Below, one piece after another: positions 1-64,000 of a stretch of DNA of 64,000 nt; position 1 is the stretch's first letter; each line of letters opens with the position of its first letter. Where the stretch lies: IMG/VR virus record IMGVR_UViG_3300017971_000185, positions 124,001 through 188,000 of that record. One strand, given 5' to 3'. Both the position numbers and the translations under genes were made by a program. Below the pieces are notes generated by a model. It was not told the DNA's origin, did no database searches, and worked only from the letters and a program-made list of their open reading frames with translations.

Positions 1-1
1 C

Positions 2-2569
2 TTGGCCGATCCCGCAATCAACGCCGAGACGGCGCGTAGGGTCCAGGTCCAGTATCGCATTCGCGTAACGGGCATTCCCGAAGGCATCAACTACAAACTC
101 CAGCCAGACGGCTTCAGCAACCCAGCCATCATGGCACAGGGAGCGCAGACGGCTCCGGTAGCTTTGTATCCGTTTGTTCCTGCCGATCTGACGACGGTCA
201 TCAACAACTCAGACGCGCGAGACGAGGTTGGAGGTCCGGGGATTGGCTACGGCATTCGGGACAACGGTCTCTACATCGCAGGCAACGGAACCTCGGCATC
301 GTCGGTTGCTCTCGGGACGGTGGATGGCTACTGCTATGCGATTCCAATCGGTTTTGTCTTTCGCCGGAACGATGCATACAACGGCGGTCTGGGCGGTGGC
401 TGGACACCAGCTACGAACACCAACGGGGCATTGACGCACGACCATGCCTTGTTCACGAATCCGAATCTCTACGATCCAGTAGACGTAGCCGAGTCTGATC
501 GCCCGGACAAGTACTTCGCGGACGCCATTGTCGAGACGGACTTGCTCGACCTTCGCCGCCACGTCAATCTCATGGGTGTTGATCTCGCGGCAGAGCTACA
601 GTTTCAGATGAAGGCTCTGCTGGACGGAAACTTCCGCACGTGGGCGATCGATACGGCTGACAAGCAAGTGATGGGAGCCGGGACGGGGGACGTTTCGACA
701 CAATTCCTCGTTTGTGACCAGATCGGCCGCACGGAGACCAATCCTCCGGGGCTCAACGGAACGCCGCCTCTGTCTGGCGACACCACAAACGGTGAGACGA
801 TCCGAAACTTCGATCATGTCTGTCGGAGGTTTGGCGATCAGTCCGTGGTCGAGCACTTCGTGCTGGAATTGTCTCCCACGGACGACATTGGCTCGAATGC
901 AGGCAAGTACGTCGCACGAGCCGCGTATGCTGGCGCGTATCTCGGGTGGGCCGAAGAGGACACTATCCATATCGACTTGGCTGCTCTCAACGGATCGACG
1001 CTGGGCAACTTCAATCCAGCAGACGCGACGTTGCCCACGGGAGACATCTTCGACTTCATGCCCGCAGGGACGCAGATCACGGACATCCTGTCCGTTTTCC
1101 ACGATGACGGAAACTTCGATGTGGTCGTGGCTCAGGAGGCCCAGGTATCGGTGATCACCGGGCTGGGAACGGAGCATGTGACGGTCCAGATCGATGCGAA
1201 CACCACTCAGGTCAATGGCGGCTTGCCTGGAGCTACGCATGACATGGTGGGAACCCAAGCATCGGGCGACGTTGGATCTCAGCGCCGCATCTTCGTGGAG
1301 TTGGAGATCACGTATCCGCCCGGTGGCGGCTCGACCTGCACGCCAGACGTGGAGTTGACGGACCAAGACACCGATCCGTTCCCGTTTGGGCCGTATGTCG
1401 AAAACGACATTACGTTGACGCAGCGCCCGAGGGACATGGAAAACCCCATCGCTCCAGCGTTCCGCTCGGGGTTCCGTGAGATCAACCTGGAGTACATTGC
1501 CAACGATCCCTCTGGCGGTGGTGGGAATGCTGGGGCTCCCATCGGCTCGATCACGCCCGAATTGCTCGTGAGCCGAGACAATCTCACCTTCGTGCTTCCA
1601 CGTCGAGCCTGGGGATCGTTTGTCACGTCCATGAGCCTGACGGACCAGAACGACTTGGGCGGCCGAGTGATCGATGACGGGAACACCGACTACGGTAGCT
1701 CGTCTCGCTTCGTGCAGCTTGCCAATACGGGAATCATCCCTGCGGTTCCGCTCTCGGGAGCCGGGCAGACGTTGGTAGCCGTGGCCTGGTTTGGGCAAGA
1801 TGCGATTCCGCAGGCCGGACCGGCGGGTGCGGGCTATCAGGTCGGTGTGTACTATCGCTCCAATGCGCCGCAGACGGCGGGAGTGAAAGAAGGCACGATT
1901 CACACGACGATCACCAGTTTCCCATGGACCGGAGCGGGTGGTCCGATGCCCGCGGAAGTCGTTGTCGAGCCTCTGGCGATCTCTCCCGAGCTTTGGACAG
2001 GGACCGTGGGAATGGGAGGAGTCCAGCTACCGTATCCGTATGTAGCTCCGCTCGATCAGATTCCGGTCAACGACGGAAGCTCTAGCTCGCAACCGCCTCC
2101 TCCGGGCGATGAGTTTCCGGGCGAGTGGTACTTTGTGGCGACGGCAAACATCAGCATTGATGACTTCGATGCGGACACCGGGCTTCTGTCGCTGCATCCG
2201 ATGGTTCCGGCGGATGGAACGCAAGCCTACACGGTAGGCGGCGTTGGAGCGGATCAGCTTCCGGTCAAGGACATCGAATTCCGGTCCTGCTACCCGATCA
2301 TCAACCCAGACACCTACCGCCCTTCGGCGTTCTCACAGCCTTTGAGCGGTGTGAATCGGCACAAGGTGTTTTTACCGCTCCTGGCGAGGTCCACACAAGA
2401 CACGATGTTGTTCCGCAAGGATGAGATGCTGTTGGTTGTGATCACTCGTTGGGCAGAGCTAGATGAAGACAACACGATCAAGTTTCTCGACGTTACGAAC
2501 GACAACCGCTCCTGCGCCGGTATCTACCGAACCAAAGGTCTCTTGCTGACGGTTGGAAATGGAGAGTAG
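2..2569 (+). CDS. Large virion structural protein (tail/baseplate-like), 5'-partial
   Basis: 855+ aa ORF open at the window edge, G/P/T/D-rich. Shares motifs RVQ.QYRIRV, GT.DGY.YAIPI..FRRN and YxDxIxExDxLDxRRxV with 10039..15657. Confidence 0.7.
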   Translation: MADPAINAETARRVQVQYRIRVTGIPEGINYKLQPDGFSNPAIMAQGAQTAPVALYPFVPADLTTVINNSDARDEVGGPGIGYGIRDNGLYIAGNGTSASSVALGTVDGYCYAIPIGFVFRRNDAYNGGLGGGWTPATNTNGALTHDHALFTNPNLYDPVDVAESDRPDKYFADAIVETDLLDLRRHVNLMGVDLAAELQFQMKALLDGNFRTWAIDTADKQVMGAGTGDVSTQFLVCDQIGRTETNPPGLNGTPPLSGDTTNGETIRNFDHVCRRFGDQSVVEHFVLELSPTDDIGSNAGKYVARAAYAGAYLGWAEEDTIHIDLAALNGSTLGNFNPADATLPTGDIFDFMPAGTQITDILSVFHDDGNFDVVVAQEAQVSVITGLGTEHVTVQIDANTTQVNGGLPGATHDMVGTQASGDVGSQRRIFVELEITYPPGGGSTCTPDVELTDQDTDPFPFGPYVENDITLTQRPRDMENPIAPAFRSGFREINLEYIANDPSGGGGNAGAPIGSITPELLVSRDNLTFVLPRRAWGSFVTSMSLTDQNDLGGRVIDDGNTDYGSSSRFVQLANTGIIPAVPLSGAGQTLVAVAWFGQDAIPQAGPAGAGYQVGVYYRSNAPQTAGVKEGTIHTTITSFPWTGAGGPMPAEVVVEPLAISPELWTGTVGMGGVQLPYPYVAPLDQIPVNDGSSSSQPPPPGDEFPGEWYFVATANISIDDFDADTGLLSLHPMVPADGTQAYTVGGVGADQLPVKDIEFRSCYPIINPDTYRPSAFSQPLSGVNRHKVFLPLLARSTQDTMLFRKDEMLLVVITRWAELDEDNTIKFLDVTNDNRSCAGIYRTKGLLLTVGNGE

Positions 2570-2571
2570 CC

Positions 2572-5500
2572 ATGCCTCGCAGCGGAGATCCCAACGACAT
2601 CAAGACGGGCACTGGTAAGGCCAACCAGAACAGTGTCGATGCAAATTCGTTTACCAACGATCTCGCCACGGGCGCTGGAGGCTTGCCTGGGCTCCGAGCC
2701 CACGTTAACGATCCGCAGGCTGCCCATCCCGCGTCAGCGATCTCGACAACGACTACGGACGGTTTCTACGACAACGATGACGTGCAGGGTGATCTGGACG
2801 AGATCGCTGCTCTGATTCCTCCGCGTCCAGGCACGGTTGGCAACTGGCAGACCAATCTTGAGACGGTCTCGATCATCTCCGGTGTGCCCGATTGGGGCGT
2901 GCTCAAACTCAACGATGCGGGTCACATCGCGCGAGGAACCGTCACGCCGCCAGATCCGAATGACCCCAACGACGATCTGGCGGTCTACCCCTACTACAAC
3001 TACATCCCCGAGGTCGCTTCCGATAATCCTCCATTCGATCCGGGTGGGAACGATCCAGAGACAGACCCCACGTTCAACATCGATCCGGCCGGAACGCCAG
3101 ATCCCACCTACACTGGTGGAGGCGTGGGTTGGTGCCATCAGGGTGGTTTCACACGACCGCAAATGGGCGGTAGTCCGATCATCGAGACTACACGGATCTT
3201 CCCCACTGCGGGTGGTGCTTTCCAGCCGGTGGTCGTTTCGGGAATGCTCTATCCTGCCGATCGGGGTGTTCTGGCTCTGTTGCATTGGCCCGCTGGGGGC
3301 TCGATCGGTGACTTCCTGGCGCAACCTCTGACCAATCGCGTTGTCGCAGCCGTTCTGTGCGGACAAGGCATCTTGGACGATTGCGATGGAGCGCCCGGAG
3401 GGATCTTCACAGAGGGCGATCCCAACATCTTCGCCTATCCGGGCCGCGCGGCGGGTCAGTATCAGCTTCGTGAGCTACACACGGGCTTGGTGCAAGGCTC
3501 TGGGGCTCCTTTGCCCGCTCCCTACAACGTGCCCGACCCCGGAGCCGGACAGGTTCGCTTGGGCACAGATCCCAACGCGGGTGTCCCGGTGGTGGTCGGT
3601 GGAATCCCCATCTTGGGAGGCACGACTGCGGCGACCGGCGGAGGCAACGACAACAACTTCTTCCGCTACAGGCTTCCGTATCTGAGTGACTACAGCGATA
3701 CGGCTGATGGCTTTGGTGGCGTCACCGGGCTTCCCTACACGCCCGCGACTGAGAAGTTTCGCTACTTCGACAAGCCAGACGTGTCAGCCGACTTCGCGAC
3801 GCTCTTGATACAAGCGGGAGACTACGCGGACTTGCCAGACGACTATTGGCAATTCCAGCTTGCTCGCTATCGCCACCGGTTCACGTTCCAGCACAACGTC
3901 TGGCCCGCGCCGACCGATCACGGATCCTGGTTGCTCGTTCATTTCCAGAAGGAGGGGGACTTTGAGAAGTGGGCACGAGACGGCATCTTGCCGGACGATG
4001 TGACGGACGGATACGAGATCTATAGCTCCAGCTTGCTCGACTACTCGTCTCCCGAGAGCACAGACAATCTGGCTGAGCCCGCTCCTCCGTTTGACGTGTC
4101 GCCGGGATACCACGTGGTGCGTGGTGCCATCTACGAAGATCCAGACGACTTCACGACGTTCACCATCGATGCCATTGGTTACGACGTGTTCGTGACTGTG
4201 GACGAAGTGATGGCGGTTTCGGGGATCAAGTATTGGGTTCCTGGGACGGTGGGTTCCAAGTGGACGATTCCCAACATGAATCTCACGCTCAGCGATGTGT
4301 GGGAGAACAGCTACAGATTAGGGAATAATCCAATAACATCCGTTGAGGTCTCTTGGGGGATATGGCATCAAGATCCTCTGTTCGTGTTTCAGGGTATCTT
4401 CGGTGCCGAGCCCGGTAGCACGAACGCACCGAGTGCCACGGCTACTTTTGCTGGCACGGTGAGTGGTGGTCCGGGTGGTGAGCGTATCGAATTCCGCTAC
4501 GATCAGCTAGATAGCGCAAGCGGTCACGGTCCTTGGAGCGTTCTTAATGGTCCTCTTCCGGCGGATACGGCCGACCTTCTCTTGGTTCCGGCTGATCCAA
4601 TGACGTTCAACGGGGACCAGAATCTTCCGCACTTCTCGACGGATGCTCGCATTCGAGCTTTCTTCCGAAAGCCTCTTGGGCATCAGCTTCCTGCGGACAC
4701 GGTTCTTGAGGCTCTGTTCCCCCGTCCTGGCGGCACTCTCTTTCTGTTCCACAGCACGAGCCAGAACCCAACCGATGACATCGGCGTGTATGGCAACTTC
4801 CAAACAGGCGGCTCAGGTAGTCCCGCACGCGCGAGCCTGGAGACTTCTCTCAAGGACACCGAAGAGAGGTTCTTGGATGAGGTCTATCGCTACGCAATTA
4901 ACACATTTGATGCCGGAGCCTTTGACCCGACTTGGGATGGGTCGAAGGGTAACTTGGCTGGGCCTGGATTACCGTTTGGTCCGAGCGGTTTCATCGATGT
5001 TCCTGTTCGTGTAGGAGCAAACGGTACTGCCACGATACTTTCGTTCATTCAGCAAGACCACTACACGAAAGATTTGGCTACAGCGCCGACCGTTGCATCA
5101 GAAGCTCAAGTAGCAGGGTTGCCCGATCGCAACCCGCCAATCTCGGATGGGGTGATAGCGCCGCTACCTTCCCGTGGGATTGTCCTTTACCCGCATATTG
5201 ACTACACGGTTGGCTATCGTCCCGCCAGTCCGGGCGATGTCACGCCAACGCAGTTTGACTACAGCGGAGTCGCTGACGCACAGCGAGAGTACCTACGTGC
5301 TTTCGATCTCGGTTTCTCCAGGGACGCGAGCCCGATCGTAGGGCAGGTTGCTGGGCAATCGTTTTTCCGTGTTCGCGTTCACGGGTTGAATCTTTCCGAC
5401 TACGAGTATGCTGCGCCGGGGCCCGGATCGGTTTTCATGGCCATCATGGTCAAGGTGCCAGGGCTCACGACTTGGATGGACCTTGGGCGGCGGGATGGTT

Positions 5501-5793
5501 TTGGGCCGTCGAAGCAAGATCCCTTACTCGACGGAGCTGGATGCAAGGTCATCGGAACGCAAACGGTCGATAGCCGCGACGCACAGTACGGACACCGGAT
5601 AAGCGATGTGCTCGTCAACGTAGGGCCCGCGATCAACTTGGCCGTGAACAGCGATGGTGAGGTCCCCATTCTCGTTCGTGTCATCATCAAACAGGCTGCG
5701 GCAACCGTTTTGGATTGGGTGTCGGGCGGTCCAGATGACAGCACGGCTAACATGGTGGGTCTGGTAGGCATCGAGATTCTCCGGCCGGAGTAG
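2572..5793 (+). CDS. Large virion structural protein
   Basis: 1073 aa, G/P/D-rich. N-terminal AHVNDPQAAHPASAIS segment is of a type seen in phage tail/baseplate proteins. Tightly packed in the structural operon. Confidence 0.65.
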   Translation: MPRSGDPNDIKTGTGKANQNSVDANSFTNDLATGAGGLPGLRAHVNDPQAAHPASAISTTTTDGFYDNDDVQGDLDEIAALIPPRPGTVGNWQTNLETVSIISGVPDWGVLKLNDAGHIARGTVTPPDPNDPNDDLAVYPYYNYIPEVASDNPPFDPGGNDPETDPTFNIDPAGTPDPTYTGGGVGWCHQGGFTRPQMGGSPIIETTRIFPTAGGAFQPVVVSGMLYPADRGVLALLHWPAGGSIGDFLAQPLTNRVVAAVLCGQGILDDCDGAPGGIFTEGDPNIFAYPGRAAGQYQLRELHTGLVQGSGAPLPAPYNVPDPGAGQVRLGTDPNAGVPVVVGGIPILGGTTAATGGGNDNNFFRYRLPYLSDYSDTADGFGGVTGLPYTPATEKFRYFDKPDVSADFATLLIQAGDYADLPDDYWQFQLARYRHRFTFQHNVWPAPTDHGSWLLVHFQKEGDFEKWARDGILPDDVTDGYEIYSSSLLDYSSPESTDNLAEPAPPFDVSPGYHVVRGAIYEDPDDFTTFTIDAIGYDVFVTVDEVMAVSGIKYWVPGTVGSKWTIPNMNLTLSDVWENSYRLGNNPITSVEVSWGIWHQDPLFVFQGIFGAEPGSTNAPSATATFAGTVSGGPGGERIEFRYDQLDSASGHGPWSVLNGPLPADTADLLLVPADPMTFNGDQNLPHFSTDARIRAFFRKPLGHQLPADTVLEALFPRPGGTLFLFHSTSQNPTDDIGVYGNFQTGGSGSPARASLETSLKDTEERFLDEVYRYAINTFDAGAFDPTWDGSKGNLAGPGLPFGPSGFIDVPVRVGANGTATILSFIQQDHYTKDLATAPTVASEAQVAGLPDRNPPISDGVIAPLPSRGIVLYPHIDYTVGYRPASPGDVTPTQFDYSGVADAQREYLRAFDLGFSRDASPIVGQVAGQSFFRVRVHGLNLSDYEYAAPGPGSVFMAIMVKVPGLTTWMDLGRRDGFGPSKQDPLLDGAGCKVIGTQTVDSRDAQYGHRISDVLVNVGPAINLAVNSDGEVPILVRVIIKQAAATVLDWVSGGPDDSTANMVGLVGIEILRPE

Positions 5794-5797
5794 AGAC

Positions 5798-8700
5798 ATG
5801 GTTGACTTCACCGATCTCGATGAAGAGAAACTCGAAGAGCTACGCAAGGCGCTGGCGAAAGCTGCGGCCACGACTACTTCACGTCAGCCTTGGCAGGAGC
5901 ACTTTGAGCGCGAAACCTCCAGTACGGCGGCTAGATCGGTACTTGCGGCCGACATTATCCGTGGGTTTTCGGGTTCGTGGGCGGCTTCGTACAACTACGG
6001 ATACGGTGCTGGGATCACGGCGAATGCGACCAACGAGGCCAGGGCTGACACGAGTGAGGTTCCGATTCCGATCCGTGCCAAGACGACCAAACTCGGTCGT
6101 CGGGGCGTGCCAGACATTGACTTTGTGCCCTTCAATTGGCGAACCAATCGGTTTGGGTACAAAGGTCCGGCTCTAGTCGGTCATCCGATCAGCTACGAAG
6201 TTGTAGGCCCTACGCTCAAATCGCCTTTCTGTGACTGGACCTGGCAAGTCAATCTCGCTACGGGTCCGAATGGTGGCGATGAGCTTACGATGTTCACGCG
6301 ACCGGATGGAAACCCCGCAGTCGCCTCTACGTTGGCGGACGGCTACGGTGCAGACATTCCAGTGTTCACGATCGGAGATTCGGCTGAGCCGAACGGTGGC
6401 TTGTATGTCATTATCACAGATGACGGAGCCAATGCAGGCTCGATTCCAGCCGGCGAAACCGCAATGGGAGCGCGGCCGGAGTTTATCGACACGGCACGCT
6501 ACGAGATCTTCCGTGTTGCCAGCGCGACAACAGACACGCTTGAGCTACATCCGAACAAGTCGCTCGCGCCCTACTTCGATCTGACGGGCCCATTTCCGCG
6601 AACGATTCGTGCGATCACGGTCATCAAGCCCTACGTGACACGGCTTGCAGCCATTCCCGACTCGGGTCCTGGGCCAGGGCAAGAACGTGTGTTTGCTGTA
6701 GTGTCGCCCGAGGTCTCAGCATCGTCCGATCTGTACCCTCCGTACGATGGGGGCTCTGGAGCATGGCGGCAGGGAGGTTTTGACGCCAACCCAGGCGAGA
6801 CGCCTTCGGGTGTTCTAGGGAGCGCGGATAGGTATCTGGGTCGGATGACGATGCCGATTCCGATTCCCTTGCGCAAGGGACTGGCTCAAGTAGACACCAC
6901 GGCTGCGGCGACGCCCACGAATGAGATTGGTCTGACGTTCATCTCCGACCATCCTTCGACGCCGATTGCATCGAGCGGCGCGGATGTTGGCCGCATTCTT
7001 CGGGTCTACGACATCCAGTCTGAGGATGACACGGATCTGACGTTTGGTACTCCGGCCGCGACGCTTGGATGGTTCCCTTGCTACGACGTGGAGGTAGGGC
7101 CTCCGACTGGTTTCGTGTTGGGTCGTACCGCAGAGGTTGCGCCCGAGACAGGCCACACGTACTTCGGCCCTGGGCCGTTCTTGCAGGATGCCGTAGGCCC
7201 CAAGCATGACTTGGTGTACACGGTTCACGATCCGGTTTCCGATCTCTGGCAAGGGCCGTTCAATGTTGACAAGGTGGAAGCCTGTCGGCTCCAGAACCTC
7301 ATCGATCCCCACGAAGTTGCTCGTTTCGAGAAGCAGATTTCTCAGGGCGTAGCGGGTACATCACAACCTGGCGGGTCGAGTTTCTCTGGGCCGGACAAGG
7401 CGATCTGGGACACGTCCAAACGGGTCGTTCCCGCAGCGCTTGATGAAGCCCCGAATCCGGGCAGCTTGCTCGATCTGGGCTTCCGCATGGTCTTGTATCC
7501 GGCGAAGAATGACGGCTCGGACAATCCGATTCCCGACTTTGACAAACCTATCGAGACGCGCGGCAATCTCGTGATCAGTCCTGCGGTCACCGAGGACCAG
7601 TACCTTGAAGTTGACTATTCTGCGGGTCTCGTTCGGCTGAGCCATGAGCCGCCTGTTGTTTCCAATGGTGGCGTGGGCGACATCATTCCCAACGGGATCA
7701 TCGGAGGAGCCGGGACGACAAATCCTCGGCTGGAGGTTGTTCTGTTTGCTGCTTGCGTGCCCTTCTCGATGGAAGAAAGCCAGCTTGGTACGGGTGCGCG
7801 AGTAGTTGGTCGCCCTGGAACAGACGACATCGATCTCTACAGCGGTCGTGTCCGCGCGGGCATCGATCTCGCCAACACGAACGCCGCTGGTACGCCTACG
7901 CCTCCATACGTTGGGGCGAGTGGTGTTGCTCCGAACCCTGTAGAGATCGTGCTCGATCAGATCTGGACCGGACCGAGCACTGGCGTCTTTGAGATCCTCG
8001 ATGACACCGACACCGGAGCTAGCTTCGGTCTCTGGGGTTACTCGGAGACGCGCGATGTTTCGGTTCTGGGTCGGCAAGTGACGGCTCTTGGGGGAATCAC
8101 GAGCCTTCCAACTACGATCAGCGATCCTGGTCTCGGAGGCTCGACTCCGCGAGTGGTTGTGCTTCGGCGTGAAGTGTTCTTCGCGGAGAAGTCAGGCTCA
8201 AAAGACTTTGGCGTTGACAACGCGACCAACGACACTGCTTACGGGTCAGCGGCTCGTGCCAAGACGGTTCGTTTCGACAACGCCACGCTGCTTCCCGAGC
8301 TAGATGGTTCTGTCACCGTGCGGCAGAATCAGGCTCCGCGGTTTGCCGACTGGATTGGTCTACTGACCGCATCGACCATCGTTGATATTGTGGGGCCGCC
8401 AGCGACGTATAAGTTGTCTCAGAATGGCGTGTTTGAGGACACCATCTACGAGGATACGGGTAATCCGACCGGCGGCCCTTCACAAGCTATCCTCTGGCCT
8501 ACCCTAGGACATCAAGAAGGACCTATTCTAGTTTTCCCTGCGACCAACCCGGCAGGTGATTATAGCGGTTTTCTGACCAAAGCGAGCCGTATCCGCTTGG
8601 ATCAGGTTTGTCGTTTGGTGTTCAAATTTGGTCTTGTACATGAAGTGGTAGCTGGTGAGATGGTTGCCTATATTGGATTGGGGGAGGGAGAGCTTTTCAA

Positions 8701-9148
8701 CACTGTTGGAATCACTCCCGCATTGGTGAATATCCTGACGCCAGGTTTTCCTCCTCCTGTTCCTGGTAACTATGTTGGAATCCGTGTTGATGGTAATGTC
8801 GGGCCGCCAGCTCCAGCCCAATTCCGATGGATTACTGGTCGTTTGGCACCCTCGTCATGGCAAGCTGTGGATACGGGAATTATTCCAGAAGACAATGGCG
8901 ATGTCTTCTATCTGGTCATCGAAACATCACGGACAGGTCTGGTTGTCAAGATGGCATTGTTCAATGCAGACATGGATCGTTTAAGTGATATTTCGTTTCC
9001 AGCTTCCAATCCTGGGATCCCTCTCTTGACTGCGCCCATGGAAGTTGTGGCTGGTGTGTACAACACAATTGGAGGCGGGATGCACGGAGTTGCGCCTTGG
9101 TGGATCTCGTATCTGAACCGGATTGACCTTCCGTACCCCGTTTTCTAG
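5798..9148 (+). CDS. Large virion structural protein; possible receptor-binding protein with a swapped C-terminal module
   Basis: 1116 aa, beta-rich composition. Codon usage shifts toward T/A endings after about 8330. Confidence 0.6.
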   Translation: MVDFTDLDEEKLEELRKALAKAAATTTSRQPWQEHFERETSSTAARSVLAADIIRGFSGSWAASYNYGYGAGITANATNEARADTSEVPIPIRAKTTKLGRRGVPDIDFVPFNWRTNRFGYKGPALVGHPISYEVVGPTLKSPFCDWTWQVNLATGPNGGDELTMFTRPDGNPAVASTLADGYGADIPVFTIGDSAEPNGGLYVIITDDGANAGSIPAGETAMGARPEFIDTARYEIFRVASATTDTLELHPNKSLAPYFDLTGPFPRTIRAITVIKPYVTRLAAIPDSGPGPGQERVFAVVSPEVSASSDLYPPYDGGSGAWRQGGFDANPGETPSGVLGSADRYLGRMTMPIPIPLRKGLAQVDTTAAATPTNEIGLTFISDHPSTPIASSGADVGRILRVYDIQSEDDTDLTFGTPAATLGWFPCYDVEVGPPTGFVLGRTAEVAPETGHTYFGPGPFLQDAVGPKHDLVYTVHDPVSDLWQGPFNVDKVEACRLQNLIDPHEVARFEKQISQGVAGTSQPGGSSFSGPDKAIWDTSKRVVPAALDEAPNPGSLLDLGFRMVLYPAKNDGSDNPIPDFDKPIETRGNLVISPAVTEDQYLEVDYSAGLVRLSHEPPVVSNGGVGDIIPNGIIGGAGTTNPRLEVVLFAACVPFSMEESQLGTGARVVGRPGTDDIDLYSGRVRAGIDLANTNAAGTPTPPYVGASGVAPNPVEIVLDQIWTGPSTGVFEILDDTDTGASFGLWGYSETRDVSVLGRQVTALGGITSLPTTISDPGLGGSTPRVVVLRREVFFAEKSGSKDFGVDNATNDTAYGSAARAKTVRFDNATLLPELDGSVTVRQNQAPRFADWIGLLTASTIVDIVGPPATYKLSQNGVFEDTIYEDTGNPTGGPSQAILWPTLGHQEGPILVFPATNPAGDYSGFLTKASRIRLDQVCRLVFKFGLVHEVVAGEMVAYIGLGEGELFNTVGITPALVNILTPGFPPPVPGNYVGIRVDGNVGPPAPAQFRWITGRLAPSSWQAVDTGIIPEDNGDVFYLVIETSRTGLVVKMALFNADMDRLSDISFPASNPGIPLLTAPMEVVAGVYNTIGGGMHGVAPWWISYLNRIDLPYPVF

Positions 9149-9170
9149 GCTCCCAGGGCCCATTTTCCAT

Positions 9171-9177
9171 CCTATAG
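9171..9177 (+). promoter_or_regulatory. CCTATAG intergenic motif (candidate late promoter); related copies at 25913, 50400, 53588, 54861, 58257
   Basis: Recurs in short intergenic gaps, 26-57 nt upstream of a start codon in five of six cases. The motif is short, so it also occurs by chance. Confidence 0.35.
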
Positions 9178-9227
9178 GAGCGCACTTGTAGGACAGCTTG
9201 CGCTCTGGCGCAGGTATCGTGATTTCG

Positions 9228-10019
9228 ATGCGCATCCTAGTCGATCGGGCAACAAACGAGATCCTTCAAGTCGAGAAGGTTCCTTCCGAGGGCGAGACGG
9301 TTCCGCTCAATGGGAAGTACATTCTTCCGACGCCCGAGGGAGTCACGGTTCACGTCGATTCGGATTCGTTCGTTTTGCCTTCCTCCGATCCTGGGTCGGT
9401 TGTTGCGCAAGCCTACGCAGGACTACTTGCTCAATTTCCGCAGTACGAGAACGTCTTGTATAATCCTCTCTTGCTGGATACGGATGTTGACGATCTGGAT
9501 CTGACCGGGTTGTTCATCGATCCAGACACGAGCGACGAATTCACGACGCGCGCACAGATGGGCCGTGGAACGGGAGGCCCTTGGACTTCTGGGCAAGCGC
9601 CGATCAATACGGCGATGCTGGAAGCCAACGGGGTCACGTCTCCAACGCGGCCGGGGCTCTTGATCACGGACACCATCGACATCAGCCCCTTCACTCTGGA
9701 CCCTTTCGGGATTCCGGTAGGCACCGATGAGTTTGTCGTCTACTGGTACATCTACGAATGTGAAACCACTGAAGACATTCACTCCGACTTTGGCGCACAA
9801 GCAGGAGTGAACAATCCGGCGTTTCGCAACGTGATCGAGACGGACCAGGAGCCGGCCGATCTCCAGGTCTACATCAGCATCAACGACGGCACGACTTGGG
9901 TCGAAGTCCAGCGGCTTCTTCCCGTGGCGTTCTGCAACAAAGGGAAACTGATACGTCTCGCGTTTCGCAACAACGGCACCACGAAGGTCTATCTAGCTGC
10001 GTATGCCATCCTTTTCTGA
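9228..10019 (+). CDS. Virion structural protein (hypothetical)
   Basis: ATG at 9228 (MRILVDR) preferred over TTG 9198; lies inside the structural module. Confidence 0.6.
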   Translation: MRILVDRATNEILQVEKVPSEGETVPLNGKYILPTPEGVTVHVDSDSFVLPSSDPGSVVAQAYAGLLAQFPQYENVLYNPLLLDTDVDDLDLTGLFIDPDTSDEFTTRAQMGRGTGGPWTSGQAPINTAMLEANGVTSPTRPGLLITDTIDISPFTLDPFGIPVGTDEFVVYWYIYECETTEDIHSDFGAQAGVNNPAFRNVIETDQEPADLQVYISINDGTTWVEVQRLLPVAFCNKGKLIRLAFRNNGTTKVYLAAYAILF

Positions 10020-10038
10020 TGGGCCGCGGAGTTGAGCC

Positions 10039-13000
10039 ATGACAACAGATTTCGGACCCGGAGTTTCTCGCACCCTTGAGGCGTTGGCGCGTCAGTTTCA
10101 GATCACTGTTTTCCAGGCTGGAAAACCGCCGCTGGACTCAGAGATTAATCTGCTCCAGCAGGCTGACTCTGAGGCATTTCAGCAGTTTGTCCGCAGCCAG
10201 ATCCACTCAGGGTTTTTCCTCGATCCAACGCGTCCTCAGGATGACTTCGTAACCGATCCTCTCAACAGCAATCAGTTTCGTTTCGGTCAGCAGAAGCGCG
10301 ATGACAATGGTGCGGTAGAGGAGCTAGCTCCGATCGTCTGGGCGAACGTCAACGGGATGATCATTCCGGTGGTGGGGACGGCCAACACCGAGGCCGGGGC
10401 CACGGACAACATCGTTACCCTCAATCCGCCGCCCGACTCCGATACTCGGATCGATTTCATCTTCCTAGAGGCGTGGCGCGTCCTGGTTGCTCCCAACCCT
10501 TCGCCTGACAACAAGCCCGCGGCAGACAAGATCTGGAAGTACGGCAACGTCGAGTACGGACAGACCAACATCGATGATGATCTGATCGATCCCGCGATTG
10601 GGTTTGAGACGACGGAGCGCGTCCAGATTCAGTATCGCATTCGCGTCGTTGGAGAGGGCTCGGGAGCTGGTGTGAGCCCGGCGCTGGATGTGTACCCGGA
10701 TGGTCTGGATGACCCCAATGTCCGCGCTCAGGGGCCTTTGAGCACCCCGAGCACGCAGGCATACGCCGTCTGGACCAACATGCGTGAGGAGCTAGGAGAT
10801 CCTAGCTTGTGGCGTGCGGGGAACGGAAATCCGACCAACGACTTCGGGACGATAGACGGCTACATCTATGCGATCCCCATCTGCGCGATCTTCCGGCGCA
10901 ACAATCAGCCGTTCGTGGCGGTCAACCTATCGGGAAATCCGAACCAAAACGGAGCTTTCAATCGGAATCCATCTGCTGCGCTTCTGACGAATCCGCGGGA
11001 AGGGGCCAAGCTGCTCACGCAGATGACTTTGGTCAACGACATGGCGGCGGCGCAATTCACCCTGGATACGGACATCGAAGTAGACAATCTCATCGGTTCT
11101 GGGTTCGATGACTCCAACCACACACTTTCACAGGTGTTCATGGTCATCGACAATGAGGTCATCGGGATCTCTTCCATCGACACGACCGTATCTCCTGCTA
11201 CTGTTCGTGTTCCTGCCGGTGGTCGTGGTCGTTGGGGGACTGACCCGTTGTTCCACGGTGGCCGTGAGCTACCTGGCAATGTCGTGGGGTCGGGAACGCC
11301 GGTCTACTTCTTCAACACGAGACCTGGAAGCATCGGGAAGTACGCTGACGAGATTCACGAAGACGATTTCCTCGACATGCGACGGGGCGTCAACCTGGGC
11401 GATTGGGATTACGAGCGCCTGATCTTGCACAACGTGTCGGCTCTCATGCGCAACCGACTGCGCTCTACGTGGAAGCAGTCGGGTGTTCCTGGCGGAGATA
11501 CGGAGGGAGTCTTGGTTCAAGAGGTTGACTATCTCGACCAAGACGGCGCTACTCCCAACCCGAACGGGACGGAAGCCCTGGACGGCCCGGATGGTATCCG
11601 TGAGATCTGGAGCGATGCCGCTACCATCCAGACACGTGTCACGTCGTTGCTGGACAACGATGGCACGATGAGCAGTGGTTTCATCCAGACCTTCGACGAC
11701 TTGACTTTCTGGGGTGCCGGTGCGGACTTCAAGCCAGCGGGCTTCATGAACAACTTGAACAACACGACGCCCGGCTTCATGAACGGGACGACTATCTTCA
11801 TGTACATCGGTGGAGATAGCGGCAGTGTTGGCGCACGAAAGACGTTCCGTGACGGCACGACTCGTGCGGTTCGCTTCATCAATCCCAAGGAATTCTGGAA
11901 GGCTGCGGACGCCTCGACTTCCGAAGTGGGAATGCAGCATCCCGTGACGCTTCTGTGGACGAGCACGGATCAAGCGAACGCGGGCGTGCAGACGGCCGGT
12001 GCCGGGCTCCAGGCTCTCATTCCAGCAGGACCGGGTGAGACGCCCTCCGAGCATCCAGGGGCCATGTATCCTCTTCGCTCGTTGGATTTCGAGAAGCCCT
12101 TTATCGTTCTCGGAGGGGTCGTCAACAGCGTTCTCAATCTCACGGGCATCGATCCGACCGCCGACTTGCACGATAACAGCACCGATCCGGGCACGATTCC
12201 GGCAGGCGAGGGAGAGATCGAGCTTACGGGCTTTGACTTCGACGCGGCAGGGGACTGGTACAGCCTGACAAGCAGCGGCGACTTTGCCAACGATCCGAGC
12301 TTGGTCGTGTATCCGTTGGTCCGTGGCTCGCGAACCTTGTACGACATGCTCACTGCGGGCGGCAAGGATGAAACGGGATCGTCCTCTGAGCTTTACCTCA
12401 TCATGTATGGGGATGATCAGAGCACGCAGAACAATGGAGCCTTCCAGGTCATCGGCGCTGGAACGGTTGGCTACACGACCAAGACCACGGGCGCGGTCAA
12501 TCGTTTGCGTGTACGATTCTTGAGCGAAGGGGTCACGCTGTTCGATGTGACTTCGACCGGCACCCTGTCGGCCGAGGGGCGCTCCATGGAGCACAACGCT
12601 GAGGATGGCGAGGGCTCTGCTTCTGGTCCGGCGGCGATGACCATTACGTTGACGGACATCGAAGCGGTTGCTGGCGGCGGCGCAAATCCGTGGAATGCGG
12701 CCAACATCAACCCGTTGACCGCTCCCGGCAAGACTCTGGAGGAACCGTACAACTACAAGTGTCTCGTCAACATGACGTTGCTCTATCACCCTGGGCGTGG
12801 AGGAATGGCGCGGGTTGCTGACAAGATCGAACGGGTGACGATGCAGAGCCCTCCGGCTCAGATCCTACAGCAGACAGGGGTTGCTCTGGATTCGACATTC
12901 CCGGCTGCTACGGGAGCGCCAGGGAATCCACCCGAGGCAAACTTCACGAAGGTTCACATCCAAACGTGGAATCGCCTTCCGAGCCTCGGGCTCGATGCCC

Positions 13001-15657
13001 CGACAGCACCAGCTTACGGTGGCAACGTCGTTCTGAATTCCGAGATTACGCGTGACACGGAGGCTTTCTTCGATCGTGGCTCCAAATCGTTGCTGTTCCG
13101 TCCGTTCCAAGATCTGAGCATGACCATGCAGGGTGTCACGACGGATGTTCCGCAGACACTCTTTGGTCCCAGCGGCTACCCGAACCCGGCTCTCATCCCG
13201 AACGGATGGGATGGTCCAAAGGACGATGCTCAGATCTTCACTGCGGGTCTCAAGATGGGCTACGCGGTGCCGCATCAGTGGATGCCACGATTCGGTCGGC
13301 AAGACATTCCCTACTACCAGGACAAAGGCCCGGCATACGGGATTGGAAGGTTCTTGGATGGAATCAGCCATCTGTTCACGGATGGAACGGATGTCACCAA
13401 TCCGGTCTTCTACGTCATCGGTGGAGCGGACAACCAGTCTGGCGGTAACTTGGTCACACGAATGTTGCTCCAGACGGGCACGACTTCAGGTTTCAAGTAC
13501 GGTCAGTATGGAACGATCACGGGACCGACGACTCCAGCGTACCAGGGTCGTTTGACCAGCACGATTGGTACGGGAACGCCCGAAGCGGCTGAGGTCACGA
13601 GCTATCTCGCGAGTGTCACGTCGAGCGACTTCGGCAAGGGATTGACCGGCATCCAATTCCCGCCCTACCTTGGGATGGCTCGCCTCTACGGTGTCTACGA
13701 TCGACGTGACTTCGTGGCAAAGGGTGGCGTCACTTACGACACGGATCGGGTGACTCCTCTAGCGAGCAACGCGGTCAACCTGTTGCGTCGTGACGCACGC
13801 AAGCAGACTCTCTTCTTGTGTGAGGATGGTGCCTACGATCTCACGGGTGTCCGGGGCGATCACACGTACATCATTCCGTTCGATGCCATTGACATCAACA
13901 AGTCTCCGTCGTACATCGCTGGCGAAACGCCCGAGGATCTGGAGTACGTGGTCGAGTTTACGTGCTTCGGTTTCGCCCGCGGTTGGGTCACTGAGAACAA
14001 CTTTGTCATGGCTCGACGCCACAACGGCGAAGGAACGCTCGTCTCCGACACGGACAATCCCGAGCTAGAGAATCTCCGCATGACCATTCCTCATGCGGCT
14101 CCTGAGTCGAGCGTGTACGTCGCCTATGAGCGGACTGTCTACCAGGGTGACCCATACATGACTCGTGCGGGTGCGACTCGGACGACTTCGGACTACGAAC
14201 ACACCTACGGGCAGATCGCTCAGTCGGATGCCTATGGGCTCAATACGAGCATCCAGCAATTTGATGCCGCTGGAGTGCAGATTCCCGAGCGGCCCAATGC
14301 ACGTTCGTTCCAGGTACTCGCGTCCCTGGACTTCTACACGACGCTGGGAAGCGGGAACATCGGTGGAGCGCTCTATCCGGGCACCGAGACGGACGTGTGC
14401 TACACGGAGGACACCCCGATCGCTTCGACGCGGACTCCTCCGTTGGTAGATACGCCTGCGTTCCGTGTGCTTCCCAGGGCGTTCTCGGAGGGACAGAAAG
14501 AGAACGTCAGCCGGGCAAGACTCGATCTGCGCATCGATGGCAACAACGCTACGTTCAACTTCGGCACATCACACGTCGAGATCAGAAAGCTCGACGGGTC
14601 ACTGATTCTTTTCACGGCATTCAACGGTGTCACGGTTCAGCCTGATGAGTTTGATGCGTCTTCGCCGGATGAGGTGGTCATTGCAAAGGAGTTGACGGCC
14701 AAGATCAACGCACGGACGGAGCTACTCGATACGCTGGTAGCTCAGAACGATCGCGATTCACAGGTCATTCATCTGATTGCACGCCCGGTGGGTGAAGAGG
14801 GCAACGGCATCCGGGTGTCCATCAACGACACCACGAATTTCACGTTGCTCGTGCCCACGACGGGTGAAGAGACCGTCGATGCCGTGATCACTTCCGACTT
14901 CATGTCGGGCGGCATGGATTTGAGGATGAACGCGGGCAACGGCGGCACTAAGCTGGACTTGTCGGGCATGATCGAACGATTCCCTCTGGGGATTCTGGCG
15001 AGAGACCAGGACTTCATCGGAGAGAATCCTCTGGGAGACACGGCGAGTGCTGTCCAGACGACTCTGGGCGGCATCCGGCCCAATCAGCAGTTGCTACCCC
15101 TGACGGAGAGCGGTGGAGAGGAATTCACACCGTTCACGGGTGGACCGGGAGAGCTAGCCGGACAAGGCGACGGTGGAATCCTTCAATACGAAGCGTACAC
15201 GGACACGACTCCGGGCGGATCGAGGAAGTATCGTATCTTCCGTGGCGGTGGTTCGGTGTTCGTGCTCAGTGGCAAGAACCCCGGTGGTCCGATCGATTGG
15301 GTGAGCGGGGATCTGGCGGGAGCGTTGCAGCCTGTTCTCAAGGGAGGGTTGCTCGCCTGCAAGGCACTCCTTGTTCGGAATTTCGAGGAGGTTGCTTTTG
15401 CTACGGAGGACCAGACGACAACGGGCGATGAGATCCAGATGGTGGTTCTGACGCACGGCATCTTGGGTGACGGCAACGTGACGCAAGAAGGTGTCGAGAT
15501 AGACGGCATCATTTCGCCCACGGGATATGGAGAGGGGCTCACGGCGTCCGATCGCTACAGGCTCAGCGGAAAGCCGATGTATACGGGTAGGGTGCGTGTG
15601 ACTCCAGACCCGGCAACGATTCCTCTGGCTGTGTATCCTGGAAGAGATAGCGAGTAG
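10039..15657 (+). CDS. Very large virion structural protein (1872 aa), paralog of 2..2569
   Basis: Shared motifs TTERVQIQYRIRV, GTIDGYIYAIPICAIFRRN, YADEIHEDDFLDMRR; identical 17-nt stretch at 50-66 and 10630-10646. Confidence 0.7.
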   Translation: MTTDFGPGVSRTLEALARQFQITVFQAGKPPLDSEINLLQQADSEAFQQFVRSQIHSGFFLDPTRPQDDFVTDPLNSNQFRFGQQKRDDNGAVEELAPIVWANVNGMIIPVVGTANTEAGATDNIVTLNPPPDSDTRIDFIFLEAWRVLVAPNPSPDNKPAADKIWKYGNVEYGQTNIDDDLIDPAIGFETTERVQIQYRIRVVGEGSGAGVSPALDVYPDGLDDPNVRAQGPLSTPSTQAYAVWTNMREELGDPSLWRAGNGNPTNDFGTIDGYIYAIPICAIFRRNNQPFVAVNLSGNPNQNGAFNRNPSAALLTNPREGAKLLTQMTLVNDMAAAQFTLDTDIEVDNLIGSGFDDSNHTLSQVFMVIDNEVIGISSIDTTVSPATVRVPAGGRGRWGTDPLFHGGRELPGNVVGSGTPVYFFNTRPGSIGKYADEIHEDDFLDMRRGVNLGDWDYERLILHNVSALMRNRLRSTWKQSGVPGGDTEGVLVQEVDYLDQDGATPNPNGTEALDGPDGIREIWSDAATIQTRVTSLLDNDGTMSSGFIQTFDDLTFWGAGADFKPAGFMNNLNNTTPGFMNGTTIFMYIGGDSGSVGARKTFRDGTTRAVRFINPKEFWKAADASTSEVGMQHPVTLLWTSTDQANAGVQTAGAGLQALIPAGPGETPSEHPGAMYPLRSLDFEKPFIVLGGVVNSVLNLTGIDPTADLHDNSTDPGTIPAGEGEIELTGFDFDAAGDWYSLTSSGDFANDPSLVVYPLVRGSRTLYDMLTAGGKDETGSSSELYLIMYGDDQSTQNNGAFQVIGAGTVGYTTKTTGAVNRLRVRFLSEGVTLFDVTSTGTLSAEGRSMEHNAEDGEGSASGPAAMTITLTDIEAVAGGGANPWNAANINPLTAPGKTLEEPYNYKCLVNMTLLYHPGRGGMARVADKIERVTMQSPPAQILQQTGVALDSTFPAATGAPGNPPEANFTKVHIQTWNRLPSLGLDAPTAPAYGGNVVLNSEITRDTEAFFDRGSKSLLFRPFQDLSMTMQGVTTDVPQTLFGPSGYPNPALIPNGWDGPKDDAQIFTAGLKMGYAVPHQWMPRFGRQDIPYYQDKGPAYGIGRFLDGISHLFTDGTDVTNPVFYVIGGADNQSGGNLVTRMLLQTGTTSGFKYGQYGTITGPTTPAYQGRLTSTIGTGTPEAAEVTSYLASVTSSDFGKGLTGIQFPPYLGMARLYGVYDRRDFVAKGGVTYDTDRVTPLASNAVNLLRRDARKQTLFLCEDGAYDLTGVRGDHTYIIPFDAIDINKSPSYIAGETPEDLEYVVEFTCFGFARGWVTENNFVMARRHNGEGTLVSDTDNPELENLRMTIPHAAPESSVYVAYERTVYQGDPYMTRAGATRTTSDYEHTYGQIAQSDAYGLNTSIQQFDAAGVQIPERPNARSFQVLASLDFYTTLGSGNIGGALYPGTETDVCYTEDTPIASTRTPPLVDTPAFRVLPRAFSEGQKENVSRARLDLRIDGNNATFNFGTSHVEIRKLDGSLILFTAFNGVTVQPDEFDASSPDEVVIAKELTAKINARTELLDTLVAQNDRDSQVIHLIARPVGEEGNGIRVSINDTTNFTLLVPTTGEETVDAVITSDFMSGGMDLRMNAGNGGTKLDLSGMIERFPLGILARDQDFIGENPLGDTASAVQTTLGGIRPNQQLLPLTESGGEEFTPFTGGPGELAGQGDGGILQYEAYTDTTPGGSRKYRIFRGGGSVFVLSGKNPGGPIDWVSGDLAGALQPVLKGGLLACKALLVRNFEEVAFATEDQTTTGDEIQMVVLTHGILGDGNVTQEGVEIDGIISPTGYGEGLTASDRYRLSGKPMYTGRVRVTPDPATIPLAVYPGRDSE

Positions 15658-15659
15658 CG

Positions 15660-16079
15660 GTGAAGCATATTGCTCAACAGAGCATCGATTCCAAGATCCG
15701 TCGTCCTTGTCTCCAGCGATGGCGACAAGAGCTTAGGACCGCGCTCCAGAATCCTGCACTTCCTCCAGAGCAACGGAAGTTGCTAGAGGAACGACTCGCA
15801 CGTGCGGGGCAGCCCAGGATCTATCGTGCGGACGATCCGGCTCCGCCAGGAGCCATTGACTCTGGGCCGATGCCCACCAAACCGAGGACTCCGAAGCCAG
15901 TCGAGCTAGTGGAGTTTTCCTACGAATCTCTAGCACAGAAGCCCAAGGTCATGTTGCTCGCGTATGCGGCAGCGAATGACATCGAGCTTGAGCCAGCTTG
16001 CACGAAGGCTCAAGTCATTCAGGCCATTTTGGCCTGCTGCTACAACGATTACAACCAAACCAAGGAGATGGATGCATGA
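15660..16079 (+). CDS. Hypothetical protein with C-terminal Rho-N/HeH-like helical motif
   Basis: GTG start just after the upstream stop; C-terminal KVMLLAYAAANDIELEPACTKAQVIQAILA. Confidence 0.5.
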   Translation: MKHIAQQSIDSKIRRPCLQRWRQELRTALQNPALPPEQRKLLEERLARAGQPRIYRADDPAPPGAIDSGPMPTKPRTPKPVELVEFSYESLAQKPKVMLLAYAAANDIELEPACTKAQVIQAILACCYNDYNQTKEMDA

Positions 16080-16651
16080 GTCGCCTGATGTTGAGTGCGC
16101 TGTTGGCTTTCTTCCTGATGCCTGTGGCGACTTTGGCCGCAGGTCCCGAGGCTGAGGCCAAAGCTGCGGTCGAGACCAAAGAGGATGCCAAGGCCGATGC
16201 CAAGGCGGACGTGAAGGAGGACGCCAAGGCTGAGGAAGGCGAGGCAGAGAAGCCCGAAGCAGAGGAACCAAAAGAGGATGCCGAGGGTGACGTTGCGCCG
16301 ACTGAGGAGCCCGAGCCAACGGCGGAGGAGATGGTCGAGATGGGTAAGGGCATCGTCGCAGCCGCTCGGTCACACGAGTGGGCTTTGATGCTCGCGGGCA
16401 TCATCATGTTGATCCTGAGTTTGGCTCGCCGGTTCAAGCTGCTCGCGAAGCTGCCGACCAAGGCAGTGCCGTGGGTCTCTGCGGCGCTGGGTGTGCTCGC
16501 TGTTCTAGGGGATGACCTGGCAACGGGCGGGGCGATCACGGTCTCACGGCTCGTACAAGGGCTGCTCGCCGGGCTTGCGGCCTCTGGGGCATGGGGATTG
16601 ATCGGCAGGCATCTGCCGATGATTGGAGCCCAGAAAGCCGAAGAAAGCTAA
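16076..16651 (+). CDS. Membrane protein (signal peptide, acidic linker, about 3 TM helices); possible holin-like protein
   Basis: ATGA overlap with the previous stop; MSRLMLSALLAFFLMPVATLA signal-like N-terminus; E/A/K-rich linker; hydrophobic C-terminal helices. Confidence 0.6.
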   Translation: MSRLMLSALLAFFLMPVATLAAGPEAEAKAAVETKEDAKADAKADVKEDAKAEEGEAEKPEAEEPKEDAEGDVAPTEEPEPTAEEMVEMGKGIVAAARSHEWALMLAGIIMLILSLARRFKLLAKLPTKAVPWVSAALGVLAVLGDDLATGGAITVSRLVQGLLAGLAASGAWGLIGRHLPMIGAQKAEES

Positions 16652-16669
16652 GGATCCTTGTACGTTGGA

Positions 16670-16704
16670 GGCCGGGTTCCTTCGGGAGCCCGGCCTTTGT
16701 TTTG
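16670..16704 (+). terminator. Rho-independent terminator closing the structural module
   Basis: GGCCGGGTTCC-TTCG-GGAGCCCGGCC 11-bp stem (one G-U) with a UUCG tetraloop, followed by TTTGTTTT. Confidence 0.9.
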
Positions 16705-16730
16705 GTTGCGTGCGGTTTTCGCGCCGAAAT

Positions 16731-16759
16731 GTAAACTTCTGAGGGAATGTCGCGTAGAG
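16731..16759 (+). promoter_or_regulatory. ECF-sigma-like phage promoter
   Basis: GTAAAC-N15-GCGTAGAG, intergenic; same spacing as five other copies. Confidence 0.8.
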
Positions 16760-16767
16760 GGGTCAAG

Positions 16768-16926
16768 ATGATCACCTACGCAGCCCTCATGCTCATCCCC
16801 GCTGTTTCCTCACTTTTGGTGTTTGTGGTGGCGCGTGAGGTCATTCCTCTCTTTGTCGAGCCCCACGAGCCCGCGCCCAAGCGGCGGAAGCGTCGCAGGA
16901 TTCGGCTTTCAGCGAAGGCGGCATGA
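16768..16926 (+). CDS. Small membrane protein (52 aa; not in ORF track)
   Basis: MITYAALMLIPAVSSLLVFVVAREVIPLFVEPHEPAPKRRKRRRIRLSAKAA*; TM helix plus basic tail; stop overlaps the next ATG; directly after the promoter motif. Confidence 0.6.
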   Translation: MITYAALMLIPAVSSLLVFVVAREVIPLFVEPHEPAPKRRKRRRIRLSAKAA

Positions 16927-17174
16927 CGATGGCTTGCGAGAATCTGGCCGAGCGTCGTGAAGCCGCGAAGGCCAAGGCCCGTCGAGCCCGAGCGATGAGG
17001 AGTCTCAACCCGCGAATCATTCCTTCTGGGTCGCGAGTGTGTCAGATCGGGCACTGTCGCCTCGATGCGGTTGTTGAGATCGACTCCACCGTGGGGCGAG
17101 GCCGCTTGCACGTGTGCCAGCATCACGCATACAAGTCGGCCCGGTGGGTCGAGATAGGCGAGGGGACACCATGA
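16923..17174 (+). CDS. Hypothetical protein, possible Cys/His Zn-binding
   Basis: CQIGHC...VCQHH; ATGA overlaps on both sides. Confidence 0.55.
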   Translation: MTMACENLAERREAAKAKARRARAMRSLNPRIIPSGSRVCQIGHCRLDAVVEIDSTVGRGRLHVCQHHAYKSARWVEIGEGTP

Positions 17175-17527
17175 AGCCTCTGGTCAGATTCAAGCGCGGC
17201 GAGCGTGAGAAACGAACCAAGTCTGGCGAGCCTTGCGGAGATCTGGTGCGTCGGTCCCACTGTGGGCTGTGGAAGATCGTTCGGAGGGAGTACGTCCTTC
17301 CAGTTGCTTGTACGTCCTACGAGCTTTACTTGCTCGACGCCGATGGCAGCGTCCTCTGGAGCGAGAAGAACGCGGATTCCTTAAAGGAGGCTCGCGAGGA
17401 AGCCGAGGACATCACCCGCAATCCTTGCGAGCACTTTGGTGAGGGCAGCATCGAGGCTACGCGCATCGCGACGGTGTTAGGAGAGAAGCTGGATGAGGCT
17501 CTCGATGGTTGGGAGGGGTCACGATGA
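17171..17527 (+). CDS. Hypothetical protein
   Basis: ATG 17171 after GGGGA; overlaps neighbours on both sides. Confidence 0.55.
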   Translation: MKPLVRFKRGEREKRTKSGEPCGDLVRRSHCGLWKIVRREYVLPVACTSYELYLLDADGSVLWSEKNADSLKEAREEAEDITRNPCEHFGEGSIEATRIATVLGEKLDEALDGWEGSR

Positions 17528-17961
17528 GAATCGATCCAGATCCAGACCCTCATTTTGAGTACCAGATTCAGGCGCTCGTCAGATTCACGGCCGGGGAGTT
17601 GCGACTACTTCGGCATTTCGCTGAGCAGCACTACGATCTCAAGTGCCGGTCGTTCTTTCAGCCTGGCAGTTGGGGCAACGCTTGGCGTACCTACTTCGTG
17701 AAGGATGGCGATTTTCTGGATCCCTTCGATGAGTCGTGTCCGGCAGATCTTGAGAGCGAGAGCGTGACGGCAACAGCTTCCGTGCATCATCTCGATACGT
17801 GCCTGAAGATTCTGGAAGGGATCGCGTTTGAGCGCGACAGGACTTTCATCGAGGCTGCGCTCAAACTCCGTCAAGACATTCTGAAGATCGTTGATGCGAT
17901 CTATGCCGAACACAAGCGCATCCGTGGGGAGGCTGTGGCCGTTTGCCTGGGCGCTGAGTGA
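17524..17961 (+). CDS. Hypothetical protein
   Basis: ATG 17524 overlapping the previous stop, preceded by GGAGGG. Confidence 0.6.
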   Translation: MRIDPDPDPHFEYQIQALVRFTAGELRLLRHFAEQHYDLKCRSFFQPGSWGNAWRTYFVKDGDFLDPFDESCPADLESESVTATASVHHLDTCLKILEGIAFERDRTFIEAALKLRQDILKIVDAIYAEHKRIRGEAVAVCLGAE

Positions 17962-17977
17962 AAATTTGCCCAGCGAA

Positions 17978-18006
17978 GTTAACTTTTCCGCCGATTTGGC
18001 GTAGAG
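17978..18006 (+). promoter_or_regulatory. ECF-sigma-like phage promoter (drives the PARP gene)
   Basis: GTTAAC-N15-GCGTAGAG in the intergenic gap. Confidence 0.75.
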
Positions 18007-18024
18007 CACCACACGAGAGGAACC

Positions 18025-19722
18025 ATGCCACGAAAGCTCGGACGTAAGGAATTTCCCTCTGCCCACAGCGCCGACGACTTCACCTACCAGGGTCGTCCCG
18101 CGAAGGACCAGGACGACTTCGGCAGCGACGTTGGGCTCGCTGACATGAAGTGCGTCAACCAGTTTGGCAGCAACAACAACAAGTACTACCACGCTGGAGT
18201 GGTGAAGGCGTCGGACGGTTCGTGGTGGGTCTACTTGGAGTGGGGTCGCGTCAAGTCAGGCAAGTCATGGAACGGAGGGTTCACGGGACAGGACTTCCAG
18301 TTTTGGGCGTGTACGTCGGAGAGCGAAGCTCGCGAGGCTTTCGAGAAGCAGTGCCGCAGCAAGAACATCAAGCGGCTGGAGCAGAAGGACGGCATCTGGG
18401 TTGGTCGGAAGGGCAAGGATGGTTACGTCGTCCAGAAACTCGCCACTCGTGAGAACGGGCTGCCCGATGCCTACACGATCAAGGATGCAAGCGGCGTTTC
18501 TGGCGAGAAGAAAGCCGCCAAGAAGAAGGCCACCAAGAAGACCGCGAAAGCGAGACCAACGCAGAGCTACCATCCGCAGGAAGTCAAGCTCGTACAGGAT
18601 CTCGTTGGCGGTACTCAGACATACGTGCAGCGAGCCGTCACCGAATCCGGTGGCGTGACTCCGACGCTCGATGCCATCGAGGAGGTTCGGGATACGCTCA
18701 TTCCGAAGGCGATGAAGCACATCGCTCGCGTGTCCAAGAACACGCCGCAGGGCGCGATGGCTCAGGCAGCCTACGATCACAGGCTGGCCGTTGCTTGCAC
18801 GAAGGACAAGAAGCTACAGGAGCTTTCCAACTACGTGGCGTCTTTGGTACCGCGACCAGACCCAGGGCGGTCGGCGGACGCAGAAACGCGAGCACTGGCT
18901 ACGGTGTTGTCGTCGGGCAACATTCTCACTCTACAGCAGGATCTCGATACGTTCGTGTCTGCGCTGGAGAATGAGGATTTCGACGTGGCCGATCAGAGGC
19001 AAGTCGTGGGCGTCGATGTGGACGCTCGCCTGAATGCGCAGGTTCGTTGGCTCGATCCCAAGGGCAAGATGGGCAAGTGGGTCGAGGCTACCTTCTGTGC
19101 GATGAGCAACAATCGCCACAGCCATCTGCGTGGGCGGCTGGTGATCAAGAACATCTTTTCGGTGGTACGGCCAGACCGCGATGCCAAGTTTGTGGCCGCG
19201 GTCAAGAAGGTGGCGAAGGCACGGAAGGGCAACTTCAGTCACTTCGCGCGCATGCAGCCGAGGCGGCGGCAAGACCTGTCGGATCTCTCAGATTTGGCGG
19301 CGCAAGCCAATGTGTTTTTGGGCATCCATGGAACGCGCGCAGTCAACGTGGCTCCCATCGTCCAGACTGACTTGCGGTTGCCTCGATCACTGCCGGGTGC
19401 TCTGCTCACGGGAGCGGCTTTCGGCCACGGGATCTACGAAGCGACGGACTGGCGCAAGAGCCATGGCTACACGGGCCACTCTTCCTCCTATTGGGCGAGC
19501 GGCGGCACGATTCGAGGCCGGGGATGGTTCATGTTCCTTCAGGACGTGATCATGGGGCAGGCGTACATGTGTCGCTCGACGGGTTCGTGGTCCACGCCGC
19601 CGAACAAGTGCGACTCGGTTGCGGCCTATCCCGAGTTTTCCAGTGTCGTCAACGATGAGCACATCGTGTTCGATCCCCACTATCAGAGGATCAGGTACAT
19701 CATCGAGGGCGACATCAAGTGA
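18025..19722 (+). CDS. PARP1/2/3-like ADP-ribosyltransferase: WGR domain, helical regulatory-like domain, ART catalytic domain
   Basis: WGR: NNNKYY...VYLEWGRV. Catalytic: LGIHGT (His 19327), TGAAFGHGIY (Tyr 19435), NDEHIVFD..Q.RIRYII (Glu 19657). These match the PARP1 HGS / TGYMFGKGIY / NEYIVYD...LKYLL pattern. Confidence 0.9.
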   Translation: MPRKLGRKEFPSAHSADDFTYQGRPAKDQDDFGSDVGLADMKCVNQFGSNNNKYYHAGVVKASDGSWWVYLEWGRVKSGKSWNGGFTGQDFQFWACTSESEAREAFEKQCRSKNIKRLEQKDGIWVGRKGKDGYVVQKLATRENGLPDAYTIKDASGVSGEKKAAKKKATKKTAKARPTQSYHPQEVKLVQDLVGGTQTYVQRAVTESGGVTPTLDAIEEVRDTLIPKAMKHIARVSKNTPQGAMAQAAYDHRLAVACTKDKKLQELSNYVASLVPRPDPGRSADAETRALATVLSSGNILTLQQDLDTFVSALENEDFDVADQRQVVGVDVDARLNAQVRWLDPKGKMGKWVEATFCAMSNNRHSHLRGRLVIKNIFSVVRPDRDAKFVAAVKKVAKARKGNFSHFARMQPRRRQDLSDLSDLAAQANVFLGIHGTRAVNVAPIVQTDLRLPRSLPGALLTGAAFGHGIYEATDWRKSHGYTGHSSSYWASGGTIRGRGWFMFLQDVIMGQAYMCRSTGSWSTPPNKCDSVAAYPEFSSVVNDEHIVFDPHYQRIRYIIEGDIK

Positions 19723-20948
19723 TGCGCACGCACTCTGGCAGCCCAGCCAAGAAACTCTGCCAGGCTGAGGGTGTTCTTGGCGCGATTGCACGACGCACAG
19801 GATGGTACGACGTTATCGGGAACGTATCCTCGTGTGTTGTCTATGCGGTCGACTCCCAAAGCTGGGTTGTCTCCACAGTAGGCACAAGGAGAACGAAACA
19901 GAGCCACGCAAAAAGCGCTGTCGAGAGCGAATTCGTAGCCACGGTTGCTTGCGCTCCACTTGCATTTTCTGAGTCGCTTTCGCTCCGCAGGCGTGGGTGC
20001 AGAGGTCGAGGGCGAGACAACGGGGCTCCAGTCATTCAATGGTACAATTCGAGATATCCACTGAAGGAATTCTTTGACCGACTTGGTTCCTTTTGCGAGA
20101 TTGCAGGTTTTGCAGCAGGGTACGATGTTGTTTTTGACGTAGCCCAGACGATTGTCCAATCGGTCGATTCCGTTGCAGCGGTAGAAACCGTAGAGCGACG
20201 TTCTGCTCACAATTCGAGGTTTCGCCCCGCAGTAGTGGCACGTTTGTTTGAACAGGGTCTCAGCTTCAATGAGCGAGATCTCGAATGGCAGGTTCCGTTT
20301 GCGTGCGTTTTTGAGGTAACCGTAGAATACATTGTTGCGGACGGAGACTCCGAAAGGTTTGCGGGCAGTTTCATCGCGGAGGCAGCCACAACTGCGCGTT
20401 GTTCCTTTGTACAAGGTCGAAGACCCCACCAAAGTCTCTCTGCCGCAGTCGCACCGACAACGATAGGCCCAACCAGGGCCGGATTTGGGCCGGATTTTCT
20501 CAAGAACAGTGAGTCGCCCAAATCGGGTGCCGGACGGGATCGTCGGCGATCGAACACAGCCACAGCTTTTGACCGATCCCGAGCGAAGGCTCCCTGGGAG
20601 CACGACGGTTTCATTCCCACAGTCGCATCGGCAACGAAACGCCGTCTGGTGTTTTCCCGAAGCCGAGGTTTGGGTGACGGGCTTCAGAACTATGAGGTTT
20701 GCAAATCTTTTGCCAACGAGATCTGCTTTGCGGCTACAGCCGCAGCTTCGGGTTCGGGGAAGGTTGCCTCGTGTAACCCAGTGCTCTTTGCCACAATCGC
20801 ACCTGCACAAACACTGGGCAGGAAACGAACCTTTCTTTCCTTGAAACTCAGCAATGACTACGAGGTTTCCGTGACGTTGCCCAACCAATGTTCCCGGTCG
20901 GTCCTTCGGCAGTTGGCGCCCTCGGGTCTTTGCAACGCTGGGTTTCAT
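19683..20948 (-). mobile_element. Free-standing HNH homing endonuclease (MobE-like; 3x CxCDCG..SCGC repeats plus two CxYC..DRxDN..PCC..CN domains)
   Basis: Repeated G.RFG.L.V..CRCDCG..L..G..SCGC units and two GIDR(L/I)DN.GY...N(I/V)VP(C/S)C..CN units. Antisense to its neighbours; lower GC than flanks. Confidence 0.85.
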
Positions 20949-21070
20949 TCCGTTGTTGCAGATTATACCAGGGGAGACACTGATGAGCATTTTCCGGGTA
21001 GGCGGCGAAGCACGTGTGAACGAAGGGCGGAACGAATCGCCGGGGTGACGGGCGAGGAGATCAAGTGATG
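19714..21070. repeat. 11-bp direct repeat ATCAAGTGATG flanking the HNH insertion (19714-19724 and 21060-21070)
   Basis: Exact match read from the sequence at both ends. Confidence 0.8.
20962..20970 (-). promoter_or_regulatory. Extended -10 (TGnTATAAT) promoter of the HNH gene
   Basis: Minus strand TGGTATAAT, 13 nt upstream of ATG 20948. Confidence 0.65.
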
Positions 21071-21277
21071 TATCTCGACAAGAAAACGAGCGACAAGGAT
21101 CAGATGAAGAACCCGGCTCCCTTTGGGCCGGGCTTCTCGGAGGATCAGATCAAGGAGGCGGCGACGATGGAAGTGTGGGCAACGGGTTTCTCTGATCCTG
21201 GTCCCGATTACTGCGAGTTTCGGCTGTTCGATGCCGATGGCAAGCGTATTGCGACCCGGCGAGTAGACGGGTACTAG
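21068..21277 (+). CDS. Hypothetical protein (69 aa)
   Basis: GAGGAG RBS, TGATG start. Confidence 0.65.
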   Translation: MYLDKKTSDKDQMKNPAPFGPGFSEDQIKEAATMEVWATGFSDPGPDYCEFRLFDADGKRIATRRVDGY

Positions 21278-21348
21278 AAGGTTTGATTTTTGGCGTATTA
21301 TCCTCACAGACAACAACCAACTTGGGCCACGATCCAAGGAGAAAGAAA

Positions 21349-22158
21349 ATGACAAACGCAACCTCCACGAAGGAAGCAGTCAAGGACAGCGGAAACTGGC
21401 GCGATGCAGTGGTCGATATCGTCGGCTACTACACGTCCAACAACTTGTGCTTTTCGTCAGGCGAGATCGCCGCGGAGTTGAGAACGCATCGGACGGATCT
21501 CAGGTTTTCGGTCCTCAATCTGGGCGAGTACGTGCGCGACCTGTTCTACAACGGTGCGATCAACTACACCGACGATGACGGCGACAGTCAGCAGGCTGTC
21601 CAGGCATCAAGGACAACCTCGGGAACCGGCCGCACTCCGGCTGGGAGGCTCGTATTCGTGTACGGCCCAGAGGCGGCCGAAGCGAACGCTCACGACTTCG
21701 AGGTTGACATTCCCAATCCTGGGGCTCCGGCAACCGCTGCCGCCAGCCCGATCAAGCCGAAGGGCGGCTACCCGACCGCTGTCGATGGCGACGATGATGA
21801 GGATGACGACGGCACGGCCATGACGGCCAGCGACAAGCTGGGGTCAGGCGAGTTTCAGGCGACGGTGCATGTGGACAAGCGCCTGTGCATCACACGGCCG
21901 ATCTTCGACAAATTCATTCAGGCGTCGGGCAAGACGCTTCGTGGCGGCGACTCGGTGTACATCGTGCTGAGCGACGATGAAGCTCGTATCACTATCGATG
22001 ACCCGAACGATGATGACGCTGTGACCTACGATCTCAGCAAGGAGAGGGGTCGGGTGCTGTTCCGCCGCAAGAGCAATGAGTTTGCTCCCGGCGATCACTA
22101 CAAGGTCACAGTGGCGGCAGCGGCTTTGGTCGTTGATCTCAGCGCTCCGCTCGACTAG
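21349..22158 (+). CDS. Putative transcription regulator: N-terminal HTH-like region plus C-terminal tandem AbrB/MraZ-like swapped hairpins
   Basis: AAGGAG RBS; FSSGEIAAEL helix; VHVDKRLCITRPIF...LRGGDSVYIV and ERGRVLF...FAPGDHYKVTV resemble AbrB repeats. Confidence 0.45.
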   Translation: MTNATSTKEAVKDSGNWRDAVVDIVGYYTSNNLCFSSGEIAAELRTHRTDLRFSVLNLGEYVRDLFYNGAINYTDDDGDSQQAVQASRTTSGTGRTPAGRLVFVYGPEAAEANAHDFEVDIPNPGAPATAAASPIKPKGGYPTAVDGDDDEDDDGTAMTASDKLGSGEFQATVHVDKRLCITRPIFDKFIQASGKTLRGGDSVYIVLSDDEARITIDDPNDDDAVTYDLSKERGRVLFRRKSNEFAPGDHYKVTVAAAALVVDLSAPLD

Positions 22159-22200
22159 GCTGTCACGAAGGACCAGCGGGCGGTGTCCCTGGCAATGGAA

Positions 22201-22318
22201 CACCTGACAAGCCGAACAACACCCGCAGCCGCGCCACGTGAAACGGGAGTCCTCGGCCCCTTGCCTTCCAGGGGGATTCCAGCGAGCCCGAGGAAGCGGG
22301 GGCGCGGGCTTTCAGGTG
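22201..22318 (+). ncRNA. Candidate structured non-coding RNA
   Basis: Nested stems: CACCTGA-C-AAGCC/GGCTT-TCAGGTG, CGCGCC/GGCGCG, TCCTCGG/CCGAGGA, CCCCT/AGGGG, plus crossing CCCGC/GCGGG, in a 193-nt intergenic gap. Confidence 0.45.
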
Positions 22319-22346
22319 TAAACTCCTCGGCTGATTTCGCGTAGAG
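22318..22346 (+). promoter_or_regulatory. ECF-sigma-like phage promoter
   Basis: GTAAAC-N15-GCGTAGAG, 5 nt before ATG 22352. Confidence 0.8.
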
Positions 22347-22351
22347 AGGTC

Positions 22352-22606
22352 ATGGGCAAACTATCTCCCATAGACCAAGCAACACAGCAGGAACGTCTGC
22401 GGTGTGCGGCTCAGATCTGCGAAGGCTGTCGTCAGCACGGCAAGCCGTTCTGGCGTGAAGGAGACGGCGGAGACAAGTACGCGCAACACCCACCCTACGA
22501 GGTATTCGTGTACGGGGATACGGGCTACCAAGTAACTTGTCTTGCTGAGAGGATCTGGGAGGTAGAGCTAGAGGAGGGAGAGAACGATGGCAGTCCTCAG
22601 TCGTGA
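22352..22606 (+). CDS. Hypothetical protein (CxxC..CxxH)
   Basis: 84 aa directly after the promoter motif. Confidence 0.6.
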   Translation: MGKLSPIDQATQQERLRCAAQICEGCRQHGKPFWREGDGGDKYAQHPPYEVFVYGDTGYQVTCLAERIWEVELEEGENDGSPQS

Positions 22607-22894
22607 CAAGGCGCGTAAGGCAAGGGCACGAAAGCACGCGAAGCGTGTGTGGTGTTGACTCTCATGGATGAAGACCAACTGGTGGTGATCGATGAGAAGC
22701 CGTTTGTTGTCACCAAGAACGAAGACGGCGATGACATCGCGATTCCGGTGGACGACAACTACGCTCTTGTTCGCATTCGTGAGGCAGAGAGCAACGCTGA
22801 AATTGCCAAGACAAAACGAACCAAACACCGAGCAGACGCTCTGGTGTGGGTTGTGTTCTTTGCTGGTCTTTTCTCGTGGTGCGTACTGACGTGA
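22587..22894 (+). pseudogene. Small C-terminally anchored membrane protein, frameshifted at about 22619
   Basis: Strong RBS plus ATG 22587 reads MAVLSRDKARK. Adding one G at 22619-22620 joins it to GKGTKAREACVVLTLMDEDQ... (track ORF 22649..22894). Confidence 0.45.
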
Positions 22895-22922
22895 AGAATC
22901 CAGCCGCGGGTAGAGTAGCAGT

Positions 22923-24497
22923 GTGCGGCACGCTGCTCCCGTTCGTGTAGAACAGAGACGCGACAATCTCGTCAAGGGGGCGCTTCATCTCGCTCGCGCA
23001 GTGAAGGTCGCCTATGGCCCTCGCGGCGGCACGGTTCTGATCGCACGTCGGTCGCCGCACGATATCCTGACGACCCGCGATGGCATGACGATTGCCTGTG
23101 AAGTCATCCCTCCGCATCGGGTTGAGCGTCTCGGAGCTTCCGCTCTCCGACAAGCTGCGATTCGCGTCAACGAGGAAGTGGGGGACGGGACGAGCACGGC
23201 GATTCTGATCGCCGCCAGGCTCATCGAGATCGGACACAAGCACATTACGGCTGGGCACGATGCTGCCCTTTTCGTCCAGTCTCTTCGCCGCATGGCTTCT
23301 TGCACGCGTTCTCTCGATGCCTTGAAGATCGAAGTCACGGACAAGAAGATGCTGGAGCATCTGGCGCTGCACACGACGCGAGGCGACAAAGAGATCGCCT
23401 GGGCATTGGCTGAGGCTTCCATGCTCGTTGGGAAGACGGGGATGGTCGTGGTGGAGGATGGAAAGGGCGTCGAGGTAGAGATCGTTCCCAAGCAAGGGAT
23501 GGAGCTAGACAAGGGCTGGGAGTCGTCTGACTTCTCCTCGGACGGACCATGGCAACAAGACGTGTGCCTCGTAGCCGTGGTCAATGGGACGGTGACGGAG
23601 TTTGGTGACATCGCTCCCATGATGGAGGCTGCTTCCCAGGTCGGTCCCGGCAACCTGCCTCTACTCGTCATCAGCCGCGGCATCTACGGTGAGGCGCTTC
23701 AAACGATGGTCACGAACCATCGCAAGGATGTGCTCCACTGCTGCGCAGTGCGATGCCCAGGGTACGGCCCGAAGCAACGGGCCTGGATGGACGACTTGGC
23801 TGCGCTGACCCAGGCGACGGTGGTCGAGCCGAAGATGAACATGAGGCTCAAGGACTTCGACTCCGGCTGGCTTGGCTCCGTTCAACAGGTGACGGCTACT
23901 GCCGACGACGCAACGCTCGTGTGTTTTGATGACGCCTACGAAAGCATCGAAAACCGAGTCAACGTTTTGCGCGGGGAACGTGAACGTTCGGAGTCGGCCC
24001 ACGATCGCGAAAAGCTCACCGAACGTATCGCCAAACTCACGGATGGCTTCTGTCTGCTCCGGGTCGGAGGGGTCACGGAAGCTGCGGCGAAGGAGCGTCG
24101 AGGCCGCATCGAGGACGCGCTTCACGCGGTGCGGGCAGCGCTCACAAGTGGGGTCGTGCCGGGTGCGGGAATGGCGTATTTGTGGCTAGCGGAGAAGGTG
24201 AAGGAAGGCAGCCCAGGTCTGGCCGCTCAGGCGCTCTACGAGGCTCTCAGAGAGCCTGTGAGGGCGTTGGCGCATAACACGGGGGGCGAACCCTCGGTGA
24301 TTCTCCAGGGGCTCCAGGCGGCCCAGAAGCCCTGGTACGGATGGGATGCACAGACGCGCAAATACCGCGATTTGGCAGCCGAACCTGCATTGGTCGATCC
24401 TCTCGGGCTCGTGCGGGTGGTGGTGGAAGCGGCCGTGTCCGTGGCGTCAACTCTCTTGACGGCAGACGTGGCAATCACGAAGGTTGGTGACCCATGA
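22923..24497 (+). CDS. groEL: Phage-encoded GroEL-like chaperonin
   Basis: VKVAYGPRGGTVLI, LTTRDG, VGDGTSTA, ERIAKLTDG..LRVGGVTE...ER..RIEDAL.A.RAAL..GVVPG.G, LVDP..V...A.SVA..LLT. No GGM tail. Confidence 0.95.
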   Translation: MRHAAPVRVEQRRDNLVKGALHLARAVKVAYGPRGGTVLIARRSPHDILTTRDGMTIACEVIPPHRVERLGASALRQAAIRVNEEVGDGTSTAILIAARLIEIGHKHITAGHDAALFVQSLRRMASCTRSLDALKIEVTDKKMLEHLALHTTRGDKEIAWALAEASMLVGKTGMVVVEDGKGVEVEIVPKQGMELDKGWESSDFSSDGPWQQDVCLVAVVNGTVTEFGDIAPMMEAASQVGPGNLPLLVISRGIYGEALQTMVTNHRKDVLHCCAVRCPGYGPKQRAWMDDLAALTQATVVEPKMNMRLKDFDSGWLGSVQQVTATADDATLVCFDDAYESIENRVNVLRGERERSESAHDREKLTERIAKLTDGFCLLRVGGVTEAAAKERRGRIEDALHAVRAALTSGVVPGAGMAYLWLAEKVKEGSPGLAAQALYEALREPVRALAHNTGGEPSVILQGLQAAQKPWYGWDAQTRKYRDLAAEPALVDPLGLVRVVVEAAVSVASTLLTADVAITKVGDP

Positions 24498-25315
24498 CCC
24501 TCGCGCGAACCAAGCTCGTACAGTATCGCACGGCGAGCATCACACCCGACTTGACCGAGATCCTGCGCAAGCTGGAAACGCGCGCTGCCGAACACGGCAA
24601 CTTGAAGATCCAGTTTTCCAGCACGAGCAAGAATTCGCATGGTTGGGATGTGCTGCGTGTGACTCCAGGCCCGACAGGATGCGCACCCGAATGGTCGATG
24701 GTTCCTGGCGGTCGAGAGGTCTATCTTCGCTGCGAATTTATCGAGGATGACGGTGAAGAAGAGACCCGTCGAAACCGTGAGCTAAACGTGCTCTGGGGGT
24801 TCGCTGTTCCTCTTGGGCTCACACCTTGGCTCCGGTATCCGCTTCCGGGCAAAGGCGATGACGTGTTTCACTATCTGGGGCCGTGGCAGATCCTTTACGA
24901 CCATCTGCTCAGCGTTGGTCGTGGTGAGGAAGCGTGGCCTTCGGTGGCTTGCGCGGCTCAGGTTGATGTTGGCGCATGGACTGGGAATCACCCATTGGAG
25001 CGCTTTGTCCAGTCCCAGCTACATCGGATGGGCGTCAATTGTGGTCCCGTAGACGGCATCGTGGGACCGGTGACTTCGACGGCGATTCAACGTGTTGGCT
25101 TGCACGCGCGGCCCTTGACGGAAGTGGCCCAAAAGCTCCTCGCCATGCAGCGCCCGCAACCTCCCGAGACGGGTGAGGAGTGCGTGGGGCATATCATCGT
25201 ACCTGGGAAGAATCTGTCTATAGTTTGCTCTGGTCAAGTGGCAGCGACACGGACAGCAACAGGCGCGGCTTTGGGGATTGAAGGCCCTGGCCGAGTCATC
25301 GTGGACATCCCATGA
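24494..25315 (+). CDS. Peptidoglycan-binding-domain protein; possibly a degenerate M15-like peptidase
   Basis: VQSQLHRMGVNCGPVDGIVGPVTSTAIQ is a PG_binding_1 signature; DDVFHYLGPW resembles the M15 C-terminal His motif. Confidence 0.55.
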   Translation: MTLARTKLVQYRTASITPDLTEILRKLETRAAEHGNLKIQFSSTSKNSHGWDVLRVTPGPTGCAPEWSMVPGGREVYLRCEFIEDDGEEETRRNRELNVLWGFAVPLGLTPWLRYPLPGKGDDVFHYLGPWQILYDHLLSVGRGEEAWPSVACAAQVDVGAWTGNHPLERFVQSQLHRMGVNCGPVDGIVGPVTSTAIQRVGLHARPLTEVAQKLLAMQRPQPPETGEECVGHIIVPGKNLSIVCSGQVAATRTATGAALGIEGPGRVIVDIP

Positions 25316-25908
25316 CCAGATCAGCGGCATGGTTTCAGAAGGAGCCGATGCAGGTCTCTCAAAAGGAGATTCGCACGGCTCTGGAGAAAGCCTCAAACAC
25401 AGTCTCTCGGAAGTTTCAGAAGCTACTCTTGAGCCAGGCACCGGCTATTGTCAAGCAGATTCAAAAGCTGGCAGCCCGGCACAAGATCGATCCGCTCTAC
25501 GTGGGGTTCACGTTCGTTCGGCCAACGCGCTATTGGCCCTCCATGACGCCGAAGCAGAAGGAGGCGCTGGAGATCGCACAGGCGATTTTGACGGAATCGA
25601 ATTCGATTCCTTCGTTCGGGCGAATGGAGATTCCGCCGATCGAGATGGAGGCAGCGACGGACGCTGCCATGAGGGGCGTCGCTGATTGGGTGCTCAAGAC
25701 GCTCATCCCCCATCTGCGCAAGGACTACTACAAGATCATAGATGGGGTGGCAAAGCCTCTCATACGCATGTTGCGCTCCGACCCCTCGATGACGCCGCTC
25801 GTTGATGCGGGCTCCCAGGTAGCAGGCCACTTCCGTGAGCGAGTCGAGAGTGGGCGTGAAATGTCGCCGCTGCGGTTTCTCATGCTACAAGTGCTGTCTG
25901 CGATTTGA
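25312..25908 (+). CDS. Hypothetical protein
   Basis: 198 aa, ATGA overlap with the previous gene. Confidence 0.6.
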   Translation: MTRSAAWFQKEPMQVSQKEIRTALEKASNTVSRKFQKLLLSQAPAIVKQIQKLAARHKIDPLYVGFTFVRPTRYWPSMTPKQKEALEIAQAILTESNSIPSFGRMEIPPIEMEAATDAAMRGVADWVLKTLIPHLRKDYYKIIDGVAKPLIRMLRSDPSMTPLVDAGSQVAGHFRERVESGREMSPLRFLMLQVLSAI

Positions 25909-25956
25909 CCCACCTATAGCTGACAGCGAGCCGCCTAGCGGCGTAGGGTGTTTCTA

Positions 25957-27609
25957 ATGGCGCTGGACCAGACGACCAAGGATGCCTACATGCGCCTGCG
26001 GCCTCTGCGTGAGCGGACGGATCTCAAGCTGCGCAAGCTGAAGATGCTCAAGGACACCTTTACGGGGTTCGATGAGCAAGAGCATCCGCTCGACATTCGC
26101 TACTACCAAGTCCAAGGCATCTTGCATCTGGTCACGATGCTCCGGTTTGTGCTTGGCGATGATTGCGGTTTGGGCAAGTCGATCATGGCAATCGCGGGTC
26201 TTTGCTTTCTGTGGGAGAAAGATCCTGATCGCAAGGTCATTGTCGTCACCAACAAGACTCCCGTGGGTCAGTGGTGCAACGAGTTTGCGAAATTCTGCAA
26301 GCCAGGATCCATCAAGGTCATCCGTAACGACGGCAAGCCGAAGGAAAGGTTGGAAGCATACCGGGAGTGGGAGAGGAGCGAAGGCCCAACCGTCATGGTC
26401 ATGGGCTACGCCACGTGTCGGGTTGACTTCTCGCACATTCAGGAGTGGAAGGATTACATCGTAGTCTTCGATGAGGCGCAGGCATTCAAGTCACCGAAGA
26501 CGCAGATCCATCAGGTGTGCAAACACTTGTCTGCGCAAGCGGTGCGGTGCTGGTGCCTGACGGCTACTCTCATACGAAACAACCTCTCCGAAGGCTACGG
26601 TATCTACACGGTGCTTCTCGCTGGCACCGGGATTCAACTGTTCCCTGGCTCACTCACGGCGTTTCTGCACGAATACTACGTGATGCGGCTCCAGAAGGTC
26701 GGCAAGAAGGGACGCCAGATTCCGCTTCCTGTCTACCTCAAACGCGGCTCCGTAGAGAAGTTTCGTCTGCTCATCGATCCGTTCTATCTGGGGCGTCCAA
26801 AGCACGAGGTTGCGAAAGAGCTACCTCCGTTGACTATCCGCATCGAGAAGGTCGGTCTTTCGGCGGCCCAGACCACGAAGTACAACGAAGCGCTTGCTGG
26901 ATTGCTGGAGATCGATGCGACTGGTGAGGTCAAGGAGACGACGGTTCTCACGGCTCTCATCTACTGCCAGGAGATCGTTGACCACCCCGATCTGATCGAC
27001 TGCGAAGGAGATAGCAAGAAGCTAGAGCGCTTGCTCGACATCCTGACGACCGGAGCGTTCGCGGACGAGAATGTGATTGTCTACTCGCGTTTCGAGAAGA
27101 TGGCGACGGTACTGGCGAAGGCTCTGACGAAAGCCAAGGTCCCCTACGTTCGGATTACGGGTAAGGAGATCAAGAAGCTCACGTACAAGGGCAAGAAGGT
27201 CAGCGAACGAGATCGCGCGATGGGGAAATTCAACGACCCCGAGGATGAGACGCGCGTCTGTCTGATCACCGACGCGGGCTCGGAGGCGATCAATCTCCAG
27301 TCGGCCAAGCTCATCATCTTCTACGACACGCCTTGGTCTGGCGGAAATTATATTCAGACAATTGGTCGGATGATCCGCATCGGTTCGTTGCACGACCGTG
27401 TGTACGCGATGCACTTGGTTGCGGAGGGTACTATTGACGAGAAAGTGCTGGGCGTCCTCAAGCGGAAGATGAAGCTGATCGAAGCCGTCATGGGGAAACG
27501 TATCAAGGGCGAGGACGACAGCGATATCGAGGTCGATAGCCGGAACGACATCACCGAGTTGTTCCGCATCATGGCGAAGGACGCGCGGAAGAAACTCAAG
27601 GCGTCGTGA
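25957..27609 (+). CDS. SNF2-family (SF2) helicase/ATPase
   Basis: LGDDCGLGKS, VVFDEAQ, CLTATLIRNN, ITDAGSEAINLQSA..IIFYDTPW....Q.IGRM.RIG. Confidence 0.9.
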   Translation: MALDQTTKDAYMRLRPLRERTDLKLRKLKMLKDTFTGFDEQEHPLDIRYYQVQGILHLVTMLRFVLGDDCGLGKSIMAIAGLCFLWEKDPDRKVIVVTNKTPVGQWCNEFAKFCKPGSIKVIRNDGKPKERLEAYREWERSEGPTVMVMGYATCRVDFSHIQEWKDYIVVFDEAQAFKSPKTQIHQVCKHLSAQAVRCWCLTATLIRNNLSEGYGIYTVLLAGTGIQLFPGSLTAFLHEYYVMRLQKVGKKGRQIPLPVYLKRGSVEKFRLLIDPFYLGRPKHEVAKELPPLTIRIEKVGLSAAQTTKYNEALAGLLEIDATGEVKETTVLTALIYCQEIVDHPDLIDCEGDSKKLERLLDILTTGAFADENVIVYSRFEKMATVLAKALTKAKVPYVRITGKEIKKLTYKGKKVSERDRAMGKFNDPEDETRVCLITDAGSEAINLQSAKLIIFYDTPWSGGNYIQTIGRMIRIGSLHDRVYAMHLVAEGTIDEKVLGVLKRKMKLIEAVMGKRIKGEDDSDIEVDSRNDITELFRIMAKDARKKLKAS

Positions 27610-28559
27610 AGGTTCGCAACACAGGTAGTCGGCCTGTGAAGGTCAAATTCGGCGGGGATCCTGTCACGGTTGTGGAGATCGGCCCCAACCAGATGACCGA
27701 GATCCCTGACGTGCATTGGGATGAGCTACGCACGAGAAAACCGTACTCGGGGCATCTGGAGACCGGAAGGCTCGTTGAAGAAGGTTCGGGGCCAGACATC
27801 ATTCCTGGCGATGGCGATACCGACTGTCCGTTTTGCCATGGACGTGGGTTTGTCTCTGCGGACGGACGACGGGGGAAGCGATGCGATTGCGTGTACAAGC
27901 GTGACGTGTTGGCAAATGTGCGTCGTGTCTGGCCTGGCTACGATCTGATGAAAGCGGCTGTGCTCAAGAAGCCGTCTGTGCTCAGGAAGTACGTCAAGGA
28001 AAGTGCCTGGATCACTGGCGACACGGACAGCTACCGTGCTCATTTGCGTCATGTTGTCACGCGACAGGGGCCGAATTGGTTTGGCCGTGTGCGCACCGAT
28101 TCAGAGATGATGTCTGGCTGGTTCGCGCAAGCCAAGGCCAAGGCTATCGAGATCTATGACATCGACGTGATCGAGACGGAGGCACGCGACCTGGACTTGC
28201 AGGACTTGGCTGAGCCGCCTGAGCTACTGATCATGGTCCTCGGCGCCAAGAGAGCGAGGAACGTGGCTACGCCCGAGGTTCTGGAGGAGACGATCTCCAT
28301 CCGAGAGATTCTGGACAAGCCCACGTGGATCATAGATCAGCCGACCTACAGCCTCGAAGATGAGGCGCACAGGTGCAACTCTCCCGAAGTGCTCGGGATG
28401 CTCGAAAGGTTCAAGCGGGTTCACCTGGAGCCCCTCAAGAGCATGAAGGGCATTCGGCGTCGTGACGGGAACGGCGACGCGGCAACAGGAGCCGCGCCAA
28501 GGGTGACGCGTCCGGCAAAGGGCAGCACGAGTCGGATCGTAGAGGAGAAAAAGGAGTGA
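27606..28559 (+). CDS. DnaC/IstB-like helicase loader with degenerate P-loop
   Basis: Zn-binding CPFCHGRG...CDC followed by an AAA-like layout (DLAEPPELLIMVLG, KPTWII) with no GxxGxGKT; directly upstream of DnaB. Confidence 0.5.
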   Translation: MKVRNTGSRPVKVKFGGDPVTVVEIGPNQMTEIPDVHWDELRTRKPYSGHLETGRLVEEGSGPDIIPGDGDTDCPFCHGRGFVSADGRRGKRCDCVYKRDVLANVRRVWPGYDLMKAAVLKKPSVLRKYVKESAWITGDTDSYRAHLRHVVTRQGPNWFGRVRTDSEMMSGWFAQAKAKAIEIYDIDVIETEARDLDLQDLAEPPELLIMVLGAKRARNVATPEVLEETISIREILDKPTWIIDQPTYSLEDEAHRCNSPEVLGMLERFKRVHLEPLKSMKGIRRRDGNGDAATGAAPRVTRPAKGSTSRIVEEKKE

Positions 28560-30100
28560 AGATTCTCCTCCGGTCGTGTTTCCTGGTTTCCCCGTCCGAT
28601 GACGAGGAGTTGTTCCAGCGAAACTACCTCGCGCTCCTGGCTTCCGATCTGGGATTCGAAACTCCAGAGGATGATCTGCTGTGGATGTTCATCAAGGACT
28701 TCTTCCAGCAGCACATGCATGTGCCGTCATTGGCAACGATTCGAGCCCACTTCGAACGCATCAAAGAGATGGAAGTGGTCGACCGGGTGGAGACGGTTGC
28801 CAATTTCAACCCGCTCACACGCGGTGACTTCGTTCGCCATCTGGAGGAGAAGGCAGAGGACCGTCGTAGTCGTCTGATTCTCGAATACGCCAAGACGATG
28901 GTGAAGATTGTCGAGACCGGGATAGAGGTCCGCGACGGGAAGAACAAGACGTTTCTCAAGGGTGCTGTCGATGCCTGCCGCTATTTCTCGGACCTGAGTC
29001 ATGGAATCCTCGCACCTACGCTTGGCGCGAGGATGTCTGGTGATCTGCTGGCCGACACGGTGGGTTTCAAGGAGCACTACGAGCGCGTGGAAGCCGACCC
29101 GGAGTATGGCATCGGGCTGTTCTCTGGGCTGGAGCAGATGGACAAGGTTATCGCCGGGGCAAAGAAGGGCGAGCTTTGGATCCACGCTGGCTTCACGGGC
29201 GCAATGAAAAGCTCACTTGCCTTGCATTGGGCCTACGTCCAAGCGATCTACTTCAAGCACACGGTCTTCTACTGCTCGCTGGAGATGCCTCTCATCCAGT
29301 GCCGCAACATTGTCCACACGATGCACTCGTTTCACGAGAAATTCCGTGAGGACCGCATCCGTCTGGGCATTCAGGCTCCGAGCAAGAAGCAGACCGATGG
29401 CACCGTGTTCCACTACGATCGGGGGCTCGACTACGAGAAGATCAAGAACGGCAAGCTGTCTCCGAATGAGAAAGTGTTTCTGATGGAGGTGGTCGAGCCG
29501 GACCTGGAGGATGCCTCCAACGTGTACGGAGACATCCACCTAGAAGGAGCCGACCCAGACAAGATCGACTACACCATCGTTGATCTGCGCACGAAGGCAG
29601 AGATTCAGTACGCGAAGCAGCCGTTCGATCTCATATTCATCGACCACATGGGGTTGATGGCTCCCCGGAAGCGGATGGGATCAACGACGGAGAATCTCAA
29701 TGAGGTCGTTCGCGATGTCAAGAAGATGGCTCTCGGTTTCAACCGCGGGATGGGCATTCCCATTGTTGCCTTGTGGCAGATTAGCCGACAAGGATGGCGA
29801 GAGGCAGCGAAGGCCGAGGGCAAGTACAATCTTACAACTTTAGCCTACGCGAACGAAACCGAGAGGAGCGCTGATGTTGTGACCGCTTCGTGGATTGATG
29901 ATGAGTTGAAGGCGCAGGGTCGGTTCTACATGCAGTGTCTCAAGAGCCGTGACACGGCACCGTTCGAACGATTTCCTGTGCGTGTGGAGTTTCACTGTCG
30001 TCGCTTGCTCACGGATCACGAAGGCATCGAGGACAGTGAGGAGGCCAAGCAGAAGCGCAACGAGGAAGTGGCCAACGAGCTAGACGAGTTGTTCGCATGA
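28556..30100 (+). CDS. dnaB: DnaB-like replicative helicase
   Basis: HAGFTGAMKS (Walker A variant), YCSLEM, IFIDHMGLM, LWQISR, ETERSADVV, CLKSRD. Confidence 0.88.
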   Translation: MKILLRSCFLVSPSDDEELFQRNYLALLASDLGFETPEDDLLWMFIKDFFQQHMHVPSLATIRAHFERIKEMEVVDRVETVANFNPLTRGDFVRHLEEKAEDRRSRLILEYAKTMVKIVETGIEVRDGKNKTFLKGAVDACRYFSDLSHGILAPTLGARMSGDLLADTVGFKEHYERVEADPEYGIGLFSGLEQMDKVIAGAKKGELWIHAGFTGAMKSSLALHWAYVQAIYFKHTVFYCSLEMPLIQCRNIVHTMHSFHEKFREDRIRLGIQAPSKKQTDGTVFHYDRGLDYEKIKNGKLSPNEKVFLMEVVEPDLEDASNVYGDIHLEGADPDKIDYTIVDLRTKAEIQYAKQPFDLIFIDHMGLMAPRKRMGSTTENLNEVVRDVKKMALGFNRGMGIPIVALWQISRQGWREAAKAEGKYNLTTLAYANETERSADVVTASWIDDELKAQGRFYMQCLKSRDTAPFERFPVRVEFHCRRLLTDHEGIEDSEEAKQKRNEEVANELDELFA

Positions 30101-30585
30101 CCGACACACTACGAATCAACCTCTGGCATGGCGATTGCCGGGAGAGAATCAAGACCCTCGAATCTGATTCGGTGGATCTTGTCTTGACCGATCCCCCTTA
30201 CGACTTGACATCGGGTTCGGGGAAGGGCGGTTTCATGGGCAAAACTTGGGACGCGACCGGGATTGCTTTCGATCCTGATGTTTGGCGTGAGGTCTTTCGC
30301 GTTCTCAAGCCAGGTTGTTGGGCCAAGGTGTTCTCGGCGACGCGGACGTTTCATCGCGTCTGCGTCGCGATGGAAGAAGCCGGATTCGAAGGCGTGAAGG
30401 ACAACTTGGAGGCGTGGACCTACGGATCTGGCTTCCCAAAGAGCCTCAACATCAGTAAAGCCTTGGCCAAGGCCAAGGAAGATCCCCGCATCACACCTGA
30501 GTTGATCGAGAAGTGGAAGGGGTATGGAACAGCGTTGAAGCCTGCACACGAGATCATTGTTTGTGGAATGAAACCGACTGCTTAG
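30097..30585 (+). CDS. Beta-class N4/N6 DNA methyltransferase, N-terminal catalytic module only
   Basis: VDLVLTDPPY, FRVLKPG, WTYGSGFPKS, GYGTALKPAHE; stops before the variable region and lacks FxGxG. Confidence 0.85.
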   Translation: MTDTLRINLWHGDCRERIKTLESDSVDLVLTDPPYDLTSGSGKGGFMGKTWDATGIAFDPDVWREVFRVLKPGCWAKVFSATRTFHRVCVAMEEAGFEGVKDNLEAWTYGSGFPKSLNISKALAKAKEDPRITPELIEKWKGYGTALKPAHEIIVCGMKPTA

Positions 30586-30625
30586 GTGGGTTTACCGTGG
30601 GAGGCTTCCGTGCTACAACATTCCC

Positions 30626-31255
30626 ATGCCAAAGGAGCGTCGGATTTGTGAGGGTTGTCGTCAGGCTTTCTGGGTCTATCCAGCGCAAATACGCAAAGGT
30701 GGGGGGAAGTTTTGCTCACGTGAGTGTAGTAAGAAAGGGGAACAACGGACGTGCCCGGTTTGCAGAAAGAGTTTCTATGCTCAACGATCACGGATTAAGC
30801 GTGGCGAAGCACGCTATTGTTCTCGGGAATGTGGTAACCCGGCGCGAGGTAAGAAAGGATCGGACAATCCAAACTGGAAAGGTGGCCGGTTCAAACGAAG
30901 CGATGGTTACATCGCAGTGTGGGTGGGAGACGGAAAGTATCGGTTGGAACATGATCTCATCATGGAAAGCCATGTCGGTCGGAGGCTTCGGCGTGGCGAA
31001 AATGTCCACCATGAAAGTGAGATTCGTGACGACAATCGGTTGGAGAACCTGGAGCTTACTGACTGGTCAAGCCACATCCGAGACCACCATGCTCAAAAAC
31101 CAGATCTCACTAAATGGGAGATGGTTGTGTGTATGAATTGTCGCAAGCCCTTCGCCAAGCGCTCATGTCAAGTTCGGAAAACAGCGCACCACTATTGCAC
31201 AAGAGTTTGTTATCTCGATGCTTGTGCGAAAGGGTCTCGGCCGGGAGGCAGGTAG
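30626..31255 (+). mobile_element. Free-standing HNH endonuclease with CxxC Zn-finger repeats
   Basis: CEGC..FCSREC, CPVC..YCSREC, NPNWKGG, VHHESEIRDDNRLENLEL; lower GC than flanks. Confidence 0.85.
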
Positions 31256-31518
31256 TGACGATTCTCAAAGCAGACGGCACTGCGTACCGTGAGCCGGGAG
31301 AACCGTGCGATCATGGCATCACGTTCGATGAGGAAGAGGCGGAACGGATACTTGGAAACTGGGAGCCGCGCGACAGTACTGATTTCGTCATGGGCAATCC
31401 GGCCGCTGCGGAGGTTCGCAGACGATGGCCACGTCTGAATGGCCGGTGCCCTCTGGGCTGTGGTTACGTGGGCATCTACTACGCGAGTCCCGAGCACTAC
31501 ACCCTGGGAGACTGGTGA
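31255..31518 (+). CDS. Hypothetical protein
   Basis: GTG 31255 overlapping the HNH stop; CPLGCGY. Confidence 0.55.
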   Translation: MTILKADGTAYREPGEPCDHGITFDEEEAERILGNWEPRDSTDFVMGNPAAAEVRRRWPRLNGRCPLGCGYVGIYYASPEHYTLGDW

Positions 31519-32180
31519 CGTTCTATCCCATAGTTGATGACCAGGGTGCCATTGCCGAGACGCAGATCTACACGATCTGTTTGGCGGACTGTCCATGGTT
31601 CTACTATGGCTCGGAAACGAAAGATGCTGCGGCTGGGAAGCACTACGGGCTCATGTCGCAAGAGGAGCTAGCTGCGCTTCCCGTGCGTGAGCTACTGGCC
31701 CAAGATGCCGCCTTGTTCTTGTGGGCGACCTGTCCTCGGCTCGACTACGCAATTGACCTGATTCGTGCGTGGGGTTTTCACTACCGTGGTGTCGCGTGGG
31801 TGTGGGCCAAGACACGCAAGGACGGAACGCTCATCCACGGGCAAGGTGTGCCTCCAACGTTCACAAAACCGACGACCGAGATGGTCCTGGCGGCGAGCAC
31901 GAAGCCTCGGGGGCGTCCGTTCAAGATCCAGACGAGCAAGATGGCGCAGTTGGTCGGGGCTCCCATGGAGGGAGAGGTCGTTCCTGCGCCACGTGAGCAA
32001 CACAGCGTCAAGCCCACGAAGTTTCATAGGCTGATCGAGGAGCTAGCCGGCCCAGAACCGAGCAAGATCGAGCTTTTCTGTCGGGGGCGTCCAGAGCCGG
32101 GGTGGCACGGATGGGGTAACGAGTGTAAACCAGCGGAGCCCGTGTCCTTCCATGACTTCGTGCGTGGGGAGTTGAGGTAA
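31515..32180 (+). CDS. MT-A70-family adenine methyltransferase
   Basis: CLADCPWFY (DPPW variant), AALFLWAT, AWGFHY..WVWAK, TTEMVL, HSVKP, KIELFCR, GWHGWGNE. Confidence 0.85.
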   Translation: MTFYPIVDDQGAIAETQIYTICLADCPWFYYGSETKDAAAGKHYGLMSQEELAALPVRELLAQDAALFLWATCPRLDYAIDLIRAWGFHYRGVAWVWAKTRKDGTLIHGQGVPPTFTKPTTEMVLAASTKPRGRPFKIQTSKMAQLVGAPMEGEVVPAPREQHSVKPTKFHRLIEELAGPEPSKIELFCRGRPEPGWHGWGNECKPAEPVSFHDFVRGELR

Positions 32181-32189
32181 GGAGACAAC

Positions 32190-33155
32190 ATGTCTGAAAT
32201 CGGTAGACGACGGTTCTTGCAGTTTCTCGGGTTGGGAGGCGCTACGGCAGCGACGCTCACGACCCCGATCCCTGTGTTTGGGAGCGATGATGGGCCGAAG
32301 CTGTGGACGCCAGACCAGAAGATCGTGGGCGGGCATCTCGTGCTCGTGCCGCCGAAGGACTGGAGCACTCAGAGATGGAAGCATCCGAGTGGGGGCCGGA
32401 TCGAGCTTTCGACAGACGATCCCGAGAGTGGCGAGGCGATCGTGGGACAGGTTGGGCGAGCTTGGCCTACGGTAAGAGACAGGATCTACTGGGATTCGCG
32501 TAGAGAGCCGCTCATAACCGTGGGTCCGCAGCCGCTTCGGCTCAGCCTCGAACCCTCGACAACTCAGACCGTGGGGCAAGGTGTACAGGACAGGCCCCAT
32601 ACGCCTCATGCTGAGCACGCAATCGCGGTTCCGTTGTCCGAGAAGCACACGTCTGAGGAAGCGCATGCGGCGTTCTACAAAGGTGCGCAGGAGCTACGAA
32701 AGCGGTTCAAGGCAGAGTCCTTGAAGATTCTGGAGCGGGTGCCTGTTTCTTTGCGGCAAGATGCTCAGATCGTCACACTCGTGAACAACGCGGTCTACGC
32801 CGACGCGCTGTATGCTCCCGCGCTGTATGAGCAACAGGTTGCTGATCACGTACAACAACCGGGGTTCACGCTGCGTGCTGAGTGGTCGCAGTATGTGGTT
32901 GTGGGCGAAGTCGAGAGAAACGGCTGGCAAGTCTACAGCGAGACGGGTGAGTATCCCATCGAGATCCCGAGCGATCTCGACATGGAATTCTTGCTTCACA
33001 TGGACAAGATGATGCTAACTAGCGTCACGTACAACATCAGCAACAACGATAGCTGGACGGTCGTCACCACTCCGGGCGGCAAGTGGACTATTCCTGGCGT
33101 CGAGCCGCAGACGCTCGGTAAGCCTATCAAGAGACCGAAGATCCTCAAGCCGTGA
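32190..33155 (+). CDS. Hypothetical protein with twin-arginine (Tat)-like signal peptide
   Basis: MSEIGRRRFLQFLGLGGATAATL; AAGGAG RBS. Confidence 0.6.
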   Translation: MSEIGRRRFLQFLGLGGATAATLTTPIPVFGSDDGPKLWTPDQKIVGGHLVLVPPKDWSTQRWKHPSGGRIELSTDDPESGEAIVGQVGRAWPTVRDRIYWDSRREPLITVGPQPLRLSLEPSTTQTVGQGVQDRPHTPHAEHAIAVPLSEKHTSEEAHAAFYKGAQELRKRFKAESLKILERVPVSLRQDAQIVTLVNNAVYADALYAPALYEQQVADHVQQPGFTLRAEWSQYVVVGEVERNGWQVYSETGEYPIEIPSDLDMEFLLHMDKMMLTSVTYNISNNDSWTVVTTPGGKWTIPGVEPQTLGKPIKRPKILKP

Positions 33156-33736
33156 AAGTAGTCACGCTAGCACGCAAGCCGTTTCCTGCGTCGGCGGCCG
33201 AGTGTGCCGTCGAGTGGGGAACAGCGAGTGTGAACATCGGGGCGAGTCGTGTGGGCGGTAAGCCGAGAACAACACACAAACATGGGAACAGGCGGACGCG
33301 GAATCGAGGTCCCACGATGAAAGAGGGCTTCAAGGTCGGAGACTATGCGTCTCCGGGGCGTCGTTACCCCGCCAACCTCATCCTCCAGCACCGGTCTTCT
33401 TGCGAGATCGTGGGGGAGCGCGAGGTTGCGAGTGGGGTTGCTGTACGGGAGCGGAGCGGCGGCAAGACGATCTTCTCCGAGACAGCCAAGCCTCCCATGG
33501 AGAACATGACTTACGGGGAGGGAGGCAAGGAGTCGATCCCAGATTGGCGATGCGCTGAGAGTTGTCCTGTTTCCGATCTCGATGCGCAGAGCGGAATCTC
33601 TACGAGCAAGGGACACGTCCGGCACAATGCGGGATCGTGGAAGGTCCGCAAGGTGGGCAATGTGGTCGCAGCGGTCGAGACTCCGCACACGGACACGGGT
33701 GGCGCATCGAGGTTTTTCAAACAGGTGAAGCCGTGA
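33152..33736 (+). CDS. Stand-alone methyltransferase middle (variable/TRD-like) module
   Basis: VVTLARKP...EWGT..VNI...RV, GRRYPANLILQH, WRCAESCPV..LDAQSG, DTGGASRFF; no catalytic or SAM-binding motif. Confidence 0.75.
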   Translation: MKVVTLARKPFPASAAECAVEWGTASVNIGASRVGGKPRTTHKHGNRRTRNRGPTMKEGFKVGDYASPGRRYPANLILQHRSSCEIVGEREVASGVAVRERSGGKTIFSETAKPPMENMTYGEGGKESIPDWRCAESCPVSDLDAQSGISTSKGHVRHNAGSWKVRKVGNVVAAVETPHTDTGGASRFFKQVKP

Positions 33737-35196
33737 AGGTGATTACCCTCGCCCGAGCGCCGTTGCGCGGGGCGGTTGCTCAGTCTTGCATCGAGTGGAG
33801 CACGGGAGCGATCAACATCGACGGAACACGCATTGCTGGACCAACATGGACGCGAAGCACGGAGTCGTTGGAGGACATTCGTGGCGGAAGGTACGGGTCT
33901 GCGTCGAAGGATCGCATCCCGGTTCCGCCACAAGCGATGCCGTCTGGGGGACGGTGGCCGTCCAACATGGTGCTCCAACACAAGCCGAGTTGCCGCCAGA
34001 CGGGAACGACCACGGCTCCCGGCTACATGATCAACCGCTGGACGGACGGAGCTAAGCCCTTCGGAGGCGGAGCCGGTCATCCTTACGAGGGTGAGAAGCA
34101 GCCAGATGAGAGCGTGACCGTGTGGGAGTGTGAAGAGGGGTGTGGGGTGGCGGGAGTTGATCAACAAGGTGGTCTTCTTACGAGCGGAAAACCTGTAGGC
34201 GCTCGTCATACGGGAGGGACTTTGTTGGCGGGCGGGGGTAACGAATACATGCTGACCGGCTACGGAGACACCGGAACTGCGTCTCGTTTCTTCAAGCAGG
34301 TACAGGAGACAGACATGCATGAGTTACCACAGGAGTTGATCGACTACCTGGAGACGATGATCACTCCGCCAGATGGTGAAGTTTTGATCGTGTCCGACAT
34401 GTCTGCTGTCAACTGGTCCGAGTACGAGGACAACCAGCTACACGGCCTTTTGATCGTCGGGAAGCGGGCGGACGAATTCTCAGGCAACGACTACATGGAG
34501 CAGATCTGGCGAGTGCTCCGTCCGGGTGCTCACGTCATGTTGATCGCATCCGATGAGGAGCCCACGGGACACACCGGGGCGTGTGCTCTGGAGGACAAGG
34601 GATTCGAGATCCGCGACTCTATCTTGCTCGTGCAAGAGCCCGGACGCATCCACTACGTTGCCAAGGCGGCAACGAAGGAGCGCAACGCGGGCATTGTTCC
34701 GTTTGAGCGCAAGGTCAAGGAGAAGCGCTTGTTCCCTAAGCCTGAGCATATGGATGATATCGAGCTGGAGTTTGCAGAGGTCAAGACGGAGGAAGAGATC
34801 GCCGCGTGGGTTGAGGAAGGTGCTTCGCGAATGGAGATCCCGAAGGACCATCGGCAGTGGTTTGACGAGCGCGAGGTCGAGATCGTCAAGAAGAAACAGA
34901 ATGACCATCCAACCATAAAGGCCAAGGATCTCCTCCGTCGTTTGCTTGGCGACTTGCCGGAAGGTTCACTTGTGGTCGATCCGTTCATGGGCTCGGGCTC
35001 GACGGGCATCGCGTGTGTCGAGGCCGGGATGGCCTTCACGGGGATCGAGCTTGAGATGGAAAGCCTCCAAATTGCCGATGCTCGTGTCCGGCATTGGGAT
35101 TCTGCCGAGCTACGTCCTTGGGCCGCAGAGGTAGTTAGCGAGGCAGAACAGCCAAAGCGCAAAAAGCGCAGTTTCTTGCAGTTGCGCGAAAAGTAA
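33733..35196 (+). CDS. Permuted methyltransferase: middle module, degenerate catalytic-like module and SAM-binding module (probable internal start at 34315)
   Basis: VITLARAP...GGRWPSNMVLQH...ASRFF; DYLETMITPPDGEVL; WRVLRPG...ALEDKGFEIRD without DPPY; HYVAKA, NDHPTIK, VVDPFMGSGSTG. AGGAG RBS at 34304 before ATG 34315. Confidence 0.8.
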   Translation: MKVITLARAPLRGAVAQSCIEWSTGAINIDGTRIAGPTWTRSTESLEDIRGGRYGSASKDRIPVPPQAMPSGGRWPSNMVLQHKPSCRQTGTTTAPGYMINRWTDGAKPFGGGAGHPYEGEKQPDESVTVWECEEGCGVAGVDQQGGLLTSGKPVGARHTGGTLLAGGGNEYMLTGYGDTGTASRFFKQVQETDMHELPQELIDYLETMITPPDGEVLIVSDMSAVNWSEYEDNQLHGLLIVGKRADEFSGNDYMEQIWRVLRPGAHVMLIASDEEPTGHTGACALEDKGFEIRDSILLVQEPGRIHYVAKAATKERNAGIVPFERKVKEKRLFPKPEHMDDIELEFAEVKTEEEIAAWVEEGASRMEIPKDHRQWFDEREVEIVKKKQNDHPTIKAKDLLRRLLGDLPEGSLVVDPFMGSGSTGIACVEAGMAFTGIELEMESLQIADARVRHWDSAELRPWAAEVVSEAEQPKRKKRSFLQLREK

Positions 35197-35221
35197 ACTT
35201 CCGCCCGGATTCGGCGTAGAG
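35193..35221 (+). promoter_or_regulatory. ECF-sigma-like phage promoter
   Basis: GTAAAC-N15-GCGTAGAG overlapping the upstream stop codon. Confidence 0.8.
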
Positions 35222-35240
35222 ATGGTAAGGAGACAAGTCT

Positions 35241-35432
35241 ATGAATTTCCTGACCATCGAGCTTCCCATCCCCGAGGCTCCCGAACCGGCCGAGGTTTGT
35301 GAGGTTTGTGGCGGCCCTGGTGTTTCGCTGGGCTCTCTGGGGTCGCGGGAGTATTTTCGTTGCCGTCACTGTGGCAATCAGTGGTCGGCCGGGGAAGAGG
35401 ATCACAGCTACGAAGTTAGCTTCAAGGTGTAG
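35241..35432 (+). CDS. Small Zn-ribbon protein
   Basis: CEVC...CRHC; AAGGAG RBS. Confidence 0.65.
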   Translation: MNFLTIELPIPEAPEPAEVCEVCGGPGVSLGSLGSREYFRCRHCGNQWSAGEEDHSYEVSFKV

Positions 35433-35441
35433 ACTCCTGGT

Positions 35442-35759
35442 ATGAAGACCAAAGCGGACACCATCTTCACAATTCTCAACTTCGTTGTTGCTCTCGCTCT
35501 GACGGGAGTCGTGGCGAAGGTCGTGTTTGCTGACCTTCCGGTTTTGACCGAGTTGGCTCAGGCCAGGACTGAGTTGATACGGGTCGGGACTGAGCTACCA
35601 AAGTACGAGTACGCGATCGAGTCAATTCCAGATCTGGAGTGGGGCACGAAGGCTCAGGAGATGGGTCAAGCAGGCTGGACGCTTGTCTTTGCTCGCCGTG
35701 CCTCCGACAGTGCGGGCGACTTTCTGTACGAGTGCATCTGGCAGCGTCAGGTTCGTTGA
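35442..35759 (+). CDS. Membrane-anchored DUF4177-like protein
   Basis: N-terminal TM; YEYAIES...EMGQAGWTLV. Confidence 0.5.
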   Translation: MKTKADTIFTILNFVVALALTGVVAKVVFADLPVLTELAQARTELIRVGTELPKYEYAIESIPDLEWGTKAQEMGQAGWTLVFARRASDSAGDFLYECIWQRQVR

Positions 35760-36052
35760 TGGCAGAGATCATTCCCTTCGACGCTCTGATCAGCAAGGTC
35801 GATAGCGGCCGACTTCAGAGATCGTCGTGTCTCACGACGCGGATCGTTTATGCGGACGTGGAGAAGGGGATGTTTCGCGGCCTTGTTGATGCCTCCAAAC
35901 CAGAGAATCCTCCCTACGAAGTCAAGATTGATGCCAAGGCTCGGGTATGTCGCTGTACCTGTGAGGACTTCAAACGGAAGGCGGCTCCCTGCAAGCATCT
36001 AGTGGCTTTCGCAAGGGTAGCGCGAGCGATGACGAACGGGATGAGTTTGTAA
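35759..36052 (+). CDS. SWIM zinc-finger protein
   Basis: CRCTCEDF...PCKHLVA. Confidence 0.75.
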   Translation: MAEIIPFDALISKVDSGRLQRSSCLTTRIVYADVEKGMFRGLVDASKPENPPYEVKIDAKARVCRCTCEDFKRKAAPCKHLVAFARVARAMTNGMSL

Positions 36053-36077
36053 ACTTCTTGCCGAATCTCGCGTAGAG
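36049..36077 (+). promoter_or_regulatory. ECF-sigma-like phage promoter (drives the ligase)
   Basis: GTAAAC-N15-GCGTAGAG. Confidence 0.8.
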
Positions 36078-36095
36078 AGAACACGGGACCAGACC

Positions 36096-37271
36096 ATGGC
36101 TATCAGAGACATCGAGGAATTGGTCGCTACGCTGGAGGCTGCCAGCGAAGCCTACTACAACGGCGACCCCATCATGAGCGACGCGGAATTCGACGCGCTC
36201 GAAGATGAGCTTCGTAGTCTCGCGCCGAAGCACAAGTACTTCAAGCGCGTCGGAGCGAAGGCTTCCAAGACAAAGTGGGCCAAGGTCAAGCACGACGCTC
36301 CGATGGGCTCGCTGCTCAAGGTCAACACGGAGAAGGAGCTACACGCCTGGTACGACGCCTGCATCGGAGACCTGAAAGCCTACGCGAAGGGCTTGAAGGG
36401 TCAGGCGCGAAAGGACTTCTTGGCTCGGGTCGAGGAAGCCCAACTAGTCGTGAGTGAGAAGCTGGATGGCGCATCGGTCTCCCTCGTCTACAAGGACGGC
36501 AAGCTCATCCATGCATTGCTGCGAGGCGAGGGTGATGAGGGCGAGGACATTCTGTCCAATGTGATCAAGATGCTAGGTCTCCAGAAGGTTCAAAAGGGCT
36601 TCACGGGCTGGCAGCGTGGCGAGATCATCTTGGGCAAGAAGCTGCACACCAAGCATCTGGGCGAGTACAAGAGTCGTCGCAACGCTGCTGTTGGCATCTC
36701 GCGCCGAGAGTCGGATGCGTCAGCCTGCAAGTATCTGACGGTCAGCCACTACCAGGCGATTCGCAAGGGCGGCAAGGCGATCAAAGACAAGATCACCGAG
36801 TTTCTCATGCTGAAGAAGCGCATGTGTGCCACGCCGTTCTTCAAGCTAGTAGACGGTCCCGATGGTGTCGTGGAGATCTACGAGGAGTACGTCGAGGGCG
36901 CTCGCGCAGCGCTCGACTACGACATCGATGGGCTCGTTGTGGAATTCAATGACCCGGAGCTAATGGAGGTTCTGGGTGATTCGAGCGGTCGGCCCAAGGG
37001 AGCGAGGGCGTTCAAGTTTCCGCATGTAAAGAAAATCACGCGGTTGAGAGATATTCGCTGGCAGGTTGGCTTGTCGGGTCGTGTGACGCCCGTGGCCGAG
37101 TTTGATCCGGTCGATCTAGCGGGAGCGACACTAGCCCGAGCCAGTCTTGCTACGGCTAGGCACGTTGCCAAGCTGAGACTTTTCCCAGGTTGTCGTGTTC
37201 TTGTGTCACGCAGGAACGAAGTTATCCCGCGAATTGAAAAGAACGTGGACGAAGGTATCGATAATGAGTGA
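36096..37271 (+). CDS. ligA: NAD-dependent DNA ligase, N-terminal part (domain Ia, adenylation, OB)
   Basis: YYNGDPIMSDAEFD, SEKLDG, YDIDGLVV, ARAFKFP, WQVG.SGR.TPVA.FDPV.L.G, EVIPRI, then stop. Confidence 0.92.
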   Translation: MAIRDIEELVATLEAASEAYYNGDPIMSDAEFDALEDELRSLAPKHKYFKRVGAKASKTKWAKVKHDAPMGSLLKVNTEKELHAWYDACIGDLKAYAKGLKGQARKDFLARVEEAQLVVSEKLDGASVSLVYKDGKLIHALLRGEGDEGEDILSNVIKMLGLQKVQKGFTGWQRGEIILGKKLHTKHLGEYKSRRNAAVGISRRESDASACKYLTVSHYQAIRKGGKAIKDKITEFLMLKKRMCATPFFKLVDGPDGVVEIYEEYVEGARAALDYDIDGLVVEFNDPELMEVLGDSSGRPKGARAFKFPHVKKITRLRDIRWQVGLSGRVTPVAEFDPVDLAGATLARASLATARHVAKLRLFPGCRVLVSRRNEVIPRIEKNVDEGIDNE

Positions 37272-38181
37272 GCGTAAGTGCCTACGATGCGGGTGCGCCA
37301 TCGCCCATCTTCATTTCAATGCTAAGCGCTGTCCTCCGTGCGCGCGCGAGGTAGCTGAAGCAAAGGAACGCCAGCGTAAGAAAATTGTCTTGGCACCAGA
37401 TGCCGTTACCTGTCCTGTGTGCAAGAGGCGAATGAATTGCATAACGGCAGGACATTTCCGCAAGCATGGCTATCCGACAGCACAAGTATTCAAAAGGACC
37501 TTTTCTCTAGACACTTTGAAAGCTCCTTCGCTCTGTCAAGATCACTCTCAGTACATGCGGAAAAATTCGCCCACAAAAGGTAAGACTCGTACTCTTTCGG
37601 AAAGACGGCGGATGCGTCAAAACCGCCGGGGGAAAGGGGTAGGTGTCTGCGGCAAGTATGAGCGAACGCCAGAAATCCGAGCCCGTATTTCAGCAGGAGT
37701 AACTAAGTATCTCTTATCAAGAGAGGGAGATTTTGCACGAGGGTGGTTTGTCTATTCGGAGAAACTGGACGATGCGGTCTACGTTCGCTCTTCTTGGGAA
37801 GAGCGTGTTGTGGCGGTGTTTGATCTTCATCCTTGTGTTGAGTGGTTTGAAACTGAGCCTTTCTCGATTCCATACTTCTTCGCGGGAGTTACAAGACGCT
37901 ACGTGCCTGATTTTCTCCTTTGGCTGGAGGGAGGGATAAAGGAAGTGTGGGAAGTAAAGCCTGAGGAGTTTTTGAAGTTGGCCAAGAACCAGGCCAAGAT
38001 TGCGGCTCTGAATGATTACACTCGTCAGAGGGGGTACAACGCAAGAGTTGTGAGGCTTGTGGATATAGAGGGGATGGAGATGCAGGTGGGTCTACGACCG
38101 TGGAGAGGTTGTGGCCAGCCTTGGGTGCGGCTTGACGATCCGAGTTATCGCCCAGGAGGAGAAGCAAATGCCAAACCATAG
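37264..38181 (+). mobile_element. Free-standing TnsA-like PD-(D/E)xK homing endonuclease inserted in ligA
   Basis: CxxC Zn motifs, MucR/NUMOD3-like segments, RSSWEER...EPFSIPY...YVPDF...WEVKP; lower GC than flanks. Confidence 0.8.
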
Positions 38182-39202
38182 CTATTTTAAGCCTCCGAAG
38201 CGCTGCCCCGTATGTCGGACGACACTGGAGAGAGACGGCGCGTACCTCAAGTGCCCGAACGATCTCACGTGTCCGGCCCAGGTAGAGGGGAACATCAAGC
38301 GGTGGGTCACGAAGCTGGGAATCAAGGATCTGGGTGACTCGCTGATCAAGGCTTTGGTCGAGCACGGCAACATGAGGGAGCCTGCCGATCTGTACCATCT
38401 GCGGCCGAAGGTACTGGCTAACTTCCGCACGAGCGGCAAGAAGGTTGGCTTCTCGTCAGCGAACCGGATCGTGGACAACATCCAGGCAACGCGGGAGCTA
38501 CCGCTGGCGCGGTTCGTGGGTTCGCTCGGAATCGACATGTGCTCGCGGTCTGTCTGTGAGACCATCTGCGAAGCGGGTTTCGACACGCTGGGCAAGATGG
38601 TGGACGCGACCGTGGCAGATCTCATGACGGTCCCCAAGATGGGCAAGAGCAAGGCTGAGGCTTTTGTGGAGGGTCTTCAGGCCCGCAAGACATTCATCAA
38701 CAACCTCCTCGACGCTGGTGTGCGCATCAAGAAGCCGATCGTGGGCAAGATGACCGGCAAGAGCTTCTGTTTCACGCAGGTTCGCGACAAGGATCTGGAG
38801 CGCAAGATCGAGGCTCAGGGCGGCATCGTGAAGGGCAACTTCAGCCGAAGCCTGTCCTACGTCGTGACGAGCAAGGCAGGGCTCACGAAGTCTGGAAGCA
38901 AGCTGGACAAGGCTCGGCAGCACGATATTCCCATCATCGATGTGGATGAGCTTGAGGACATGCTAGGATCTACGCGGAGGTTTGGCGGCTTGCCGCTGCT
39001 TCCTGATTCTGTACCGTGGGGCACAATCTACGGTCTGCCCTACGATTTGCCTGACGGTCGGCGGGTGTGGCTGTGCCGGGGCAAGTACAATCGTGTACGC
39101 TTCTACACAGACGACGGAGAACAGGTGGGCCCTGAGCAATCCAACGTGGTTCCTGCTGTGGCTTTTGCTATAGCGCAGGGATGGCGACAAGCTCATGGAT
39201 GA
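38168..39202 (+). CDS. ligA: NAD-dependent DNA ligase, C-terminal part (Zn finger, HhH, BRCT) plus an extra C-terminal segment
   Basis: Own GGAGGAG RBS and ATG; CPVC...CPN..C, LGIKDLG, SLGI..C, VPKMGKSKA, GKSFCFT...QGG...V...SKLDKA. Confidence 0.88.
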   Translation: MPNHSYFKPPKRCPVCRTTLERDGAYLKCPNDLTCPAQVEGNIKRWVTKLGIKDLGDSLIKALVEHGNMREPADLYHLRPKVLANFRTSGKKVGFSSANRIVDNIQATRELPLARFVGSLGIDMCSRSVCETICEAGFDTLGKMVDATVADLMTVPKMGKSKAEAFVEGLQARKTFINNLLDAGVRIKKPIVGKMTGKSFCFTQVRDKDLERKIEAQGGIVKGNFSRSLSYVVTSKAGLTKSGSKLDKARQHDIPIIDVDELEDMLGSTRRFGGLPLLPDSVPWGTIYGLPYDLPDGRRVWLCRGKYNRVRFYTDDGEQVGPEQSNVVPAVAFAIAQGWRQAHG

Positions 39203-39566
39203 TATATTCCCACAGGAGCGTTACGATCGAGCACGGCAATTGGCTGAGGAGTTGTACGGATCTCCTCTTGCCGTGAGTCGTCATCGAGTCGTTTTTCGCG
39301 ACGGCGATGAAGTCGTCAAGGTGCCGACGCGAGAAAGCGGCGTTGCTGCTTGCGACTGTGAGTTGACGCAGCAAGGTGAGCTTTTGGCGAAGACGCGACC
39401 TGATCGCGAGTTGTCAAAGGAAACTGGACTTCCCATCGTGAGGATGGAACATGTGGAACACGTGGGTTGGTCGGATGAGCTCGACTGGACCTGGAGCATC
39501 GACTGTGGGCAGGTGGGTCGGACCAAAGACGGCCGGTTAGTTGCCTATGATTGGGAACATTTCTAA
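39195..39566 (+). CDS. Minimal protein-kinase-like fold protein (123 aa)
   Basis: RHRVVF..EVVKVP..G...C.E..IVRMEHV..SIDCGQVG..GRLVAYDW parallels the beta3 Lys, alphaC Glu, catalytic-loop Asp and DFG-like Asp. Confidence 0.5.
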   Translation: MDDIFPQERYDRARQLAEELYGSPLAVSRHRVVFRDGDEVVKVPTRESGVAACDCELTQQGELLAKTRPDRELSKETGLPIVRMEHVEHVGWSDELDWTWSIDCGQVGRTKDGRLVAYDWEHF

Positions 39567-39576
39567 AGGCGGGAAG

Positions 39577-39831
39577 ATGCGTGAGGTTCTGAAGCAACGG
39601 CTGGCGGCTCTTTTGTGTGGTGCTTACGAGGCAGGGAGAGTTTCTGCGGAAGTTGGTCTGTCGGAGCAAGAGGCGATGGGCGCGGAGCGCGATGCGGCGT
39701 GGCTCGATGCTTTTGCTCAAGAGCATAGGGAGATCTACGAAGATCCGAACGAGGAGACAGAGCACGATTGGCCTGTTTGGGAGAAACAGGCAGAGCATGT
39801 TCTGCGGCTGCTGACGAACAACCCAGGCTGA
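39577..39831 (+). CDS. Hypothetical protein
   Basis: ATG 39577 after GGGA; 84 aa. Confidence 0.55.
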   Translation: MREVLKQRLAALLCGAYEAGRVSAEVGLSEQEAMGAERDAAWLDAFAQEHREIYEDPNEETEHDWPVWEKQAEHVLRLLTNNPG

Positions 39832-39850
39832 AGTTGGCGTAGTATAGAGT

Positions 39851-40441
39851 ATGCCCACTCGGGGCCAGAGACGGGCTGCTCGGCTGCGCGAGCGAGCCGA
39901 CATCGGCGTTCTTTTAGCCGAGTACGGCTACGGCATCTTGCCTGACGATACGCGCGAGCAGCAGTATCGCTGCGATCTTCACGGGATAGACAACAAGCCT
40001 TCGGCCCGTTACTACCCACGAACCAACAGCACCTATTGCTTCGCATGCGGGAAAGCCAGAGATCCGATCTCCTTGGTCATGGACAAGGAAGGACTCAGCT
40101 TTCGTGAGGCATGTGACAAGCTGGAGCAGAGGTTCAATCTTCCGCCGCTACCCTGGGAGGAAGAGGACACGGAAGAAGAGGCACCGAGTGTCGTTGGCGA
40201 GATCGATGAAATCGTCGCATCTGGCGTTTCCTTCGAGCGAGAGGCAAAACGGATGGATCGGTTTCTCGACAACATCGTTCACGATCGGTCTTTCGATATG
40301 CAGTTGACCCTAGGATTCGTGGAAGTCTACGATCGCATCATGTACGGGGTTCGCAAGCAAGAGTGGTCTGAGATGGAAGGGAAGGCTTCGCTTGCTCGCC
40401 TGCATCGCCGTCTTTTGGAGAAGCTCAGGGAAGTAACGTGA
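39851..40441 (+). CDS. Stand-alone primase-type CHC2 zinc-finger protein
   Basis: YRCDLHG.DNKPS....YCFACG...DPISLVM..EGLSF.EA..L; no TOPRIM domain follows. Confidence 0.75.
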   Translation: MPTRGQRRAARLRERADIGVLLAEYGYGILPDDTREQQYRCDLHGIDNKPSARYYPRTNSTYCFACGKARDPISLVMDKEGLSFREACDKLEQRFNLPPLPWEEEDTEEEAPSVVGEIDEIVASGVSFEREAKRMDRFLDNIVHDRSFDMQLTLGFVEVYDRIMYGVRKQEWSEMEGKASLARLHRRLLEKLREVT

Positions 40442-40456
40442 TCGGTACAGTGAGAC

Positions 40457-40933
40457 GTGGCCGACCCTGCGGATGTGCCGCCGCGTCTTTCCAAAACGCG
40501 TCATGTGACTCTGGCCGATGCGATCTTCGGTGATCTTCGGCTCATGTTTCCTGTTCCCTTGGAAGATCCGTGGGGAGTCCTCGCGCCGTTGAAGGGCACG
40601 TCGTGGGAACCGCGCATACCTGTGGTGTCTGGGAACGTGTTGTCTCACGCGATGCACGGCCACACCAAGATGCTGCGAGAGAAGCTGGGTCGGCCTCCGC
40701 GCATAGCTGCGCAGCGCGTGCCAGAGGAAGAGGCGTGGTGCATTCTCGGCCAGAACGGTAGCTGTGCTATGGCCGGGGCTAATTGCCGTCCAGGCGGTAA
40801 CGGGTCTCTGCCACAGTGCTACCTCCCACCCGAGTTGACGCCCGATCAAGCCTATGTGGCGTCTGCGGTCGCTCTTGCCTGGGATGAGGGTAGATACGTC
40901 ATTGTGGTCGAGGGTGAGGGATTCGTTTTGTAG
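40457..40933 (+). CDS. Hypothetical Cys-containing protein
   Basis: 158 aa; GTG start; WCIL...C...C...CY. Confidence 0.55.
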   Translation: MADPADVPPRLSKTRHVTLADAIFGDLRLMFPVPLEDPWGVLAPLKGTSWEPRIPVVSGNVLSHAMHGHTKMLREKLGRPPRIAAQRVPEEEAWCILGQNGSCAMAGANCRPGGNGSLPQCYLPPELTPDQAYVASAVALAWDEGRYVIVVEGEGFVL

Positions 40934-40954
40934 CGAGAGGGGGTAAAGGAGATC

Positions 40955-43900
40955 GTGGCTCAGTCGTTTCTCAAGCTAGCCCGAGAGAAGGCACGGCCAA
41001 CCGTCGAGCGTCGTGAGTGGATGGACGACGCGGTGATGGAATTGGTCACTGCCGAGATGCTTCCTGGTGTGATCGACAAGTGTATCGAGGCTGGCCTGTA
41101 TGCTGCCGACCTGGAGACGACGGGGCTCGACGTTCGGGTTTTCGAGGGACGTACCAGGGACCAGATCGTTGGCGCGTGTCTGAGCCACGATGGCGTTCAC
41201 GGCTACTATGCGCCGGTACGCCACAAGGGCGCAGGAGCCAAGCACAACATCCCCGTCAGCTTGTTTGAATCCGAGCTACGGCGGTTGTTCGCGTCGAAGG
41301 CGAAGCCGATCTTCCACAAGGGGAAATTCGATCACGAGTTGCTCCAATTCAGTGGCGGAGAGGCCCTCGCTGAATTCGATGATCCGAATGGCTGGGAAGA
41401 CTCGCTGATTCTGGCTTACCTGTACAACAACAAGCTGGAGCGGATTGGCCTCAAGTACCTGGCGGACCAATTCTTCAACCCACATGTCGAGGAGGATCGC
41501 AAGCGACGCAAGAACGGCGAGAAGGTCCCGTCGTACATGATCGAGCTATGGGAGTTGTTCCCAGACGGCAAGGAAGGAGAGCACTACGATTTCTCCGAGC
41601 TAGACCCCGGATGGGAGCCCGTTGTCTGGTACGGCAGTGGTGATGCGCTTTTCACGTATCGGCTGTTCAAGCTGTTTCATCCCAAAGTGGTCAAGCCCGA
41701 AGAAGGCGTCAGCCAGCGCACCATCTACAACATCGAGAAGATGTGCTGCACGGCGACGCGGTGGATGGAGCGATGTCGAGTCCACACCAATCAGGACCGG
41801 GTTGCTGAGCTTATCCGGCTTGGGCAGAAGGAGTTGTTCGATTCGATCAAGGCCATCTACGACTTCTGCGAGGAAGCCTGCGGGCGAGACATCGCTCCGG
41901 CGTGGTGGCATGTCTTGGCGAAGGGAGTGCCCTTCGAGGGGGACAAGGAGGATCTTCCTCCGTTGTTCAACTCCGAGGATGCGAAGCAGGACTACAGGAT
42001 TCAGATCGAGGAAGCCAAGAAGGTCGTAGAGCACAATCGCAAGCGTCCCACATGGGACCGGTCCGAAACATTGGCCGAGGTCGAGGAGAGACAGAACAAG
42101 AAGGTCACGAAGAGCCTGTCGGATGGAAAGACATATGAGTTTCCTTACCAGTGTGACGTGATGAGCGCGCGGCGGCTTGGGCCGTTGTTTGAGGAGATGG
42201 AGATTCCTGGCCTGAAGCGCACGGAGGAGTCCAAGCAGGTCATGACTTCGGCGGCCGAGTTGGATCGTTTGACCGACCTGCACGGGGAGACTTTCCCGTT
42301 CATGGCACGGATCAAGCGCTTTCGTGAGGTCCAAACAGCCTTGTCGCGTTTCCTGTTGCCGATGCGGGATAACGTATGTCCCGAGGACGGGACGCTCAAG
42401 ATCGACTTTGAGGGATGGCGCACGGACACGGGTCGGTTCTCTACACCATCGGACAAGAACCCGAAGCGCAACGGCGGCACGAGCTATATGATGCACGCGA
42501 CGCCAGCGACGTATGATCCGAAGCGTCCTGAGTGCCTCCGTCGTTTACGTGAATGCATTACGGCTCGACCTGGCCGCATCTTGTGCTCAATCGACTACTC
42601 TGGCGAAGAGATCAGGATCATCACGAACCTCAGTCGTGAGCCCAAGTGGATCATCGAGCATTTCCGTTGCAGCGAATGTGGCAGGACGTTCGATCAAGGC
42701 GATGGGAAGAACACACCGGAGGCTCCTCCACACTTCTGTCCGCGCTGCGGTTCGGACAAGATTGGAGACATCCACACGCTGTCCACGATCGCGTTTTACG
42801 GAGAGGATTCGCAGAAGGACAAAAAGCAATTCAAGCAACTGAGGAAGCAGGCCAAAGCATGCAATTTTGCTTTATGTTACGGCGGTGCTGGGAGTGCCGT
42901 ACAGCGCTCGACGGGTGTTGACGAGAACGAAGGTTGGCGCATCTATCGACAATTCACGGCGACGTATACCCAGCTTCAGAGTTGGATCAAGGGGCAGCAC
43001 GAATTCGTCAAGCAGAATGGATACGTGCTCACGGCATTTGGGCGGCGTTGTCCACTTCCCGACATCCACATGCCGAAGAGGGATCCGAGGACGGGACGCG
43101 ATAACGGATTCTTCATCTCCAAGGCAAAACGGAACGCAGTGAATGCGCCGATCCAGGGGTGTTTGAATTCGGATACGCGGATTCCTACGTCTCTTGGTCT
43201 TAGGCGCATCGCAGACCTACAAGATCAGACTTTTCAGGTGTGGACAGGTACGGCTTGGCAAGACGCTAGAGCTTTCGCTTCGGGGAAAAAGCGACTTTGC
43301 ATGACTGTGTTTGACTCTGGGCGTGTCTTGAAAACAAGCCCGGATCATCGATTTCGTGTCTGGACTGAAGAAGGGTTTGAGTGGGTGAGGCAGGAGGATT
43401 TGACGCCAGAGTGTTGGGTCGCCTGCAATGCGGAAGCTATCGAGTTGCCAGAACCAACCTACGAGTCACACAATTGGAAAGGATTTGGCATCCAGGGAAA
43501 CAGCCCAGTGTTGTGGGAATTTCTGGGGATGGTTTATGGGGATGGTTCTCTTTACCACGATGGGTTGAAGGTCTATGTGGGCGAAGCTAACGAGAGTATC
43601 GCGACTGATTTTTTGGCGGAGGAGTATGCACGAGCGTGGGTGAACAAGCTCAACGATGCCCTTGGTGTGGGAGCGACGTGTCGGAAAAAGAAACGCCCTG
43701 AGAATGAGAAGCATAAACGGCCCACGTGGGAGATCTGCATCTACAACACGGCTTTTCGTAGGTTTTGTTGTGAGGTCTTGGGGGTAGAAGATCAGAACAC
43801 GTGGACGAAGCGTTTTCCCTCAGCGGTTTGGAGCGAGTCAATCAGCAACAGAGCAGCTTTCCTGCGTGGATACTTCAGCGCGGACGGGGGCATGAGTCCA

Positions 43901-45153
43901 TCAGGGGACGCAGCGTCGGTGAGGAGTGTATATCTAGCGCTTCTGCAAGATGCCCAAGCGTTGCTGCACTCTATCGGAATTCGGGCGTCCTATCGGTCGA
44001 GATGTCTGCGTGTGTTTCAAGCCGGCCAAACGTTCGATTTTGGAAAACCCCACCAGCTCACGAAAGCGCAGGCGATCGAGAACAGAGAGATCCCATGGAT
44101 GGGGCAGTGGTATCGTCTGCCCACGGATCTCGTTTGCCAGATAGGCGCCTGCGTGCGGCAATCGTCTGTGTATAAGGCGCTCCCACGTGAGCAAAAATCG
44201 GCTGTGTTGAGGCTATGTGTTGGGTCTGGTAGCAAGCCTCAGTGCCTCAGGTATCTCAAAAGGTTGCCCCCTGACGAGGTCCCTGTTTCCATTTGGGAAG
44301 CGTTAAAGTACGACTATGAGACTCCGGTCGTGACGGAAGACTCCACCACGATGGTGGATATGTACGACATTGAGGTGTTTGACGATGAGCACGCTTTTGT
44401 AGCGGATGGGGTCGTAGTCCATAACAGCGGGGCTGACATCCTGAAGCTGGCGATGTCTCTGATCTACAAGGAGTGCAAGAAACGCGACTGGCTGGAGAAG
44501 GTCTACATGGTCGCGTGCATGCATGACGAGATCGTTTTCGAGATCGTGACGGACATCGTGGAGGAAGCGCTCAACGTCATCATGCCGTTGATGATTCGCA
44601 ACTCGGCAATCCTCAAGTTGAAGTGGCCGATTCCGTTGATGCTCGACTGCGAGATGGGGTACGACTGGATGGTTCCCTGGAACCTTGTGGAGTACACTTC
44701 AGGTAAAGCGGAATGGCCGGAGGAGATCAAGTCGTTCTTTCCCAAGGCCGTTGCCGGATCGGCAGCGGTTACGCCAGATGCCGGAGATCCAGATCCGATC
44801 GCTCCGGTTCAACTCACCAACCGTGCTGAATCTGCAAATGTTCGTCTGGGTGTCGTGGAGCCGCCTCCAGATTCAGTCCCAGATTCGGCCCCGCCAGACC
44901 CGGCCCCGCCAGATTCGGTCCCGGTCAGTGTTCCTGATTTCAAGGCAGGCGATGTCTACGTCCACAGACTACGAAAGCCATTGCGGCAGGGTACAGTAGA
45001 GAGTCTGGCAGAGGTTCTCTACAAGTGCCGAAACAGAGGTTCTCATCCCATCGAGATTCGTTCGTCAGATGGGGAACACGTGCTTTGGAAGAGTACGGAC
45101 TTCACGATCAATCCCGTGCAGTTTGCCGTACTCGCCGACTATAAGGGTATCTG

Positions 45154-45154
<1 letters not shown>
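40955..45154 (+). CDS. polA: Family A DNA polymerase with 3'-5' exonuclease; intein-containing
   Basis: [46 protein letters not shown]...YG, TAFGRR, NAPIQG|[13 protein letters not shown]. Confidence 0.95.
43160..44425 (+). mobile_element. Intein (422 aa) with LAGLIDADG endonuclease in polA
   Basis: NAPIQG|CLNSDT ... TSPDHRF ... FLGMVYGDG ... [10 protein letters not shown] ... [10 protein letters not shown]|SGAD. Confidence 0.95.
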
Positions 45155-45804
<650 letters not shown>

Positions 45805-45826
45805 TCCGATAGTGCTCCTTTAGAGG

Positions 45827-46654
45827 ATGTCTCGGCAACCGACAGACCTGTTGATGGATTGTGTCCAATCGCTGGAGGAGAAACTTCACGAACGAGTCGA
45901 TCCGTCCAGCGTCACAGATCAGGTCTGTGGCATGTGTCGCAATCCTACGTGTAGGCGAGCCGGGTGGGCAGAGTCGCAGTGGCAACATCGGATGGATACG
46001 CAGGTAGAGCGGTTGCTCAACAACCCTCGGTTCTCAGATCTGGCGTTGCCTCGGCATCTGATGATCCACCAAGAGGAGTGGAAGGACTTGTCTCGCAAGG
46101 CGATGAAACTCGACATCGCTGCGCGGCGTGGCGACTGGACGCCAGTGACGGATGACGACTTGCCTTCCGATGGACGGTTGGAGGTTAGCTCTGAGGAGAG
46201 CGCCAACGCAGTCGATATCGCGCTGGAAGCCCTGGCCAAGAAGAAAGGCAAGACACGTCCGCAGGTTCCTCGGCTCGTAGGTGGTGTGGAAGACCCAACG
46301 ACAGAGGGCACGCCGGAGCCTTCCACGGGGCCACCAACGCAGGCTCAAAAGAAGGTCGAGAAGATGACGGAAGATCTCGGGCTTTCGGTTGAGCAAGACG
46401 AGCCCTTTGCCGAAGAACCAGTCCCTGATCCTGAGCCCAAGCCCAAGCCCAAGCCCAAGCCAGTAGCCAAGCCGAGACCGTCTCCACAACCGGTGCCAGG
46501 AAACACACCGGTTCCGCGCGAGGGCATCATGGTCGATGGTGGTCCGCCGCCATCGTCACAACCTGCCGCAGATCCGTGGGCTCCGAAGAAGGAACGTGTC
46601 GTCAAGCCGCATTCGACGGTTCGAATGGGCGTCAAGGATGAGAAGGATGAGTGA
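45827..46654 (+). CDS. Hypothetical protein with CxxC..C motif and Pro-rich C-terminus
   Basis: CGMCRNPTCRRAG; (PK)n tract. Confidence 0.65.
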   Translation: MSRQPTDLLMDCVQSLEEKLHERVDPSSVTDQVCGMCRNPTCRRAGWAESQWQHRMDTQVERLLNNPRFSDLALPRHLMIHQEEWKDLSRKAMKLDIAARRGDWTPVTDDDLPSDGRLEVSSEESANAVDIALEALAKKKGKTRPQVPRLVGGVEDPTTEGTPEPSTGPPTQAQKKVEKMTEDLGLSVEQDEPFAEEPVPDPEPKPKPKPKPVAKPRPSPQPVPGNTPVPREGIMVDGGPPPSSQPAADPWAPKKERVVKPHSTVRMGVKDEKDE

Positions 46655-47756
46655 GGTCGATCCCAAGCTATGGGCTGCCATCGGCCGACTCTCGGCGTCT
46701 GTGAAAGATCTCGATCCTCGGATCGCCGCGTTGTTGGAGCAGCTAGAGCAGGGTGTCCACGAAGAACAAGTGCTTGCCGATCTGGTCAAGCTGGTTGCAG
46801 AAGATCCCGAGCTTGGTCGTCGCATCGAGGAAGCTGCGCGTACCGAGTTTCAGCCGTTGCAAAACGAGACGGCCGAGGATATCGAAGAGTCTATTACAGC
46901 ACTTCGCAACCTCAAGGACCGACAACAAGCCCTACGGGATCTGAATTTCGAGGAAGAGGATTTGGTGTTCCATCCCGAGGGCACCGGCCTTCCGCAACTT
47001 CACCCTCTGGTGATGGGCTACATCATCGAACGACTGCAATTCGATGATGACATTCCCGAGCTACGCACGGGGAGCTTGCCTGTGGGTGCTCCTCCGGCTG
47101 TTCCCGTCGAAAGTGCTGTCCGAGATCCCGCAGTGTTGGGAGCCCAGCTTGAGAAGGCTTCTCAGGAGGTCCGAGAAGAGCTAGACGGTGCGCAACGCGA
47201 GAAGATGAAGGAACTAGAGGCCCTGGAGCCGGAGCTACAGGAAGCTGCGCTGGTCCCGCAGGGAAAGGAGAAATTCCTCGCGGTGGCCGAGGGCAGGGTC
47301 GGCGTGCCAGGATACCGAGCGGGACATAGGGCGGCTTTGCGGAAGGTCGAGCTAGACGACCAAGCCATCGTCCACATGACCGAGGATCTGCGGCAGAAGT
47401 ACGCCCACAAGGCTCTCACGTCCACCCAGGGACGCCGGAGCGCTGTCCCGGTCATCGGAGCCCTGGTCCAGAGGGAGCTAGTCCAGAAGGGCTACAAGGT
47501 CACGTTAGACGGCCCGGAGACGCTGCTGGAGGAGCCCATCGCGGAGGCTTCCTGGGCTCTTTCCATGGAAGCCGCGGTGGCGGAAACCCAAGGTCACTTC
47601 TCATTCATCGACAACGCCGCCAAGGTGCTTTCGATGCATCTCGATCGGACTCTGGCCGAGGAAGGTGTGTTGCAGATTTTGCTGCACATCGAGCCGATCA
47701 ACGAGATCGCGAAACGCCGGGTGGGGTGGGAAGCGAAGGCCGTTGCTTGTCAGTGA
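46647..47756 (+). CDS. Hypothetical protein
   Basis: ATG 46647 after AAGGA, overlapping the previous stop; typical codon usage. Confidence 0.65.
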   Translation: MSEVDPKLWAAIGRLSASVKDLDPRIAALLEQLEQGVHEEQVLADLVKLVAEDPELGRRIEEAARTEFQPLQNETAEDIEESITALRNLKDRQQALRDLNFEEEDLVFHPEGTGLPQLHPLVMGYIIERLQFDDDIPELRTGSLPVGAPPAVPVESAVRDPAVLGAQLEKASQEVREELDGAQREKMKELEALEPELQEAALVPQGKEKFLAVAEGRVGVPGYRAGHRAALRKVELDDQAIVHMTEDLRQKYAHKALTSTQGRRSAVPVIGALVQRELVQKGYKVTLDGPETLLEEPIAEASWALSMEAAVAETQGHFSFIDNAAKVLSMHLDRTLAEEGVLQILLHIEPINEIAKRRVGWEAKAVACQ

Positions 47757-48187
47757 GCGTCAAGGACAAGCGATTGTGGACTTTCATCGTTCGCGGTGGG
47801 GAGCAAATCGTGCTCCAGCCGAAGGGCAACATCCCCGAGGAACACGAGGGTGGCCGTTCCGTCATGCGTTTCGTGCTCACGGATGAGGATGCAGAGGCGA
47901 CCGAGACGCTGCTCAAAAATCACGGCTGCGAGGTCGAGAAGTCCACGGTCCGGCAAACGGATGAGCAGGAGAAAGAGCGGCAGGAGCTAGCTGGGGTCAT
48001 GCGCGATGAGATGGTGTTTCCGAGCACCGCATGTCTCGCGTGTACGTTCTTCGATCCTCACATCGAGGGTAACTGTGGCGTGACTGGATGGGCGCCCGAG
48101 AGTGTCGAGTCGTTGCTGGAGCATCGCGACAAGGCAAAGACCGATCTGGCCGAGTGTCCTTTGGAGAAGTATCTGGAGGTCCAGTGA
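47753..48187 (+). CDS. Hypothetical protein (CxxC)
   Basis: GTGA overlap; CLACTFFDP...C. Confidence 0.6.
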   Translation: MSVKDKRLWTFIVRGGEQIVLQPKGNIPEEHEGGRSVMRFVLTDEDAEATETLLKNHGCEVEKSTVRQTDEQEKERQELAGVMRDEMVFPSTACLACTFFDPHIEGNCGVTGWAPESVESLLEHRDKAKTDLAECPLEKYLEVQ

Positions 48188-48987
48188 GTCACGAGATCAA
48201 GCTCATGGACGCCATGGAGGGGCTGAAGTTGTTGGCCTCGGGCTCTGTGGACATGATCGTCACGGATCCTCCGTATGAGTCGCTCGAAAAGTGGAGGGCA
48301 ATGGGCACGACCACTCGACTCAAGAAGTCCAAGCAGTCGAGCAACGAGTGGTTCCCGACCGTCCCCAACTCCTACTTCCCACCGTTTTTCGCTGAATGTC
48401 ATCGAGTGCTTCGCTCGGGCACGGACATGTACATCATGTGCGATGAGGAGACGGGCGACATTCTGAAGCCGATGTTGCGGGAGGTTGGTTTCGAGCTACG
48501 GAAATCGCTTGTCTGGCACAAGGTCGGCAAAGAGGTTGACCAGATCTGTCCTCATTGCAAGCGCGTTTGCGGTCAGGAGTTTTCGCCTGGTGTGCCGGGC
48601 ATGGGCTATCCGTTCCGCAGCCAGTGGGAGATGATCTTGCTCGCGCGCAAGGGCAAGCGTCCAATGCCCAAGGACAAGAGCGTGCGCAACGTTCTTCCCG
48701 TTCCGTGGATCAAGCGTAAAGACGCATTCCCCACCGAGAAACCAGTGGAGTTGTGCGAAGTTTTGATCAGGCAGTCGAGTGAAGAAGGAGAGCTAGTGCT
48801 CGACCCGTTCGCGGGCTCGGGGTCGGCTGGGGAGGCTGCCTACCGGCTCAAGCGAAACTTTCTCGGTTTCGATGTCGAGCAGAAAGCTCTCGACTACTTC
48901 AATGCACGCAAGCAGACGTGGAATGGTGTTGGTTCGGCGGTTTCCGCCGAGCCGTTGGTTTTCAAGTTTTTCGGGAGAAAGCCATGA
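48184..48987 (+). CDS. Complete beta-class N4/N6 DNA methyltransferase
   Basis: VDMIVTDPPY, HRVLRSG, LVWHK, FPTEKP, VLDPFAGSGSAG; CPHCKRVC insertion. Confidence 0.9.
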   Translation: MSHEIKLMDAMEGLKLLASGSVDMIVTDPPYESLEKWRAMGTTTRLKKSKQSSNEWFPTVPNSYFPPFFAECHRVLRSGTDMYIMCDEETGDILKPMLREVGFELRKSLVWHKVGKEVDQICPHCKRVCGQEFSPGVPGMGYPFRSQWEMILLARKGKRPMPKDKSVRNVLPVPWIKRKDAFPTEKPVELCEVLIRQSSEEGELVLDPFAGSGSAGEAAYRLKRNFLGFDVEQKALDYFNARKQTWNGVGSAVSAEPLVFKFFGRKP

Positions 48988-49412
48988 GTTTGACGAGGAA
49001 CCCAGCGGGAGCAATCGCAGGTCGCGGAGCTTCATGGACGCAGTGTAGCACGGTCGGGCCGTATGGTCGGTGCGTAGAACAAGAGGGACATGAAGGCAAA
49101 TGCACAACCTTCATCAGTGGTCGTACAGTGCCCGAATCTCCGTTGCCAGGCGCGTTGAAGGGTGTTGCCAATGCGCTCAGGGATGCGCAACTGGATTCGT
49201 ACTACGAGCCGTTTCTCTTCGATGCGCTCAGCGATCTCATGCGTGCAATAGGACGGCCGGACGCTGCCAGTGCTGCTGATCGGTTGAAGGCCGACCCGAG
49301 CTACGACAGAGGCTACGAGGATGGTCGTGAGGCAGCCTACTATGAAGGCTACGATGAAGGATATGATGAAGGAGAGCAAAAAGGATATGATGAAGGAGAG
49401 CAAAACACGTAA
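48984..49412 (+). CDS. Hypothetical protein with GYxxG repeats; paralog of the next gene
   Basis: DSYYEPFLFDALSDLM...AASAADR...GYEDG..GYDEG. Confidence 0.6.
   Translation: MSLTRNPAGAIAGRGASWTQCSTVGPYGRCVEQEGHEGKCTTFISGRTVPESPLPGALKGVANALRDAQLDSYYEPFLFDALSDLMRAIGRPDAASAADRLKADPSYDRGYEDGREAAYYEGYDEGYDEGEQKGYDEGEQNT
49357..49404 (+). repeat. Perfect 2x24-nt tandem repeat AAGGATATGATGAAGGAGAGCAAA
   Basis: 49357-49380 and 49381-49404. Confidence 0.9.
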
Positions 49413-49713
49413 GGTTGCTCAGCCTACTGCCCAGGCTACTGCTTTGGCATCGTTGGCATCGAAGGACGGACGCATTGCTAGGATGGTGAGAAAGCTAGCT
49501 AGTGCGACTAAGTATGCGGCTTGGGATTCGTGCTACGAGCCGTTTCTCTATGACGCCCTGCAAGATCTCATGGAGGTTGCCGGATGCACGGAAGCAGCCA
49601 GCGCAGTGGACAGAATTAAGCAGCGATACAATGCCGTCTACGAGAAGGGCTATAGAGCTGGGATAAGAGCTACAAGGACGTTGACTCAAACTTATGATTG
49701 CGTAGACGAATAA
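49387..49713 (+). CDS. Hypothetical protein; paralog of the previous gene
   Basis: DSCYEPFLYDALQDLM...AASAVDR...YEKGYRAG; start uncertain (49363 or 49387). Confidence 0.55.
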   Translation: MMKESKTRKVAQPTAQATALASLASKDGRIARMVRKLASATKYAAWDSCYEPFLYDALQDLMEVAGCTEAASAVDRIKQRYNAVYEKGYRAGIRATRTLTQTYDCVDE

Positions 49714-49925
49714 GGAGTCCTTTCCTCACGGAGAAGCGTAGCGATCATCTCTTCCAGCTTCGCCAAATCCAGAGGATGTACATTTACCGGGGAAGGGACG
49801 CCTGAGCTAATCCACTCGCGGCGCTTCCACCGCTCGACCAAGCGAGCCGCCTCTTTCTCGTGCCAATCCACGCAACCAATGGAGCACGAAATATGGGCAG
49901 CGGCTAGTGGCGCCTCAGCCGCCAC
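49692..49925 (-). CDS. Hypothetical protein
   Basis: Fills the gap downstream of 49946..50284 on the same strand; GTG start uncertain. Confidence 0.4.
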   Translation of the reverse strand: MAAEAPLAAAHISCSIGCVDWHEKEAARLVERWKRREWISSGVPSPVNVHPLDLAKLEEMIATLLREERTPYSSTQS

Positions 49926-49945
49926 CTGATGTTCGCGAACCCCGC

Positions 49946-50284
49946 TCAGTCGGTGGTTTCGAGGCTTGGTCCCTCTTCCGAAGCCGTTTCGGAATTCTTG
50001 GGGACCACTAGCTTTCGGATAGCGTCGATGTCGGTCTCACCCGGAGGCGATTCCAGGCAGATCTGCCCGCCGCCTTCGCGGATAGCGCAGCAGATGTGAC
50101 GGGTGGTGGCCAGGCCAATGCGGTTCGGTCCGCGGTAGTCAAAGACGACTTTTCCTCTCTCCTGAGATTCACCAATGATGACTTGGTAACTGTAGAGAGT
50201 GTTGCCGTCTGTTCGCAGAGCACCTGTGCCACTACGACCTTTCTTTCCGCGAAGCCATGCCTGGATGACCTTGGGATTGCGCAT
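49946..50284 (-). CDS. Hypothetical protein
   Basis: AGGAG RBS; MRNPKVIQAWLRG...TDGNTLYSY. Confidence 0.65.
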   Translation of the reverse strand: MRNPKVIQAWLRGKKGRSGTGALRTDGNTLYSYQVIIGESQERGKVVFDYRGPNRIGLATTRHICCAIREGGGQICLESPPGETDIDAIRKLVVPKNSETASEEGPSLETTD

Positions 50285-50331
50285 TCTCTGTGACTCCTAC
50301 TTGTCCGCTGTCGTGTGCGTCCGACACTTCT

Positions 50332-50359
50332 CTCTACGCCTGTTCGCAGCGGCGTGAAC
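50332..50359 (-). promoter_or_regulatory. Variant ECF-like promoter
   Basis: Minus strand GTTCAC-N14-GCGTAGAG upstream of 50284. Confidence 0.5.
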
Positions 50360-50435
50360 ACGCAAGGAGACGCCATCTGAGCCCGTTTTCGTCGGACCCC
50401 CTATAGATGGGGCGGGGCAGATCTGCACGAGCGTG

Positions 50436-51032
50436 TCACGCGAGTAGGTCGCGCACACGGTCGAGGTCTGCGAGCGCGGTCTGCTCAGCACGACTGCCTG
50501 CGCCGCCTTGGTACAGGACGTAGGCAGGGTGGTAGATCGGCACCACAGGCACGGAGACGCCGGACTTCTCATCGACCCACTTGGCAGTCGTCATCTCACG
50601 CAGGGCCTTCATGGGCGCTCCTCGTTCGCCTGAGAGGAAGCCGCCAGCGAACCGGCCGAGAGCTACGAGCACTTTGGGCTGGATGACCGCGATCTGCACA
50701 CGGAGATAGGGCGTGCAGGCTTGGATCTCCCACTCCCAGGGATCACGGTTCTGGGGCGGTCTACATTTGAGGATGTTCGCGATGAACACGTCTTCGCGTT
50801 TGAGCCCGAGATGCAAGATCCATCGGTCGAGTAGCTGTCCCGCACGACCAACGAATGGACGCCCTAGCTCATCTTCTGTGCGGCCCGGCCCCTCGCCCAC
50901 GAACATGAGCTGGGCTTCGGGGCTGCCTTCACCGAACACGATCGTGTTGCGAGTCTTGCCTAGCTCGCAGCGCTGGCAGTCTCCGATCTTGCGTTGGTGT
51001 AGGTAGGCCAGCTTGGTTGCGGCGTCGTTCAT
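50436..51032 (-). CDS. udg: Uracil-DNA glycosylase family 4 (Fe-S type)
   Basis: CQRCEL, VGEGPG..ED..GRPFVGRAG, NILKCRPP.NRDP, C, YHPA. Confidence 0.93.
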   Translation of the reverse strand: MNDAATKLAYLHQRKIGDCQRCELGKTRNTIVFGEGSPEAQLMFVGEGPGRTEDELGRPFVGRAGQLLDRWILHLGLKREDVFIANILKCRPPQNRDPWEWEIQACTPYLRVQIAVIQPKVLVALGRFAGGFLSGERGAPMKALREMTTAKWVDEKSGVSVPVVPIYHPAYVLYQGGAGSRAEQTALADLDRVRDLLA

Positions 51033-51042
51033 CGCAGCAACT

Positions 51043-52158
51043 CTACCTGATTACCGGTCGCTCGTAACAGATGCGATGCAGTCGGTTCAACGCTTCTGGA
51101 TCTGTGTGGGTCCACGTCATCCGATTCCATCGTCCTGCCTGACCACCGAAGCAACGCTTGTACTCTTTCCACGTGGCGAAGGTGGTTTTGGTCATGTGAC
51201 CCACGCGAAGGATGTCCCAGAGCTTGGAGGGGTACTGGATGGGCGGATACCAGAGGAACCAAGTCGCGGCTGTGTGTCCGGCGAGCCCGTGGATCTTCTG
51301 TGACTGCTTTGTGGAGAAACTCGACACGAGATTCAAGTCGTCTAGTACGAGAGTCGTGTTCTCACAGGCGACTCTGGATTCGGGCCGCAGGTTGACAGCC
51401 TTGATCTCCCTGCCTTCGGGGTCTGTTCCGAGAACGAGGGGAGCGAGAGCGTTCGGAAGGCGGCCGATGGTCGTGAGGAGAATCTGTCCAGCTTCGGGCC
51501 ACACCCAATCCTTCTTGCGCTTTAGCTCGATGAGCGTGAGATCCTCGCGCAGAGTTTCGTGACCCTTTCTCCAGCCGGCGATCTCTCTTGGATCGGTCAC
51601 GAGGATCGTTCCGCGAGTCCCGTCCAAGGCGCACATGGTAGCTGGAATAATGTGGTCTGAGTTGGATGGGTTGACGATCGCTTGTGTTCGGATGGAGAGC
51701 CATCGCGCACAGTCGGCAATCGTTTCTCCGAGTTGCGCGTGGAGGGCTCGCTTCTCTGCTGCCAGGGCGATCTCCGAAGTGGTGTCGTTCCAAAGCTCCG
51801 ACTCGATCTCAAGGCCAAGCTCTTGAGCACCTTCGATCAGCCGTTTTCGATCTTGAGGTTCCATGGAAACGGACCAGCGTTTAGACTTCGCATCCCACCA
51901 CGCTCCAGGGAGCGCTCGCAGTTTGACGAGCGCCTCTTCATCGTAGGGATGGATGACGTAGCCACTCTTGGTCAGAAGTTTCTTGTCGAGGTTCTGACCC
52001 TCGCGTTGAAGATGATCAGGAGCGCATTCGGGGTGGTAGACGATCCACTGCCCCATGTCGTGGAGTCGATCGCTTTGAACGACCCAGCCTTCTTGGGGCG
52101 CGACCATCTTGGCGCACTTAGCGCATTCCTGTGCCCATCGATTCGATCGTAGAGACAT
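51043..52158 (-). CDS. HARP-like domain plus degenerate SNF2-like N-terminal lobe
   Basis: CAKC..YHPEC; LRALPGAWWDAKSKRWSV (HARP-like); SF2-like spacing without GKT or DExx. Confidence 0.45.
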   Translation of the reverse strand: MSLRSNRWAQECAKCAKMVAPQEGWVVQSDRLHDMGQWIVYHPECAPDHLQREGQNLDKKLLTKSGYVIHPYDEEALVKLRALPGAWWDAKSKRWSVSMEPQDRKRLIEGAQELGLEIESELWNDTTSEIALAAEKRALHAQLGETIADCARWLSIRTQAIVNPSNSDHIIPATMCALDGTRGTILVTDPREIAGWRKGHETLREDLTLIELKRKKDWVWPEAGQILLTTIGRLPNALAPLVLGTDPEGREIKAVNLRPESRVACENTTLVLDDLNLVSSFSTKQSQKIHGLAGHTAATWFLWYPPIQYPSKLWDILRVGHMTKTTFATWKEYKRCFGGQAGRWNRMTWTHTDPEALNRLHRICYERPVIR

Positions 52159-52168
52159 CTCTACGGAT

Positions 52169-52197
52169 ATCTACGCGAGATCACTTGAAAAGTATAA
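52169..52197 (-). promoter_or_regulatory. ECF-like promoter, leftward member of a divergent pair
   Basis: Minus strand TTATAC-N15-GCGTAGAT. Confidence 0.6.
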
Positions 52198-52198
52198 A

Positions 52199-52227
52199 GT
52201 AAACTTCCGGGAAAAATCCGCGTAGAA
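52199..52227 (+). promoter_or_regulatory. ECF-like promoter, rightward member of a divergent pair
   Basis: GTAAAC-N15-GCGTAGAA, 3 nt before ATG 52231. Confidence 0.8.
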
Positions 52228-52230
52228 GGG

Positions 52231-52588
52231 ATGAGCAGGGACCTGATGTCTGACTCACGAACCATCACGGAGATCTTCCAAGAAGTCAGCAGTGCCGCGG
52301 AGACGTTTCTCGCGGTGGTCGAGCGCGCGACCAAGGAGAGCTACGATCTGTACGGCCAAGCTGATGATGACGTGAGAGCCTATACGGATGCCCACGGCGA
52401 CATCGAGGACGGCGACGCAGAGGGCGTCGATCTCATGTGGAGGCTTGAAGGCTCTGCATGGTCTTGCTTCGGAGCTAGAGAAGCAGGCACGGCATTCCAT
52501 GCGGTTGGATGACACTCTGACCATCGAGAATTCCCAGAAGGCTGACGCGATCAAGGCTGTGAAGCATGACATACTGAGGACCCCATGA
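52231..52588 (+). pseudogene. Hypothetical protein frameshifted at about 52423
   Basis: Removing one G from GGG at 52422-52424 joins ...DGDAE to ASISCGGLKALHGLASELEKQ...RTP*, whose stop overlaps the next start. Confidence 0.45.
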
Positions 52589-52896
52589 CAGTCGAGCGAG
52601 ATATCGATGTGATTGTTGCTGGCCTTCCACTGCCTCCGGGCCGAAACCCAGAGCACGACCTTGCGCAGCTTGCCCGAGCCTTTCTGAGGAAGGCACAGAA
52701 CGGTGAGCCGTGGATTGCCAACGGAGGCGCCACGTTTTCCAACGACATGGGAGCAACCAACGAAGCCTATGTGAATGCTCTTTGGGAGGCGCTTCCTGAT
52801 TTTGTGGAGTGGGCTTTGGATGCAGCAGCTCAATATCGGACGATACAGCTTTGTGCTCCAGAGATGTGGGGGGAAGCGACGGAGAAACAGACATGA
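52585..52896 (+). CDS. Hypothetical protein
   Basis: GAGGA RBS; ATGA overlaps. Confidence 0.6.
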   Translation: MTVERDIDVIVAGLPLPPGRNPEHDLAQLARAFLRKAQNGEPWIANGGATFSNDMGATNEAYVNALWEALPDFVEWALDAAAQYRTIQLCAPEMWGEATEKQT

Positions 52897-53345
52897 CGAC
52901 TACTGCATTCGACTCTGATACGGAGATGTGGGACGAGCTTAGAGCCGACATGGCTGCGGCTGACGCTCAGGTTGGGCCAGATGCGGTCCAGTACAAACCT
53001 GGAGTCTACTTCGTTCGTTTCGTCCCCGAATACTCTCTGCTTCTCTACGGGCAGATTCTCGATTCAGTCGAGCACCTACGGGCGAACGGTGGTGATGAGG
53101 AAGACCTGGAGTACGAGAGGGAAGTGCGTTCGGATCCCGCCATGCGGCACTATCGGTTCACGAAGATGTACTCGGTCCATAACCCAGACGGATTGCTTGG
53201 TGATCAACACGTCTCGACGCTGACCAGTGTATTGACTCCAGAGGAATTTGAGCGAGCGAAGCGTCTGGGTTGGCCAACGAGTCCGCTGGAGTTTTTCAAC
53301 AAGGTCTTGAGGGTTCGCATCCCCGCGGAAATCGGTCAAGCGTGA
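52893..53345 (+). CDS. Hypothetical protein
   Basis: GGAG RBS; ATG 52893. Confidence 0.6.
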   Translation: MTTTAFDSDTEMWDELRADMAAADAQVGPDAVQYKPGVYFVRFVPEYSLLLYGQILDSVEHLRANGGDEEDLEYEREVRSDPAMRHYRFTKMYSVHNPDGLLGDQHVSTLTSVLTPEEFERAKRLGWPTSPLEFFNKVLRVRIPAEIGQA

Positions 53346-53587
53346 AGCCGATCGCAGAGGAAGATCTCGACGCGATCGAGAAGACCATGACCGGTCGCAT
53401 GAGATGGGCGTTGCTCAAGGCGGCCGATGGAGAGGAGTTGTGGGGATTGATCCATTCCGGGTACGCGCTGGAGCGGCGCAAGCTGGCTGAGTACGTTCAC
53501 CGGGAAGGCAAGTACAACCTCTGGAAACCAACAGATCTTGGGTGGAGGATGGTGGAGAGGCTGAGACGAAAGCGAGCCGGTCGCTAG
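53342..53587 (+). CDS. Hypothetical protein (possible wHTH)
   Basis: GTGA overlap; ALERRKL..Y......WKPTDLG. Confidence 0.5.
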   Translation: MKPIAEEDLDAIEKTMTGRMRWALLKAADGEELWGLIHSGYALERRKLAEYVHREGKYNLWKPTDLGWRMVERLRRKRAGR

Positions 53588-53621
53588 CCTATACTTTTTG
53601 CACGTGCAGGAGGCCCTCCTT

Positions 53622-53858
53622 ATGGTCGCACGCGCAACGAATTCTGAGTACTATCCATCCCCGCCCGGAAAGGTTCTCGCGAGGGTGGGTTTGTACCGCA
53701 ATGTCGCTGTCTACGCGATGATCAACGCGGCCAGCAGCAGAGCGAACGCCAAGCGGCGCAACATGAGCACCGCTCCCTTCGGTCGCACAGGCACCGAGTT
53801 GACAGGGTACACAGGCACGCTCTCTGGCCCTGGCATCGTGCCCACGGTCATGGGCTAG
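53622..53858 (+). CDS. Small hypothetical protein
   Basis: AGGAGG RBS (inside a short hairpin 53608-53620) after CCTATAC; followed by a terminator. Confidence 0.6.
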   Translation: MVARATNSEYYPSPPGKVLARVGLYRNVAVYAMINAASSRANAKRRNMSTAPFGRTGTELTGYTGTLSGPGIVPTVMG

Positions 53859-53899
53859 CTCAGATTCCGAGGCCAGACTTCTGGTCCCGCTAGAGTTGC

Positions 53900-53934
53900 G
53901 CGTCGCGCGGTTATTCATCGCGCGACGCTTTTTT
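53900..53934 (+). terminator. Rho-independent terminator
   Basis: GCGTCGCGCG-N9-CGCGCGACGC perfect 10-bp stem followed by TTTTTT. Confidence 0.9.
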
Positions 53935-54070
53935 GTGCCCTGATCGGTAAGTGGCGGCGGCGGTGGGTATTCTGAAAGTAGAAAAAGCCGCCATGTTGGG
54001 GAATTTTTGTGCCGAGCGAAGAATCTCAAACTTCCTTTTGGGAAGTTTTGCGGCTTGGACCGGAGGTTAG

Positions 54071-54832
54071 ATGGCTAAAACGGCGCCGAAGAATTTTCGT
54101 ACCGCCTTGGACGAGAAACTTGCGCGCGAGTTGCTGAATGTGGCTCCTCGGCCGTCTGCGGTACCCACCGACACGCCAGACGGTCCTTCTCCTGATCCAT
54201 CCGATTCAGTCCCACGGGAGATTCTTCCCTTGGGAGAGCGTCTCCGGTGGGCTGTCGAGCACCTGGCCTCTGTCGTGAAGGAAGCCAATGCTCACCTGGA
54301 GGACAGTGAGCTTAGTCGGCATCTGGCCGAGGCTCTTTGTGCTCGCAAGAGCCGGCGAGGGTTTCCTTACATCCATGTGGATGACGCCGGACAGGTCATG
54401 CTGGAGGTTTCCTACGACGGAAAGCAACAGGTTCGGAGCAGCAAGAAGAAACGCAAATACAAGCGTGAGCTACCTTTGCTTGAGGATTTGCGCAAGGAGG
54501 CTGGGCAGCTTGGGATCTCGGTTTCCCATCTAGGCCAGAAGCGGCGAGCAATCTACGACTACCTGCAAGAGATCAAGTCCAGGCACGCTTCGAAGCCTTC
54601 TGAAGAGGAAACCGAGGCGCAGATGGCGGCAGGGCACGATGAGGTAACGGTCACAGAGCCCAAGGACGGCCCCAAGCCACCGAAGAAGAGACGCCAGATC
54701 AAGCTCGTGACGCCCGGAACGCAGCCGGCGGAGCCCAAGGAGCCGGAAGCGAAACCGTCGCCGAACCTCACAAGGCTCTTGGAGCAGGGTGCCGATCTGG
54801 ACATCGAGGATATCCTCAGCGACGAGACGTAG
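54071..54832 (+). CDS. Hypothetical basic/Pro-rich protein
   Basis: GGAGG RBS; 253 aa. Confidence 0.65.
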   Translation: MAKTAPKNFRTALDEKLARELLNVAPRPSAVPTDTPDGPSPDPSDSVPREILPLGERLRWAVEHLASVVKEANAHLEDSELSRHLAEALCARKSRRGFPYIHVDDAGQVMLEVSYDGKQQVRSSKKKRKYKRELPLLEDLRKEAGQLGISVSHLGQKRRAIYDYLQEIKSRHASKPSEEETEAQMAAGHDEVTVTEPKDGPKPPKKRRQIKLVTPGTQPAEPKEPEAKPSPNLTRLLEQGADLDIEDILSDET

Positions 54833-54886
54833 CACTGGCGCGGTTGGCGCTGGTGCTCTGTCTATAGAGGCAACGTAGGTAGGCCG

Positions 54887-55273
54887 ATGGCATCGCACCC
54901 AGATCTGGGAGAGCGCATCTTTCCTCCGTTGGATTCGGAGAATTTCTGGATCAACAACAACGGTGTGAACACGCTCAAAGGCGTCCCAGACGATCCAGAC
55001 AACCTTCCTCGTTTGCCGGACAAGTACATCGTTGATGCGTTCTCTCGGACGCAGCAAGCCCACGATGACTATCAGAAGTTGAAGCCTTCTCTCTTGCCAG
55101 AGGAGCAAGAGCGGATAGAGGCCCTTCTAACTGAGAATCCGTTGCTGACGGAAGTGATCCCTGCCGTGGGTGAGGGAGACGCGGTGCAGTCCCGATTCAA
55201 TCAGATTCCCGTGTACCAGGCGGGTCGGTTTCGTGGCGCAGGCTATCGGCACAACAGGTTGAAGAACACCTGA
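54887..55273 (+). CDS. Hypothetical protein
   Basis: 128 aa after TCTATAG. Confidence 0.6.
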   Translation: MASHPDLGERIFPPLDSENFWINNNGVNTLKGVPDDPDNLPRLPDKYIVDAFSRTQQAHDDYQKLKPSLLPEEQERIEALLTENPLLTEVIPAVGEGDAVQSRFNQIPVYQAGRFRGAGYRHNRLKNT

Positions 55274-55282
55274 GGAGGAACG

Positions 55283-55584
55283 ATGGCTGCATCCCCGAAC
55301 GACAACCGGCTCTCCAGAGCAAGAAATTCATCGGCTTCCTGTTGGTCGAGGTTGGGTTCTTCGTGCTCATGGGCATGATGGTCTACCTTCAGGAGATCGA
55401 CACGCTGGCCGAGAATACAGCGTTCATTACGGTAGCCATCTGTGCGTCGTTCTTGGCAGTGGGTTTCATTCTCGGGCAGGCCAGTCTGGATCGGTTCGTT
55501 CGTGTTGCAGAGATCACCACGGGTCGTAAGGCTCCGGCTTCGCCTGCGCCCGACCCCGAGCCTGAAGATGACGAGGAAGCATGA
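55283..55584 (+). pseudogene. Two-TM membrane protein (holin-like), frameshifted at about 55305
   Basis: GAGGAGG RBS plus ATG 55283 reads MAASPND. Adding one base after AA at 55304-55305 gives KPALQSKKFIGFLLVEVGFF... in the frame of track ORF 55342..55584. Confidence 0.5.
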
Positions 55585-56033
55585 TCAACGAACGTCAGTT
55601 AGTCGAGCAGATCCGTAAGCTCCGTAAGCCCGCGACACGGGACGCTGGGCTTGCCTCTCTTCTCGATATGTTGGCAGACATCATGGCTCGGAGTGGGTGG
55701 CGTTCGCAGGCTGAGAGGGTTCGCCGCATCGGACAAGACATTCACGACGTAGCTGGCTTCGAGGAGCAAGACATCTCTGGCCTGGGCCATGGTTCTAGGC
55801 CGAAGCCAAGAGTCGGGAGTGTAGCCAATCAATTCTTGCAGCGAGAGGCTGGCGAAGGCGATCTTTCCAAGACTGTGCCCGCCGCCCTCAAGTGGATTGA
55901 TCGGCTGCAAAGGCATGCCCAGAAAGCCAAGCGTGAGTTGGCGCGTGGCGAGCCTGGCAGAGAGATGAATTGGTTTGTGGGCTTTCTGAAGGGTTATCGC
56001 GATACGGAGTGGTACGACCACTTCTTTGGATGA
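55581..56033 (+). CDS. Hypothetical protein carrying the VAxxFLxxxA motif
   Basis: GSVANQFLQREA; ATGA overlap. Confidence 0.6.
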   Translation: MINERQLVEQIRKLRKPATRDAGLASLLDMLADIMARSGWRSQAERVRRIGQDIHDVAGFEEQDISGLGHGSRPKPRVGSVANQFLQREAGEGDLSKTVPAALKWIDRLQRHAQKAKRELARGEPGREMNWFVGFLKGYRDTEWYDHFFG

Positions 56034-56045
56034 GAAGGAGATGCG

Positions 56046-56483
56046 ATGAAGAAGCTGTTTGTGCTGTTGGCAATCGCGGTCGCTCTGCCCGCGTGCAAGA
56101 AACCGATTGCGTCGATTCGCAATCCCGATGTGTACGCGAACGAGATCGACTTCAACAACATGGTGCAGGACCAAGCGGTTGCGCACCTACGCTACTGGAT
56201 CGAGGTCAACTGCTCCTGCAACGATGTGCCCGAATGGACTGGCGATCACGCTGAGCAGTGTGAGAAGACGGCCAAGCACATCGCCGTGGTCGAGGCCCGG
56301 CAGGAATATCACTCGCATCTCATGGAATTTAACGGGTCGCTACGGGAGGACAGGCCCCCAAAGGAGCCCCCAGAGGTCCCAGAAAGCACCACATTGTGTC
56401 CTGAGAAGGTTGCGCCCGAGCCTGAAAAAGAGCCTGAGAAGCCCACTGAGGAGACTCCAGAGGGCTCGGAAGGAGGTAGCTGA
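56046..56483 (+). CDS. Lipoprotein
   Basis: MKKLFVLLAIAVALPAC signal with lipobox Cys; AAGGAG RBS; Pro/Glu-rich tail. Confidence 0.75.
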   Translation: MKKLFVLLAIAVALPACKKPIASIRNPDVYANEIDFNNMVQDQAVAHLRYWIEVNCSCNDVPEWTGDHAEQCEKTAKHIAVVEARQEYHSHLMEFNGSLREDRPPKEPPEVPESTTLCPEKVAPEPEKEPEKPTEETPEGSEGGS

Positions 56484-56878
56484 TGTCAGTCGAAAAGTAC
56501 GCCAAGAAGCTGGCCGGGATGCTTCCAGCCCTGGGAGACAAGGGCGTGGAGGCGGTGGCCGCGGAGCTAGACAAACAAGCCGAGAATGCTGACGAGTCGT
56601 GGAAGAAATCGCTGCTCAATCTGGCGGCGGATTCTCTCGATCAGCATGGTCCCGAGGGCGTGAGGATGGCGTCAAAGGCCATCGAGGATCTGTTCGCCCA
56701 TAAGCAGGCGGGAACCAAACTTTCGGATCTCACGGATGACTTGGAAACCGCGAGCAACTTGCTTGCCGCGCTTCAGAACGCGGAGGCTGATCGCAAGACG
56801 GCGGCTCGGAGTTTTCTCAAAGCGCTCGGGCAAACGCTCGGGCAGATTACCAAGGGGTTCATCAAGGGCCTGTTGTAA
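56483..56878 (+). CDS. Hypothetical helical protein
   Basis: TGATG overlap; amphipathic helices. Confidence 0.65.
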   Translation: MSVEKYAKKLAGMLPALGDKGVEAVAAELDKQAENADESWKKSLLNLAADSLDQHGPEGVRMASKAIEDLFAHKQAGTKLSDLTDDLETASNLLAALQNAEADRKTAARSFLKALGQTLGQITKGFIKGLL

Positions 56879-56890
56879 GGAGGAAAGACG

Positions 56891-57256
56891 ATGGCAAGCA
56901 CCTTCCGTCCGCCCATGTATCGGGCCAAGAAGGGGAGGAAACTTCCCAAGTCGGCATACGAGGAACAGCCGGAGACCACAGTCGAAAAGCCAGCCGAGAA
57001 GCCAGCCGAGAAGCCAGCCGAGAAAAGCGCAAAGAAGCCTGGGGCGAAGGCTGAGAAGAAACCAGCCAAAAAGCCAGCCGAGAAGGCAGACAAGCCCAAG
57101 GCCAAGCGAAAGGTCAAGTGGGCGGCTGACTACACCAAGGAAGATCTCTACTGGATCGCCAAGAAGCTGGAGATTGACAAGATCAAGTCCCGCACTCCCA
57201 AGAGCGAGATGATCAAGATCCTTCGACGGCATCCGGGCGCAGAAGAGAAGAAGTAG
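56891..57256 (+). CDS. Lys/Ala/Pro-rich protein with C-terminal Rho-N/HeH-like motif
   Basis: (KPAE)n repeats, including a perfect 3x12-nt repeat at 56987-57022; YTKEDLYWIAKKLEI...KSEMIKIL. Confidence 0.65.
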   Translation: MASTFRPPMYRAKKGRKLPKSAYEEQPETTVEKPAEKPAEKPAEKSAKKPGAKAEKKPAKKPAEKADKPKAKRKVKWAADYTKEDLYWIAKKLEIDKIKSRTPKSEMIKILRRHPGAEEKK

Positions 57257-57266
57257 CGTTTGTGCT

Positions 57267-57695
57267 GTGCGCTCGCGGCTGACGGTAGCGAAGTACTTTC
57301 CTGATCGGCTGTACGGGTTTCTTCGCCAGGCCGATGGGTCTGAGGCGTTTTTCCATCTAGGGGACTTCAGTGTCGGAGCCGTGGACGAGCCTCCGCCGGT
57401 AATAGGGGAGGAAGTCGAGGCGGAGATAGAAGCTCGTGACGGCGAACGAGCCCCCAAGGCTGTGAAAGTCTCCAGGTTGCTCCCTCCAAAGCTGATTCAG
57501 GGCAAGGTGGACACCTTCAGTGAGCAAAAGGGGTGGGGTTTTGCCCTGTCAAACGAAGGCAAGTCCTACTACCTCCATCGCAGCGAAGTGCTGGGGGGGA
57601 AGCTTCCGATGGCGGGACAGCGGGTACGGTTCTATGGAGGGTTCAAGAACGGTCGCCTGCGGGCCTGCTACGTCACGATCGAGGACAGACGATGA
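57267..57695 (+). CDS. Tandem cold-shock-domain (OB-fold) protein
   Basis: YFPDRLYGFL..EAFFH and FSEQKGWGFA..YYLH (RNP1/RNP2 pairs), each followed by P..G..V. Confidence 0.85.
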   Translation: MRSRLTVAKYFPDRLYGFLRQADGSEAFFHLGDFSVGAVDEPPPVIGEEVEAEIEARDGERAPKAVKVSRLLPPKLIQGKVDTFSEQKGWGFALSNEGKSYYLHRSEVLGGKLPMAGQRVRFYGGFKNGRLRACYVTIEDRR

Positions 57696-58252
57696 GCGAC
57701 GATACCAACATCTTCGGAGGCAAGAACAAGAACGCTCTTTACACGCCGCTCAGCGAGGATGAGCAAGAAGTCCTTGAACGGTTGGCTACTGCGGGGTTTT
57801 ACAAGATCGTTGTCAAGGATTGGGGCTACATCGACAGGCCGAAGGTACGGTACGGAGATGCCCGGCTCGAATTCACGTGGAAGCTGCGGTTCGCGAAACC
57901 GGAACCGCCCGGTGTGCCTCTCCACTACCTCGATCTGGAGCTTTGGACCCACTCCGGCATCTTCTTGCTCGCGAATCGCCTGACGACGCAGATCAACGGA
58001 CAGCCGATGATTGCTGCTCGGGGCCTGGAGTACGACCTTGTCTGGGATATTCAACTTAAGCAGATCGATCCCGAGATCGTGAAGGCGATCAAGCCGGGGG
58101 CGGTAGGGCTCACGAGTCGATTGGGGAACATGCGTCTTTCGCAGGCTCAGAAGCAGCAACTTCACAATCTGCGCACGGGAGAGGCCAAGGTTCGGCAGAT
58201 GGATGCAGTTGCAGCCGCCGCAGCGGCCAGGAAAGCCTCTGAAGGGCGGTAA
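57692..58252 (+). CDS. Hypothetical protein
   Basis: GAGGA RBS; ATG 57692. Confidence 0.65.
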   Translation: MSDDTNIFGGKNKNALYTPLSEDEQEVLERLATAGFYKIVVKDWGYIDRPKVRYGDARLEFTWKLRFAKPEPPGVPLHYLDLELWTHSGIFLLANRLTTQINGQPMIAARGLEYDLVWDIQLKQIDPEIVKAIKPGAVGLTSRLGNMRLSQAQKQQLHNLRTGEAKVRQMDAVAAAAAARKASEGR

Positions 58253-58283
58253 GACCCCTATATATCGGCACAGGTGAGAGAGT

Positions 58284-58520
58284 ATGCCTCCCTCTGCCAA
58301 ACGGCTCGCAGAACGCTTCTTGCAGCGCAGCGCGGGCCTTGCCACCGATGAGCCCAATGGAAGGTTCGCTTCCATGGCTTGGGTGGCGGGCGTGAGGGCC
58401 GGGAAGCTCACTCGCGGTTGTGGGCTGATGCCCAATCCCCCCGAGGCTCGTCCCGAGGATTTCTACGAGGGCTACACGTGGGGATACATCAATGCTCCGA
58501 AGATTCGGGAGGTTGACTAA
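58284..58520 (+). CDS. Small hypothetical protein with N-terminal LAxRFLxxxA motif
   Basis: MPPSAKRLAERFLQRSA; after CCTATAT. Confidence 0.6.
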   Translation: MPPSAKRLAERFLQRSAGLATDEPNGRFASMAWVAGVRAGKLTRGCGLMPNPPEARPEDFYEGYTWGYINAPKIREVD

Positions 58521-59050
58521 TGGACCTTCGCTCCATGGCTCGTAAGGTAGCTTCGCGCTATCGGACTTCAGCTCTCATCAACAAGACAGTGAATGTTCCC
58601 GAGGTAGGCGATCAGGTTATTGATGTGTCTTTTGACCCTGAATTTGGAGTCGCCGATATCACCTTCAACTCGGCAAGAAAGATTGCTGTCCACATCGATT
58701 GGAATTGGGGACCCAAGACATCTGATGAAGTCTCGCCTGCGCCTCCCAAAACAGCCCAGATGACTCTGGGTATGATTGTTGCGGTCACGCCGACTGGAGT
58801 CATGCTCGGGGCTCATGACCGGATGGATCGCAGGTTTCTCGATCCGCGCCGATGGTTGCCTGTAGTTCGGAAAGCAGTGGGTCGTGAGGTTCCGTTCTTG
58901 CTTTACAAGCTGCGGAACGTACCCATCGAGTTGGCTGAACGCTATGCCGATGTTGGAACACCAGCGTCCACGTTTCCCAACGGTCGCGTCGCCTGGCAGA
59001 CGGCGAAGCGATATGCCGAGCCCAAGCCGTTTGCGGACTCCGAGGAGTAG
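58520..59050 (+). CDS. Hypothetical protein with N-terminal VAxRYxxxA motif
   Basis: MDLRSMARKVASRYRTSA; TAATG overlap. Confidence 0.65.
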   Translation: MDLRSMARKVASRYRTSALINKTVNVPEVGDQVIDVSFDPEFGVADITFNSARKIAVHIDWNWGPKTSDEVSPAPPKTAQMTLGMIVAVTPTGVMLGAHDRMDRRFLDPRRWLPVVRKAVGREVPFLLYKLRNVPIELAERYADVGTPASTFPNGRVAWQTAKRYAEPKPFADSEE

Positions 59051-59052
59051 GC

Positions 59053-62000
59053 ATGCCCAAGCTAGATCGAGGCTACACGCTGGGCGAGTTTCCGATCCCA
59101 CTGGAGCGCGATTACGTTCTCGGTCGCTTTGGAGATCGTACGGCAGCCAAGGATGATGACGATGAAGCTGTATCCGCCCAGCGACTTGCGGATCTCCTGA
59201 TTCTCTATACTGGCTATCGTATCCTCGGGCTAGCTCTGGAAGCTGAGCAACTACAGGAGACGAAAGCAAAGGACCACTTCAGAAAAGGAACACAGCTAGC
59301 AAGACGGTTCTTCAAGCAGTTTGCTCAGGGGTTTGACAACTACCTGGAGTCTCCTTCCGAAACGCTCCGTCTCAAGACGAAATTCAAGATGGCGGTTCGG
59401 AACAAGAGCTTTCTCAAGGGAGCCCCGGCTCGCGTCCGATACCTAGACATCCTTCTACCGCGCATGAGCGCTCGGATGCCGCTTCTGCGAAGCACGTTTG
59501 CTGGTCGCGCTTCCCTTGCGATCATGCGAATGGCACGGCTCGATCTCAAAGCGGAAGATCTGGCGACACGTGCCATCAATCTCAAGAATCTGGCCGCTAT
59601 TCCGCCGGTCTCGGGACTCCAGATGGGCCGCAAGTGGCTCATGGAGGCGGCCCGCATTGCAGGCGTCGAGCCTTCTGAGATGGAAGACACCGTCGCCGAT
59701 GCGGCGGTAGCTCGTGATCTTTCGGTACGGATCCGAGAGATCGACAACGAGCTTGCAGGATCGCGCAAAGGTACGAAGAAAGCGAAGGAGTTGGAGGCGG
59801 AGAGAGCTACGCTTCAAGAGACGCTCGATCTCGCCGTTGCATCTTCCTCCGATCCGCAGACCACGAAGGCAGCCGCAGTAGTCGAGCAGACGGAGCGCCT
59901 TGCTGGGAATGCCACTCCGCAAGGGCAGAAGGTCCAGTTGTCTCCCGATCAGGAGGCAGCGATGGTCGCTCGGGGGAAGGTTGTCGTGGCTGCTGGCGCG
60001 GGGAGCGGAAAATGCGTTCGAACAGATACTCTGATACAGACCAATGGGGGATTGATTGAGATTGGTTCTTTGTGCGAGGGCATGGATAAGGATTCCGATC
60101 AGTTTTGTGTCAAGCGCATCCATGGTCCTAAAGGCCCTGAGGACACATCTCATGTCTACTACAACGGCTTCAGCGCCACTCTTATCTTACGAACGAGTGC
60201 GGGCTTTGAGTTAGAGGCGACACCAAATCATCGTGTTTTCGCAATTCGAGATGGCGCGATTGTCTGGGTTCGTTTGGACGAGCTAACGGTAGACGACTAT
60301 GTGGCGATTGATCGTCGCCCTGGTTTGTTTGCATCGGACCCGTTCGTAAGAAAGGATGTAGAATTTCAGAGAGGGGGATTCCAAGGCACGCAAGGCGGTG
60401 GAGAGAACATTCCTGCGATGCTTACGCCTCAGGTGGCTCGTCTTTTGGGTTATCTGATTTCAGAGGGCTATGTGCGGCAAGATCAGTGGTCGTTTAGTTT
60501 CTCTACTTCTGATCCAGAGCAGGCAGAGCTGTATCGAGATTCCATGCGGGATCTCTTTGACTGGCAAGAGCATTTCGATGAGGGACGCTCAGAGACCCAA
60601 GAGGTTCAGGTTGTCTGTGAGGTTTGTCGTAGGGAGATTGTGGAAACTTTGATGGCCTTTGGTCTGAGGCGGGTAGGGGCGCATGAAAAGGAAATTCCGT
60701 TTGGTATTCTGAGGTCTCCCAAGCCGATCGTGCGAGATTTTTTGAGGGCCTTGTGGGACGGAGATGGCGGAGTCGAGAACAACGTCTTATCCTATTGCAC
60801 AGTAAGCGACAAGCTAGCGAGACAACTTCATGTTCTGATGTTGTCCTTTGGTGTTGTTGGCCGACTTCGGCCGAAGAAGACATCATCAGGCCATGCCTGG
60901 GTTCTTACTGTTTCTGGCGAGGCTGTGCCTGTCTTTGTCGAGGAAATTGGTTTCAACCTGACCCATAAGCAAGAAGCAGCCCTTGCTCTCGCAGACCGAG
61001 AATCGAACACGAATGTTGATGTTGTCCCTACTGTAGCGCAGAAATGCGATGCTGTGTTTCAAGCCTACAAAAGCGCGACTGGAATGGCCTTGGTTGATCA
61101 TCCGTCTTATGGCGCCTTCAAAGATTATCGAAAGGGACGCAGACGGCCATCTCACGATGCTCTATTGCGTTTCTTGCATGTGTATTCTCTCCCCGAAGAT
61201 CCCAACTGGCAAAGTCTTCATGGCTTGGTAAGAGAATGGTTCTACGATCCCGTTATTGCTATTGAGGACTCTGTTTCCTATACGGCTGACTTTGTTGTTC
61301 CCCAAAGCCAGGCTTTCAGCGGTGGCGGTTTCATCAATCACAACACGCGCGTGCTCGCGGCCAAAGTCGCCTACCACATGGAACAGGGACTTGGGCCACA
61401 GAACATCATCGCATGTTCGTTCACTCGCAAGTCCGCGGCTGAGCTAAAGGAGCGCATCAAGAAGTACGGCGGCGACCTGACGGGCAACGTCACAGCCGAG
61501 GCTGGCTTTGGGACTACGCACTACGTTGCTGGCGTCCTGGTTCTCGGCCAGTACGGCGGTAACAGACAACGGCCAGACGGGAAGTCGATCGAGGGATGGG
61601 TGCAGAACGACTTACTGCGTCTCGCGGTCGAGCAAGTCAAGATGAGCCCCGAGGGCGAACCGCCGCCGTTCGATCCCGAAGAGTCCTTCTTCCCCAAGAT
61701 GCTTCCCGAGCGGGAGAAGGATCTGGCCACTCCCGAGCCGCCCGAGGGTGCGCCTCCGCCAGTGGATGTTGGCGATCCCTTTGAGATGGCTATACGCGAT
61801 GCGTTGACCTACCACGAACGCATCCCTCGACGGCAGTTGCGGAATACGGGTTGGCTCGATTGGACCATCAACTTTCTGGAGGACATCCTTCGCCGCGGGG
61901 CAGATCCCACACGGCTCTCGCCCAAACAACGTGCTTCGGTGGAAAAGGCTCTCAATCGAGCCAAGGTAGAGTACGAGTTTCCAACGAGGACCGCGGGCTT

Positions 62001-64000
62001 CGACAAGTCTGCCGTCAACACCCAGAAGCAGATCAAGAAGCTGCGCGAGAAGTATCCGATTTGGTCAAATCGCCCGGCGAACATGTGGTTCAACATCGGA
62101 GCCACTGACCGGGATTTCCAAGACGGTGAGGCTCCCATTGCGCTTGGCCAACTCGGTCTCTACGTCAGCAACAACAAGGGCAGGCTCATTGCGCCGGGGA
62201 AAGCATACGGTACTGCACAAGCTGCACCGAAAGATCTGGCTGAAGATTTCGAGCAGGAGATGGAGGGTGAGCCCCAGGTAAACACCCGAACACTGGCAGC
62301 CGTGTATGGCGGCTACGAGTGGCTCAAGAACAACGAGGAGGAATTCAAGGGCGCGTTGGACATGGACGACGTGCTCATCTCCGCGAGTCGCTTGCTCATT
62401 GAGGATCCTCGTGCGTTGGCCCAGCTACAAGACCGAATCAAGTGTCTTTTAATCGACGAAGCACAAGACCTGAACGCTGCGCAGCATCTCTTGTTCGGCC
62501 TGATTGCTGGCTATGTCGATCCTGCTACGCAAGCGCCTCGCAAAGACGGGCAGATGACGGCGGATACGTTTGCCTTCATAGGCGACGACCGCCAGGCGAT
62601 TTACGCCTTTCGCGGAGCGTTGCCCGATCTCTTCATCGAGAAGTCAGATCTGGTCGAAGGCGGCGAAGGGTTCAACACCAAGACGTTGGATCTGAATTAC
62701 CGATCTGGTTCGGCCATTGTCGAGGCTGCCAACAACCTCATCAAGCACAACGAGAAGCAGATCCCGATGGTCTGCAAGGCCAACGTAGAGCGCAAAGGCA
62801 CAGGTGCCATCCAGCAGGTGACTCTGAAGACGCTAGAGGATTGTGCTGTCTACGCGGCAGAGCAGATCAAGGCGGCTACACAAGAGCTAGAGGATGTGAA
62901 GGACCCCGTCACCCAAGCGGCGAGCCCGTCAGACTTCGGTGTTGCGGTGCGCACGAACAAGGAAGCGTACCAGTACGGCATCGAGATGATCAAACGAGGG
63001 ATTCCGTTCAAGTCGAAGTACAACTTCTTCAAGGGTCCCGCAGTCAAGGCTCTGCTCAACCTGATGACGCTTGCCTCGACTGGCAAGAAGGATGTGCGGC
63101 GCATCAACCGGGCCGTGGTCGAGGGAGTCCGCGCACCTGATTGGGGACTTAGCGAAAAGACTCTCAAGACGCGTCTCACCGAGAAGGCAGGACGCGGGGC
63201 GGACTGGTTTGATTGGCTCAGCAAGGGCGGTTGGAAGGAGATCTATCGAGATCGCGAGATGCAGGAACGGCTGCACAAGTATGTGGGATTCTTGAAGGAG
63301 GTCTTTGATCTCAAGGAGACCGACAGCGACGGGGTTCTCAACTTCCTGACCAACTATCCCGGTCCCGAGGGCAACTTGATCGATGCGTTGGTCGAGAGAG
63401 TCAAGCAGTCGAAAGACGACATGGAGGACTTCGGGAAGCAGTACGAGGACACATCCGAGGAGAACCTACGCGAGTACGCCTCGGCTCCAATCCAGGTGCT
63501 TTTTGAGATCACCAAGACCTATCCCAAGCTGGACGATGCCGTTGCGTATCTCAACGAGCTTTACGAGATGAACGAGCGGCTTTCGAGCACGGACGATCCG
63601 ACTCGTAAGGACTACAAGGAAGATCTCGAAGCCGTGCAGATTGACACGGTGCATGGCTGGAAGGGTCTGGAGTGCAAGAATCTCTTTGTTCCGATGTGGG
63701 AGGGTCGCAGAGGCGGTTTCCCACACGGCAAAGCCGAGGACATGACTTCGGAGCGTCGCCTGGCCTACGTCGCCATCACGCGCGGTGAGGATAGCGTCAC
63801 TATCCTGCGTCCCGAGTTTGATGGCGCTGTCGATCGTGAGGGTCGGCCGATTCCCACTCGCCAGTCTCGTTTCGTGACCGAGGCGTGCATTCAGGACGTG
63901 CCGGCCTATGGGGAGTCGGTTGTCGTGGAAGATCCCGAGGAGCAGGGGCGGACGGCGCAGGAGAAGGAAGCGAAATTCCGTTTCACGGATGACGAGCTAG
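59053..64000 (+). CDS. uvrD: UvrD/PcrA-like SF1 helicase with long N-terminal extension; intein-containing; 3'-partial (not in ORF track)
   Basis: Read in frame from ATG 59053: LSPDQEAA..VVAAGAGSGK|intein|TRVL, CSFTRKSA.EL, LIDEAQD, IGDDRQAIYAFRGA, NYRS, VRTN, DTVHGWKGLE, ERRLAYVAITRG. The frame is open at 64000. Confidence 0.92.
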   Translation, partial: MPKLDRGYTLGEFPIPLERDYVLGRFGDRTAAKDDDDEAVSAQRLADLLILYTGYRILGLALEAEQLQETKAKDHFRKGTQLARRFFKQFAQGFDNYLESPSETLRLKTKFKMAVRNKSFLKGAPARVRYLDILLPRMSARMPLLRSTFAGRASLAIMRMARLDLKAEDLATRAINLKNLAAIPPVSGLQMGRKWLMEAARIAGVEPSEMEDTVADAAVARDLSVRIREIDNELAGSRKGTKKAKELEAERATLQETLDLAVASSSDPQTTKAAAVVEQTERLAGNATPQGQKVQLSPDQEAAMVARGKVVVAAGAGSGKCVRTDTLIQTNGGLIEIGSLCEGMDKDSDQFCVKRIHGPKGPEDTSHVYYNGFSATLILRTSAGFELEATPNHRVFAIRDGAIVWVRLDELTVDDYVAIDRRPGLFASDPFVRKDVEFQRGGFQGTQGGGENIPAMLTPQVARLLGYLISEGYVRQDQWSFSFSTSDPEQAELYRDSMRDLFDWQEHFDEGRSETQEVQVVCEVCRREIVETLMAFGLRRVGAHEKEIPFGILRSPKPIVRDFLRALWDGDGGVENNVLSYCTVSDKLARQLHVLMLSFGVVGRLRPKKTSSGHAWVLTVSGEAVPVFVEEIGFNLTHKQEAALALADRESNTNVDVVPTVAQKCDAVFQAYKSATGMALVDHPSYGAFKDYRKGRRRPSHDALLRFLHVYSLPEDPNWQSLHGLVREWFYDPVIAIEDSVSYTADFVVPQSQAFSGGGFINHNTRVLAAKVAYHMEQGLGPQNIIACSFTRKSAAELKERIKKYGGDLTGNVTAEAGFGTTHYVAGVLVLGQYGGNRQRPDGKSIEGWVQNDLLRLAVEQVKMSPEGEPPPFDPEESFFPKMLPEREKDLATPEPPEGAPPPVDVGDPFEMAIRDALTYHERIPRRQLRNTGWLDWTINFLEDILRRGADPTRLSPKQRASVEKALNRAKVEYEFPTRTAGFDKSAVNTQKQIKKLREKYPIWSNRPANMWFNIGATDRDFQDGEAPIALGQLGLYVSNNKGRLIAPGKAYGTAQAAPKDLAEDFEQEMEGEPQVNTRTLAAVYGGYEWLKNNEEEFKGALDMDDVLISASRLLIEDPRALAQLQDRIKCLLIDEAQDLNAAQHLLFGLIAGYVDPATQAPRKDGQMTADTFAFIGDDRQAIYAFRGALPDLFIEKSDLVEGGEGFNTKTLDLNYRSGSAIVEAANNLIKHNEKQIPMVCKANVERKGTGAIQQVTLKTLEDCAVYAAEQIKAATQELEDVKDPVTQAASPSDFGVAVRTNKEAYQYGIEMIKRGIPFKSKYNFFKGPAVKALLNLMTLASTGKKDVRRINRAVVEGVRAPDWGLSEKTLKTRLTEKAGRGADWFDWLSKGGWKEIYRDREMQERLHKYVGFLKEVFDLKETDSDGVLNFLTNYPGPEGNLIDALVERVKQSKDDMEDFGKQYEDTSEENLREYASAPIQVLFEITKTYPKLDDAVAYLNELYEMNERLSSTDDPTRKDYKEDLEAVQIDTVHGWKGLECKNLFVPMWEGRRGGFPHGKAEDMTSERRLAYVAITRGEDSVTILRPEFDGAVDREGRPIPTRQSRFVTEACIQDVPAYGESVVVEDPEEQGRTAQEKEAKFRFTDDEL
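60013..61344 (+). mobile_element. Intein (444 aa) with LAGLIDADG endonuclease in the helicase Walker A motif
   Basis: GAGSGK|CVRTDT ... ATPNHRV ... LLGYLISEG ... FLRALWDGDG ... FSGGGFINHN|TRVL. Confidence 0.93.

What the first reader, a model, noticed from the sequence alone, without database searches (positions are those of the whole stretch)
36096..39202. NAD-dependent ligase split into two genes by a free-standing endonuclease, with no room for an intron
Seen: LigA stops after the OB fold (EVIPRIEKNVDEGIDNE*). A TnsA-like endonuclease ORF overlaps both halves and fills the whole gap. The Zn-finger/HhH/BRCT half restarts with its own GGAGGAG RBS and ATG. There is no non-coding space for a group I core. 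Established: Aeh1 nrdA is split by mobE and works as two polypeptides. Inference: a two-chain LigA that assembles in trans.
Basis: partly seen in the sequence, partly recalled or inferred. Interest (0 to 1): 0.65.

Follow-up and report, generated by a model that had tools for sequence, protein, structure and literature searches.

The report
Phage ligase split by homing endonuclease
In a ~497 kb uncultured phage, the NAD-dependent DNA ligase gene is cut into two separately translated genes by a mobile TnsA-like endonuclease gene inserted at the linker between two ligase domains; the same kind of break is already annotated in phage T5, so the two-gene ligase is not new, but the endonuclease family that makes the break appears undescribed.

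Summary
LigA-N (36096-37271; Ia, adenylation, OB), a 305-aa endonuclease (37264-38181) and LigA-C (38168-39202; Zn, HhH, BRCT) lie in three frames. They overlap by 8 and 14 nt, and GGAGGAG sits 6 nt before the LigA-C ATG.

There is no intron match and no intein piece. The closest allele (L037, 83-90% identical) is one intact 653-aa gene. DNA homology to it is lost from ~37118 to 38191, and that block has GC3 of 0.46-0.49 against 0.75-0.80 in the flanks. The last ~50 LigA-N codons match distant split alleles better than the nearest intact one, which looks like a co-conversion tract.

Every close homologue of the endonuclease, in about ten phage lineages, sits at the same linker. On a tree of 120 alleles (41 split), the split/intact state changes at least 12 times. 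The endonuclease combines a ROS/MucR-like zinc finger, NUMOD3 and a TnsA-fold nuclease with its catalytic residues conserved.

One relative (L038) keeps the split with only a 68-aa endonuclease remnant. T5 ligA/ligB break at the same linker.

Verdict: a free-standing homing endonuclease has produced a two-polypeptide LigA. Assembly and activity of the halves are inferred, not shown.

The parts
36096..37271 (+). LigA-N gene (391 aa): domain Ia, adenylation domain with the KLDG motif, OB fold, and a short tail
   Evidence: Pfam. It is 83% identical to the N part of the intact 653-aa allele P0053/L037. KxDG and the Ia residues Y20, D29 and D33 are conserved across 41 split alleles. dN/dS is 0.15-0.35 against relatives.
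37118..37241 (+). Co-conversion-like tract inside LigA-N: the last ~40 OB-fold codons, which arrived with the endonuclease
   Evidence: DNA identity to L037 falls from ~85% to ~50% at about 37117. Residues 341-391 are 43% identical to L037 but 71-78% identical to the distant split alleles L011 and L038. GC3 is 0.46 against 0.75 upstream.
37242..37271 (+). Insert-borne C-terminal tail of LigA-N (NVDEGIDNE plus stop), replacing the native linker
   Evidence: Split alleles share VE[AK]N[LV]DEGI..; intact alleles read VEKVLxPSKNARFxVPxxCPSC. E381 and N383 are invariant in 41 split alleles. The tail codons vary at synonymous positions.
37264..38181 (+). Free-standing homing-endonuclease gene (305 aa): N-terminal zinc ribbon, ROS/MucR-like zinc finger, NUMOD3-like helices, TnsA-fold PD-(D/E)xK nuclease
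   Evidence: Pfam on this copy and on the family (TnsA-like N in 47/48, NUMOD3 in 12, ROS_MUCR in 7). Fold and Foldseek. E179, D216 and E230-x-K232 are conserved. GC3 is 0.49. Synonymous sites are saturated with dN 0.37-0.49.
38155..38161 (+). Shine-Dalgarno sequence GGAGGAG for LigA-C, lying inside the endonuclease ORF
   Evidence: Sequence. Comparable SD-like sequences precede the C-half start in most split relatives.
38168..38968 (+). LigA-C gene, ligase part (267 aa): Zn finger (4 Cys), HhH, BRCT. The first 8 codons come from the insert
   Evidence: Pfam. It is 90% identical to residues 393-653 of intact P0053. DNA homology to L037 resumes at 38192. dN/dS is 0.11-0.15 against L037 and L038.
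38969..39202 (+). 77-aa C-terminal extension of LigA-C beyond the point where the intact allele stops; function unknown
   Evidence: L037 LigA ends at ...DMLG*. No Pfam or PHROG match. No homologue in any related locus. GC3 is 0.56 against 0.80 in the ligase part.

Best explanation
A free-standing, site-specific homing endonuclease gene (HEG) has inserted into the unstructured linker between the OB fold and the zinc finger of the phage's NAD-dependent ligase. The nuclease has a TnsA-type PD-(D/E)xK fold. Its DNA-binding part is a ROS/MucR-like zinc finger plus NUMOD3-like modules. The inserted block supplies three things: a stop codon and a conserved short tail for the N half, the HEG itself, and a Shine-Dalgarno sequence, an ATG and a few codons for the C half. 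The three genes are probably transcribed together and translated separately in a coupled fashion, with no RNA or protein splicing. The ligase then works as two polypeptides: Ia-NTase-OB, which carries the adenylation and catalytic chemistry, and Zn-HhH-BRCT, which provides DNA binding. They would come together on nicked DNA, possibly helped by the insert-borne tail. The HEG persists by homing. Its presumed action is to cut intact ligA alleles of co-infecting relatives near the linker; repair from the HEG-carrying allele then copies the HEG together with about 125-150 nt of upstream ligase sequence. Shown here: the gene anatomy, the absence of any intron or intein signature, the foreign mosaic block, the patchy distribution, and purifying selection on all three genes. 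Inferred: cleavage specificity, co-transcription, and assembly and activity of the two ligase chains.
For: Anatomy: three frames, 8- and 14-nt overlaps, own SD and ATG. The same design appears in 10 split loci.
Empty site: the intact allele L037/P0053 is 83% (N) and 90% (C) identical, with the same upstream SWIM gene.
Foreign block: DNA homology to L037 is lost at ~37118-38191. GC3 there is 0.46-0.49 against 0.75-0.80 in the flanks. The last 50 LigA-N residues resemble distant split alleles rather than the nearest intact allele.
Site specificity: every HEG homologue of >=35% identity lies between a LigA-N and a LigA-C gene, and always at the same linker position.
Mobility: at least 12 split/intact changes on a tree of 120 alleles, 11 of them forced by well-supported branches. 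The window's sister is the intact allele.
Nuclease likely active: TnsA fold, catalytic E/D/ExK conserved in 48 homologues, NUMOD3 in 12/48, dN well below saturated dS.
Ligase halves under constraint: dN/dS 0.11-0.35, with catalytic and Zn residues conserved in split alleles. L038 keeps both halves although its HEG has decayed to a 68-aa remnant.
Precedent: T5-like phages carry ligA/ligB broken at the same linker (PMC3632103).
No intron. No Hint or intein piece: with L020 as a positive control for detection.
Complex model: weak support, 0.53 against a best control of 0.00.
Against: There is no transcript evidence; no RNA run holds the locus. There is no biochemical evidence that any split LigA, T5's included, works as two chains; I found none in the searchable literature. 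The complex prediction is only a weak pass, in a range where passes are more often wrong than right, and it may reflect memory of solved single-chain LigA structures. The genome also has an ATP-dependent-ligase-like gene (PF01068, 44 bits), so the NAD ligase may not be essential. Endonuclease activity and its target are entirely inferred. Tight long-term linkage of the HEG to ligA would also fit a domesticated role. 'Split' was scored by protein length in the tree, so a few rows could be truncated gene calls.
Confidence: 0.8

Rival explanations
1. The intervening sequence is a self-splicing group I or II intron that carries the endonuclease ORF. Splicing of the mRNA would restore one continuous ligase reading frame.
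For: Phage homing endonucleases are often intron-encoded, and the halves align end to end with the intact allele. No RNA data exist to exclude splicing directly.
Against: Rfam gives no intron-family match up to E=10 in the locus, nor up to E=1 in 7 related loci. The whole interval is protein-coding under purifying selection. LigA-N has its own stop, and LigA-C has a strong SD and ATG that recur in 10 loci. The length and content of the interval vary freely between relatives: 215 nt in L038, and more than 2.4 kb with extra ORFs in L021. T5 has promoters, not an intron, in its 202-nt spacer according to its annotation.
Confidence: 0.03
2. The gene is a 'fractured gene' in the sense of Dassa et al. 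2009. Split-intein halves flank the endonuclease gene, and protein trans-splicing joins the two ligase pieces.
For: [quoted passage not shown] A relative, L020, does have such a split intein elsewhere in its ligase.
Against: No Hint or intein domain is found in either half at E<=0.1. The N half ends 9 residues after the last residue it shares with intact alleles, and the C half starts 12 residues before the first zinc-finger Cys. That leaves no room for intein fragments of about 100 and 35 aa. The same Pfam scan does detect the intein pieces in L020, so the negative result is meaningful.
Confidence: 0.02
3. The split ligase is a dead gene. The halves are remnants without function, and the phage relies on the host LigA or on its own ATP-dependent-ligase-like protein.
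For: A second ligase-like gene exists in the genome. No split LigA has been shown to be active.
Against: Both halves keep intact ORFs and catalytic motifs in 41 split alleles. dN/dS is 0.11-0.35. L038 keeps both halves while the HEG itself decays. The split form is fixed across T5-like phages. The ATP-ligase-like protein is only 224 aa and reads KFNG where ligases have KxDG (the comparison is my own reading).
Confidence: 0.07
4. The TnsA-like protein is no longer, or never was, a selfish homing endonuclease. It would instead be a domesticated partner of the ligase halves, for example a nick- or end-processing nuclease forming a three-part repair module, inherited vertically.
For: It is linked strictly to ligA over deep divergence, at 35-61% identity. 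It is under purifying selection and translationally coupled to both halves.
Against: The window's nearest allele is intact and lacks it. The block has a foreign GC3 and a co-conversion-like mosaic. There are at least 12 gains or losses on the ligase tree. L038 and T5 keep the split without the nuclease. NUMOD3 modules are typical of homing endonucleases (the association is established knowledge).
Confidence: 0.08

Closest known systems
Aeromonas phage Aeh1 nrdA split by the free-standing HNH endonuclease mobE (Friedrich et al. 2007; Crona et al. 2011, PMC3045599)
   Same: An essential DNA-metabolism gene is cut into two separately translated genes by a free-standing HEG, with no intron or intein. 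Short tails that arose with the insertion sit on the two polypeptides. Here a tail (VE[AK]N[LV]DEGI) is likewise conserved in all split alleles and absent from intact ones.
   Different: The host gene differs (LigA, not NrdA). The nuclease family differs (TnsA-fold PD-(D/E)xK with NUMOD3 and a ROS/MucR finger, not HNH). The break lies at a domain linker rather than inside a catalytic domain. Activity of the halves and any role for the tails are untested here. The sample is far larger: 41 split alleles and at least 12 state changes.
Phage T5 and T5-like ligA/ligB, annotated 'NAD-dependent DNA ligase subunits A and B' (NC_005859 T5.116/T5.117; PMC3632103, PMC4319617)
   Same: The break falls at the same OB/Zn linker: T5 reads ...VIPCIVERVYD* followed by MKIEIPTQCPSC.... 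The domain content of the halves is the same.
   Different: T5 has no endonuclease between the halves, only a 202-nt spacer with annotated promoters. Ceto and L009 have unrelated small ORFs there. The T5 tail lacks the NLDEGI motif. The ligases are only about 30% identical. Whether the T5 split is a relic of the same element is unknown.
Fractured genes: split intein plus free-standing Vsr-like or GIY-YIG HEG (Dassa et al. 2009, PMC2677866)
   Same: The gene order is N half, HEG, C half, in phage DNA-metabolism genes including a DNA ligase. Control elements are brought in with the HEG.
   Different: There are no intein fragments at this break. The nuclease family differs. L020 carries both kinds of break in a single ligase gene.
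I-Ssp6803I, the PD-(D/E)xK homing endonuclease (Zhao et al. 2007, cited in PMC3424549)
   Same: It is a homing endonuclease built on the restriction-enzyme fold.
   Different: I-Ssp6803I is intron-encoded, belongs to a different Pfam family (PF11645) and has no NUMOD3 or zinc-finger modules. It did not appear among the fold matches, which were led by TnsA.
TnsA of Tn7 (PDB 1f1z, 1t0f)
   Same: It is the best structural and sequence match of the nuclease domain, with the catalytic E, D and ExK positions conserved.
   Different: No TnsB/C/D genes lie beside it. TnsA's C-terminal domain is absent, and the N-terminal modules are of the homing-endonuclease type. The context is a split gene in a phage, not a transposon.

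Membership tests
NAD+-dependent DNA ligase (LigA) | Domain Ia with its NAD+-contact residues, plus a nucleotidyltransferase domain with the KxDG lysine | tested here: met
   Pfam Nlig-Ia (weak, 0.0017) and DNA_ligase_aden (9e-31). KLDG is present. Y20, D29, D33, D124 and G125 are invariant and K122 is nearly invariant in 41 split alleles.
NAD+-dependent DNA ligase (LigA) | OB fold, four-Cys zinc finger, HhH and BRCT domains | tested here: met
   DNA_ligase_OB at 1e-19 in the N half. DNA_ligase_ZBD, HHH_5 and BRCT in the C half. The four Cys are nearly invariant.
NAD+-dependent DNA ligase (LigA) | All domains on one polypeptide | tested here: not met
   There is a stop at 37269-37271 and a separate ATG at 38168 in another frame. 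The intact relatives P0053 and L005 are single chains of 653 and 632 aa.
NAD+-dependent DNA ligase (LigA) | NAD+-dependent nick-sealing activity | not testable with these tools
   This needs co-expression of the halves and an enzyme assay.
Free-standing homing endonuclease gene | Own ORF inserted in or beside a conserved gene, without a surrounding intron or intein | tested here: met
   for the ORFs. for no intron. for no intein pieces.
Free-standing homing endonuclease gene | Present in some alleles and absent from closely related ones (empty sites), patchy on the host-gene tree | tested here: met
   An intact allele exists at 83-90% identity. There are at least 12 state changes among 120 alleles.
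Free-standing homing endonuclease gene | Co-conversion of flanking host-gene sequence along with the HEG | tested here: met
   Breaks in DNA homology, a mosaic identity profile and a GC3 shift.
Free-standing homing endonuclease gene | Nuclease domain with intact catalytic residues, joined to modular DNA-binding motifs | tested here: met
   TnsA fold. E179, E230 and K232 are invariant and D216 is nearly invariant. NUMOD3 is found in 12/48 and ROS_MUCR in 7/48 family members. The window's own copy falls below the Pfam threshold for these two but aligns with those members.
Free-standing homing endonuclease gene | Site-specific cleavage of the HEG-less allele, and homing in mixed infection | not testable with these tools
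   This needs the purified enzyme and an L037-type target.
Tn7-type transposon (TnsA as a transposase subunit) | TnsA encoded together with TnsB/TnsC and transposon ends | tested here: not met
   In all 10 loci the immediate neighbours are the two ligase halves. Only the nuclease domain is shared with TnsA. A genome-wide TnsB search was not run.
Group I / group II intron | Conserved ribozyme core detectable by covariance model | tested here: not met
   There is no intron-family match at E<=10 in window 35800-39500, nor at E<=1 in 7 related loci.
Split-intein 'fractured gene' | Hint N-fragment at the end of the N half and C-fragment at the start of the C half | tested here: not met
   No Hint or Intein_splicing match. 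The tails are only 9 and 12 residues long. As a positive control, the L020 intein pieces are detected.
T5-type two-gene LigA (subunits A and B) | Break between the OB fold and the zinc finger, each half with its own translation start | tested here: met
   Domain content of the Ceto halves. T5 tail and head sequences. Window anatomy.

The most novel reading that the evidence does not exclude
The endonuclease cassette may carry its own repair kit. Besides the stop, SD and ATG, it delivers a conserved peptide tail (VE-x-N-[LV]-D-E-G-I on LigA-N, and a short head on LigA-C). That tail could let the two ligase chains dock. This would make the OB/Zn linker a safe site that a dedicated, previously undescribed TnsA-fold/NUMOD3 homing-endonuclease family has invaded repeatedly in large phages. 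The long-known T5 ligA/ligB split would then be a fossil of such an invasion.
Probability: 0.3. Interest if true: 0.7.

Novelty: new variant of a known kind. Interest (0 to 1): 0.5.

Why it matters
Genes split by free-standing homing endonucleases and still working as two polypeptides are known mainly from a few cases, chiefly Aeh1 nrdA/mobE. Crona et al. proposed that insert-derived tails could be a general way to neutralise such fragmentation.

This locus offers a much larger natural series at one site:
- 41 split and 79 intact alleles
- at least 12 transitions between the two states
- a decayed-HEG intermediate (L038)
- a relative with a split-intein break and an intein-less break in the same gene (L020)
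- a tail motif conserved only in split alleles

It also points to a homing-endonuclease architecture that I could not find described: a TnsA-fold nuclease with NUMOD3 and a ROS/MucR-like finger. Finally, it gives a plausible origin for the two-gene ligase of T5-like phages. A naturally two-chain LigA and a new long-target nuclease scaffold could both be of use in enzyme engineering.

Tried and rejected
- **Phage nucleotide search:** a search of the locus against 50,697 phage records found nothing. Protein-level phage matches to the ligase halves are only about 25-32% identical.
- **Distant TnsA-like matches:** phage matches to the endonuclease (Xanthomonas and Yersinia phages; IMG/VR L027-L036, about 30% over the nuclease domain only) are not next to ligase genes, and I did not count them as family members. 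PHROGs labels the nuclease domain 'head closure' or 'endonuclease', which was not informative.
- **HEG-less variants:** laying contigs of four runs showed no HEG-less variant at >=85% likeness. The joints reported there involve other organisms' ligase genes.
- **Promoters and terminators:** the scan found no more sites than shuffled sequence, so it gives no evidence for or against internal promoters.
- **Complex prediction:** N half with C half gave weak support (0.53; best control 0.00). At scores of 0.60 or under, this mark was reached by only 7 of 80 solved complexes and by both mismatched pairs that passed. The three runs agree in at least 93% of contacts and the partner pLDDT is at least 83. 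My own alignments were used, so the calibration holds only roughly, and solved LigA structures may be remembered.
- **Endonuclease paralogues:** none were found elsewhere in the 497 kb genome.
- **dN/dS for the endonuclease:** no ratio could be computed because synonymous sites are saturated.
- **77-aa tail of LigA-C:** no family or relative was found.
- **Searches not used:** the large representative-protein search, because the word search and family scans had already settled the proteins. No alternative genetic code was used.
Full report
**1. The observation**

The window is part of a 497,194-bp IMG/VR virus record, estimated 94% complete. Three genes on the + strand fill 36096-39202.
- **LigA-N** (36096-37271, 391 aa) ends ...EVIPRIEKNVDEGIDNE*. 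It matches the NAD-ligase adenylation domain (9e-31), the OB fold (1e-19) and, weakly, domain Ia.
- **The endonuclease.** The next frame is open from 37195, but its homologues start at the ATG at 37264. That gives a 305-aa protein ending at 38181, which matches Tn7_TnsA-like_N at 6e-11. Its ATG overlaps the ligase stop as ATGAGTGA.
- **LigA-C** starts at the ATG at 38168, 6 nt after GGAGGAG (38155-38161) and 14 nt before the endonuclease stop. It carries the ligase zinc finger, HhH and BRCT.

The three genes use three different frames, and no non-coding base lies between the halves. The same 4.3 kb is found without differences in contigs of three public DNA runs and in two further IMG/VR contigs. 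The only corrections are the true start codons.

**2. The split is a derived insertion into an intact gene**

A word search with LigA-N found P0053, a single 653-aa LigA. Its DNA (L037) has the same upstream SWIM-finger gene. P0053 is 83% identical to LigA-N and 90% identical to LigA-C, and the two alignments abut at P0053 residues 392/393.

DNA identity to L037 runs at about 85% from 36096 to about 37117. It collapses to about 50% through the end of LigA-N and resumes at 87% from 38192 to 38968.

The non-homologous block (about 37118-38191) therefore holds three things:
- the last ~50 codons of the OB fold
- the whole endonuclease gene
- the first 8 codons of LigA-C

Its third-position GC is 0.46-0.49, against 0.75-0.80 in the flanking ligase sequence.

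At protein level, LigA-N residues 341-391 are only 43% identical to the near-identical intact allele. They are 71-78% identical to split alleles that are otherwise just 40-60% identical. This is the mosaic expected when a homing endonuclease gene is copied into a new allele together with flanking donor sequence.

**3. No intron and no intein**
- **Intron.** Rfam covariance models with permissive filters gave only three chance-level matches (E 6-10) to unrelated eukaryotic and archaeal RNAs, and no intron family. Seven related loci gave nothing relevant.
- **Intein.** Pfam finds no Hint or intein piece in either half. The N half ends 9 residues after the last residue shared with intact alleles. 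The C half begins 12 residues before the first zinc-finger cysteine. Split-intein fragments cannot fit in that space.
- **Positive control.** The negative intein result is meaningful because relative L020 has a genuine split intein elsewhere in its ligase. A Hint N-piece follows KLDG-x-S, a DUF559/Vsr-like endonuclease gene comes next, and then an intein C-piece; the same scan detects all of them. L020 also has the TnsA-like endonuclease at the OB/Zn linker, and that break has no intein.

**4. The endonuclease**

A word search found 51 homologues, 40-61% identical apart from the window's own.

Their alignment shows, in order:
- an optional N-terminal zinc ribbon
- a CPxC...H...H finger
- NPTxG...KGKG...GKYxRT helices
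- a nuclease core with E179, E198, E227, E230 and K232 invariant and D216 nearly so

Scanning all 48 aligned members against Pfam gave these counts:

| Pfam family | Members matched (of 48) |
|---|---|
| TnsA-like N | 47 |
| Phage_endo_I | 16 |
| NUMOD3 | 12 |
| ROS_MUCR | 7 |

The AlphaFold model (mean pLDDT 88.6) matches TnsA structures 1t0f and 1f1z at E 7e-7. Against L011 and L013, synonymous sites are saturated while dN is 0.37-0.49, so the gene is under purifying selection.

NUMOD3 modules are a hallmark of homing endonucleases (established knowledge). I found no paper that mentions NUMOD3 together with TnsA.

**5. The endonuclease is dedicated to this site and is mobile**

Contexts were recovered for three homologues by exact look-up and for the IMG/VR loci L011-L026. 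These are about ten distinct lineages, on contigs of up to 618 kb. In every locus with >=35% identity, the endonuclease sits between a LigA-N and a LigA-C gene.

The break is at one linker position:
- split alleles read VIPxVE[AK]N[LV]DEGI..*
- intact alleles read VIPYVEKVLxPSKNARFxVPxxCPSC

Each C half has its own start 8-22 codons before the zinc finger. Most have an SD-like sequence, and the start abuts or overlaps the endonuclease stop.

A maximum-likelihood tree of the N regions of 120 alleles (41 split, 79 intact, scored by length) needs at least 12 changes of state, 11 of them forced by well-supported branches. The window's sister, with full support, is the intact P0053. This was a quick search with SH-aLRT support only, and the N region includes the co-converted tract. 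That tract would tend to cluster split alleles, not scatter them.

**6. Do the halves work?**

This is inferred, not shown.

Evidence in favour:
- dN/dS of both halves is 0.11-0.35, including 0.23 and 0.15 between two split alleles, the window and L038.
- The KxDG motif, the Ia residues and the four zinc cysteines are conserved in split alleles.
- L038 keeps both halves with their own starts, although its endonuclease has decayed to a 68-aa ORF. That ORF aligns to residues 45-89 of the window's enzyme at 60% identity, E 3e-18.
- T5 and its relatives carry ligA and ligB broken at the same linker, annotated as subunits A and B (PMC3632103; PMC4319617).
- The tail motif is conserved at the protein level with synonymous variation, and E381 and N383 are invariant. 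This recalls the insert-derived tails that are essential in the split NrdA of Aeh1 (PMC3045599). Part of that conservation could instead serve the endonuclease's ribosome-binding site, since the GAAGG formed by the D-E-G codons lies 8 nt before its ATG.

Weak or contrary evidence:
- A complex prediction of the two halves gave weak support: 0.53 against a best control of 0.00. In this score range passes are more often wrong than right, and solved LigA structures may be remembered.
- The genome also encodes a 224-aa ATP-dependent-ligase-like protein, so the NAD ligase need not be essential.
- No RNA run holds the locus.

**7. Comparison with what is known, and novelty**

The mechanism matches Aeh1 nrdA/mobE. 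The product matches the T5-type two-gene LigA. The gene order matches the 'fractured genes' of Dassa et al. (PMC2677866), but without inteins. The two-chain ligase itself is therefore not new.

What appears new:
- the endonuclease family (a TnsA fold with homing-type DNA-binding modules)
- its strict association with one linker of ligA across many large phages
- direct signatures of its mobility
- the series of evolutionary stages available: empty site, occupied site, decayed endonuclease, and extra cargo in L021

I rate this a new variant of a known kind, of moderate interest.

**8. Limits**
- All phages involved are uncultured.
- No transcript or protein data exist.
- The cleavage target is unknown.
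- Split status in the tree was assigned by length.
- The relation to the T5 split is conjecture.

Noticed in passing
window 38969-39202: LigA-C runs 77 aa past the point where the intact allele stops (...DMLG*). The extension has no Pfam, PHROG or locus homologue. Its GC3 is 0.56 against 0.80 in the ligase part, so it looks like a separately acquired piece fused by loss of the stop codon.
   Followed up: partly
window 40955-45154: A 1399-aa family-A DNA polymerase ORF appears to be interrupted by an intein with LAGLIDADG-type motifs (C...VVHNS boundaries, by my own reading of the translation). The homologous polymerase in L038 carries DNA_pol_A, LAGLIDADG_3 and DNA_pol_A Pfam hits. This would be a second mobile element in the replication module.
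   Followed up: no
L020:970-3526: This relative's ligase is in three pieces. A split intein interrupts it after motif I (KLDG-x-S|C), with a DUF559/Vsr-like endonuclease gene between the intein halves. The TnsA-like endonuclease also sits at the OB/Zn linker, with no intein there.
   Followed up: yes
L038:1376-1582: A 68-aa ORF between the ligase halves is a remnant of the endonuclease. It keeps only the ROS/MucR-like finger and is 60% identical to residues 45-89 of the window's enzyme. The split therefore persists after the endonuclease decays.
   Followed up: yes
L021:2379-4808: Here the insert is larger. A 335-aa ORF lies between LigA-N and the endonuclease; it contains a DGQHR-like motif by my own reading but has no Pfam hit. 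A 134-aa ORF follows the endonuclease. These look like cargo genes riding in the same site.
   Followed up: partly
G000:C1:339997-340539 (L041:1453-2130, minus strand): The same phage genome encodes a 224-aa ATP-dependent-ligase-like protein (PF01068, 44 bits). Its motif I reads KFNG rather than KxDG, and no OB domain was detected. It may be a second ligase or another nucleotidyltransferase.
   Followed up: partly
L040:13365-15318 (phage T5) and L002, L009: T5 ligA/ligB break at the same OB/Zn linker, with a 202-nt spacer that carries annotated promoters. Ceto and L009 have unrelated small ORFs without Pfam matches between their halves. These may be relics of older insertions at the same site.
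   Followed up: partly
window 35759-36052 and 33562-35196: Upstream of the ligase lies a 97-aa SWIM-type zinc-finger ORF (CxC...CxH) that is conserved in L037 and L005. Further upstream is a 544-aa ORF with a DPFMGSGST motif typical of DNA methyltransferases (my own reading).
   Followed up: no

What the first reader, a model, noticed from the sequence alone, without database searches (positions are those of the whole stretch)
55581..59340. Shared (V/L)AxR(F/Y)xxxxA peptide in unrelated proteins: candidate capsid-targeting or processing signal
Seen: AKRLAERFLQRSA (58284 gene), ARKVASRYRTSA (58520 gene), GSVANQFLQREA (55581 gene) and TQLARRFFKQFA (helicase N-terminal extension) occur in otherwise unrelated proteins. 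Three are consecutive genes behind the CCTATAT motif. Established: T4 internal proteins use a short N-terminal capsid-targeting sequence removed by the prohead protease. Inference: a sorting signal that loads proteins, possibly including the helicase, into the head for co-injection.
Basis: partly seen in the sequence, partly recalled or inferred. Interest (0 to 1): 0.6.

Follow-up and report, generated by a model that had tools for sequence, protein, structure and literature searches.

The report
Shared end-tag peptide in megaphage proteins
A giant soil phage and its relatives put the same short helical peptide (core R-V-A-x-R-Y/F/W-L) on the very beginning or very end of many unrelated proteins. 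It behaves like an address label, most likely for loading proteins into the virus head, but no experiment yet shows where it sends them.

Summary
The window lies in a 497-kb phage genome whose capsid protein matches phage G gp27.

A sharper motif is real: [S/A]-A-x-[R/K]-[V/I/L]-A-x-[R/K]-[Y/F/W/H]-L.
- A scoring matrix trained only on C-termini of a peptidase family from other phages finds 16 hits in this genome (0.15 in shuffles).
- It finds 11 in the 39%-identical relative LR745208 (0.2) and 14 in a third relative (0.27).
- It finds none in Tunturi_5, a cultured phage of the same GC content.
- 16 of the 20 best hits lie at extreme N- or C-termini.
- Codons vary synonymously, orthologues keep the tag, and the linkers that tether it vary from 5 to about 130 residues.

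The 55581-gene and helicase peptides are not.

Function is unproven. Head loading is favoured because tagged giant enzymes sit between the portal and prohead-protease genes, and tagged genes share the CCTATA promoter-like element with tail genes. Rivals are a docking helix for the co-occurring C39-like peptidase, or another hub.

The parts
58257..58263 (+). CCTATAT, one copy of the CCTATA[GT] promoter-like element, 27 nt upstream of the 58284 gene
   Evidence: CCTATA is the most enriched upstream 6-mer: 20 intergenic regions against 1.7 expected. The same element precedes the tail terminator, sheath operon, baseplate and fibre genes, and three tag-bearing genes.
58284..58520 (+). 78-aa ORFan gene with an N-terminal tag
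   Evidence: ORF. No Pfam hit. No homologue in LR745208.
58293..58325 (+). Tag, residues 4-14 (SAKRLAERFLQ)
   Evidence: Matrix score 12.1. Translation checked.
58520..59050 (+). 176-aa ORFan gene with an N-terminal tag; its start overlaps the previous stop (TAATG)
   Evidence: No Pfam or PHROG hit. The only match is an identical IMG/VR contig.
58535..58567 (+). Tag, residues 6-16 (MARKVASRYRT)
   Evidence: Matrix score 12.1.
55815..55850 (+). Internal peptide GSVANQFLQREA of the 55581 gene: look-alike, not a tag
   Evidence: Residue 79 of 150. Best matrix score in the region is -2.2. No orthologue to test conservation.
59290..59325 (+). Internal peptide TQLARRFFKQFA of the helicase N-terminal extension: look-alike, not a tag
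   Evidence: Residue 80 of 1681. Matrix score -3.0. The orthologue in LR745208 aligns only from residue 1143 onward, so the extension is not conserved.
59053..64000 (+). UvrD-like helicase gene with an intein. It runs off the window and ends at genome position 188098. The next gene, at genome 188080, carries a C-terminal tag.
   Evidence: Pfam Intein_splicing and UvrD-helicase hits. Gene call. The C-terminal tag of the next gene scores 9.6.

Best explanation
The peptide is a portable terminal sorting tag. It is an amphipathic, basic helix of about 11 residues, with core R-V-A-x-R-[Y/F/W]-L, often preceded by S-A-x and followed by K/R. It is attached by a flexible linker to either end of many unrelated proteins of this megaphage clade.

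Most likely it docks these proteins onto a conserved component of the assembling prohead (shell, core or portal region). Enzymes and small proteins would then be enclosed in the very large phage-G-type head and delivered with the DNA. This is analogous to the T4 capsid targeting sequence and to encapsulin cargo-loading peptides.

Shown: the tag exists, is selected as a peptide, is terminal, is tethered, and is conserved across a large clade. Inferred: that the receptor is in the head, and that the cargo is co-injected.
For: It is a real, selected motif.
- The negative control, Tunturi_5, has the same GC content (58.4%) and scores 0.
- All codon families are used at the motif.

It is terminal and tethered.
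- In this genome 8 hits are N-terminal, 8 C-terminal and 4 internal.
- The C39-like peptidase family has 321 homologues; 120 were read. The catalytic domain ends at a conserved DGRQV-x-AS. A linker of 5 to about 130 variable residues follows, and the tag sits at the extreme C-terminus in 74 of the 120.
- In the AF2 model the tag is a separate terminal helix outside the confident core.

It is conserved in position in unrelated families. These are the orthologues of g30269, g393624, g433579, g30698 (both ends), g400329, and g450981 residue 287, which matches the N-terminus of a separate protein in LR745208.

It is linked to the head.
- The gene order is TerL, portal, three giant proteins (g450981, g455504, g458548), prohead protease, acidic scaffold-like protein, decoration-like protein, MCP. 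That interval is where T4 keeps its prohead-core genes (own knowledge).
- g450981 starts with the tag. In relative G002 the orthologues of g455504 and g458548 start with it.
- 3 of 16 genes directly behind CCTATA[GT], the element that also precedes tail genes, carry tags. 0.47 are expected (P = 0.012). None of the roughly 50 GTAAACTT...GCGTAGA elements directly precedes a tagged gene.
- The MCP is 89.6% identical between two genomes whose shared proteins have a median identity of 39%.
- Particle proteomics of phage G, which shares the MCP family, reports many non-structural enzymes in particles (PMC12484599).
- The cargo mix of enzymes plus small acidic proteins resembles T4 internal proteins (PMC3012670).
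Against: - There are no virion proteomics for any tag-bearing phage.
- Tunturi_5 (MCP 48% identical) has no tag, and the one narrow DNA pattern tried on phage G (MCP 38% identical) gave a single match. The tag is therefore not a general feature of this capsid family.
- No conserved cleavage motif flanks the tag (inspection).
- Several tagged genes (g433579, g437969) lie next to replication genes.
- CCTATA[GT] also precedes an Mre11-like gene and a helicase gene, so it may be a middle rather than a strictly late element.
- The scaffold-like protein uses a different conserved C-terminal motif.
- The receptor is unidentified.
Confidence: 0.45

Rival explanations
1. The tag is the docking helix recognised by the phage's own C39-like (double-glycine-type) cysteine peptidase. 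It would mark proteins for processing or activation rather than for transport. This could also coexist with head loading, with the peptidase removing tags inside the prohead.
For: - The peptidase has the fold of PCAT1, ComA and LahT peptidase domains. Those domains bind an amphipathic leader helix (own knowledge).
- Its Q, C, H and D positions are conserved.
- It is present in this genome and in LR745208, which have tags.
- No homologue was found in phage G or Tunturi_5. Tunturi_5 has no tags, and the one pattern tried on phage G gave a single match.
Against: - No conserved GG, GA or GS site follows N-terminal tags or precedes C-terminal ones.
- C-terminal tags end the protein, so cleavage there would release only the tag.
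- The peptidase carries the tag itself.
- The co-occurrence rests on four genomes, and the tool warns that the negative search is not proof of absence.
Confidence: 0.15
2. The tag recruits proteins to a different conserved hub. Candidates are the replisome, the transcription machinery, a phage cytoskeletal or compartment protein, or a host protein.
For: - Some tagged genes sit in or beside the replication module (RecD2, RecA, clamp loader, sigma-like protein).
- Hub-binding motifs such as clamp-binding peptides also occur at either terminus (own knowledge).
- About 100 proteins share the phyletic pattern of being present in this genome and LR745208 but absent from Tunturi_5.
Against: - The polymerase, ligase-type and recombination proteins do not carry the tag.
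- The cargo includes a peptidase and small acidic ORFans.
- No DnaN-type clamp domain was detected.
- The tagged giant proteins are in the head module.
Confidence: 0.22
3. The tag is a degron that times the turnover of these proteins by an AAA+ protease.
For: Protease recognition signals lie at protein ends. Many C-terminal copies finish with K/R-rich tails.
Against: - The same oriented helix is used at both ends, whereas known ClpX N- and C-signals differ (own knowledge).
- No ClpP is encoded.
- The strong conservation of V-A and the aromatic-L pair suggests a structured pocket.
Confidence: 0.07
4. The tag is a generic membrane- or nucleic-acid-binding amphipathic basic helix.
For: It has a basic amphipathic helix character, is predicted helical, and sits at protein ends like MinD or FtsA membrane-targeting helices (own knowledge).
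Against: - Position-specific conservation is too strict, with invariant A and near-invariant V and R in 71 distinct copies.
- The hydrophobic face is small.
- The tag is absent from Tunturi_5, which has the same composition.
Confidence: 0.07
5. The motif is a chance or compositional artefact, or a translated DNA element at gene boundaries.
For: Two of the four peptides are background.
Against: - Shuffle controls in three genomes, training on independent sequences, and the Tunturi_5 control.
- Synonymous codon diversity.
- Positional conservation in orthologues at 30-70% identity.
Confidence: 0.02

Closest known systems
T4 capsid targeting sequence (CTS) of internal proteins IPI-III and Alt
   Same: A short shared peptide is the only similarity among otherwise diverse proteins, both small anti-defence-like proteins and enzymes (PMC3012670). 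The tagged giant proteins here lie between the portal and prohead-protease genes, the interval that holds prohead-core genes in T4 (own knowledge).
   Different: - The T4 CTS is N-terminal only and is cut off after a hydrophobic-x-E site by the prohead protease.
- Here half the copies are C-terminal and no cleavage consensus is seen.
- There is no sequence resemblance.
- Loading into the head is not shown.
Encapsulin cargo-loading peptides and microcompartment encapsulation peptides
   Same: A short conserved terminal peptide sits on a variable flexible linker, at the N- or C-terminus, and directs unrelated enzymes into a protein shell. For encapsulins the shell is HK97-fold, like this MCP (own knowledge; architecture seen).
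   Different: - The consensus is different.
- The putative shell here is a DNA-filled phage head.
- Binding to the shell could not be established.
Double-glycine leader peptides recognised by C39 peptidase domains (PCAT1, ComA, LahT)
   Same: An amphipathic helix would be recognised by a C39-fold peptidase. Such a peptidase co-occurs with the tag and has that fold.
   Different: - No GG-type cleavage site is present.
- The tags also occur at C-termini and on the peptidase itself.
- No ABC exporter context is present.
P22-type scaffolding protein C-terminal coat-binding helix-turn-helix
   Same: A basic terminal helical element docks onto the inner shell surface during procapsid assembly (own knowledge).
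   Different: - The scaffold-like protein of this clade ends with a different conserved motif (L-S-x-L-W-x-x-A-P-D-V-S).
- Its internal helix does not match the tag matrix (median score -8.3).

Membership tests
T4-type capsid targeting sequence | Short shared peptide on otherwise unrelated proteins | tested here: met
   At least 16 proteins per genome carry it. They include a C39 peptidase, a LigT/PolyA_pol giant protein and ORFans of 53-694 aa.
T4-type capsid targeting sequence | Strictly N-terminal position | tested here: not met
   8 N-terminal, 8 C-terminal and 4 internal among the 20 best hits.
T4-type capsid targeting sequence | Adjacent prohead-protease cleavage site (hydrophobic-x-E) that removes the signal | tested here: not met
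   No recurrent residue pattern follows N-terminal tags or precedes C-terminal ones (by inspection). Actual cleavage cannot be tested here.
T4-type capsid targeting sequence | Tagged proteins are present in virions, and the tag is sufficient to load a foreign protein | not testable with these tools
   No cultured tag-positive phage exists. The cultured relative Tunturi_5 has no tag, and one narrow DNA pattern tried on phage G gave a single match.
Encapsulin / microcompartment cargo-loading peptide | Conserved terminal peptide separated from the cargo domain by a variable linker | tested here: met
   In the peptidase family, linkers of 5 to about 130 non-conserved residues precede the tag. The tag helix lies outside the confident core.
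Encapsulin / microcompartment cargo-loading peptide | Peptide binds the inner face of the shell protein | not testable with these tools
   The one complex prediction available gave no verdict (see Tried and rejected).
Double-glycine leader / C39 peptidase substrate | GG, GA or GS cleavage site a fixed distance after the helix | tested here: not met
   No conserved double-glycine site is present, and C-terminal tags are followed by 0-6 residues.
Double-glycine leader / C39 peptidase substrate | Co-occurrence with a C39-fold peptidase | tested here: met
   The peptidase is present in this genome and in LR745208. It was not found in phage G or Tunturi_5. Fold. Only four genomes were compared.
Tat (twin-arginine) signal peptide | N-terminal S/T-R-R-x-F-L-K followed by a hydrophobic stretch and a signal-peptidase site | tested here: not met
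   No hydrophobic stretch follows the tag. Many copies have a single R at the twin-arginine position. Half of the copies are C-terminal.
Sliding-clamp binding motif | Carried by polymerases, ligases and repair enzymes; a clamp is encoded or available | tested here: inconclusive
   No DnaN domain was found, but a clamp loader is present. The polymerase and recombination proteins lack the tag.

The most novel reading that the evidence does not exclude
A universal, position-independent cargo-loading tag for a phage-G-type capsid. On this reading, any protein carrying R-V-A-x-R-Y-L at either end is enclosed and co-injected.

A very large clade of soil megaphages would then deliver a whole enzyme kit with its DNA: a polyA/CCA-adding enzyme, LigT-like and topoisomerase-I-like modules, a cysteine peptidase and small acidic proteins. 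The clade is marked by MCPs at least 88% identical, found on contigs up to 528 kb.

The C39-like peptidase could be the enzyme that frees the cargo inside the head.
Probability: 0.35. Interest if true: 0.85.

Novelty: new variant of a known kind. Interest (0 to 1): 0.68.

Why it matters
If the tag is a head-loading signal, it would be the first such signal for megaphages. Unlike the T4 CTS, it would work from either protein end. It would explain how huge capsids carry many enzymes, allow injected proteins (likely early takeover and anti-defence factors) to be predicted from sequence alone across thousands of uncultured soil phages, and offer a short portable tag for packaging foreign proteins in large capsids.

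Even if the receptor lies elsewhere, the tag defines a clade-wide interaction network of about 15-20 proteins per genome that can be read directly from sequence.

Tried and rejected
At chance level.
- **CCTATAT as a frequent motif.** Only 7 plus-strand and 2 minus-strand copies exist. The useful element is CCTATA[GT].
- **Complex prediction.** I ran MCP (alignment A1), scaffold-like protein residues 1-190 (A2) and a 53-aa tagged protein. The result was no verdict, score 0.25 against a mark of 0.32, and controls were not run. This is not evidence either way.
- **The tag mimics a helix of the scaffold-like protein.** Rejected: matrix median score -8.3.
- **Degron for a phage ClpP.** No ClpP family match.
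- **DnaN clamp.** No match.
- **Tag in phage G.** One match to a degenerate DNA pattern for the K/R-rich form, with reversed-pattern control 0 and my rough expectation about 0.65. No enrichment shown, but the pattern is narrow.
- **Orthologues of the 58284, 58520 and 55581 genes.** None in LR745208, and for 58520 none in five IMG/VR fragments. Only identical contigs were found, so conservation of the window's own two tags could not be tested.
- **Handle searches of loci L052 and L053.** These records are not held.
- **Phage G and Tunturi_5 homologues of tagged proteins.** Only the CCA-adding domain of g450981 is shared, so the phage G proteomics cannot be mapped onto tagged proteins.
- **Caveat on gene calls.** Gene calls are my own crude codon-score caller. 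Some "internal" hits in LR745208 are probably N-terminal after start correction.
- **Not used.** The reads tools were not used.
Full report
**What the sequence is.** The window is bases 124001-188000 of a single 497,194-bp virus record with GC 0.577. My own codon-score gene caller gives 573 genes, mostly on the plus strand.
- The major capsid protein (genome 470046-470918) matches phage G gp27 (PDB 6WKK, E = 7e-62) and PHROG 2522.
- By tblastn the MCP is 89.6% identical to the uncultured phage LR745208 (485 kb), 48.5% to the cultured Tunturiibacter phage Tunturi_5 (309 kb, GC 58.4%, Acidobacteriota host; PMC11924767) and 38% to phage G.
- Only 140 of 573 proteins have a homologue in LR745208, at a median identity of 39%.
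- The MCP clade is very large: 2030 database proteins, of which the best 120 are at least 88% identical, on contigs up to 528 kb.

**The observation.** The three genes at 58284, 58520 and 59053 are consecutive behind CCTATAT.

The stated consensus fits only two of the four peptides. It occurs twice in the proteome, against 0.8 in residue shuffles.

**What is really there.** Listing all [VLI]A.[RKQ][FYW] sites showed a sharper peptide at the extreme ends of many proteins. Four lines of evidence support it.

1. *Enrichment and replication.*
   - The regex [KRQ][VLI]A.[RQ][FYW] gives 6 N-terminal, 5 C-terminal and 5 internal hits, against 0.36, 0.28 and 2.7 in shuffles.
   - With L added, there are 9 hits against 0.28 here and 5 against 0.23 in LR745208.
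   - To avoid post-hoc fitting, I trained an 11-column matrix only on C-termini of peptidase homologues from other metagenomic phages. I then scanned whole proteomes (table below).
   - Of the 20 best hits here, 8 are N-terminal, 8 C-terminal and 4 internal. End zones hold 19% of residues, so P is 1e-8.

| Genome | Matrix score threshold | Hits | Shuffle mean |
|---|---|---|---|
| This genome | 10 | 16 | 0.15 |
| LR745208 | 10 | 11 | 0.2 |
| G002 (141-kb IMG/VR relative, median 50% identity) | 8 | 14 | 0.27 |
| Tunturi_5 (same GC content) | 10 | 0 | 0.1 |

2. *Selection acts on the peptide.* Every codon family for R, V, A and L is used at the motif, so this is not a DNA element.

3. *The tag is conserved in position in unrelated families.*
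   - Orthologue pairs at 30-70% identity keep the tag at the same end: g30269, the C39-like peptidase g393624, g433579, g400329, and g30698 at both ends.
   - The internal copy at residue 287 of g450981 aligns with the N-terminus of a separate protein in LR745208.
   - An internal copy in a fused 1119-aa protein of another relative falls where LR745208 ends a 508-aa protein with a tag. Internal copies therefore mark old gene boundaries.

4. *The tag is tethered.*
   - The peptidase has 321 close homologues.
   - In the 120 that I read, the catalytic domain ends at a conserved DGRQV-x-AS. A linker of 5 to about 130 residues of unrelated sequence follows.
   - In 74 of the 120 the tag is within the last 28 residues, usually ending in K/R.
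   - In the AF2 model (pLDDT 90) the tag is a terminal helix, residues 182-188, with pLDDT about 68, outside the core.

The 58284 and 58520 peptides each score 12.1; only 10 of 140,864 windows reach 12. The 55581-gene and helicase peptides score -2.2 and -3.0, are internal, and have no conserved counterpart. Two are tags and two are look-alikes. The helicase is not a candidate cargo on this evidence, but the gene after it (genome 188080) ends with a tag.

**Who carries the tag.**
- A C39-like cysteine peptidase with the fold of PCAT1, ComA and LahT and conserved Q, C, H and D positions.
- A 1510-aa protein with LigT-like and polyA/CCA-adding domains.
- Other giant proteins of the same gene block.
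- ORFans of 53-694 aa, some very acidic.

**Clues to function.**
- *Gene order.* Using Tunturi_5 annotation and PHROGs, the order is TerL (g444611), portal with intein (g447475), g450981, g455504, g458548, g463129, prohead protease with two inteins (g463663), an acidic scaffold-like protein (g467645), a decoration-like protein and the MCP. Phage G has the same portal ... protease ... decoration-MCP order.
- *Tags in the head module.* The three giant proteins therefore lie in the interval where T4 encodes prohead-core proteins (own knowledge). g450981 starts with the tag. In G002 the orthologues of g455504 and g458548 start with it. In another relative these modules are fused into a 3381-aa PolyA_pol plus Topoisom_I protein just before the head genes.
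- *Promoter-like elements.* Two classes are enriched upstream of genes.
  - CCTATA[GT] precedes the tail terminator, sheath operon, baseplate and fibre genes, and three tagged genes. That is 3 of 16 against 0.47 expected (P = 0.012).
  - The bipartite GTAAACTT-N13-GCGTAGAG has about 50 copies before small, poorly conserved genes. None directly precedes a tagged gene.
- *Phage G proteomics.* Particle proteomics of phage G reports many replication and repair enzymes in particles (PMC12484599).
- *T4 precedent.* T4 shows that a short shared signal can load diverse defence-related proteins into the prohead core (PMC3012670).

Together these favour a head-loading tag, but all of this evidence is circumstantial.

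**Against, and alternatives.**
- The tag is absent from Tunturi_5, and the one narrow DNA pattern tried on phage G gave a single match. It is therefore clade-specific and not tied to the capsid fold.
- No cleavage motif is seen next to the tag.
- Some tagged genes adjoin replication genes.
- CCTATA[GT] also precedes a nuclease gene and a helicase gene.
- The C39-like peptidase co-occurs with the tag in the four genomes compared, and its fold binds amphipathic leader helices. The tag could therefore be its docking site, alone or as part of a load-then-release scheme.
- A different hub, a degron and a generic amphipathic helix are less likely, for the reasons given under the rivals.
- The only complex prediction available gave no verdict, and it counts neither way.

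**Comparison and novelty.** The tag works like the T4 CTS and like encapsulin or microcompartment cargo peptides: a short, portable terminal signal on a linker. It fails the membership tests for the T4 CTS (not N-terminal only, no cleavage site), for double-glycine leaders and for Tat signals. Literature searches found no description of such a tag in megaphages. I rate it a new variant of a known kind. Confidence is high that it is a real sorting or docking tag (about 0.9) and moderate that the destination is the head (about 0.45).

Noticed in passing
window 16731, 22318, 35193, 36049, 52199 (genome 140731, 146318, 159193, 160049, 176199) and about 45 more genome-wide: A bipartite promoter-like element, GTAAACTT, about 13 nt, then GCGTAGAG, lies 10-50 nt before small, poorly conserved genes. 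It is probably the early promoter class.
   Followed up: partly
window 9171, 25913, 58257 (genome 133171, 149913, 182257) and about 13 more: CCTATA[GT] is the most enriched upstream 6-mer. It stands before tail, baseplate and fibre genes and some replication genes. One copy reads CCTATAGGGAG, reminiscent of T7-type promoters.
   Followed up: partly
window 59053-64000; also genome 447475-450942, 463663-467778, 411285-414929: The genome is rich in inteins. The UvrD-like helicase, the portal, the prohead protease (two insertions) and the RecD2-like helicase all carry intein or LAGLIDADG insertions that are absent from the LR745208 orthologues.
   Followed up: partly
L029:10046-10918 (genome 470046-470918): The MCP is 89.6% identical to LR745208, while the median shared protein is 39% identical. 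The best 120 of 2030 database homologues are at least 88% identical. This conservation is unusually strong for a capsid protein.
   Followed up: partly
L029:7645-9156 (genome 467645-469156): An acidic, low-complexity scaffold-like protein has conserved proline-rich N-terminal motifs. Its conserved C-terminal motif (L-S-x-L-W-x-x-A-P-D-V-S) is a likely coat-binding end, and some homologues hit EF-hand families. The true start is probably M43.
   Followed up: partly
genome 450981-463119 (L007, L028); relatives L052, L053: Giant multi-enzyme proteins (LigT-like, PolyA_pol/CCA-adding, HAD, Topoisom_I) lie between the portal and protease genes. They are fused into one 3381-aa protein in a 520-kb relative.
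   Followed up: partly
genome 59773-60822: A 349-aa protein in the tail gene block is 59.5% identical to LR745208 and absent from Tunturi_5. By eye only, it has an actin/Hsp70-like GxDxGT start motif. This was not tested.
   Followed up: no
window 56046-56483: A 145-aa protein has a lipoprotein-type signal (hydrophobic stretch ending L-P-A-C). It has a homologue in LR745208, and together with the Tunturi_5 link this suggests a bacterial host with lipoprotein processing.
   Followed up: no
window 57267-57695: A 142-aa protein matches the cold-shock DNA-binding domain in two stretches (Pfam CSD, E = 5.5e-10). It overlaps the longest-ORF start of the next gene, so that start is probably wrong.
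   Followed up: no
genome 288238-288600, 313898-314170, 493298-494410: Short stretches similar to the MCP occur inside other ORFs. They may be capsid-gene fragments or paralogues. Tunturi_5 is also annotated with two major head and two portal genes.
   Followed up: no
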